Shown in pieces: positions 1 to 36,249 of a DNA stretch of 36,249 nucleotides. Each line of letters starts with the position of its first letter. Positions within the stretch are counted from its first letter, which is position 1. The DNA is from a virus (taxonomy: Duplodnaviria > Caudoviricetes), in the IMG/VR virus record IMGVR_UViG_3300037483_000722, positions 1 through 36,249 of that record; one strand, given 5' to 3'. The notes under the pieces are model-generated. The model made no database searches, was not told the DNA's origin, and worked only from the letters and a program-made list of their open reading frames with translations. The position numbers were made by a program, and so were the translations under genes.

Positions 1-191
1 AAAATATAATCCACGAACTCCCAACTGCTTGGGATGGTATTGGCCATATACTCAAGCTGGGCCAGCTTTTCTTCGATCGTCAAAGACCGAATCTCCTCCA
101 TCAATCCCGGAGATAACGTTAAGCGGGTGCTCTTTGTGAAGAGCAGCAGCTCTGCCGCGTCTTGGGTGTGGCTGATTAGCGTTACATTCAT
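1..191 (-). CDS. thyX: FAD-dependent thymidylate synthase ThyX, N-terminal part (runs off the window edge)
   Basis: Not in the ORF track. Manual translation from ATG at 191 (RBS GAAAGGA) gives MNVTLISHTQDAAELLLFTKSTRL...MANTIPSSWEFVDYIF. The start and the S-x-x-E-F-V-x-Y-x-F segment match the ThyX N-terminus; the catalytic motif lies outside the window. Confidence 0.7.
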   Translation of the reverse strand, partial: MNVTLISHTQDAAELLLFTKSTRLTLSPGLMEEIRSLTIEEKLAQLEYMANTIPSSWEFVDYI

Positions 192-204
192 ACAGCTTCC
201 TTTC

Positions 205-440
205 TCAGTTGATTGCGCGGCGCACATCGTACGCCTGCGAAGTTGATTTTACGAGCCGTTTTATCACGCCTATATCGCGAACGACATCGTCAAGCAAAAT
301 ATTTCTCCAACAAGCGAATCTGCCGAGACTGAATACGCCGAATTGCGTCGTCAATTCAAACAATAAGCGTTTCCGTTCGTCGTCGTCAATCGGCGCAATC
401 TTTCCATACGCCTGTTCCGCCTCACCAAGAGACTCGGCAC
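205..440 (-). pseudogene. C-terminal remnant of a FAD-dependent oxidoreductase-like gene
   Basis: The frame of ORF 205..516 reads YGKIAPIDDDERKRLLFELTTQFGVFSLGRFACWRNILLDDVV. LGRFAxW...DDVV resembles the C-terminal FAD-binding motif of protoporphyrinogen oxidase/UDP-galactopyranose mutase-like flavoproteins. There is no credible start, and it abuts the DUF932 gene out of frame. Confidence 0.5.
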
Positions 441-1139
441 GTGTCTGCCGGACGCTGCGCGACCGTCCAGGCCGCCGTGCATAAGATTTTCCTGGACGAC
501 GTTGTACGTGGTCCAAAGGTCGGTGCCCTCATCTTCCACTCTGCGTACCATCAGCGCCTGTTCCGGGCTTATTGGCGGACGGCCATTGAACTTCACAGCC
601 AAAGCCTTCTCCGCAAATGCAAGCTGCTCGTGGAACGTCAGTTGTCGCTCCGTCATACGTTCGATCCGCTCAGAGATCATCGGCACCACGTCAATGACTT
701 TCTGAGTCGCTTCAGAAACTTGCTGGAGCAGCGTGGCATGGTTGTGGCGCAGGCGGATCTGTTCAAACATCGTGGCTGCCGTGATAAGACCGTTGGAGCA
801 GACCATCCGAAATAGCCCAGCCATCAACTGCCACGAAGAAGAGCCGTCGTGAGAGTTGACCAGCACGATCTCTGGGTGAATCGCGCCGGACTTGGTGATG
901 ATTGCCGGCAGGTCTGGATTGCCGAGGCGCACGAGGTGCTTGGCAAAAGCGCGATTGTTGGTGTTGCGCGAGCGCTTCTGAGAAGCTTGCACAGGATGCC
1001 AGTTCGCTTCGATCAGAGACAAGATGACATCTCCGGTCGAAACAAAGCTGTATCTGTCGGACAACTCCGACGCGGGTTGTTTTGCAAAAATCGATGGAGC
1101 GTGACTTGCCAGTTGCGAATGGGTAAGGATCGTTCTCAT
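351..1139 (-). CDS. DUF932/DUF945-family phage/plasmid protein, probably 3'-truncated
   Basis: Motifs SDRYSFVST, PEIVLVNSHDGSSSWQLMAGLFRMVCSNG and DLWTTYNVVQENLMHGG; RBS AAGGAG. Family-like sequence stops at about 440. Confidence 0.85.
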   Translation of the reverse strand: MRTILTHSQLASHAPSIFAKQPASELSDRYSFVSTGDVILSLIEANWHPVQASQKRSRNTNNRAFAKHLVRLGNPDLPAIITKSGAIHPEIVLVNSHDGSSSWQLMAGLFRMVCSNGLITAATMFEQIRLRHNHATLLQQVSEATQKVIDVVPMISERIERMTERQLTFHEQLAFAEKALAVKFNGRPPISPEQALMVRRVEDEGTDLWTTYNVVQENLMHGGLDGRAASGRHVPSLLVRRNRRMERLRRLTTTNGNAYCLN

Positions 1140-1180
1140 GGTTTTCTCCTTCTTTCTGAGTTGGTTGATCGTTAGAAGCT

Positions 1181-1221
1181 ATTGTCTTCCTTCCGGATCC
1201 GTAAAGCAACATAAAAATTCA
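1181..1221 (-). promoter_or_regulatory. sigma70-like promoter TTGCTT-N17-GACAAT with AT-rich upstream element
   Basis: -35 at 1204-1209 and -10 at 1181-1186. The 20 bp at 1202-1221 are identical to 2318-2337. Confidence 0.7.
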
Positions 1222-1234
1222 AAGAAGCGCATTT

Positions 1235-1450
1235 TTATTCTTGCCAGAACCGTTCTGGCTTGTAACGCTCCCACATTTCAAGTTTCAGCTGCCGCCACAA
1301 ACCGAGAACTGTGTGGCGTGTGACGTTCGGCCAATCTTTCGGGTCGTCCGAGCACGACCACAACATCTGGCGCACATCGGCAAACGTAAGACCTGTGCGG
1401 AATGCGCGATATGCGGCTAGCTCTTCGTCGCTCAATTTAACTCTCCTCAA
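1235..1450 (-). CDS. hypothetical phage protein
   Basis: 71 aa, 4-bp overlap with the upstream ORF, protein-like composition. Confidence 0.6.
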   Translation of the reverse strand: MRRVKLSDEELAAYRAFRTGLTFADVRQMLWSCSDDPKDWPNVTRHTVLGLWRQLKLEMWERYKPERFWQE

Positions 1451-1767
1451 CCCCGCAACAAGAAGTTGTGGTTTAACGACGGGTCGTAGATTCTACGGCA
1501 ATTATGACACAGCTTGCGCGGTGGTCGTACGCCAGCTTCGCGCTCGACATCGACCTCTTTTCCGCACCGGAGGCACTTCACTGTGGTTGTGATAACTATC
1601 ATCCTGCCGTCAATTTCATGTCGCCTCTCGACGCGATCTCTGTGTTCGTAGCGTTCTTTCGTCTTGCAGGGTGTGCAGATGCGGTCAACTCCAGCCCTTT
1701 TCTTCTGAACATACGCCTCACCCATCCTGCCGCAAACGCGGCAACCCAACAGCTTTCTTTTGCCCAT
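1447..1767 (-). CDS. zinc-finger protein (4 x CxxC)
   Basis: CRVC, CTPC, CLRC, CHNC; RBS AGGAG; tightly packed with its neighbours. Confidence 0.7.
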   Translation of the reverse strand: MGKRKLLGCRVCGRMGEAYVQKKRAGVDRICTPCKTKERYEHRDRVERRHEIDGRMIVITTTVKCLRCGKEVDVEREAGVRPPRKLCHNCRRIYDPSLNHNFLLRG

Positions 1768-1768
1768 C

Positions 1769-2260
1769 TCACACGCTCCTCTTGGTGATTTCTACGATCA
1801 GATAAACTTGCATCGCACGACCGACAGTCCAGTCATGATTCACGCCGTCGACGACCGCGAGGACGTGGTTCTTGGCGAAGAACAGGTACGACTTGCCATC
1901 TGCCCACACCTTGTTAAAGCGCTTCGGGTGATGGCTGGTGACATTTTTAAGGATCTGGTGCGACGGCGGGTACTGGCTGATGAATGTGCTTTTGATGCAA
2001 CCTTCTCCGTATCTGCTGAATTCTTTGCAATCAAATCCCAATGAGCGCACGGCGTGCAGCATGTCGTTTGTGCGCATCCCATCGCCGGACTTGCGTCCGT
2101 TTTGCGCACAAACTTCGCGAGCCGTCGCATAAGAGACGCCGCAAACGGTGGCTATTGCTTTTACGGAACAGTCGTTAGCTTCGCCGATGCGCCTGGCGTG
2201 CTCTTCCATGGCGTTGAATGTTGCGGAGACACGTTTGTCGGATGAGCAGATCTTTGCCAT
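1769..2260 (-). CDS. phage protein with papain/peptidase C39-like Cys-His-Asp pattern
   Basis: NDCSVKAIA...HVLAVVDG...HD. Start moved to ATG at 2260 behind RBS GAAGGAG and a promoter. Confidence 0.6.
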   Translation of the reverse strand: MAKICSSDKRVSATFNAMEEHARRIGEANDCSVKAIATVCGVSYATAREVCAQNGRKSGDGMRTNDMLHAVRSLGFDCKEFSRYGEGCIKSTFISQYPPSHQILKNVTSHHPKRFNKVWADGKSYLFFAKNHVLAVVDGVNHDWTVGRAMQVYLIVEITKRSV

Positions 2261-2296
2261 TTTAAGCTCCTTCAGTTCTGAGTTGGTCGTAGGGCC

Positions 2297-2337
2297 ATTA
2301 TCGCTCATCCAAATTCATAAAGCAACATAAAAATTCA
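2297..2337 (-). promoter_or_regulatory. sigma70-like promoter TTGCTT-N17-GATAAT
   Basis: -35 at 2320-2325 and -10 at 2297-2302; paralogous to the 1181-1221 promoter. Confidence 0.7.
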
Positions 2338-2370
2338 CTTGACTTGATTTTCATTTCGGGAATAATTCCC

Positions 2371-2399
2371 TTGCTTTATTTTGCGGGTCGAGGGAAGAT
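2371..2399 (+). promoter_or_regulatory. divergent promoter TTGCTT-N17-GAAGAT for the replication genes
   Basis: Same -35 and spacing as the other three TTGCTT promoters; preceded by the near-palindrome GGGAATAATTCCC (2358-2370). Confidence 0.5.
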
Positions 2400-2442
2400 A
2401 TCCTTCCAATCTCGGAAATCTCAACTCAGAAAGGACAGACAG

Positions 2443-3411
2443 ATGAATCTTGAGGCGAAAGAATTCCTCAGCGCGTTGTGCCCGACGCTGCCAGAGGACG
2501 AAAGGATGATTGTTTGCGCATTCAGCGGAGACCCGAATGTCGCTGAGAAGAACGCCTGGAAGCCGCGCCCTTGGCGGCCCGGAGACGATGTCAACTTGCC
2601 CTATTCTTGGAACGGTTACATCACCGTAAGCTCATTCAACATAGCCCAAGACAATACCTGGCGTAGGCGAGGTGCGTTGTATGCGGCTGGCCGTGCGCTG
2701 ATGGTGGATGATATCGGCACAAAGGTGGACGCGTCTGCCGTGAATGGTTTGCCGCCGAGTGCGGTCGTCGAAACGTCCCCTGGAAACTTTCAATACTGGT
2801 ATTTTTTGACAGAACCGGAACGTGATGCGCTGCGCTTTGACGGCGTAATCCGCGCATTCATCTCCGGTAAGCTGATGGGCGCTGATCCTGGAATGGCTGG
2901 CGTGACACGTGTCGGGCGCATCCCTGGATTCTCAAACAACAAGAAAAAGTACGACGGCTGGGTCGTCGCGACGCGTGAGTTGACAGACAGAACTTATTCC
3001 ATCGAAGAGCTGTTGGAGGCGTTCAAATTGCAAATTATGGGTCGCCAAGCGCCGTTGAAGAAATTGCCGACCGAAGAAGCGATTGAGCGCAATCGCAACT
3101 TTATGGAGATCTATAAGTTCTTGCGGCAACGGGCGATGCTGAAGCGTGAAGATCCGGACGCTGGCGGCTGGACAGAAATTGAATGTCCGTGGATCGACAG
3201 CCACACAGCGAAGGCAAATACCGGCGCGGCCATCTCTGAGCCAAGCGAAGAGAATTATTTTTACGGCGGATTTCGCTGTCATCACGGACATTGCGCTGAG
3301 CGCGGCTGGCAAGATCTCTGCGACTGGGTGAACGAGCTGGCTGCTGAAGAGCTTGACGCGGCGAATGTTGGAGAGGCTGAATTCGGAAATTCATTGAAAG
3401 GCGGGGAGTGA
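2443..3411 (+). CDS. RepB-type (RSF1010 RepB'-like, AEP superfamily) DNA primase with C-terminal Zn-binding domain
   Basis: ALMVDD, PPSAVVETSPGNFQYWYFL, RVGRIPGFSN; C-terminal CPW..H...FRCHHGHC. ATG at 2443 follows RBS AAAGGA. Confidence 0.85.
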   Translation: MNLEAKEFLSALCPTLPEDERMIVCAFSGDPNVAEKNAWKPRPWRPGDDVNLPYSWNGYITVSSFNIAQDNTWRRRGALYAAGRALMVDDIGTKVDASAVNGLPPSAVVETSPGNFQYWYFLTEPERDALRFDGVIRAFISGKLMGADPGMAGVTRVGRIPGFSNNKKKYDGWVVATRELTDRTYSIEELLEAFKLQIMGRQAPLKKLPTEEAIERNRNFMEIYKFLRQRAMLKREDPDAGGWTEIECPWIDSHTAKANTGAAISEPSEENYFYGGFRCHHGHCAERGWQDLCDWVNELAAEELDAANVGEAEFGNSLKGGE

Positions 3412-3412
3412 G

Positions 3413-4873
3413 ATGTCCACAATCGAAGAACGCACAGCACGTAGAGAGGCGGAACTGGCTGCTGCTCTGGAAGAGACGCGTCGGCAAGCGTACGTGGAGG
3501 ATTATGTGTGGGACAAGGCGCAATGCCGGTTCTGGGATCTGCGCGACGGAACCTTACACGAAGACAAGGCCGTCGATGCATCGATACCACTGGAGCGTTG
3601 GCGTGTGGTGGTTCAAGACGGCGACGAGGATGACGCCCCGGGAGAAGCGTCTGCGCGACGTGGACGGCCAAGGCGGCGACGTGAACAGCTCGTTCAACCA
3701 TCCAAGGACATCATGCGCATAGAGACCGACCAAACCGTGGAGGGGTCGACTTGGTGGCCTGGTCGGGAGCAGGTGATAAAGGATTGGTTCATCGACAGAG
3801 ATGGCTTTTACCCTTCCAAAGGGCGGCGCATCTACAATCAATATAAGCGTCCGCCGGAATTGAACGGTGATCCAGCGCTGGCTGGAGTTTGGCTCGATCA
3901 CGTCAAGCGCCTTTGGCCAGACAGGAAGGAGCACGAGTACTTTTTTGACTATTGCGCTCACATGGTTCAATTCCCGGAGGTGAAGTGCAACGCCGCGATC
4001 GTGTTGAGTGGGACGCAGGGCATCGGCAAGGATGCCGCGTTGTTGCCGGTGAAGGAGGCGGTCGGCTCCTGGAACACCAAAGGGATCGATCCGGACGAAC
4101 TGTTCAGCCAGTACAAGCCGTGGATCCAAACGCTAATGCTCGTGGTCGACGAAGTTCGACCGAGCAAAGATGAATTCCACGCATCCAGCATGTACAACAT
4201 TCTCAAGCCGATGATCGTCGCGCCGCCAAACACCCTCCCGCTCAACGACAAATACGCCAAGCTCAGATACATCATCAATGTGATGCGCGTGTTTATTACG
4301 ACCAACGACTGGATGGCGATGTACATCCCCGCTGAAGACCGGCGTATGTTCATCATGCACTCGACGCTGATACAGAATTGGCACATCGCTGAAGGAAAAC
4401 CGAATTATTTTATAGATCTGTTTGCGTGGTTCGCTTCCGGCGGCGACGGTCACGTGTCTGCTTGGCTGAAGCAGCGCGACCTCTCTGAATTCAATCCAAA
4501 GGCTCAGGTGGAGAAGACTGCTGGGTGGGAGGCGGTCGCAAATACATGGTCTGAGCCGGAGGATGCCGTGTCGCAAGCGCTGGACATCCTGGAACGTCCT
4601 CCGGTCGTGTTCGGATCTGAGATGGTCAGGATCCAGTTTGACGGAGCAGAAGATATCTTAGGGATGCTCAAATCGCCGCGTAAAATCGGCCACAGAATGC
4701 AACGAGCAGGGTACATAGCGGTGCAAAATCCTGGCGGCGGAAAATGGTCCTTTAAGGGCGAGGAAACGTCGATAACAGCCAAATTGGCGTTCGTTAAAAT
4801 GGACAGCGGCATCAACAAAAATGACATGGTTTCTGCCATAATTCAGCGCGGAGAATCGCTAGTAAAAAAATAA
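3413..4873 (+). CDS. primase-associated SF3-like helicase/NTPase (DUF5906-like)
   Basis: Walker A GTQGIGKD, Walker B LVVDE, motif C FITTN, and EDRR; adjacent to the primase. Confidence 0.85.
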   Translation: MSTIEERTARREAELAAALEETRRQAYVEDYVWDKAQCRFWDLRDGTLHEDKAVDASIPLERWRVVVQDGDEDDAPGEASARRGRPRRRREQLVQPSKDIMRIETDQTVEGSTWWPGREQVIKDWFIDRDGFYPSKGRRIYNQYKRPPELNGDPALAGVWLDHVKRLWPDRKEHEYFFDYCAHMVQFPEVKCNAAIVLSGTQGIGKDAALLPVKEAVGSWNTKGIDPDELFSQYKPWIQTLMLVVDEVRPSKDEFHASSMYNILKPMIVAPPNTLPLNDKYAKLRYIINVMRVFITTNDWMAMYIPAEDRRMFIMHSTLIQNWHIAEGKPNYFIDLFAWFASGGDGHVSAWLKQRDLSEFNPKAQVEKTAGWEAVANTWSEPEDAVSQALDILERPPVVFGSEMVRIQFDGAEDILGMLKSPRKIGHRMQRAGYIAVQNPGGGKWSFKGEETSITAKLAFVKMDSGINKNDMVSAIIQRGESLVKK

Positions 4874-4947
4874 TTTTTGAAATGGCGTGCAATGGCCGAT
4901 AATGCCGCTGTCTGATGCTTTCCCGACCTTATATGCCGCTGAATGGA

Positions 4948-5168
4948 GTCTGTGATCAAGATTTCCGAGATTTTGCCGTATTATGCTGTCTGTGTTCAAG
5001 ATATGCCGAGATAACCAAGTTACTATTTGTTGCGAAAATATTAATTAAAATAGACATTTTAAGGGGGTTGGAAGAGAGGTGAAAAAGTTAAGTAGGCGTT
5101 ATATAAGGATAAACATTTTAATTAATATTTAGACAACAATAGGCAAACTCGGAATCTTGGTAATCTTG
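4948..5168. repeat. AT-rich imperfect palindrome with iteron-like repeats; candidate replication origin
   Basis: Perfect 16-bp inverted repeat 5036-5051/5115-5130. Direct repeats at 4948-4971 and 4988-5012, with an inverted CAAGAT..CCGAG copy at 5148-5168. Non-coding and directly after the helicase. Confidence 0.6.
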
Positions 5169-5188
5169 TTTTCGGGCGGAAAAAGGGC

Positions 5189-5217
5189 TTGCTTTTTATC
5201 GCGGCAAGAGCGATAAT
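5189..5217 (+). promoter_or_regulatory. promoter TTGCTT-N17-GATAAT upstream of terminase
   Basis: -35 at 5189-5194 and -10 at 5212-5217. Confidence 0.65.
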
Positions 5218-5279
5218 CATCTGGGATTCGTCCAGGTTCGTTGGGCGACTGCAATTTCAGGTCGAAAATGAGGTCGTTT

Positions 5280-5819
5280 ATGGCGAAGAAAAAAGACAAG
5301 AATCGCGGCAATTTGACGTCGGGAAAGATATGGGAAGCGAGAACGACACTTGGCCGTCCGAGACTGTTCTCCTCGCCTGAAAGTCTGTGGAATGCGGCCT
5401 GCGAATATTTCCAGTGGGTTGATGACAATCCGATCGTCGTCATCGATGTCGGCAAGGCTGGAGATCATTTCGGAGAACGGATAGAGATCCCACACCAAAG
5501 ACCTTACACCATCGAAGGTCTGGCGGTGTTTTTGGATTGCGACAAGACAACGCTGCTCAACTACGGTACGAGAGAAGGTTACGAAGATTTTTTCACCGTC
5601 GTGACGAAAATAAAAGAGACGATGTACTCTCAGAAATTTTCCGGAGCCTCAGTAGGCATTTTCAATGCGATGATAATCTCCAGAGACCTTGGGCTGAAAG
5701 ATCATCAGGAGGTGACAGGCGCGGATGGCCGTCCATTGATGGGCGCTGCGAATAGCGACGAGCAAGCCTCCGCGTCTCGTACACGGCTTTTAGCGATGGT
5801 GAATGACGACGATGAGTAA
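5280..5819 (+). CDS. terS: terminase small subunit (P22 gp3-like)
   Basis: GRPRLFSSPESLWNAACEYFQWVDDNP, RPYTIEGLAVFL, QKFSGASVGIFNAMIISRDLGL; immediately upstream of TerL. Confidence 0.9.
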   Translation: MAKKKDKNRGNLTSGKIWEARTTLGRPRLFSSPESLWNAACEYFQWVDDNPIVVIDVGKAGDHFGERIEIPHQRPYTIEGLAVFLDCDKTTLLNYGTREGYEDFFTVVTKIKETMYSQKFSGASVGIFNAMIISRDLGLKDHQEVTGADGRPLMGAANSDEQASASRTRLLAMVNDDDE

Positions 5820-7260
5820 TTATCCGTCGCTCATAGACTTCTGGCGGATTCGCAGGAAGATGGCTGGCCAACACTGCGAGGTGATGCCGTTTCATGAAGA
5901 GATTGCAGACAAGTTGACGAAGCTTGTCTGCGGCACTCTCGGCAAGCCAAATCTTATGATTCTCATGCCGCCGCGCTGCGCGAAGACTGACCTGGCAAAT
6001 CAGACATTCATTTCGTGGGCGCTGTCCTGGTTTCCGGACAGCGAGTTTATATGCTCAAGTTATGGTGCTGACCTTGCTGTCGACAACGCGGTCAACGTCA
6101 GAGAGACGCTCAGCTCCGGTTGGTATCAGTCTATGGTTGACAGTTCTTGGGGCGCTCGCATGGATATGCGCGGCAGCAAAGCTGCAGGACGACAAGACCA
6201 TTTCTTCACCCAGCAAGGCGGCGTTGTTAAGGCTGTCGGTAGAGGCGGCGCTGCCACAGGATTTGGTGCAGGCCAGCTTCGGGAAGAGTTCGGAGGGGTT
6301 GTCCTTATCGATGATCCTCTGAAGGCGTTAGAAGCCAGATCCGCAGCAGCAAGAAAAGAGGCGTGGGCGCACATATCAGGCACGCTCAAGTCTCGACGCA
6401 ACAGGCAAGACGATCCGATAACGCCCACCATGCTCATCATGCAACGCCTTCACCCGGAGGATCCTGCTGGGATGTTTATGCGTGAAGAGCGCGACGAATG
6501 GGACATCCTTCAGATTCCTGCGCATGACGACCAGAACAACGTCATCTGGCCTGGACGTCTGTCGATGAAACAGTTGGAGCTGATCAAGGAGACCGACCCT
6601 GAGACGTATGACGCTCAATACATGCAAGAGCCGTCTTCGTCCAAACGGGCGATATTCAAAGATCATTACTGGCGTTATTGGCGCGACCAAGCGTCTGTGG
6701 AATCTCAGATAACGCTGAAATTCATAACCTCTGACACTGCGTTTGAAGCTAAGACGTCTGCAGATTGGTCGGTGCTCCAGTGTTGGGGTGCCGTGTCAAC
6801 GTCATGCTTGGTGCTTATCGATCAGATCAGAGGTAAGTGGGATTATCCGGATCTGACAAAGGCTTCTAAGCAGTTCTGGGAAAAACACACAGCTAAACGC
6901 TCTGGCGTCACGCCAGTGACTGAGTTCTGGATCGAGAACAAGGCATCTGGCATCTCTTTGGTGCAGACGATGCGCTCTGTCGATATCCCTGCAAGACCTT
7001 GGGATCCGAAAGACCTCACCCCGAAAGACAAGGTCGGTCGTGCGAAGCATTCCACCATGCCCTTGTCTACGGGTCGTGTTTGGTTGCCAGATCCGAAGAT
7101 GGTCGGGTTTGAATGGGTAAACAGATTTATCGCAGAACACTCTGCATTCACCGATGATGACAGCCACCTCAATGACGACCAGGTTGACGGCCATACGGAA
7201 GCGTCGTCCATCTGGCAAGAGCGCGGCGGCGGCACAGGCCCGATTAGGAGTTTGATTTAA
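5803..7260 (+). CDS. terL: terminase large subunit
   Basis: MPPRCAKT (Walker A variant), VLIDDP, IMQRLHPED, AQYMQEP, nuclease motifs DTA, IENKASG and DDQVD. Start may be 5812. Confidence 0.95.
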   Translation: MTTMSNYPSLIDFWRIRRKMAGQHCEVMPFHEEIADKLTKLVCGTLGKPNLMILMPPRCAKTDLANQTFISWALSWFPDSEFICSSYGADLAVDNAVNVRETLSSGWYQSMVDSSWGARMDMRGSKAAGRQDHFFTQQGGVVKAVGRGGAATGFGAGQLREEFGGVVLIDDPLKALEARSAAARKEAWAHISGTLKSRRNRQDDPITPTMLIMQRLHPEDPAGMFMREERDEWDILQIPAHDDQNNVIWPGRLSMKQLELIKETDPETYDAQYMQEPSSSKRAIFKDHYWRYWRDQASVESQITLKFITSDTAFEAKTSADWSVLQCWGAVSTSCLVLIDQIRGKWDYPDLTKASKQFWEKHTAKRSGVTPVTEFWIENKASGISLVQTMRSVDIPARPWDPKDLTPKDKVGRAKHSTMPLSTGRVWLPDPKMVGFEWVNRFIAEHSAFTDDDSHLNDDQVDGHTEASSIWQERGGGTGPIRSLI

Positions 7261-8747
7261 TGGCATCTATCACGAACAGCGCAGGAGCCCTCGGCCTCGG
7301 AGACAGAGGTGCATACTCATGGCTGCCGTCAAACACGGGCAACCCCTACGACTCCCAGGACATGGTTTATCGGTGGCGCCAATACGTCAAGTTGTATGAA
7401 ACGTCGTGGGAAGCGCGAAAAATTGTTCGCATCGTCCCAGAAGACGCTCTGCGGAAAGAGTGGATTGCCGAAGATATTCCGGAGGAGTTTGCAGATAAGA
7501 TCCAATCTCGGCTAGAGCAACTGCGGTTCGGCGAATCATTGAAGCGGGCGCTAATGCTAGAGCGTCTACTTGGAGGCTGTTTGCAATTCATGGGAGTTGA
7601 GTCCGAGAACGATGAAACAGCGTCAACATACAAGTACGATGGTCGCGTCACATTTTGCAACGCCATTCCTGTCAGCCGCATCAGTCGTGTTTCGTGGGAC
7701 ACAAATCCTCTCTCAGCAGGTTACATGCGCCCGGAGATTTACCTAGTCAATGGGCAGCAGGTGCACAAATCGAGATGCTTGGTGTGGGATGGTGAACCTC
7801 TGTTCGATCCGTATGACTTTGCGTTGACGAATTTCCGGGCGAACATTTCCGGTTTCGGCCCGTCGAAGCTGGCTTCGATTTGGGATGATATTATTCGCGC
7901 ACTTGGCACACGGCAAGCAGCATATCAACTTGTGCAAACGAATAACGCCATTCTGATGAAAGTGACGGACCTTCAAGGTCTAGACGGAACAAGACCGGGG
8001 AAAAATGCCATCTCGAAGCTGAAGGAGCTTGCCAACAATTTAAGTGTTTATCGCGCAGCGCTGTTTGACGGGGACAAGGCGGATATCAGCCAGCACTCCG
8101 CAAGTTTTGGTTCTGTCCCGGAATTGCTCATGTCTTATCTTCAAGTTGTTTCTGCTGGGTCGGATATCCCAGCTACCCGATTTATCGGCCAAGCGCCTGG
8201 AGGCCTGAACGCAACTGGCGAAAGTGACCTTGAGAATTATTACAACACGATTGACGCATATCAGCGCCAACGCATCGAGCCAAACTTACGGAAGATGTAT
8301 GATTTTCTTGGTTACGAAATTGACCGCGAAGGATGGAAGAAAGCTCGTAAGGATTTGCATTTTGAATTCCCACCGCTGTGGAACGCGTCTGAGTTGGAGG
8401 AAGCGCAGAAGGATGCCATGATCATCGACAATCTCATGAAGCTTCGTGACGCCGATTTGGTTTCTGACGCTGAATGCATCCGTGAGATCAACGCAAAAGG
8501 CGTGCTGTCAATCGACCTTGATGATGTGGATGAGGGGCTTCTTGATGAGTTTGATGAGGTGCAAGACGTCGAAGAGCAACAACCGAAAGGTGTGACTCAG
8601 GTCCCGGCCAATTACAAGACGGCAGACGTTGACACGGCAGCACGTATCAAAGAAGCTGGCGGCAACCCGGAAAATGTGGACTTGCAGCATTTCTCCAAAG
8701 GGCTTGCTGTTGAGGGTGAGCACAAGGATACCGTTGGGGGGAGATGA
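7260..8747 (+). CDS. portal protein (DUF1073-type) with C-terminal extension
   Basis: Follows TerL; ARKIV..PEDALR, IPATRFIGQAPGGLNATGESDLENYY, FEFPPLW. Confidence 0.9.
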   Translation: MASITNSAGALGLGDRGAYSWLPSNTGNPYDSQDMVYRWRQYVKLYETSWEARKIVRIVPEDALRKEWIAEDIPEEFADKIQSRLEQLRFGESLKRALMLERLLGGCLQFMGVESENDETASTYKYDGRVTFCNAIPVSRISRVSWDTNPLSAGYMRPEIYLVNGQQVHKSRCLVWDGEPLFDPYDFALTNFRANISGFGPSKLASIWDDIIRALGTRQAAYQLVQTNNAILMKVTDLQGLDGTRPGKNAISKLKELANNLSVYRAALFDGDKADISQHSASFGSVPELLMSYLQVVSAGSDIPATRFIGQAPGGLNATGESDLENYYNTIDAYQRQRIEPNLRKMYDFLGYEIDREGWKKARKDLHFEFPPLWNASELEEAQKDAMIIDNLMKLRDADLVSDAECIREINAKGVLSIDLDDVDEGLLDEFDEVQDVEEQQPKGVTQVPANYKTADVDTAARIKEAGGNPENVDLQHFSKGLAVEGEHKDTVGGR

Positions 8748-8826
8748 CAAAACCCTCGCAAAGATTACGCTTGATCATCTTTCCGAGGATCCGAAATATT
8801 ACGACAAACTTGAAAAGGTGGAGAAC
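8670..8826 (+). pseudogene. DUF5661-like domain split by a +1 frameshift at the G6 run (8736-8741)
   Basis: Portal frame gives KGLAVEGEHKDTVGG; the +1 frame continues DDKTLAKITLDHLSEDPKYYDKL. Together these match the GxxVExEH...IxxDHLxExPxYYxxL pattern. Confidence 0.7.
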
Positions 8827-8850
8827 ATCAACCCGTCTGTTCGAACATTC

Positions 8851-9115
8851 CCGGCATCACTCATCCTCCGCGAACGGATTCTTGGTGTTTGTTGTTGACC
8901 AGAACGATGTTGAGACGGGAGTGTTTGATGAGCATAAGTGCATTTTCGGCTGTCTGTCTGTGGCGCAGGCTATGGACCTCTATCTCTCCGGGTTCGGTGA
9001 TGGAAAAGGGCATGAGCGCCTGCGAGCTATCTCCCCGATCCACGTCAGCCAATTCAAAGAGTGGATCAGCAAAGGCGACGCCAAGAAGCCGTTCGCGGAG
9101 GATGAGTGATGCCGG
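8851..9115. repeat. 35-bp inverted repeat (34/35 identical), arms 8851-8885 and 9081-9115
   Basis: ccggcatcactcatcctccgcgaacggattcttgg versus the reverse complement of ccaagaagccgttcgcggaggatgagtgatgccgg. Confidence 0.95.
8886..9109 (+). pseudogene. C-terminal half of an InPase (polyvalent-protein inorganic pyrophosphatase-like) domain
   Basis: VFVVDQNDVETGVFDEHKCIFG...YL...FKEWISKGDAKKP. The N-terminal half (GNYK..HYGY..GDHxDVF) is absent and the upstream part of ORF 8744..9109 is not domain-like. Confidence 0.7.
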
Positions 9116-9282
9116 ACGAATTTGATCAACTGGCAGAAAAGGAACTGATTGCGGACGCGGCAATTCATTCATTTCGCTTTGATATTCCTGTTGGTGAAGC
9201 GGGTGAGTGTTGCGAGTGCGAAGAATACTCACCGCGCCTGATTGGCGGTAAATGCGCCCCTTGCCGTGACGGGAGACGATGA
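9109..9282 (+). CDS. small TraR/DksA-like C4 zinc-finger protein (57 aa)
   Basis: Below the ORF track cutoff. MPDEFDQLAEKE...GECCECEEYSPRLIGGKCAPCRD has the N-terminal D-x-x-D acidic pair and two CxxC; RBS GGAGG; overlaps both neighbours. Confidence 0.7.
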   Translation: MPDEFDQLAEKELIADAAIHSFRFDIPVGEAGECCECEEYSPRLIGGKCAPCRDGRR

Positions 9283-9656
9283 TGTCCTGTAAATATAATG
9301 AGGTGGACGGCGTATGGCAAGACAAGGCTGTACGCGATATCCAGCAAGGAGATGGAAGGCGCTGGACGGCAAATTTTGAGAACGACATCACAGGGATGAT
9401 CGGCGAAATTGCATTCAAGAGAAAAAAGACAGACACTGACGCAGACGCTGTTCTGATTCTCGCGAGCGCATTGGCCGCCCCGGATTCTGTCACTGGCGAA
9501 ATCAACTCCATGCTGTTTGAGTTGGGTGATGCGCAGAGCGCCGCCCTCCCTCTTGGTGCGCTCCATTTTGGGTTACGTGTCAAGCTCGACGGAATCACAA
9601 CGACACTTATTGACCAATTAATCAAAGTTCGTTTGTCGAACCCTACGGAGGTCTGA
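9279..9656 (+). CDS. BppU-N-like / fibre-module adaptor protein
   Basis: IQQGD...F, then D.DA.L and a beta-rich pattern; precedes the fibre gene. Confidence 0.5.
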   Translation: MMSCKYNEVDGVWQDKAVRDIQQGDGRRWTANFENDITGMIGEIAFKRKKTDTDADAVLILASALAAPDSVTGEINSMLFELGDAQSAALPLGALHFGLRVKLDGITTTLIDQLIKVRLSNPTEV

Positions 9657-9657
9657 C

Positions 9658-11430
9658 ATGCCAGACACGATCAATATCGAATTTACTGGCCTCTTTGAAA
9701 CTGGCCCGCAAGGAGAAGACGGTTTCGCATCTTTTGCGACGATTGCTGAGTTTCCTGAAGTGGGAGTGGCGGGGAAACTTTATTTTGCAGAAGATTCGTC
9801 CTTGTTTTATCGCTGGGATGGGGCGGCCTACGCGCAAGCGACCCCGTCATCACACGAATCGCTCCCTGATCTGCAAGGGGGGAGCGACGGCGAGCATTAT
9901 CATCTGACGCAATCTGAGCATCTTTTGTCTTCCGGGCTTGGTGCGCTTTATAATGACACTCTTGACCCCACCGGGATTGTTGACGGCCCGAGCGTCGGGG
10001 TATCCTACGACGCCACCACTCGCACCCTCACGCTCACTCATGCAAGTGGAACTATCGATTACTACTGGCAGGGGGAGTTGGTGTCTGTCGAAAGCCCGCT
10101 GGTCATCCCGGCGCATGACGACGTTGACGGAAGATATTTTGCAACCTCCACCGACGGCGACGCAATTGTGTGGTCATCTTCGGCCTGGCAACTTTGGCAG
10201 CTGCAACTTGCGGCTATCGCTTATTACCCGGCGCGCGGATTTTCGTTCGGCATTCGGGAGCCACACGGATTTATGCCGTGGCCGTCGCATCGAGCTGATC
10301 ACCTCAACCGTGGGACCTATCGCGCCAGCGGCCTCGGCCCGACCAGCGGGACATACACAATTGACACCGAGACAGATGCAGCAGTAACGCCTGGATTTGA
10401 CGCAGGGGTCATTTATGACGAGGACAACGAGTCCTCAATAGCCGCATCGACTGAAGGGGTATATACCACTTTTCGGGTTGGTGCTGGTGTGCTAGCTGTT
10501 TTTGACACGACTGCAACCTTCCCGTACCGATCTGCTCCCGGAGGGTTTATCTACATCAACGACCCGGAGACCGGCGGAGAAACAGAGGCGGCGACAAACC
10601 GCTACGTCAACGTGTATGAATTGTGCATCCCAGTTACCGACGACGCGGAAAGTCAGAAATTCCGCCGGGTCGTGATTCAACCGCAACGTAGTTTTACATC
10701 TCTGTCAGCAGCGCAGGCGGAGAGTCCGACGACTGTTGATCTTGGCGACTTGACCGACATCAGTATGGAGTTTGTCGCATATACCCGTCTCACGTACCGG
10801 ACAAACGCGGGATACACGACCACTGGTAAAGTGCAGCTTGCAGGGGTGTCATATGTTGTCGGGAGCCGGGAGGGGCAGTTTTTTATCCAGACCGCCGCAG
10901 CACCAACTGCCGAGAACATCCCATTAACCCCAACAGGTGGTGTGGCCGGAACAAATGTGCAGTCTGGCATCGGCGAGTTGGCCACTATCGTTACCCAGGT
11001 TGAAGCAGAAGCAGGGGTCAGCACAACGCTTCGCGCGTGGACGGTAGAGCGCGTGTGGCAAGTTGTCGCCAAGTTCATCACCACGGCCAGAGCATATATC
11101 ATAAGCGGTGGGTACGAGCCGACAACCGATTACGGGCTGATCGGCGGCGCTCAGGTGCTTGCCTACGCAAACTCAATCGCGTTTACGCTAGACGCAACTG
11201 ACTGCGATTTATCATTTTCCGGTCTTCCGGCCTCCGGCAACATTGGCAGCATGAACATAAAAGTCACGACAGGCGCAACACTCCCCGCCACACTTGGCGG
11301 AACCGCATCCCCAGACTGGCAGGTTGAACTCCTCGGGCTTTTGGCGGTCAGCTCTACGCAAACATTTGAGGCGTGGTGCTACGACGGGGCCACGGTACGC
11401 ATCAATGAGGTCACATATTCCGGGCAATAA
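9658..11430 (+). CDS. virion fibre / appendage protein
   Basis: FPEVG..GKLY.A.D....YRWDG, HESLPDLQGG..GEHYHLT and TQVEAEAGVSTTLRAWT fibre-type motifs; Thr/Gly/Ala-rich. Confidence 0.65.
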   Translation: MPDTINIEFTGLFETGPQGEDGFASFATIAEFPEVGVAGKLYFAEDSSLFYRWDGAAYAQATPSSHESLPDLQGGSDGEHYHLTQSEHLLSSGLGALYNDTLDPTGIVDGPSVGVSYDATTRTLTLTHASGTIDYYWQGELVSVESPLVIPAHDDVDGRYFATSTDGDAIVWSSSAWQLWQLQLAAIAYYPARGFSFGIREPHGFMPWPSHRADHLNRGTYRASGLGPTSGTYTIDTETDAAVTPGFDAGVIYDEDNESSIAASTEGVYTTFRVGAGVLAVFDTTATFPYRSAPGGFIYINDPETGGETEAATNRYVNVYELCIPVTDDAESQKFRRVVIQPQRSFTSLSAAQAESPTTVDLGDLTDISMEFVAYTRLTYRTNAGYTTTGKVQLAGVSYVVGSREGQFFIQTAAAPTAENIPLTPTGGVAGTNVQSGIGELATIVTQVEAEAGVSTTLRAWTVERVWQVVAKFITTARAYIISGGYEPTTDYGLIGGAQVLAYANSIAFTLDATDCDLSFSGLPASGNIGSMNIKVTTGATLPATLGGTASPDWQVELLGLLAVSSTQTFEAWCYDGATVRINEVTYSGQ

Positions 11431-11439
11431 GGAGCGATT

Positions 11440-12027
11440 ATGTTTAAATATGCTGAATTGATCGATGGCGTCTGGACGATAAAAAGCGCAAAAATGTTTC
11501 AGGCGTACCGCGTGGAGGATATGACGGAAGAAGATTTTGCGGTTTACGGCCTGTATTCCGACACGCGCAAACCGTTTGACCCGAAGCCGGAGTTGCTGAC
11601 GCTGCAAAAGCACGACGCCGGACAGGTGATCAACGGTCGCGTTGTTTGGTCGGCAGTAGATATGCCGCTCGAAGATGCGCAAGCGTTGAAAGTTGCCGAA
11701 ATCTCGGCAGCGTTTGACACTGATATGCGCACCGGGTCAGTCATGACGCCCGAGGAGTGGTCGATAGACGCACGGCGCAGTGACACGAAAAACGATCTGC
11801 AGAACATGGATACGCTGTATCGTCAGATGCTACGGAACGGAGAGACTGAAGCGTATGTAAAAGGGGCTGATAACGAGTTACATCTTTGCACCCTTGCACA
11901 GGTTGAGGCGTTGGTTATCTTGCTGGAGGATGCAGGGACGGCGCGATATCTTAAGAAGTTTTCTCTTGAATCGCAGATTTATGCCGCAACCACCGTCGAT
12001 CAACTCCGACAAGTGGTGTGGTCATGA
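11440..12027 (+). CDS. fibre assembly-type protein (DUF4376-like)
   Basis: Follows the fibre gene; K.AEI, KGADNE...T.AQ and QIYAATTVDQL..VVW terminal pattern. Confidence 0.7.
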   Translation: MFKYAELIDGVWTIKSAKMFQAYRVEDMTEEDFAVYGLYSDTRKPFDPKPELLTLQKHDAGQVINGRVVWSAVDMPLEDAQALKVAEISAAFDTDMRTGSVMTPEEWSIDARRSDTKNDLQNMDTLYRQMLRNGETEAYVKGADNELHLCTLAQVEALVILLEDAGTARYLKKFSLESQIYAATTVDQLRQVVWS

Positions 12028-12794
12028 GACACCACGGACGGCGAGCGAGTGGCGGACTAGACCCGCTTTTGGCTTATGCTAAATCGCTTGGCGGTCTACA
12101 GTTTTTTTATGATGCATCTCAACCAAAAATCAGTCTCTACAGTGATACAAATAAAACAACTCCCGCTGCTGTAGATGGTCCCGTCAGGTTGTGGGCGGAC
12201 CTTTCCGGGCACGGGAGAGATTTGATTGAGAAAGGAGATAATACTGCACCACCGACATACACCGGGGATGGTGTTTTTATATCACAGTACAAAAACCTCA
12301 ACTTACCGACTAATTTTAACTCGATGGTGGACCCAGCAGACTCGTTTACATTGATAACGTTAAGCGAGTATACAGACACATCATATGCCCAGGGGCGTAT
12401 ATTTGGGGCAGGAGATAATTCATACAGACTTGATGTCGTAGGTGCACGAGCTTTTTTATCTTCCCGGTTTGTTAACGAGGCCCCGCAGAGCAATCTATAT
12501 TTTGAACCGGCCATCTCCTTAGCCATAAAGTTACTTTCCGTTGTTTTTGACAATGATTCAGATGTTATTGCGATTAAAAAAAACAATTTACAGGTCGCCC
12601 AGCGTGCGGCAGCTTTCGGGTGTGATATTACCCCAACATCAACGGGAGTCTTTAGTTCGGGGTATGGGTCTGGCGCGTTTTCCATGATAGGCAATGGTCT
12701 TTTTGCAACCCTTTTTAACCGCGCGTTAACGGATGGTGAGCATACAGAAATATTTGAGATGCTGAAAGAAAAGTTTGGGGATTGGACGCTATGA
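12024..12794 (+). CDS. LamG/concanavalin-like putative receptor-binding protein
   Basis: FYDAS...PVRLWADLSGHGRDL and FNRALTDGE...L.EKFG are typical of phage LamG-like proteins; visibly AT-richer interior. Confidence 0.65.
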   Translation: MRHHGRRASGGLDPLLAYAKSLGGLQFFYDASQPKISLYSDTNKTTPAAVDGPVRLWADLSGHGRDLIEKGDNTAPPTYTGDGVFISQYKNLNLPTNFNSMVDPADSFTLITLSEYTDTSYAQGRIFGAGDNSYRLDVVGARAFLSSRFVNEAPQSNLYFEPAISLAIKLLSVVFDNDSDVIAIKKNNLQVAQRAAAFGCDITPTSTGVFSSGYGSGAFSMIGNGLFATLFNRALTDGEHTEIFEMLKEKFGDWTL

Positions 12795-13033
12795 CGAAAT
12801 CACTCATAAAATACACCCTCATATTATTCGACCGCCAGATAAACGTCTGGTTCCTGCGTGGCAACAACGAGTGCATATCCACCCGCATCGGGCGCATGGC
12901 ATGGGCAGACAACGGATCGCACTACGCACCCCCGAACTGGCACTGGTGGTTTGGGGCGGCACGGATGATATGGTATTTGCTGGAGCATATTGATCCCGGC
13001 CACTGCCGTCGGGCGTATGAGTCGGGGGTTTGA
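12791..13033 (+). CDS. conserved small phage protein
   Basis: DRQIN...G.NECISTRIG...IDPGHC pattern, commonly seen next to fibre or lysis genes. Confidence 0.6.
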   Translation: MTKSLIKYTLILFDRQINVWFLRGNNECISTRIGRMAWADNGSHYAPPNWHWWFGAARMIWYLLEHIDPGHCRRAYESGV

Positions 13034-13944
13034 TGCCTATCTTGATTGACCACAAGCAAATTGATAAGCTCCGGCGCAGACGTGCGCGACGACCCCCAAA
13101 GATTGATGGGAGCGCGCAAGCCGAACGTTTTCTTCGCACAAAACTGCAAAAGTTGTGGCAGCGTGTGCTTGCGCCAGCGACAAAGAAAATTCAGAGGCTT
13201 GCTGCGTCCAGCGCCCCAGCAACAGAGATTGTCTCCGCCATCAACAGCGCTCTTGATACAGCGGAGATGCAGTACGATATAGCGGCTGCAGACATCTCAA
13301 ATCAATGGAGGTCGTCCTTAGATAGAGATACCCGAAAAGCATTTGTGGCGGGGCTGCAAAAGTCTCTCGGGGTCGATATCACAGCGCTTTATGACTCTCC
13401 TGAAATTGCTGATGCACTTGCGATAGGCTCGATGGAAGCGTCTCAACTGATACAGACAATTCCAACCGAGTTTCTGGGTAAAGTGGCGCAAGCTGTGTCA
13501 GACAACTTCACTGGGGAACCGCTACCGGAAGGGCGAACTCTGGCGCAACAAATAAGAGTGCTGTCCGGCCAGAGTCTTCGCCGGGCAAAGATGATTGCCC
13601 GAGACCAGACGAAAAAGTTGAATGCACATATACAGCAAGTGCGCCAATCAAGCCTCGGGATTACGGCGTACATCTGGCGCACCGTCAAAGATGAACGTGT
13701 GGTTGGGAAACCTGGAGGTGTGAGCCCGACCGGGAATACGGCGCACAGGAACCATTATAAAATGGAGGGGGTGTATTGTCAGTGGGACGACCCGACGGTG
13801 TACAGCAAAGACGACGGAAAAACGTGGATCAAGCGAGTCAGCGAGATGCCAAAAAATCACCCCGGCCAAGACATAAATTGCCGCTGTCATGCTGAACCCG
13901 TGCTCGATATAGAAAAAATATTGGAATATGCACAAACCGCTTGA
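13030..13944 (+). CDS. head morphogenesis protein (SPP1 gp7 / Mu F family)
   Basis: RAKMIARDQTKKLN, YIWRTVKDERV, HPGQDINCRCHAEP. Confidence 0.92.
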   Translation: MMPILIDHKQIDKLRRRRARRPPKIDGSAQAERFLRTKLQKLWQRVLAPATKKIQRLAASSAPATEIVSAINSALDTAEMQYDIAAADISNQWRSSLDRDTRKAFVAGLQKSLGVDITALYDSPEIADALAIGSMEASQLIQTIPTEFLGKVAQAVSDNFTGEPLPEGRTLAQQIRVLSGQSLRRAKMIARDQTKKLNAHIQQVRQSSLGITAYIWRTVKDERVVGKPGGVSPTGNTAHRNHYKMEGVYCQWDDPTVYSKDDGKTWIKRVSEMPKNHPGQDINCRCHAEPVLDIEKILEYAQTA

Positions 13945-13969
13945 CTTTTGCTTATTATTGAACTATAAT
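13941..13969 (+). promoter_or_regulatory. near-consensus sigma70 promoter TTGACT-N17-TATAAT
   Basis: -35 at 13941-13946 and -10 at 13964-13969. Confidence 0.75.
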
Positions 13970-13998
13970 AGATTTATGCCTATTCTGTGAGGTGTAAA

Positions 13999-14226
13999 AT
14001 GAATTTTCAAAATGGCCGCTCAAAAGCTTTCAAGACTATCGCGCTAAATTCTCCTATTCCGCAAACGATGAAGAGGCAAGACCTTCTGAAGTGGATTCAT
14101 GACGGAACATTTCACGTTACCAGTCACGATTCTGATTTATCTGATGTCGGAGTTGGCGGACAAGTGCAGGGGCCCATGAATGGCAGGGTCGTGACGGTAA
14201 AACTCATGAATGGTTGTGAAATATGA
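13999..14226 (+). CDS. small protein carrying a divergent FQNGRSKAFKTI motif
   Basis: RBS GAGGT, ATG at 13999; 4-bp overlap with the DUF2213 gene. Confidence 0.65.
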   Translation: MNFQNGRSKAFKTIALNSPIPQTMKRQDLLKWIHDGTFHVTSHDSDLSDVGVGGQVQGPMNGRVVTVKLMNGCEI

Positions 14227-15407
14227 AACATATCAACACATACAGTGTCAAAACAGCGGAGCGCCCACGCTGGGAGAAAACGCCCGATGGGTTTATGCGG
14301 TGTCCAGCAAGAATTCTTGCTGAGCGCGTCATGCCTTATGGTCGGGGTGAAATTGAACTCCCAGAAAATGTTGCTGAAGAACTTGGCGACGCTTCTCAAG
14401 TTAATATGCTGGTCAACCGGGACAGTATGTGCGCGGCAGAATCTTTGCGCTCCTTGGAAGGGTGCCCGTGTGTTATCGGGGAACACCAATGGCTTGATAC
14501 GGACAACGTGAAAGAGTTTTCAGTCGGGCATGTAGCCGGGACACCGCGTGTGGATGGCCCCTATGTTGTATGCGACTTGCTTATCACCGACGCTGACGCC
14601 ATCCGTCAAATTGAGGAGGGCGAGTTTCCTGAAATTAGCGCCGCTTACTCAGCTGATTCAATTTTTGGAGCGGGTGAATTCGACGGAACATCGTACAATG
14701 CGCGTCAAACGAAATTGCGTTATAACCATATTGCGATCATTCCGACCGGCCACGGTCGGGCGGGGCAAGATGTCCGAATCATCAACAAGAACAAAGGAGA
14801 CAGCAGCATGAGTGAAAAAACCATGGTGCGCGTCCGGCTCCGCAACACTGGCCGGTACGTGAACGTTGACGAGGAAGCGGCCAAGGAAATCGCCTTGGAA
14901 GAAGAAGCCGCCATGTCAACTGAAAAAAAATCCGGCTCTGAATTGGAGACAGCGATGTCCGAGCTGGAAGCAAAGGCGGCTGAGGCGCAAGCCCTTCACT
15001 CCGAGATTGAAGAGTTGAAAGGGGAGCTTTCAGTTTACAAGGAAAAATTGGAAGAGCTTCTGAACGGCGAGGTGGTGGAAAAAGCTGCTGAAGAGATGGT
15101 CGCCGAGCAGGGCGAAGCTGCCGAGATTGTTGAAAATATGGTCGATGAAGAAAAGAAGGAAGAGATCATGAATTCCCTCAAAGGACTTCGCGGCCAAAAA
15201 CTTCATGCGAAGGTTCTCAACACGATCGGAATCAAAACCGACGGCATGAGCAAGGATGCTCTTCGCGGAGCATTCAGCGCGCAGCATCAAATCTGCAACG
15301 CGATGAAAGGTAAAGCCCGCAAGGTGGCTGGCTCCAAGGTGCTTAACACCGCGCATCAGGTGCCTGCCGGGCGCACAGCACATCAACGACTCGGCTTCGC
15401 CGAATAA
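14223..15407 (+). CDS. DUF2213-family putative prohead protease-scaffold fusion
   Basis: TPDGF, EISAAY, YNHIAII..GRAG, followed by a Glu-rich coiled-coil scaffold-like region; located before the capsid genes. Confidence 0.85.
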   Translation: MKHINTYSVKTAERPRWEKTPDGFMRCPARILAERVMPYGRGEIELPENVAEELGDASQVNMLVNRDSMCAAESLRSLEGCPCVIGEHQWLDTDNVKEFSVGHVAGTPRVDGPYVVCDLLITDADAIRQIEEGEFPEISAAYSADSIFGAGEFDGTSYNARQTKLRYNHIAIIPTGHGRAGQDVRIINKNKGDSSMSEKTMVRVRLRNTGRYVNVDEEAAKEIALEEEAAMSTEKKSGSELETAMSELEAKAAEAQALHSEIEELKGELSVYKEKLEELLNGEVVEKAAEEMVAEQGEAAEIVENMVDEEKKEEIMNSLKGLRGQKLHAKVLNTIGIKTDGMSKDALRGAFSAQHQICNAMKGKARKVAGSKVLNTAHQVPAGRTAHQRLGFAE

Positions 15408-15420
15408 AGGAGATTAAATC

Positions 15421-16272
15421 ATGACTTTCGCAACTGGTTATCGTGGGACTGTTGGCGGTTCCGTACAGAGCGCAGTCACCGACCAACCGGGGGTTGGCGT
15501 TCCGGGCATGTTGGCGTTCGCATCCGACAACGTCCTGCACGACTCCTATTATATCGGTGAAGCAAATGGTATTGCAGCGGGTAAGGGCGTTAAGCTGACG
15601 CAGGTCGTTGACGCAATTTCCTTGCAAAGTCCGAACGTCGCGGCTTATCTGCCTGACGCAGGGGATGCGGCTTCCGTGTTCGCTGGGATCGTCATGTTCG
15701 ATGAGACGATGCAATCGGATGAAAACGGCGTTCCGGGCTGGGCGCAAGGTCGGATGGCTCGTGTCATTCGTCCGGGACGCTCTGGGGGCCGAATTTACGT
15801 GAAGGCGATTGAAGCTGTCGCCACTACTGACCCGGTGCATCTGATCACGGACACCACGACCGGGTTTGAAATCGGCGACTTCGCCATGGAGCAAAAGGGC
15901 ACAGTCGTTCAAACTGCCACCCCTGCCGCCGATGCCGGGAATACCGGAGACGGCACACTTGCAGCGGTCGTCTCGGACAACACCGCGCAAGTCGGCGTCT
16001 ACAACGCCGTTTGCGTCGCCGCAGCTACCAACGCAGGATCGTTTTTGGTTACTGATCCGGGTGGCGTCGTTGTTGGGACGGCGACTGTCGATGTTGAGTT
16101 TGTTGGCGACGGTCTGACATTCACCATCGCAGACGACACTACCGATTTTGTCGTCGGCGACGCTTTCACCATCACGGTTACTGAGTCGGGAGCCACTTCG
16201 GTCGCCCTCAGCAACGCTCGTTGGCATACCGCAGCAGACGCTGGTGGACTTGCCATCCTCGAACTCTTTTAA
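15421..16272 (+). CDS. capsid cement/decoration protein with inserted beta-rich domain
   Basis: Lies between protease and MCP; GVPGM..., GRIYV core; insert GNTGDGT...TFTIAD..TDFVVGDAFTITV. Confidence 0.75.
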   Translation: MTFATGYRGTVGGSVQSAVTDQPGVGVPGMLAFASDNVLHDSYYIGEANGIAAGKGVKLTQVVDAISLQSPNVAAYLPDAGDAASVFAGIVMFDETMQSDENGVPGWAQGRMARVIRPGRSGGRIYVKAIEAVATTDPVHLITDTTTGFEIGDFAMEQKGTVVQTATPAADAGNTGDGTLAAVVSDNTAQVGVYNAVCVAAATNAGSFLVTDPGGVVVGTATVDVEFVGDGLTFTIADDTTDFVVGDAFTITVTESGATSVALSNARWHTAADAGGLAILELF

Positions 16273-16285
16273 GGAGGGCTGACAG

Positions 16286-17245
16286 ATGCCTTACGGATTC
16301 AATACTGGTGGCTCTTCAAGCGTTACCGCTGCTGAGCTGATCACTTCCGTCTTCGACTCGGTTGAAGCCGGATTCTTCGACGTTCTGTACCCCGAAATCT
16401 TGTGGAGAACAATCATTCCGCAAGAGTCGGTAAAGACAGAGGTTAACCCCGGCGCGCTAAATTACGTTTACCGGTCCCGTGACACCAAGGGGATGGGACA
16501 ATTCGTCAATGGCGACGTCAACAACATCCCGCGTGTCGGGCAAGTCGTCGGTCAGGTCACTGTGCCGATTCTTGACGCGGCTGTCGGTGCTACCCTGACT
16601 GACGCGGAAGCTCGCCGATACCAATTCGGATATCAAACCGCTCTCGCCAAGGACTACGGCGAGATCATGAAACAGGCCGCTGAATACCACATCGAGCGGA
16701 CGTTCTTCTTTGGCAACGCAGCAGCAAACTTCGTTCCGTTTTTGGATTATCCGACCGTTACGAAAATTCCTGCTGCCGTCTGGTCCGGGACTGATCCCTC
16801 GGCATGGGTTGCATCGATCAATGATGCTATCACCACCGTCTGGACGGCCTCCAAGACCGTTCACCTGCCTGATACCGTGTTTCTGCCGCCTGCCAACCTG
16901 TCGAAGCTGACCGCAGCATTCGTCATCGGCGCGGGGACTGCCGGGGTGGCGGTTTCTGCTTTGGAATATCTCAAGCAGAACAACATCTACACCGCGCAGA
17001 CGGGCAAGCCGTTGACGATCCGCGCCCTGCGGTATCTGGATAACGCTGGCGTAGCGGGCGTTAATCGCTTGATCGTAGCGGAAATGAACCCTCGCAACTT
17101 TGTTCTTCCGTTCCCGCTGCCATATCAACTGGCACAACCTGTCCCCATCGCCCTCGGCGTGGATATGTTTGCTGAATACATTTTCGGCAGTTTCAATATC
17201 CGCTATCCGTTGTGCATGGCGTATGTGGATGTGGCAGACAGCTAA
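16286..17245 (+). CDS. major capsid protein (DUF2184-type, HK97 fold)
   Basis: 319 aa; YPEI...IP, FFGN, PDTVFLPP, LEYLKQNN, IRYP..MAYVD; strong RBS, followed by a terminator. Confidence 0.9.
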   Translation: MPYGFNTGGSSSVTAAELITSVFDSVEAGFFDVLYPEILWRTIIPQESVKTEVNPGALNYVYRSRDTKGMGQFVNGDVNNIPRVGQVVGQVTVPILDAAVGATLTDAEARRYQFGYQTALAKDYGEIMKQAAEYHIERTFFFGNAAANFVPFLDYPTVTKIPAAVWSGTDPSAWVASINDAITTVWTASKTVHLPDTVFLPPANLSKLTAAFVIGAGTAGVAVSALEYLKQNNIYTAQTGKPLTIRALRYLDNAGVAGVNRLIVAEMNPRNFVLPFPLPYQLAQPVPIALGVDMFAEYIFGSFNIRYPLCMAYVDVADS

Positions 17246-17252
17246 ACCTGAT

Positions 17253-17283
17253 GCTCCCGCGCTAACTTTGCGCGGGAGCTTTC
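17253..17283 (+). terminator. intrinsic terminator/attenuator after MCP
   Basis: 10-bp stem GCTCCCGCGC/GCGCGGGAGC, 7-nt loop, short T tract. Confidence 0.7.
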
Positions 17284-17304
17284 TCAAAATTACGGAGGCC
17301 CCAA

Positions 17305-17664
17305 ATGGCTACCACAATTCGTATCGCAAATCAACACAGCGCAATCATCGCCCTTCCTCGGGTTGGGGGCGGGGGCGTGGTTCTTCCTGCAATTCTATTG
17401 CAGCCTCATTCTGTCACGCCGGTCGATGCCGCCGCGTGGAAGATCCTGAAGGAGTGCAAATCCGTTCAGAACTACTTGGACAAGCATCTGCTCGCGGAAG
17501 TTCGCCGGGATGACATTGGCAACGTACCTATCGAGACGTCCACCGTTGACACCGAGGCCAACGTTCCCGCTCATCTCTCTGGAGACGAAGAGGGCACACA
17601 AGCCAAGGGTGAAGTCAAAGCCAGAGTGACTCGCAAGAAGGCGGGCACCCTCAAGGTAGGTTGA
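17305..17664 (+). CDS. head-associated hypothetical protein
   Basis: RBS GGAGG; usual position after the MCP. Confidence 0.7.
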   Translation: MATTIRIANQHSAIIALPRVGGGGVVLPAILLQPHSVTPVDAAAWKILKECKSVQNYLDKHLLAEVRRDDIGNVPIETSTVDTEANVPAHLSGDEEGTQAKGEVKARVTRKKAGTLKVG

Positions 17665-17717
17665 TAGAGTTGCCGACTCCGGTCGGCGGCTCCATTCAGC
17701 TTATCTAGGAGGTCGCT

Positions 17718-18230
17718 ATGCCAACAGGATCAAAAGTCGAAGAAGTTTATAGCGCTCTTCGCGACGACGGGGGGGGGAGCAAGGAAAAGGCAGCTTGCAT
17801 CGCGCAAGCTCAAACGGGGTTGTCCCTCGCCGCGCGTAAACCATCGAAAGGAACGGAGAACATGGGTAAGATTGTGACACTTGAATATTCTGTGAACGGA
17901 AAGCGGCAGCTTCTTGGCGCGCCTGAAGATCAAGTCCAAGACAGCATCGACCGGATGACAAAAGTATTTGGCGATAAATTCAAAGTCATCAAAGTTCACA
18001 AAGCCAGCAACTCCTTCTCCGACGGTCGCCAGCGCGCGATGAATGCGATTGCAAAGATGGACAAAGGCGCTGTATTTCAGAACGGCATGGTTGATGTAAT
18101 GCTCGCCGATGGGACGACAGGAAAAGCAGCCCCAGGCACGAAGGTTGGTGATCAAGTATCTGTGAGCTTTCATGATAGCAACGGGATGCCAAAAACAAAA
18201 AGAGGCATTGTTGTTGAGGTTTTTGAGTAA
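17718..18230 (+). CDS. modular small protein with SFSDGRQRAMNAI motif
   Basis: RBS AGGAGG; possible internal start at 17862 (GGAG); G9 tract at 17769-17777. Confidence 0.7.
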   Translation: MPTGSKVEEVYSALRDDGGGSKEKAACIAQAQTGLSLAARKPSKGTENMGKIVTLEYSVNGKRQLLGAPEDQVQDSIDRMTKVFGDKFKVIKVHKASNSFSDGRQRAMNAIAKMDKGAVFQNGMVDVMLADGTTGKAAPGTKVGDQVSVSFHDSNGMPKTKRGIVVEVFE

Positions 18231-18235
18231 AATAA

Positions 18236-18628
18236 ATGGCCTATACCACTCCAACATATTCCGACTTCATAACGCGATTCTGCCAGTTTGCAGATGTTGC
18301 TCAAGAATCTGTTACCGCGCAACTCGCGCTGAGCATTCAACTTCTTGACGGCGCGACGTGGGACGAATGGTATGCTGAGGCGGTAATGCTCGATGCTGCG
18401 CACAATCTTTTCTTGGATCAGCAGGCTTCAGCGACGGGGCAAGGGGCGAGTGCCGGAACAGCAGGCCCGGTGACGTCTGTTTCTGGTGCAGGTTTATCAA
18501 TCGGGTTCGCGTCGCCTTCGTGGAACGACAAATCAAAATCCGAAAATTGGTATATGAAAACGATATACGGCCAGAAACTTCTCCGGCTCTGGGAGGTTGT
18601 CATTCCAGCGGCAACATTGTCATACTGA
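18236..18628 (+). CDS. head-tail adaptor (DUF4054-like)
   Basis: F..RF.QF, AAHNL, VTSVSG.GLSI.F, WY.KT.YGQ. Confidence 0.85.
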   Translation: MAYTTPTYSDFITRFCQFADVAQESVTAQLALSIQLLDGATWDEWYAEAVMLDAAHNLFLDQQASATGQGASAGTAGPVTSVSGAGLSIGFASPSWNDKSKSENWYMKTIYGQKLLRLWEVVIPAATLSY

Positions 18629-18629
18629 T

Positions 18630-19112
18630 ATGGCGACGGGCGCAAAGATACAGCAGAAGAGTCCGCTAGCAATCCTCATCCACGCAAGACGCATGGAGCA
18701 GGCGGCAAGGAAAGTGGTGGCGGTCGGGTATCCAAGCGAAAAAGCATCGGCATATCCAACCGGCGAGATGGTAGCAGACGTTGCCGCGAAACATGTCTAT
18801 GGGATAGGCGTCCCGCAGCGGGATTTTATGGGGCTGGCACGGTATGAAATTGAAGAAAAAACTCGTCCAATATTTTTAAAAATGGCGGGAATTGCGTCTT
18901 CTGGAACAATCAACCAAATAGCAGCTCTTCAAAACGCAGCAGGGCTAGCGGCGCAGGCGGCAATCCAGCAGGCAATTATTGATCTTGACTCGCCTCCAAA
19001 CAGCCCAGCAACGATAGCAGCAAAAGGATCAAGTAATCCTCTGATAGACACAGGACATATGAAGGATTCTACGACGTTTGTTGTTCGGAATCGACGCGGA
19101 GGGGGACGATAA
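18630..19112 (+). CDS. neck / tail completion protein
   Basis: G.GVPQRDFM, PPNSPATIAAKGSSNPLIDTGHM. Confidence 0.8.
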   Translation: MATGAKIQQKSPLAILIHARRMEQAARKVVAVGYPSEKASAYPTGEMVADVAAKHVYGIGVPQRDFMGLARYEIEEKTRPIFLKMAGIASSGTINQIAALQNAAGLAAQAAIQQAIIDLDSPPNSPATIAAKGSSNPLIDTGHMKDSTTFVVRNRRGGGR

Positions 19113-19501
19113 TGTTTCCGTTTGACTCGCCATTATCCACAGCGTTGTCGTTCTTCATGTTTGCTGTGCAGATAAAAGACGTCATCTACTCCCATGACGT
19201 GACGGACGGGATAGACAAACAGTCAGTTGTCCCTCGGTCAATGCAAGCGGCTATCGATCCGTCTGGCGGGCGAAACATGGATATTGACTTTGGCGGTTCA
19301 GTTGCCGACGGGGATATCGCCATAATCACGGATTGTGTGCTGTTCATGGATGATATCTACGCTGATGGGGCAAGAGAAAAACAAAGCTTCGTCATTTACC
19401 AAGGGAAAAATTATCGCGTTGATGCTGTCATGGATTACGGGCCACAAACGGGTCTACGAGCATATAAAGCCGGGCGCCACGTCACGCAGGACATCATATG
19501 A
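19112..19501 (+). CDS. head closure (stopper)-like protein
   Basis: Gene order; YQGKNYRV...DY motif. Confidence 0.65.
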   Translation: MFPFDSPLSTALSFFMFAVQIKDVIYSHDVTDGIDKQSVVPRSMQAAIDPSGGRNMDIDFGGSVADGDIAIITDCVLFMDDIYADGAREKQSFVIYQGKNYRVDAVMDYGPQTGLRAYKAGRHVTQDII

Positions 19502-20046
19502 CAACGTTTTCGTCACTTTATTCGCAGATAGGCACGATCGTCACAGCGGCAACCAACCGAAAGTGGTGGCGGAAAGGCGGGATGCAGGCGACGCCGCGTG
19601 AGCCGTATGCAACGATATTTCTAGACGGCGGGAATGGCGTAGAGCATGATGTTGTTGAAACTGTCAACAGCTTGATAGGATTTGATGAAATTCCTTGGAA
19701 CGCCTCCCGCGTCGGTGTTCGCGTTGAATTTTTCAGAGGGGACGCTCTCGGGGACGCCTCCCGGTTTCGGTCTGCACTTCAATATGATCAGAGATTTTCC
19801 GACCTCTGGGATAGCATGGGGCTGGCCGGGCCGATAAACATCATTGACATTTCGGGGGCGTTCCGCGCTGATATTGAGCAGCGGGCGGAAGTGCGCTTCT
19901 CTGGTAACGCGAATCTTGCAGGTGATGCAATCATCGCAGACAATTCAATCCAAGAGATCGAAACAATAAACATCAACGTCACGCACGTTAAGTCTGATGA
20001 ATCAGAAACAGACATCGTCGTGGCAATCGAAAACACGGAAAATTAA
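19498..20046 (+). CDS. tail terminator / neck protein
   Basis: Directly before the sheath gene; P..PYATI motif. Confidence 0.7.
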   Translation: MTTFSSLYSQIGTIVTAATNRKWWRKGGMQATPREPYATIFLDGGNGVEHDVVETVNSLIGFDEIPWNASRVGVRVEFFRGDALGDASRFRSALQYDQRFSDLWDSMGLAGPINIIDISGAFRADIEQRAEVRFSGNANLAGDAIIADNSIQEIETININVTHVKSDESETDIVVAIENTEN

Positions 20047-20058
20047 AGGAGATTTGTG

Positions 20059-21576
20059 ATGTCCTATGTAACAGCCAGCACAAACTTGCCACGGTCGCTT
20101 GATGTACAAATCTCGCTATCCAGGCCGCAAACTGAGACAAGAACCGAACTCGACGTCATGTGTCTTGCGTGTGAAAATCTCGGATTCTTGCCGGATGCAA
20201 ATCGCGTTCGCTTCTATTCGACGATCGAAGCTGTTGAGGCTGATTTTGCGGCGGGGACGGAGGCACACTTTGGTGCGACGGCGTTCTTTGCTCAAACTCC
20301 ACGAGCGCAAACTTTGGCCATCGGCGAAGTGTTTCTTGCCGATCAACCTGGCTTGAATGTTGCTGGATCTTTGACGGCCACCGAGATTGCCGCAATCAAG
20401 CTCATCTCTGATGGGAGTATGGCTGTCACTGTTGGCGGTGTTGCAACAGACGTTACGTTGATGGATTTTACCGCAACAACGGACCTTGCATCTATTGCAG
20501 CAGCGATCGAGGCGCGATTAACCGCTGCCGGAGTGTTGGCAAGCTGCGCCGTACGGGAGTTTCCGGGCGGAGACGAGCGGATCGTTATTACAACTGACGC
20601 AACGGGAGACGCGGCAACTATCGCATATCCTATTGCGGTTGACCCGGCCTCCGGAACATTTGTTGGTGCGCTACTTAATTTGACATCGGCAGAGGGTGGG
20701 TCGGCATTGCAGGGGTATGCCGTCGTGGATATTGCTGACGAGCTATCGAGCATTCAAGCTGCTGCTCAAGCATCTGGCCGGTATCTTTACGGGTGGGCGC
20801 TGGGAGCCAGCTTGCGTGATGCTGCGCTGCAGACGACTGCCGCTGCATGGGCACTTACTCGGACGGTCTGTTTGGTGCTGACCACCAATGACGTGAATGC
20901 GCTCGACGTCGCTTACACAACCGACATCGGCTCGGTCGTCAAAGCGACGGACAACAGACGCGTCGTCACCATTTACCACGACAACATCCAGCGTTACCCT
21001 GACGTCTCAATTCTGGCTTACATGCTGCACGTCAATTATCGATTGCCTGATTCCACCGTGACAGCGAAATTCAAGCAGTTGCCTGGAATCGAGACTGTTG
21101 TCATTACCGAAACGCAGTGGTCGACTCTGCAAGCCAAGGGTTACAACACCTACACAGCCATCGGGAATTCTGCTCGCACTTATCGAGACGGCACCAATCA
21201 ATCCAGCGGTTGGTACATGGACACGCTGATCAATCTTGACAATTTTGTCGAGGATCTTTCTGTCAACGTGTTCAACGTCTTCCTGCGTAACAAGAAAGTG
21301 CCGTATACCCGTGCAGGGCAAATTTTACTTACGGACGCTTGCAATGATACCGGGACGCAGTACGTATTCAACGGCACATTCGCAGACCGGGAAGTTCTTG
21401 ACACCTCTGTCAAGTCGGGCGTGTCGGTTGTCCCGGCGGTACAGGTCATCCCGACTCCGATCAGCTTAATGAGCGCAGCAGACCGCGCGGACCGGGTAGG
21501 CCCGCCGATTGAAATGATTGTCCAAGAGGCGGGCGCAATCCACAGCGTCGCTATTAATGTGGAGGTGGTAAGCTGA
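20059..21576 (+). CDS. contractile tail sheath protein (DUF3383-type)
   Basis: TAKFKQLPGI, GWYMD....LD, KVPYT..G, AGAIHSV.I. Confidence 0.9.
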   Translation: MSYVTASTNLPRSLDVQISLSRPQTETRTELDVMCLACENLGFLPDANRVRFYSTIEAVEADFAAGTEAHFGATAFFAQTPRAQTLAIGEVFLADQPGLNVAGSLTATEIAAIKLISDGSMAVTVGGVATDVTLMDFTATTDLASIAAAIEARLTAAGVLASCAVREFPGGDERIVITTDATGDAATIAYPIAVDPASGTFVGALLNLTSAEGGSALQGYAVVDIADELSSIQAAAQASGRYLYGWALGASLRDAALQTTAAAWALTRTVCLVLTTNDVNALDVAYTTDIGSVVKATDNRRVVTIYHDNIQRYPDVSILAYMLHVNYRLPDSTVTAKFKQLPGIETVVITETQWSTLQAKGYNTYTAIGNSARTYRDGTNQSSGWYMDTLINLDNFVEDLSVNVFNVFLRNKKVPYTRAGQILLTDACNDTGTQYVFNGTFADREVLDTSVKSGVSVVPAVQVIPTPISLMSAADRADRVGPPIEMIVQEAGAIHSVAINVEVVS

Positions 21577-21845
21577 TGAAGGTGAAAATTTCGAGAGCCA
21601 TCGACTACACGAATTCCCCCTTCTCCAATGGTCGTCAACGCGCCATGAACGTAATCAGTGAGAAGATAGAATGCGCCGGTCTTTTCGGGTCTAAGGTCGT
21701 ATACGCTCAAGGGCCATTTAAAATTTACGAAAGAAATTCACAGTTTGGGCACGATTTTGTTATACACAAAGGCGATTTCGTCGTGGACAAAATCCCTCAC
21801 AAAACTTTAGCGGAAGCAAAACAAGCGCTATCAACGTTAAGATGA
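21576..21845 (+). CDS. small protein with SPFSNGRQRAMNVI motif, inserted between sheath and tube
   Basis: 89 aa; 1-bp overlap with the sheath gene; RBS GGAGG. Confidence 0.7.
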   Translation: MKVKISRAIDYTNSPFSNGRQRAMNVISEKIECAGLFGSKVVYAQGPFKIYERNSQFGHDFVIHKGDFVVDKIPHKTLAEAKQALSTLR

Positions 21846-21869
21846 GCGGCGATCCCACAGGAGGATGAA

Positions 21870-22310
21870 ATGAGATTAAATCTGTACGGACAAAACAGGC
21901 ACATTCTGGTTATTGCTGGCGTCCCGATTACAGGGTTCGCCCCCGGAGACTTCCTCAGCGTAAAACTTGAGGGCAACGCGGCCACTCGCACGAAGGGGGC
22001 TGATGGCCCGTCAATGAATCTGACCACGGACCAAGGGGGGACGCTCTCTGTCAGCCTGAAGCCCACTTCCCCGGCTCTTGGGACGCTTTACGCATTGCGT
22101 GACGCACAAAAAGTCAACCCTGTTCTTTTCGGGATTGTGCTTACCACTGGCGTCGAAGAAGTCATCTCTGCAGTTGGCTGTGCCTTCGGCGAGCTGGACG
22201 AAATCACCACCGGCGGCGAAGAAATGGCGGCTCGAAAGTTCAACTTTGAGTGCAGCAAAATTATTCTTGACGTTTCCGGGGTCAACCCGGTTTCGGGCGG
22301 GTTGGTGTAA
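21870..22310 (+). CDS. tail tube protein (DUF3277-type)
   Basis: ITGFAPGDF, KGADG, GTLSVSL.PTSP; RBS GGAGG. Confidence 0.88.
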   Translation: MRLNLYGQNRHILVIAGVPITGFAPGDFLSVKLEGNAATRTKGADGPSMNLTTDQGGTLSVSLKPTSPALGTLYALRDAQKVNPVLFGIVLTTGVEEVISAVGCAFGELDEITTGGEEMAARKFNFECSKIILDVSGVNPVSGGLV

Positions 22311-22311
22311 G

Positions 22312-22677
22312 GTGGCATATACAATATGGGATGCTAAAGGTTCTTTGGTTGGGCACGTCACTCTCGACACAGCAAAACGTGTTCATGGAAGCAATATTGA
22401 AAGTGTCGATCACGAAAAAAAGAAGATTACGCTAAAAAAGTCTTCGCCATATTCCAACGGTCGCCAGCGCGCGATGAACGCGATCGGGACAAAGATGATG
22501 GACTCTGGGATTGAGAACGATCTGCCGCTGAGCCACAGAAAAACGCTGATTGAAGATATTTTGAAATATCAGGACAAGTTGGGGGAAAACAAATACAACC
22601 CGCGCATCTTGTCTGAAATGTCATCCATGAAATTACGGATGGCTCATGAGGATTTGCGAACTCGCTGCGGAGGGTGA
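22312..22677 (+). CDS. small protein with SPYSNGRQRAMNAI motif
   Basis: GTG at 22312 right after the tube stop. The 5' extension to 22078 in the ORF track overlaps the tube gene and is unlikely. Confidence 0.65.
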   Translation: MAYTIWDAKGSLVGHVTLDTAKRVHGSNIESVDHEKKKITLKKSSPYSNGRQRAMNAIGTKMMDSGIENDLPLSHRKTLIEDILKYQDKLGENKYNPRILSEMSSMKLRMAHEDLRTRCGG

Positions 22678-22678
22678 T

Positions 22679-23083
22679 GTGGTTGATCACGATTGCAATC
22701 AAGAAGAAAGCATCAGAGAGATAAAGGGGTCTCTGAAGGAACTTGTCAGTGAATTCCGCACAGAGTTTCGTGGCGTGATGGCTGAGCTGACCGCAGCGCT
22801 CAAGGATGGGCGCGAATACCGCACCCGGATTGAGGCGAATGACGCCGCGATAAAGGAAACGAAAGAGGTCGTTGTTGTTCAGTGGGGGAAGATATCCGAA
22901 TTGGGAAAGCGTCAGGACAAAATCGAAGTGTGGAAAGCATCCGTTTTGTCTCCTATCGCCCGGATTGAAGAGATCCAAAAAGTGATTGACACAGACAGGG
23001 GAGCACGGAAAGTTCTGGCGTACCTCCCGACGCTGATCACCTTCATCTTGACTGTAATCGTCCTTTGGGACAAAATAAAATGA
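22679..23083 (+). CDS. coiled-coil protein with C-terminal transmembrane helix (XhlA-like architecture)
   Basis: GTG at 22679 after GGAGG; heptad-rich body; hydrophobic tail LAYLPTLITFILTVIVLW. Confidence 0.6.
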   Translation: MVDHDCNQEESIREIKGSLKELVSEFRTEFRGVMAELTAALKDGREYRTRIEANDAAIKETKEVVVVQWGKISELGKRQDKIEVWKASVLSPIARIEEIQKVIDTDRGARKVLAYLPTLITFILTVIVLWDKIK

Positions 23084-23095
23084 CAGGAGCGATAA

Positions 23096-23536
23096 ATGAC
23101 ATTACCACGGAGTGATACAGTTATCAACGACATGCAGTACCAGATGATCAAACCGTCTGTGCGGCTGTCTATGCCGATCTGCACAAAAACCGCCGTGCTT
23201 TTAGGCGGAGTGCTGGGCGGGCTCTCTTCGTTAACGGATGCGGGCGCTGACGGATTAAACAAATTCTCCGGGGCAATCGCAAGCGTTGACCCAATCAAAC
23301 TTGACGCGCTATTCATGGAGGCCATTTCAGCTGGGCACCTCCACGCACAATCAAAGCCTATCTCTGACCAGATCGCATTCGAGCAACATTTTACGGACCG
23401 ACGCGGCGACGTGTATCAAGTTTGCGTCTGGTGCCTGTGGGAGATTGTAAAAGATTTTTTTCCGCAGCTGGGAGCCTTTGCCCAGAAAGCGAAGAAGGCA
23501 GCAGCGGAATCCCTATCCCGGACGGATGGTCAATAG
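23096..23536 (+). CDS. tail assembly chaperone (G-like)
   Basis: Upstream of the TMP; FEQHF...VKDFF; contains a slippery T7. Confidence 0.8.
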   Translation: MTLPRSDTVINDMQYQMIKPSVRLSMPICTKTAVLLGGVLGGLSSLTDAGADGLNKFSGAIASVDPIKLDALFMEAISAGHLHAQSKPISDQIAFEQHFTDRRGDVYQVCVWCLWEIVKDFFPQLGAFAQKAKKAAAESLSRTDGQ

Positions 23537-23685
23537 ACTGGTGGATTGGTCGCCCGGTGTGGGAGGGCTTTTGCTCTTGGTCTGAACTTGACCTGATCGA
23601 CATCAAACAGCTGCTTGAAATGCATCGCGCATTGAACTTGAAATGTTACATAGAGGTTGAAAATGGCAAAAACGGTAGTCGATGA
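23455..23685 (+). CDS. -1 frameshift extension of the chaperone (GT-like); slippery site T TTT TTT at 23455-23461
   Basis: The heptamer is in X XXY YYZ phase. The -1 frame gives DWWIGRPVWEGFCSWSEL...LLEMHRAL and ends overlapping the TMP start. Confidence 0.8.
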   Translation, partial: FFSAAGSLCPESEEGSSGIPIPDGWSIDWWIGRPVWEGFCSWSELDLIDIKQLLEMHRALNLKCYIEVENGKNGSR

Positions 23686-25123
23686 ACTTGTAACGCTTCT
23701 CGGGATGGAAATATCCCCGTCAACGCGAGCGAGTATAGCCGCGTTCTCCTCTGCCGTTAACGGAATAAAAACAAAGGTGCTTGCCGCATCTGCCGCATTG
23801 ACAGCCGCAGCAGGTGCGATATCCTATTACGCGCAGCAAGCGAACCAAGCATCATCAGACCTCAAGAAATTCTCCGATGTGACCGGGCTGAACTCCGGTG
23901 TCGTGCAAGAGATGGGATTCGCTGCTGAACTTGCCGGGGGTAGTTTCTCCGGTATGATGAGTGATTTAAAAAGCCTCACCGAAAGCATGAACTCCCCTAT
24001 CCCCGGAGAATTCAATCAAGGGCTGTTTCTGATGGGGATAAACACAAAAAACGCCAACGGAGAAATAAAGAAAACCGATCAAGTGCTGATGGAGGTCTCA
24101 AAGCGGATGCAGGGAATGTCCGCTATTGAACAGTCTCGCTGGGCAGAAAAGTTGGGTGTAGGGGAAGACACCCTTCTCCTTCTCAAAAAAGGCCCAGAAG
24201 CGATTGCAGAATATCGGAAGCAAGCGCAGGATATACCGACGATAGTGTCTCCGGAAGCGTTGGCGAACGCGCAGCTGTTCACGATACAGCTTAAAAAAGT
24301 CAGCCGGATAATCGGGTACGTCGGGCAAGAAGCGGCGTCCGTCGCTGGCCCGGCAATAAAAGGGATCGTTGACACATTTGCCGTGTGGCTGAAAGCAAAC
24401 AAAGAGTTCATCCAGCAGGGGTTGTCAAATATCATAACTGGTGTTGCAGACGGATTCATGAGGTTTTGGAGCGGGATCGTGCAGGTTAAGGATGCCCTCT
24501 TTTCGATGTTTCCTGCACTCGACAACCTTGATGCAAAAATGATAAACGCTCAGATAATTGCGAGGCTGTTGGCCGGGGCTTTGGCGATAATAGCGGTCGC
24601 CGTCGCCGCCGCAACGTATCCGTTTATCCTCGCCGCTGCGGGAATTGCCGTGCTTGCCGTTGCAGCAGAAGATTTTTTCACGTTCCTTGAGGGCGGCGAC
24701 TCTGTCATTGGCCGGGTGATGGAAAAGTTCCCCGGATTCACTGCTCTGATAAAGACCCTTGCAGAGGCTTTTATTTTTGTTGGCAAAATTGTTGGAACGG
24801 TGTTTGTCGGAGCATTAAAGGGTGCGTGGGAAGTCATAAAAATGATACTGACCGGATGGGATGCTATCTTTTCTGGCATCGGTGCGGTGCTGTCTGCGGT
24901 CGGATTGAAAGTCCCAGAGATAACGTTCGGCCATAACGCCGCGACGAGTCCATCTGCGCCAGCGGCGTCCGGCGGGGCTCGAAGCAGCGGTACCACAGAA
25001 ATAAAAATAGAACAAAACATCACCGGAGGGAACGCAACAGGAGCCGCAGCGGAGACGAAGAGGATGACGATTGACGCGTTGCAAGGTTTGATTCCGGGTG
25101 CTGCCGCCCCGGTGGCTGGCTGA
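23663..25123 (+). CDS. tape measure protein
   Basis: MAKTVVDELVTLLG start, Ala-rich helical composition, hydrophobic central segment; gene order. Confidence 0.88.
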   Translation: MAKTVVDELVTLLGMEISPSTRASIAAFSSAVNGIKTKVLAASAALTAAAGAISYYAQQANQASSDLKKFSDVTGLNSGVVQEMGFAAELAGGSFSGMMSDLKSLTESMNSPIPGEFNQGLFLMGINTKNANGEIKKTDQVLMEVSKRMQGMSAIEQSRWAEKLGVGEDTLLLLKKGPEAIAEYRKQAQDIPTIVSPEALANAQLFTIQLKKVSRIIGYVGQEAASVAGPAIKGIVDTFAVWLKANKEFIQQGLSNIITGVADGFMRFWSGIVQVKDALFSMFPALDNLDAKMINAQIIARLLAGALAIIAVAVAAATYPFILAAAGIAVLAVAAEDFFTFLEGGDSVIGRVMEKFPGFTALIKTLAEAFIFVGKIVGTVFVGALKGAWEVIKMILTGWDAIFSGIGAVLSAVGLKVPEITFGHNAATSPSAPAASGGARSSGTTEIKIEQNITGGNATGAAAETKRMTIDALQGLIPGAAAPVAG

Positions 25124-25124
25124 T

Positions 25125-25757
25125 ATGCCATACGCGCCTATCCCAGCACCCGCAATTGGCGGCGCCGTTCTTGCCATTCTGCTAAGACACAAATTGCGCA
25201 CGCAAGCGTTAGGGAAACTCCAGCAAGAGCAAGGGGCGTTCAAACCGCCCGTTGCGTGGGTTGCCGATATCCCTGTGTCTGTGAAAACGCAGGAGAGCTA
25301 TACCTTCGCCGCTGACGTCACAGAGCATGCAGCGGAATCTGGCGCCATATTCGCAGACCACGTAATTCTGCGACCAATAAAAATCGATCTGTCGTTTGAG
25401 GTCACGAATTGGGAGGCAGGGACCGCGCAGCGTGCATTCGACCTTCTTGAAGCGCTGTGGAAATCGAGACAGCCTGTTGATTTACTGACCAGGCACAAAA
25501 CATTAAATAGCATGGTTTTAACAAGTCTTGACGCAACAAACGCTCTGCCTAGTTGGGGCGCACTCATCTTCAGAGCGACCTTTAAGCAAATAAAACTCGT
25601 CACGCTTGAGACAAAAAGTGTGCCCGCAGAGAAAGTCAAAGTAACAGAAAAGACAGGCGGGCCAGATATGCAAAAGTCGGCAGAGACTAAAACGGATGAG
25701 GGCAATAAATCCCTCGGGACGACTGTTATTGACGCTTTGACGGGATTCATAAAATGA
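25125..25757 (+). CDS. baseplate hub / tube initiator protein
   Basis: VTEHAAESGAIFADHVILRP, P.DL.T, F.ATFKQI. Confidence 0.8.
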   Translation: MPYAPIPAPAIGGAVLAILLRHKLRTQALGKLQQEQGAFKPPVAWVADIPVSVKTQESYTFAADVTEHAAESGAIFADHVILRPIKIDLSFEVTNWEAGTAQRAFDLLEALWKSRQPVDLLTRHKTLNSMVLTSLDATNALPSWGALIFRATFKQIKLVTLETKSVPAEKVKVTEKTGGPDMQKSAETKTDEGNKSLGTTVIDALTGFIK

Positions 25758-26062
25758 GCACACTAACGATCCCTTTGACGACAGCAGGAGAAGGAAGGCG
25801 AACTGTCGATCTCAACGGGACGATTGTCACTGTCGTGACTCGCTACAATCATGCTGCTGAATGTTGGATGATGGACGTGCTCGATGTCGAAGGGGAAACG
25901 CTGCTTGCCGGATTAATGCTTGTTCCGGGGGTGGATATTTTGAAAGCGCATCAGCGCCTTAAAGCAACGCTCGGAACGATGATCGTTTTTGAACGCAACG
26001 CGGGAGATTATAAATCGCCAGATAAGTTAGGTGTGGACGTGGTGCTGACATGGGGCCCCTAA
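25754..26062 (+). CDS. baseplate plug-like protein
   Basis: IPL, YN....W.MD, G..LV.GVDIL; gene order. Confidence 0.75.
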   Translation: MSTLTIPLTTAGEGRRTVDLNGTIVTVVTRYNHAAECWMMDVLDVEGETLLAGLMLVPGVDILKAHQRLKATLGTMIVFERNAGDYKSPDKLGVDVVLTWGP

Positions 26063-26946
26063 ATCGAGAAGTTGAAGTGCTTGTCGGGCCTCTTCCAGAT
26101 TGGAAAGGCGGCGGAAGTGCTGCGATTGCCACTCGTTTTTTCGGTGACGGTACGACGGACAATTTGCGCATAAAATTTACCGTGCAAAAACATTGCGTAT
26201 CTACGGCATCGCCATCAACCGTCACCATCTACAACCTTGGGAAAAATCTTCGGAACGCCCTGATTAACGCCGGGGCGCAGGTTGTTGTTTCCGCTGGGTG
26301 GTCAAATGTTGGTAGACGCAAATTGTTCACCGGTGGCCTGCTAAACGCAGTGTCACAACGTGAAGGGGCTGACATCGCGACAACGCTGAGTTTTTTGGCC
26401 GGGTACGGAGCGAAAAGTCGCGCTGTTTCGTCCCTCGCTGCGGCATCAGGGAAAACGCTAGCGTCAGTTGTCTTTTCGTTGGCGTCTAATCTCCCTGAAA
26501 TTTCAGTTGAGAAAAAGCGTATCATCGTCGCGCCATTCGTATTCGGGAAACAGGGATGGAGCTTTGTCGGATCAACGACTGACGCTCTTGACAAACTCGC
26601 CCGTCAGTATGGCTTCAGCTGGTGGGTGTCAAACAATCAATTCTATGCATGTGATGACAACTCTGTCATCCCCGGCAACGTGCCTGTCGTCACATCAAAA
26701 AACGGGTTTTTGCTGCGCGCTGAACCAATACTGTCGTCGCCATACCAGCAGCAGGCAGGGGTAACAATTTCAAGCCTTTTCAACCCTCTGATTGATGTTG
26801 GCAGGGCGATCAGCGTCGAAAGTGATCTGAATCCCGGAATAACCGGGACGTATAAAGTGCACACACTGACCCACCGGGGCGATACGCATTCGTCATCGTG
26901 GGAAACCTCTCTGGAGAGCTATACTTATGGACTTGCGGGCAGCTGA
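26050..26946 (+). CDS. baseplate hub protein
   Basis: LRI.F.V.K, TIYNL, AGW, LF.G, G.YKV..L.H.GDT..W. Confidence 0.82.
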   Translation: MGPLNREVEVLVGPLPDWKGGGSAAIATRFFGDGTTDNLRIKFTVQKHCVSTASPSTVTIYNLGKNLRNALINAGAQVVVSAGWSNVGRRKLFTGGLLNAVSQREGADIATTLSFLAGYGAKSRAVSSLAAASGKTLASVVFSLASNLPEISVEKKRIIVAPFVFGKQGWSFVGSTTDALDKLARQYGFSWWVSNNQFYACDDNSVIPGNVPVVTSKNGFLLRAEPILSSPYQQQAGVTISSLFNPLIDVGRAISVESDLNPGITGTYKVHTLTHRGDTHSSSWETSLESYTYGLAGS

Positions 26947-27586
26947 CCCAAACGTGCAACACCGAGAAATAATCGAGCGGATGTTTCTGCGGCTAAACAC
27001 GGCTATGCCCGGCGTAATTGACAGCTTTGACTCTGCGACGCAGACAGCGACTGTTTTGCCTGCAATAAAAATGCGCATCAATATCGGTGGAGAAACTTCA
27101 TACACCGACTACCCGCCCATCGTCAACGTCCCGGTCGCGTTTCCGTTCGCAACGACGGCGGGGTTTGCATTGACGCTCCCGGTTAAAAAGGGTGATTCTT
27201 GTCTGCTTATTTTTTCTCAGCGTGGGATTGACAACTGGCACGAACTCGGTGGCATTCAACCGCCTGAAGAGGGTATCGGCTCAAGGCACCACGACCTCAC
27301 AGACGCTATAGCAATCTTTGCGCCGTCGCCGCTGTCGGACGTTTTGGGATCATGGGAAGCTGATGGAATTGAGTTGCGAAATCGTGCCAAGGACAGCAGG
27401 ATAACCCTGAAAGATGATACGATAACGCTTTCTCGCGGGGGCACAACATTAACGATGACGGACAGCACAATCGAATCAGACGGCGGGCCGGGAGCGGTAC
27501 AAGGGAACGTGCAGGGTGATTGCATCTGCGCCTACACCGGAGCGCCACATCCGCAACGGTCTGACACCGTTAAATCATCATTGTGA
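26927..27586 (+). CDS. baseplate central spike (Gp138-type)
   Basis: TAMPG.I.SFD, VPV.FP, PVKKGD.CLLIFSQR.ID.W, RHHDL.DA. Confidence 0.88.
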   Translation: MDLRAADPNVQHREIIERMFLRLNTAMPGVIDSFDSATQTATVLPAIKMRINIGGETSYTDYPPIVNVPVAFPFATTAGFALTLPVKKGDSCLLIFSQRGIDNWHELGGIQPPEEGIGSRHHDLTDAIAIFAPSPLSDVLGSWEADGIELRNRAKDSRITLKDDTITLSRGGTTLTMTDSTIESDGGPGAVQGNVQGDCICAYTGAPHPQRSDTVKSSL

Positions 27587-27596
27587 GGTATTGATT

Positions 27597-27818
27597 ATGG
27601 CTATGACAGGATCAGGGTTGTGGGCAGCGAGAAAGGCTGCAATGGACGCGGTAGTTTCCGCATACACACCAGGTAGCGACCCGGCGGCGGCAGTGCAATT
27701 GAGAATCGACATCGGGATTGCCGACTCAGATGCAATTGTGCAATACATCCAGAACAACGCTGAGGTCCAAACGACCGCCGGAGCGCCGGACAGTGAGCAC
27801 ACGGGAGTTATTCTGTGA
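27597..27818 (+). CDS. small baseplate/spike-associated protein
   Basis: RBS GAGGT; between spike and wedge genes; AIVQYIQ.NAEV motif. Confidence 0.65.
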   Translation: MAMTGSGLWAARKAAMDAVVSAYTPGSDPAAAVQLRIDIGIADSDAIVQYIQNNAEVQTTAGAPDSEHTGVIL

Positions 27819-28171
27819 GCATAACATTCGCCATCAACGAAAGTCATGATTTTACGATCTCTCCAACCGGGAAATTGAAAATCGTGATGGGTGCTGAAGA
27901 GGTCAAGCAGCGAATTCTTGTCACCCTCCTGCACAATTATCAGGAGTATTTTCTGAATGTCCCCGCCGGTGTTCCGTGGCAGGAATACATTCTCGGGAGC
28001 AAGAACAAGCAAAATGTTGAAAATTTGATCCGGTCGGAAATTCTGTCTGTTCCGGGCGTCCTTAGTGTGATAGATGTTCGAAGTATTTTTGCTGATCGTG
28101 TCCTTGACATCTATGCGGATGTTGAAGTTTCGACCGGCGAAGTTGTGACAGTTTCGGTCACCGGGAGGTAA
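27815..28171 (+). CDS. baseplate wedge / sheath initiator (gp25-like)
   Basis: VKQRI...L....EYFL....GVPW...ILG, IL.VPGV. Confidence 0.82.
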   Translation: MSITFAINESHDFTISPTGKLKIVMGAEEVKQRILVTLLHNYQEYFLNVPAGVPWQEYILGSKNKQNVENLIRSEILSVPGVLSVIDVRSIFADRVLDIYADVEVSTGEVVTVSVTGR

Positions 28172-28175
28172 CTAT

Positions 28176-29354
28176 ATGGCATTCGGAGTAACAGACGAGG
28201 GGTTCACCTTAAAGCGCCTGAACGACATCCTTACTGATATCCAGACGGACTTATCTTCTGTCGTGGACGCATCAACCGGGGAGACATTGACGCCGGATTT
28301 GACCGACGAGAACGACCCGCTCGTTCAGATGGTGAATTCCATTGCTGATCAGATGGCTGAGTGTTGGGAGTTGGCGCAGCTGTGTTACAATCAATTCGAT
28401 CCGCTGAAGGCCACCGGGGCGGGGTTGTCCGGGACTGTTCAGCTCAACGGAATCGACCGCATCGATGGGGCATACTCGACCGTCGCTCTGACAATCACCG
28501 GGCAACCATTGCAGGTTATCCCTGCCGGAAAACAGGTGTCGCTTAATGACGATTCCGTCATTTTTGAGCTGCCAGAAGTGACACTTGACGGAAGTGGCGT
28601 AGGTGCAACGATAGGTACAGCAACTGAACTTGGGCCATTCGAGGCCGATGCTGGAACTGTTGTTAAAATATTGACGCCCGTCGCTGGCTGGACCGCAGTA
28701 ACGAACCCGACGGCAGCTACCATCGGTTCATATGAGGAAACTGATACCGCTCTTCGCGCCAGACAACAGAACAGCACGGCATACCCGTCACAGTCAATCA
28801 TCGAGGGGATATACGCAGGGCTAGCAAACATCGATGCTGTCACGTATGCCCGTGTTTACCAAAACATCGAGCTCACAACCGACTCAAGAGGAATCCCGGC
28901 GAAATCAGTCGCAGCTGTTGTTGTTGGAGGGGCATCCGCAGATATCGGGGACGCGCTATTCAAAAAAGTTCCCGCAGGAGTCGCAACGTACGGCGCGGAA
29001 ACAGAGACGATTATTGACGCGCAAGGGATTGAATATGACATGGCATATACCATCCCCTCCGACATCCCTGTATACATCGCAACAACCGTACAGGTTGTTA
29101 ACTCCGCGCTATGGACAGGAGACGGGGTCGCAAGAATAAAGGCGGCAATCCTTGAATATGCGGCTGAGCAGTATTTGCCCGGCACGAGTGTTTTTGCGTC
29201 TGAGCTCTGCACCCCGATAAACACAGTCAAGGGTATCAAAATAACATCAACGTTTGTTGGCGCATCTTCCCCGGCGTCAGCAGACGAAGTTTTAATTGCG
29301 TGGGGTGAAATTGCCACGTTTGACGCAGCTAACATTTCCGTCACGGTGTCATAA
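28176..29354 (+). CDS. baseplate J-like wedge protein
   Basis: G.T..GF, DP..ATG..L, GW.AVTNP, ETD.ALR.R. Confidence 0.9.
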   Translation: MAFGVTDEGFTLKRLNDILTDIQTDLSSVVDASTGETLTPDLTDENDPLVQMVNSIADQMAECWELAQLCYNQFDPLKATGAGLSGTVQLNGIDRIDGAYSTVALTITGQPLQVIPAGKQVSLNDDSVIFELPEVTLDGSGVGATIGTATELGPFEADAGTVVKILTPVAGWTAVTNPTAATIGSYEETDTALRARQQNSTAYPSQSIIEGIYAGLANIDAVTYARVYQNIELTTDSRGIPAKSVAAVVVGGASADIGDALFKKVPAGVATYGAETETIIDAQGIEYDMAYTIPSDIPVYIATTVQVVNSALWTGDGVARIKAAILEYAAEQYLPGTSVFASELCTPINTVKGIKITSTFVGASSPASADEVLIAWGEIATFDAANISVTVS

Positions 29355-29989
29355 TGGCATTCACCGGAATAAATTTCCCCGACAGAGACGCAGTAACCCG
29401 CATGGTTTCTAGGACTCTCTTGCAGTTCAGGGAGTCCCCCGTTTTCCTTGACGTGGTAGATGCATTTTCACTTGAGTTGCAGCGGCTCCTTGATATGCTG
29501 ACAGACGTGCAGAAAAAACGTACAGCATTTTCAGCAGGGACAGCACAGTTAGACGCGATCGGTCGGATTGTTGGTCAGCCGCGTGCGGTATCCGGATATT
29601 CTCCGCTCCCTTATTTTGCCCCGGACATACCCGAGGTGGGCGACCCGGATATAGGGCTTGTCTGGGTTGAGACAGCCCCTCTCTCCGAGGTGTTGGACGT
29701 GGACAACCCAACCCTGTTGTCTTTCATCGAGGCGCGAACGCAGTCGAATAAATCCATCGGGTCCGTGCCGGAAATTCAAGCAGCAGCAAAAACTGTTCTT
29801 GGCCTTGACATAAGTATCATCATCGTCAATTTGATGACAGTCAAGATTGTCGTCCCCGACACAACGACCGCCGCTCAAATATTGTTCTTGCAGACCTATT
29901 TTGATACCAAGACAGCTGACCGGGTGACTTTCCTGCCGTTGCCTGCCACTGTGAAAATATCGCGAATCGTCAAACTGTCGGATTTATAA
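29354..29989 (+). CDS. baseplate wedge protein (DUF2612-like)
   Basis: A.G.QLD.IGRIVG..R; follows the J-like gene. Confidence 0.8.
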   Translation: MAFTGINFPDRDAVTRMVSRTLLQFRESPVFLDVVDAFSLELQRLLDMLTDVQKKRTAFSAGTAQLDAIGRIVGQPRAVSGYSPLPYFAPDIPEVGDPDIGLVWVETAPLSEVLDVDNPTLLSFIEARTQSNKSIGSVPEIQAAAKTVLGLDISIIIVNLMTVKIVVPDTTTAAQILFLQTYFDTKTADRVTFLPLPATVKISRIVKLSDL

Positions 29990-30001
29990 CAGGAGGAAGT
30001 T

Positions 30002-30952
30002 ATGCCAACAAACAGAGCAGTAATCACCGGCGGCGAGTGGGCCATTGGCGCAGCAGACGCACCAGCAGAACCAATAGCCGGGGCAACATATCGGAATTCG
30101 GCATTAACAGAGGCGGCGATTCAATCCGCGTGGCCGTTCTCGGAGGTCGTTGGATCCGCGAAATTCAATGAGGTGATGGGCAGGGTTACGTCTCTGCTTG
30201 TCCTTCTGGAGTCGTGGGGCATTTTACCATATTCCGCGTTGACCGATTATGCAATCGGCGCGCGGGTTATGGGGTCTGACGGTATCATTTATGAGGCACT
30301 GGCCGCGAACGGCCCCGCAACGACCGTCGTTGACGCGGTAGGCAATCCAGCAACGTGGATCAAGTCGGGATATACAGAGGCAGAAATTCGGGCACTTTCC
30401 GCATCAACGACGCAGAAGGGCGTTGTTGAGCTCGCGACGGACGCGGAAGCCCAAACAGGGACAGACACTTCACGTGCTGTCACACCCGCTGCTCTTGCTT
30501 CTGTGACAGCGACAACCACCCGCAGGGGGCTGATTGAAATAGCTACTGACGCGGAGGCATTGGCCGGGTTGTCGGAAGTGCTGGCGGTTAACCCGAAACA
30601 ATTAGCGGTTGCTGTCGAAAGTTTGCAAAAAAACGAGGCGATAGTTAGCTTTGATTTAGACGGGGTGATAAATGCAGATGTTTTTAGTAATTGCTCCCTG
30701 TCTAATTTTGAGTTTAATCCTAACCCCGGGTATTATTATGCCGGAAGCTACACTAGAGTTGATATTACCGTCTCCGGGTTTGAGGATATAACGCTTGCGA
30801 ACACTGTTGTCATGGGGTCGTCTCCGCTTGGGGGTTTTAATTTTGAAGTGATCAACACAACGACGGTGCGCGCAGTATTTGGCACGCAGTCAAACAACGA
30901 AGATGGTGGTGTTAATTGCTTTGCTGTCCACATAATGCAGCAAGTGACATGA
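30002..30952 (+). CDS. tail fibre protein
   Basis: N-terminal baseplate-attachment region, two A(S/T)TT..G..ELATDAEA repeats, AT-richer variable C-terminus. Confidence 0.85.
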   Translation: MPTNRAVITGGEWAIGAADAPAEPIAGATYRNSALTEAAIQSAWPFSEVVGSAKFNEVMGRVTSLLVLLESWGILPYSALTDYAIGARVMGSDGIIYEALAANGPATTVVDAVGNPATWIKSGYTEAEIRALSASTTQKGVVELATDAEAQTGTDTSRAVTPAALASVTATTTRRGLIEIATDAEALAGLSEVLAVNPKQLAVAVESLQKNEAIVSFDLDGVINADVFSNCSLSNFEFNPNPGYYYAGSYTRVDITVSGFEDITLANTVVMGSSPLGGFNFEVINTTTVRAVFGTQSNNEDGGVNCFAVHIMQQVT

Positions 30953-30967
30953 TGGTGTGGTGTTGAT

Positions 30968-31390
30968 GTGACAGTAATTAAACTATTCCGACACCAAAGC
31001 ACGAACGAAGGGACGTTCGGTGTCATCCTCGCCGACGGCTTTTGGTGCCACACGCTCGAATTGCCGTGGCGCGATAATCGCCCGAACCTGTCCTGTATCC
31101 CGGAAGGCTTTTACACCTGTGAGATGGTCATCTCGCCCCGATTCGGGCAGGTTTATCAGGTGCTGAGTGTGCCAGGCCGCAGCCACATTTTGTTCCATTC
31201 TGGCAACCTCGCCGGGAATGTTGCGCAAGGGCTGAAAACTCACGTGCAGGGGTGCATACTGTTGGGCCAAAGAGTCGGAACACTCAGCGGACAGCCCGCT
31301 GTCCTTGTATCGCGAATCGCGTTTAATCGTTTCATGGCATTTTTGAGCGGAGAAAAACAATTTATTTTGGAGGTGAAATCATGGATTTGA
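30968..31390 (+). CDS. DUF5675-family putative endolysin
   Basis: TLELPW.DN....SCIP.G.Y, VPGRSHIL.H.GN, GCILLG. Confidence 0.8.
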   Translation: MTVIKLFRHQSTNEGTFGVILADGFWCHTLELPWRDNRPNLSCIPEGFYTCEMVISPRFGQVYQVLSVPGRSHILFHSGNLAGNVAQGLKTHVQGCILLGQRVGTLSGQPAVLVSRIAFNRFMAFLSGEKQFILEVKSWI

Positions 31391-31971
31391 GCGGAATCGG
31401 AAGTTTTGTCGGTGGCGCGGCGTCTGGCCCGATCGGCCTGTTTCTCGGCGGCATTTTCGGCCTTGGCCAGAAATACATGGATATGCGAGCTGAAAAGTTA
31501 AAATCGGAAGAGCGCGCACGCGACCGGGCGCATGAGCTTGCTGTCATCGATCGTGAGGCTGATCGGGCTGAAGTTCTGGCGAACATAAAATACAACGAGA
31601 CGGTTGACGCTGCTCAATTGACCGCAATGTCAGCTTCGCATAAATTTGACAAGGCAACTTATTCGACCGGGCTGATCGACAGGGTCAGCAATAAATTCGT
31701 GCGCGGATTGCTGGTGACGATGATGGTGTCTGTCGATTATTTCCGGGGTATGGTTCGCCCGGCGACGACGGCATATTATCAGGGGCTTCAACTGTTCCTC
31801 GCCGTATGGGCCACGCAGGTTTTGTCGCAGGCGTTTAGCTCCGGGGTGCTGAGCTTTGACGTTGATCAATTCGCACTCGCAACGCTGCTGAAACTGGTCG
31901 ATGCAACGATTGCAGGGGCAGCGGCAACATTGGCATGGTATTTTACAAGCAGGCCAAACAGATCGAGTTGA
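31381..31971 (+). CDS. putative holin (multi-TM)
   Basis: Adjacent to the lysin; VRP..T, hydrophobic segments and terminal WYF.SR. Confidence 0.65.
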   Translation: MDLSGIGSFVGGAASGPIGLFLGGIFGLGQKYMDMRAEKLKSEERARDRAHELAVIDREADRAEVLANIKYNETVDAAQLTAMSASHKFDKATYSTGLIDRVSNKFVRGLLVTMMVSVDYFRGMVRPATTAYYQGLQLFLAVWATQVLSQAFSSGVLSFDVDQFALATLLKLVDATIAGAAATLAWYFTSRPNRSS

Positions 31972-31997
31972 TGCGCCACCCCTCCGGGCGCGTTATT

Positions 31998-32022
31998 CCC
32001 CGGCCCAAAGGCCGGGGTTTTT
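31998..32022 (+). terminator. intrinsic terminator ending the late operon
   Basis: CCCCGGCC-CAAA-GGCCGGGG-TTTTT. Confidence 0.85.
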
Positions 32023-32125
32023 GTCGTCACAGTCGTGATTCCGTCGGCTCTCAGGCCGCTTCCGAGTCTTGGCTCGGTGTCAAGTCGATCAATTTTACAC
32101 CCGCACCCCGTTGTACTTTTTTTGC

Positions 32126-32446
32126 TCATGGCATCCCCTTCTCAACTATTTTTCCGTTTTTATCTATACAAAAAAGCGTCGGCCCCTCAGCCATCACCAC
32201 CCAATTCCGCCCCAAGTCCATAGCTGCCATAAACCGCATTCGATCACGATCAAGGAATTCCGTCACAGCGTTTCGCTCCACGGCGTCAGCGATAATTCGC
32301 GGATTGTTCGTGATCACATCCCCAATTCTCGCGCCAACAATTTCCATCGCCGCGTTCATCCATCCGGCGCCACCGGGTATCGCTTTGTGATCACTCAAAA
32401 AACGCAGCATACAGCCCCGTATTCCTGACGATGTATAACACCACAA
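32126..32446 (-). CDS. hypothetical protein (start uncertain)
   Basis: ORF track; the C-terminal part looks protein-like. Confidence 0.4.
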   Translation of the reverse strand: MWCYTSSGIRGCMLRFLSDHKAIPGGAGWMNAAMEIVGARIGDVITNNPRIIADAVERNAVTEFLDRDRMRFMAAMDLGRNWVVMAEGPTLFCIDKNGKIVEKGMP

Positions 32447-32613
32447 TTAGCCATGCAGTCAGGAGAGCCAAACGCGCGCCAATCCGTCCCATCTGCATAG
32501 GGCGGATTGGCGAGGATATTCTTTCCCTCTTGGCTTAGGCCACAAGGGTTCGTATTTACAGTTCAAGCAATTTTTCATGTTATCTCCAATCTCCCAGCTG
32601 GTCTTCCATTAAG

Positions 32614-32808
32614 TTAATAAAAATTGTCTCGGAGGGTATCAACGGAACGGCAGCAACTACAATCACAAACACCGTCGATGCCGCCCAGTAGTTGGATAAG
32701 CTCTTCGGCCAATGTCTCTGTATAAAAACCCGTACCCCTTTCCCTGCAATGTTTCTGGTCGTGAGCAATAATGAGCTTAATCAGCTTGTCTTTCAGCATT
32801 AGACCCAC
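32614..32808 (-). CDS. hypothetical protein
   Basis: Begins just beyond the attC-like site at 32825. Confidence 0.5.
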   Translation of the reverse strand: MGLMLKDKLIKLIIAHDQKHCRERGTGFYTETLAEELIQLLGGIDGVCDCSCCRSVDTLRDNFY

Positions 32809-32824
32809 CCTTTGATAATTAATC

Positions 32825-32929
32825 GCCTAACCATAAAATAAACACGGACTGAACAACATCAGTGCTGCCCCGAATGGGGCGGTGGTTCGCCAGTGATCCG
32901 TCGCAGCCGGTTATTTCTAACCGTTCTAT
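32825..32929 (+). mobile_element. attC-like site 1 (105 bp)
   Basis: GCCTAAC CATAA AATAAACA CGGAC ... GGTTATT TCTAACC GTTCTAT. Confidence 0.65.
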
Positions 32930-33132
32930 TGCTTTTCGATCACATTGAATCCAGCCTGATCCAACAGATGGCACAGTATCAACCCAGCGTCTATGCTATC
33001 CCCTATTCCGTTACTCCCATTTTCCTGCAATGCATAAAAGACCTTCCCGAGTCTACTCGCCAAAACATTGTCCATCAGCGCCGTCAGCGGCTCTCCGTTC
33101 GAGTAAACCATTTTTCCATTGGTCATTCTCAT
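32926..33132 (-). CDS. cassette-like hypothetical protein
   Basis: RBS AAGGAG; the TAG stop lies inside the outer box of site 1. Confidence 0.65.
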   Translation of the reverse strand: MRMTNGKMVYSNGEPLTALMDNVLASRLGKVFYALQENGSNGIGDSIDAGLILCHLLDQAGFNVIEKQ

Positions 33133-33144
33133 ATCAATCTCCTT

Positions 33145-33189
33145 TGGTGCTGCTGCGGGCGCTATGCGCCGCCGAGCTTTTGGTTATGC
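33145..33189 (+). mobile_element. partial attC-like site (right half only)
   Basis: GCGCTATGCGCCGCCGAGCTTTTG-GTTATGC; no matching RYYYAAC box found. Confidence 0.45.
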
Positions 33190-33357
33190 CAACCCGTCAC
33201 ATGTGTATGAGTTGGGTATATTGTCACCCGGTTCGGTGTCACAGTCATCGTTGTACTCACCCCTTTTGGCCTTTGCGACGGCTTCCTTTTCGTCATCAGC
33301 GTCTACAGTCGCCCAACAAGTGGTGTACTGTTTCCAAGACACCCTGAATTTTGTCAT
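33184..33357 (-). CDS. cassette-like small acidic protein
   Basis: MTKFRVSW...VDADDEKEAVAKA. The ATG is inside the box of site 2 and the TAA is inside the box of the partial site. Confidence 0.7.
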   Translation of the reverse strand: MTKFRVSWKQYTTCWATVDADDEKEAVAKAKRGEYNDDCDTEPGDNIPNSYTCDGLA

Positions 33358-33411
33358 AACCAATCCTTTCAGCGGACTCGCTCCGCTCGCGGCTGAAGTC
33401 AACCGCTAGGA
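33354..33411 (+). mobile_element. attC-like site 2 (58 bp)
   Basis: TCATAAC CAATC CTTTCAGC GGACTCGCTCCGCTCGCG GCTGAAG TCAACC GCTAGGA: 7-5-8...7-6-7 spacing as in classic 59-base elements; GCT replaces GTT. Confidence 0.8.
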
Positions 33412-33605
33412 CTCGAAATGCTCCAGCACATCGAGAATTGATAAAAATGATCCGGGCCAATCTCGCCATCAACAGCAACCTCACACCTGGTATCGTCCTG
33501 CTCCTCTTTGGTCGTCCATCGCCACGGGTATGCCTTCCCAGCCCAAAAAGCAGCGGGGCCGTTTTCCATCACGAAATCCTTTTTGCATACGATGGGCTCA
33601 GTCAT
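33399..33605 (-). CDS. cassette-like hypothetical protein (possible 1-nt indel near 33443-33447)
   Basis: ATG inside the box of site 3; RBS GGAG within the site. Confidence 0.6.
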   Translation of the reverse strand: MTEPIVCKKDFVMENGPAAFWAGKAYPWRWTTKEEQDDTRCEVAVDGEIGPDHFYQFSMCWSISSPSG

Positions 33606-33704
33606 AACCAGTCGCTCCAGTCGGACTGAAATACATCAGTGCTTCCCGAGCAGGTCCGTGCTACTCGGTCATTTCGTCACAGCCGCTCACCCGTCACGTT
33701 ATGC
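33602..33704 (+). mobile_element. attC-like site 3 (103 bp)
   Basis: TCATAAC CAGTC GCTCCAGT CGGAC ... GCTCACC CGTCAC GTTATGC; shares GGACTGAA..ACATCAGTGCT with site 1. Confidence 0.7.
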
Positions 33705-33884
33705 CTTGCGGCGATGGATGCAACTCATCGCATAATTAGCTACTGCCCCCTGTACCGGGCAGTCTGTTTTATGACGCAGGCATCCGCAACACGCTTGAGG
33801 CAAATTAGGCATAACAAGTCGCTCAACGGCGGACTCGATACCGCTCATCACGCCCGTTCCGCTCTGCTCTTTTTCATCTCCCAT
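33699..33884 (-). CDS. cassette-like Cys-rich small protein starting within site 4
   Basis: The TAA stop is in the box of site 3; the N-terminal ESAVERLVM is translated attC-like sequence. Confidence 0.55.
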   Translation of the reverse strand: MGDEKEQSGTGVMSGIESAVERLVMPNLPQACCGCLRHKTDCPVQGAVANYAMSCIHRRKA

Positions 33885-33940
33885 CCTGTTTCCCTTTCTA
33901 TCCGCGAGCCTGTGAGCTAATCGTTAGCCAGCCGTTGGCG
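33809..33940 (+). mobile_element. attC-like site 4 (132 bp)
   Basis: GCATAAC AAGTC GCTCAACG GCGGAC ... CGTTAGC CAGCC GTTGGCG; the L boxes pair with one extra C, as in canonical attC. Confidence 0.75.
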
Positions 33941-33942
33941 AG

Positions 33943-34227
33943 CTACTTTCCCGGTCCGTAGAAATGCTCCTCAATTTTATTTGCCGTCACTGGGTCGAAT
34001 AGTTCGTCAGAAACAAAATAAACAGCCTCTTCGATTGCCTCCTTCATTCCGAGTTTACGGAATTCGTCAAGCTGAACCTCGCATCGGTCGTGATATTTTT
34101 GTTGCCACTGCTCAACCTCGGTTATCAACCATTCCAGCGTTTCTTGGTCATCGACACCCCAATGTCTAGTCGCTGCAAGACTCTCTGTATGTTTTGCTAG
34201 CATCCTTGCTTTTGCGAGCATTCCCAT
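33943..34227 (-). CDS. cassette-like hypothetical protein (longer starts inside site 5 possible)
   Basis: The stop lies next to the outer box of site 4; ATG at 34227 follows AAAGG. Confidence 0.65.
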   Translation of the reverse strand: MGMLAKARMLAKHTESLAATRHWGVDDQETLEWLITEVEQWQQKYHDRCEVQLDEFRKLGMKEAIEEAVYFVSDELFDPVTANKIEEHFYGPGK

Positions 34228-34247
34228 TTTTAAGCCTTTCGTTTTGT

Positions 34248-34380
34248 GGCTAACCAATCGCTGCTCGGCGGACTCGCTACTTGCCTCTTTGAGGGTTTTC
34301 ACCATGTCACCCTCGCCCTTACCTATCCACTCAGGTACTGCCATTTTCACCTCCGCAATCCGGTTATGATATCGTTGGCT
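34248..34380 (+). mobile_element. attC-like site 5 (133 bp, degenerate L boxes)
   Basis: GGCTAAC CAATC GCTGCTCG GCGGACTCGCT ... GGTTATG ATATC GTTGGCT. Confidence 0.65.
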
Positions 34381-34386
34381 TTTCCA

Positions 34387-34554
34387 CTACCCCCGAAAAT
34401 TGGTGTATTCATGTAGCGAGCTTCGCGCCAATTCCTCGCTGTCGTGGCTTTGAGTAACGGTGTCCCACAGTTTCCGCTCGACGTTCCAGACTTGCCCACA
34501 AAAATAAGGCTTTGTCGCTAACTCCTTCTTACCCTGCCAAATTCGCGTCACCAT
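34387..34554 (-). CDS. small hypothetical protein (55 aa)
   Basis: Below the track cutoff. MVTRIWQGKKELATKPYFCGQVWNVERKLWDTVT...; RBS GGAGG; stop is 6 nt from site 5. Confidence 0.6.
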   Translation of the reverse strand: MVTRIWQGKKELATKPYFCGQVWNVERKLWDTVTQSHDSEELARSSLHEYTNFRG

Positions 34555-34608
34555 CTCAGCCTCCATGCAAAACGAAATGTAATTGGAGTTTTAATTTAAT
34601 ATCCATGA

Positions 34609-34968
34609 TTATTCCCCCTCTCCCGTCATTTCTCCCCAAACCGCGTCATCAAGAAACTCTTCACGCCAGCTCATCTCCGCATCCCGGATCGCATCCCAGA
34701 TCGTTTTGTACTCGGTCGGGGTGACTCCGCCAGGTATTACCGAGATGAGGTGCTTTGCAAACTCACCGGCTACGCGGTCAGGGCAGACATCAACAGCATA
34801 CTCCATTGGCTGGTCGATACCCTTGCGAGGGACGAAGTTGAGAATTTCAAGGGTAACTGGCACATCTTTCAAGCACGGAAAATCTTTTTTCAGTGCGGCT
34901 AACACGTTTTCGTCGAGGTCACATGAGTCTTCAATAATCGCCAGCAAATCAAGGTGATGTGTTATCAT
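34609..34968 (-). CDS. hypothetical protein
   Basis: ATG at 34968 after AAAGGA; acidic, protein-like. Confidence 0.65.
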   Translation of the reverse strand: MITHHLDLLAIIEDSCDLDENVLAALKKDFPCLKDVPVTLEILNFVPRKGIDQPMEYAVDVCPDRVAGEFAKHLISVIPGGVTPTEYKTIWDAIRDAEMSWREEFLDDAVWGEMTGEGE

Positions 34969-35182
34969 GATCAATATCCTTTCAGTCCGTACTCGACAAA
35001 GACGTACAAGACCAAACCAAGGAGAGAAGCGCAAAATAATAAGCCGACAAATTCGAGTGCAAGTTGTTTTAGGTTCATGTCAAATCCCTTCGGTTTTCTG
35101 GTAGAGTTCGTCCAGGGAGGTCGCCTCAGCATATTCCATCCGCCCGGCGTAACAGTTCTTGAGGCAATTCCAAAATACGTCT

Positions 35183-36249
35183 TCAGGTCACACGGTTATC
35201 CTCCCAGAAATTAGCACATTTCAGGATGCGCCCCATCACATTCAGCTCTGCTATGCTCATCTTCGATTTAAATTTTCTGTGATAGTCGGTGAGCATCTTG
35301 AGCGGGTTCTCAACTGGGCATTCAATTTTGGACTGCTCTTTTGCATCTATGTATCCTTGTGACGTCCTGACGACAGCCGCGAAATTTTCTGGCACCAAAA
35401 TGAATTTTGTTTTCGGCAAAATCCTTTTCAATTGATCGATTTCAGCTTGACTGGAAACGGGAAGTGCGAGCGCTCCGTACGCCCGTTGGAAGTGCGCATA
35501 CGCCTCTTCTGCCAGCTCTGAGGATCCCCACACGTGATGCTGCGCGTAGTCTACGTCAGGCACACCATCTGACAGAAGTTTAATGAGGAGACCTCGGTTG
35601 GTTTTTGATAAAGACATCCACATACGACTAGTCAGCCATTGCAAATCAAAAGACCGCACCATCGATCGATCTCGATCCAGGTTTATTTCTGCCGGATCGA
35701 GGTTGTACCCATAATGGAGCGTGGAATCAGAAACGAATAACCCGCCAACAAATATTTTCCCTTTATGGCGCTGATCTGTCAAAATGAAGGATTTGCCAGT
35801 GACTTTGAGTTGCCGATAATTTTCCTGTAGGCAAAGTGTGTCACCAACAATATCTACCCAAACGCCATCCGAAATCCGGCTTATGACGAATGTCAGGGAG
35901 CAGTTGTCGTTGTGTTGCTTTACTACATCGATTGACAGCAGCTCACAGTCGTAAATTCTGCTTTTCTTAATTCGCGGCAACCACAACTCATGCAGCCCGT
36001 TCTTGATTGCGACAGCACATCCTTCCCGGAGAAGGGTCAGCAACGCCAGCTTGTAGCCTTCGCCGAACTGCCCGATTGCGCCGTCTCCAATCGATTTTGT
36101 GCCCTCCCCGAGAAGGAGCGTCTTTTTTTGAAGTGTCACACCACGCGAGCTTATAATTATGTCACCGTCGGCACGCTCAATAGAATAATCTCCGTGGTCA
36201 ATTGCATTCTGGAAGATTTCCCGCATCGCTTGCCGAATGCCCCACCCCT
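35183..36249 (-). CDS. GHKL (HATPase_c)-type ATP-binding protein, start outside the window
   Basis: WGIRQAMREIFQNAID, LLLGEGTK, IGQFGEGYKLA, L.RDR; the frame stays open to the window edge. Confidence 0.85.
   Translation of the reverse strand, partial: GWGIRQAMREIFQNAIDHGDYSIERADGDIIISSRGVTLQKKTLLLGEGTKSIGDGAIGQFGEGYKLALLTLLREGCAVAIKNGLHELWLPRIKKSRIYDCELLSIDVVKQHNDNCSLTFVISRISDGVWVDIVGDTLCLQENYRQLKVTGKSFILTDQRHKGKIFVGGLFVSDSTLHYGYNLDPAEINLDRDRSMVRSFDLQWLTSRMWMSLSKTNRGLLIKLLSDGVPDVDYAQHHVWGSSELAEEAYAHFQRAYGALALPVSSQAEIDQLKRILPKTKFILVPENFAAVVRTSQGYIDAKEQSKIECPVENPLKMLTDYHRKFKSKMSIAELNVMGRILKCANFWEDNRVT

Follow-up and report, generated by a model that had tools for sequence, protein, structure and literature searches.

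Genomic setting of the array

The DNA analysed here (the window) is a linear virus record taken whole, 36,249 bp in length and with an estimated completeness of 52%. A myovirus module running from the terminase to the tail fibre is encoded on the + strand (PHROGs), and the nearest named capsids share less than 30% identity with that of the record. From about position 32,400 onward the genes run on the - strand, with a flip in GC skew at that point. The early region of this myovirus holds a cluster of attC-type sites, E1 to E6, interspersed with small genes (Table 1), of which those labelled b to g all appear as gene calls in the protein collection that was searched.

A terminator-like hairpin (31998-32017) lies downstream of the lysis genes, and the roughly 450 bp without a clear gene beyond it (31998-32450), with short GATCAC-type repeats at the GC-skew flip, may serve as a control region or an origin. 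Upstream of the array, an ORF of at least 347 amino acids (phrog_6077; 35183-36249) runs off the end of the contig and had no relative in the viral-contig scan. A 43,039-bp contig represented in the protein collection, 6.8 kb longer than the record, encodes the same proteins. Promoter and terminator scans gave results near chance, an Rfam search returned no match and the array DNA had no match among 50,697 phage records.

Table 1. Sites and genes of the array, in order of position (aa, amino acids; bits and E values from the covariance model built here).
Feature	Positions	Strand	Remarks
Gene b, 61 aa	32614..32799	-	Start 25 nt left of E1; stop in GTTA box at 32613
E1, attC-type site	32825..32929	+	105 bp; 15.7 bits
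E1 boxes	R'' 32825-31, L'' 32837-44, L' 32909-15, R' 32923-29	+	6/6 L and 3/3 R pairs
Gene c, 68 aa	32926..33132	-	Stop within R' of E1
E2, broken short attC	33149..33189	+	L box, stem and R' kept; 5/6 L and 0/3 R pairs; no model match
Gene d, 57 aa	33184..33357	-	ATG within R'' of E3; stop within R' of E2; four equal-length homologues
E3, attC	33354..33411	+	58 bp; 32.8 bits, E 4.6e-6; 6/6 L pairs; R' GCT, not GTT
Gene e, 68 aa	33399..33605	-	ATG within R'' of E4; stop in spacer beside R' of E3
E4, attC-type site	33602..33704	+	103 bp; 17.9 bits; 4/6 L pairs (two mismatches)
Gene f, 61 aa	33699..33884	-	Start in loop of E5, through left arm of E5; stop in R' of E4
E5, attC-type site	33809..33929	+	121 bp; 23.6 bits, E 9e-4; 5/6 L pairs; R' 33923-29 GTTAGCC
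Gene g, 133 aa as called	33943..34344	-	Start in loop of E6, through left arm of E6
E6, broken site	34248..34380	+	Left arm intact; 2/6 L pairs; no model match
ORF h, 59 aa	34387..34566	-	Upstream neighbour; end 7 nt from E6; no exact called gene

Detection and anatomy of the sites

All six elements of the original prediction are present in the sequence, although its count of five complete and one half element has to be amended: four sites are complete or nearly so, and two (E2 and E6) are broken. The fifth element ends at 33929 instead of 33940, as placed by the model and by end complementarity, while the sixth (34248-34380), described as complete, has non-matching arms with 2/6 L pairs and gave no model match. 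The element taken for a half (33145-33189) is a short site at 33149-33189, with 5/6 L pairs and the stem preserved and only R'' missing. E3 ends in GCT, and the L pairs number 4/6 in E4 and 5/6 in E5. AAC and GTT cores are present in E1, E4, E5 and E6, and R'' and R' pair in four of the six sites; the GCT core of E3 pairs only via a G-T wobble. E4 and E1 have 26 nt in common at 88% identity. The right spacer of attC sites usually measures 5-6 nt; that of E1 has 7 nt, and the same spacer is found in a related site from another viral contig (L109).

A covariance model was built from 43 attC sites at 15 bacterial-type loci, picked by a box-pairing heuristic and given a hand-set structure; covariation in this alignment was set aside as evidence because the sites had been picked for pairing and it would be partly there by construction. 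Outside the training set, the model scored three sites of phage TJE1 at 38-42 bits and eight Vibrio sites at 23-31 bits. An unfiltered search of both strands of the 36 kb window returned five matches at E<=5, four of which are E1, E3, E4 and E5, all on the + strand and within 1.1 kb. In the covariance-model check suggested with the original prediction, four of the six elements thus match at E<0.1 with the model built here, and a score above 20 bits was reached by only two of the six. The left-arm motif TAAC-N13-15-GGAC occurs six times in the window against 1.69 +/- 1.32 times in shuffled sequences, a count of six being reached in 1/100 shuffles, and five of the six occurrences fall inside 1.45 kb. 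The strict box-pairing heuristic, run at two thresholds, missed all six sites, which is taken as a sign that they are damaged. Between the baseplate and fibre genes, a pair of AAC and GTT boxes 7 nt apart (29984-30005) encloses a stop and a start; its model score of 9.1 bits (E 3.7) is at chance level.

Extrahelical bases are located on the R'' arm, beside AAC on the + strand. Since the placement of these bases tells an attC site's top strand from its bottom strand (Nivina 2016, PMC5027507), the + strand is the attC top strand. In the bottom-strand folding check, unconstrained folds were weak (z -2.8 to +0.7) and the canonical hairpin was mostly not produced. Under crude constraints, the folding probabilities were 2.5e-4 for E1, 1e-7 for E3, 4e-3 for E4 and 2e-2 for E5, in comparison with 0.65-0.84 for two TJE1 sites; an intact-looking viral site was also low (1.7e-7), and a Vibrio site with a folding probability of ~1e-5 is reported to recombine with attCaadA7, at a lower rate (PMC5371416). 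The weak z-scores would be expected if the elements were chance palindromes or terminator-like hairpins among early genes. This explanation is refuted by the model matches and the motif excess, together with the near-identical copies in unrelated phages and the end complementarity described below.

Inverted polarity of the cassette genes

The main feature of the array, missed in the original prediction, is that its genes are antisense to the attC top strand. The longest ORF between neighbouring sites is antisense in all five cases in the window, whereas in the classical cassette the gene lies on the top strand with its attC after it, an arrangement seen in none of the five. The predicted occurrence of a single gene between successive sites holds, but genes f and g begin within a site and cross its left arm.

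The same orientation prevails in other viral arrays, selected by site pattern or capsid regardless of orientation, in which the longest ORF is antisense in 29/34 cases at eight loci and in 9/10 at two more, 38/44 altogether. In bacterial-type arrays it is forward in 42/52 cases (a figure that includes L043, a piece of Vibrio prophage, and a double count of one cassette) and in a further 9/9, or 51/61. The longest ORF is a rough proxy in these comparisons, with one of the two TJE1 cassettes miscalled, both being forward by annotation. Top-strand inversion was considered as the cause of the layout and rejected: it would flip gene and attC jointly, and here the sites are co-oriented and the genes flipped.

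Homologues of the cassette genes are few. Gene g matched only itself, gene d has four homologues and gene e one, all known as proteins without DNA context; genes c, d and e had no relative in the viral-contig scans, and the one locus returned by a metagenome scan with gene d was spurious. None of the cassette genes was found in another context by the homologue, viral-contig or metagenome searches. Three of the four proteins homologous to d, and likewise the one homologous to e, start with Met-Pro, the dipeptide that a perfectly complementary R'' would be predicted to encode.

Former circles and the place of crossover

Across 44 neighbour pairs at ten viral loci, R'' matches the preceding R' at 4.2/5 positions and its own R' at 2.25/5; perfect matches number 26 to the preceding R' against one to its own (within-locus permutation p=1e-4). 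In the window, the five pairs give 21/25 complementary positions with the preceding R' and 13/25 with the own R' (permutation p=0.035), and the ends of the E5-E6 and E4-E5 units are still perfectly complementary. In a classical cassette the start is complementary to the R'' of the same cassette, which is the case at 21/25 positions here, and from this we infer that the units are former circles. End complementarity alone is compatible with a crossover at either end; the crossover is placed at R' because copies of E1 share the whole of R'' but diverge after GTT, and because R'' is the arm that carries the extrahelical bases.

Gain or loss of ORFs and circular junctions had been anticipated for the array. 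Its own cassettes show neither in the contigs of four metagenome runs (from four separate studies, of which one may have yielded the record), in which no joints, circles or alternative order were listed, with the reservation that such contigs drop rare variants, so that rare excision would be hidden. In the sample of a second study (X2) the array has the same order as in the window. An E4-like site in two runs opens into a different sequence from the same ATG, and a gap across gene e in run X1 carries no information.

Relatives of the sites in phages and bacteria

A search of viral contigs with the E1/E4 pattern gave four matches, three of which are true copies of E1 (L107, L108 and L109; 87-90% identity). 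The fourth (L106) had no model match and was rejected as a chance match, as were the three matches of an earlier pattern scan. E1 and its three copies have identical R'' boxes followed, after GTT, by four different tails, with different genes on both sides. Change at the GTT box, anticipated in the original prediction, is thus seen as divergence directly after GTT in the copies of E1 in other phages and not in the cassettes of the window. Foreign contigs in the four metagenome runs match the E1 site only, with a summed depth of up to several thousand-fold; their loose ends fall at 32820-32827 and at 32925, directly beyond GTT, and several of those listed carry a reversed start codon and an anti-SD in the left flank. 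L107 (G140; 559-4049) has an array of nine attC-type sites; the phage record is 93% complete and lacks a tyrosine recombinase. All eight genes of this array are inverted and seven of its eight cassette ends are perfectly complementary.

E3 is identical at 50 of 53 nt to a site in the viral record G011, which has GTT. Among 401 bacterial genomes, partial E3-like matches were found in nine and a 27-nt match to E1 in one; no full-length match to the E1 family was found in the 401. E3-like sites also occur in forward bacterial arrays (9/9 cassettes forward). A host chromosomal integron could have been captured as one block, as published for prophages of Vibrio and Shewanella (Qi 2023, PMC9892861), and the E3-like sites in 9/401 genomes are compatible with such an event. 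Nevertheless, the bacterial arrays with E3-like sites are uniformly forward while the genes of the window are inverted and co-directional with the phage early operon, and full-length E1 sites number three in viral contigs and none in the 401 genomes, which makes capture as a block very improbable.

IntI was present in 45 of 121 genomes of the phylum to which a delta-proteobacterial genome with a similar site belongs, and in which E3-like sites were sought; the matches in this phylum are only a hint as to the host group.

Source of the recombinase

The absence of an integrase noted originally was confirmed across the whole record: the window (36 kb of a 52%-complete record) encodes neither IntI nor any other tyrosine recombinase, and no complete integron, with intI and attI or Pc beside the array, is in view. 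With at least two attC sites within a few kilobases and no intI nearby in the record, the description as a CALIN-like array in a phage is upheld.

Tyrosine recombinases were also absent from all five capsid relatives (72-76% identity). One of these, G001 (87% complete; 76% capsid identity), has nine model matches, mostly inverted, in two clusters (L034; 45959-47976 and 58168-59494); a complete relative, G003, has none, so that arrays appear to come and go within one phage group. The four other capsid relatives, one of them complete, gave no model match in the stretches searched, which cover the first 20 kb of G005 only in part. Among pattern-selected viral records, two of eight (G011 and G006) encode a tyrosine recombinase, as do none of four further records.

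The recombinase of G011 is an IntI (401 bits, family cut-off 265) encoded beside inverted cassettes. This viral contig (L072; 120-2865 and 6998-8520) carries a terminase and a Mor-like gene, and its intI directly follows the inverted cassettes; a 29-nt direct repeat, absent from the window, is found both upstream of intI and close to the E3-like site and is a possible attI or regulator site. As a gene for a XerD-like recombinase is found 260 bp from the E3-like site, the IntI of G011 is not proven to be the enzyme for this site.

Sites of this kind might be served by a phage recombinase other than IntI, for example of the Xer type, whose gene would lie in the part of the genome that the record lacks. 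The 52% completeness of the record leaves room for such a gene, and G011 has its XerD-like gene close to the E3-like site. Yet G001, with some nine inverted sites in an 87%-complete genome, G009 (100%) and G140 (93%) have no tyrosine recombinase at all, the non-IntI integrase of G006 is encoded about 12 kb from its array, and E3-like sites are present in forward bacterial arrays; a dedicated phage enzyme is accordingly an improbable explanation. The persistence of arrays without an enzyme of their own in the near-complete genomes of G009 and G140 favours supply in trans.

Decay of the array

Several features point to erosion of the array. The position of R'' in E2 is occupied by the reverse complement (anti-SD) of the ribosome-binding site of gene c, and E6 looks chimeric, its right arm resembling that of another site type. 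Compared with its homologue, gene e has a frameshift affecting the C-terminus; in the frame of the homologue, translation would end in R' of E3, and the change from GTT to GCT in E3 is stop-to-stop in that frame. The frameshift is not an assembly error, since the contig of the second study has no gap there. The core triplet matters as a microhomology (Nivina 2016, PMC5027507), so that E3 may be incompatible and not dead.

These observations raise the question of whether the array is a dead relic, with cassettes once inserted by IntI and now fixed as early genes, sites that serve only as start and stop signals, and exchange left to homologous recombination. The two broken sites, the GCT of E3, the frameshift in gene e, the anti-SD over R'' of E2 and the chimeric E6 all fit such a history, as do the lack of joints, the same order in two studies and the lack of model matches in four of five capsid relatives, one of which is complete. 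On the other hand, E1 retains every core pair and has counterparts of 87-90% identity in other phages, the perfectly complementary ends of E5-E6 and E4-E5 argue for recent insertion, and contigs conceal rare excision. A wholly inactive array is therefore unlikely, if clearly less so than the alternatives already discussed. The array is real, a partly decayed, mirror-image phage CALIN that is less intact than first reported, and as such a weaker test case than G011 or, in particular, G140, which is much better suited.

Proposed origin and working

The reading preferred here, to which a probability of about two-thirds is assigned, is that the window contains an integrase-less cluster of attC-type sites with antisense genes, assembled by IntI acting in trans with crossover between G and TT of the core, and now likely to be only partly mobile. 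The enzyme would be the IntI of the host, or of a co-infecting phage, recombining attC with attC; action of a host IntI on the array is plausible. A circular cassette with attC ahead of its gene would insert at this point of a resident attC during infection or lysogeny, the first entry possibly having taken place at a secondary site. With start signals in or beside its own attC and a stop at the crossover, such a cassette would be expressed, through early transcription of the phage, at any position it took up in an array of this type, and cassettes facing the early transcript would be the only ones expressed. What can still be excised in the window is probably limited to the block bounded by the sites in best condition (E1, E5 and perhaps E4).

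Two possible reasons for the inverted polarity may be put forward. In the first, the coding strand would be the folding strand and, if replication runs with transcription, also the lagging-strand template, an orientation of the folding strand that is reported to raise excision (PMC5371416). In the second, opposite polarity would keep cassettes of the host silent in the phage, and those of the phage silent in the host.

Comparison with known systems

The original prediction presented the array as an integron-type system working in a virus, and in this it was preceded by the phage CALINs of Qi 2023 (PMC9892861), who report 17 CALINs among 10,705 phage genomes and recombination by IntI1 of five of the six phage attC sites assayed, two of the three TJE1 sites scored here being among those assayed. 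As in the window, these consist of a cluster of attC sites with small genes between them and no intI. Because phage attC clusters are already known, the array alone is ordinary. The cassettes of TJE1 are forward, unlike those of the window, whose sites are also more damaged. In another CALIN phage of that study, MW202573 (L121; 2069-3738), five model matches lie on the - strand with genes annotated on the + strand, and the one weak match in P12002L is likewise opposite to the annotated genes. The accessible text of Qi 2023 makes no mention of inverted genes, and no description of the layout was found in the literature searched, a body that excludes most subscription journals; the mirror-image polarity is apparently undescribed, though MW202573 shows it.

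With classical integron arrays the window shares the R''-L''-L'-R' anatomy, the extrahelical bases on the R'' arm and complementary ends, in sites of 58-121 bp, and probably also the crossover between G and TT. It differs in having no intI, attI or Pc in view, in that attC precedes the gene and holds its start signals, and in that its genes would depend on phage transcription for their expression. Cassettes that recombination of the top strand has inverted (Nivina 2016, PMC5027507) resemble those of the window in that the gene faces against the array direction, but such inversion flips gene and attC together, whereas the sites of the window are co-oriented and each gene is flipped with respect to its own site. 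IntI also places cassettes in DNA without attI, by insertion at attG and in SALINs (bioRxiv 10.1101/2022.09.11.507474); this is a possible route for the seeding of a phage array, although the reported cases concern bacterial chromosomes and forward cassettes, unlike the window.

The consistency of the inversion (38/44 viral against 10/61 bacterial-type) is the point of interest to integron specialists, as it implies a separate phage cassette pool, a site-specific route to the mosaicism of phage accessory genes and a handle on the origin of cassettes, which is described as 'largely unknown' (Loot 2017, PMC5371416). A broader proposal, advanced tentatively and at somewhat less than even odds, is that phages maintain a mirror-image cassette pool of their own, in which attC families specific to phages (that of E1, for example) carry the start signals, and mobilize it with borrowed IntI. 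Were this the case, the two pools would share their chemistry but be kept apart by their opposite polarity: a cassette from the host, such as one of the anti-phage cassettes that are the subject of bioRxiv reports, would be silent in a phage array, a phage cassette would be silent at a host attI, and phages of this kind would count among the sources of new cassettes.
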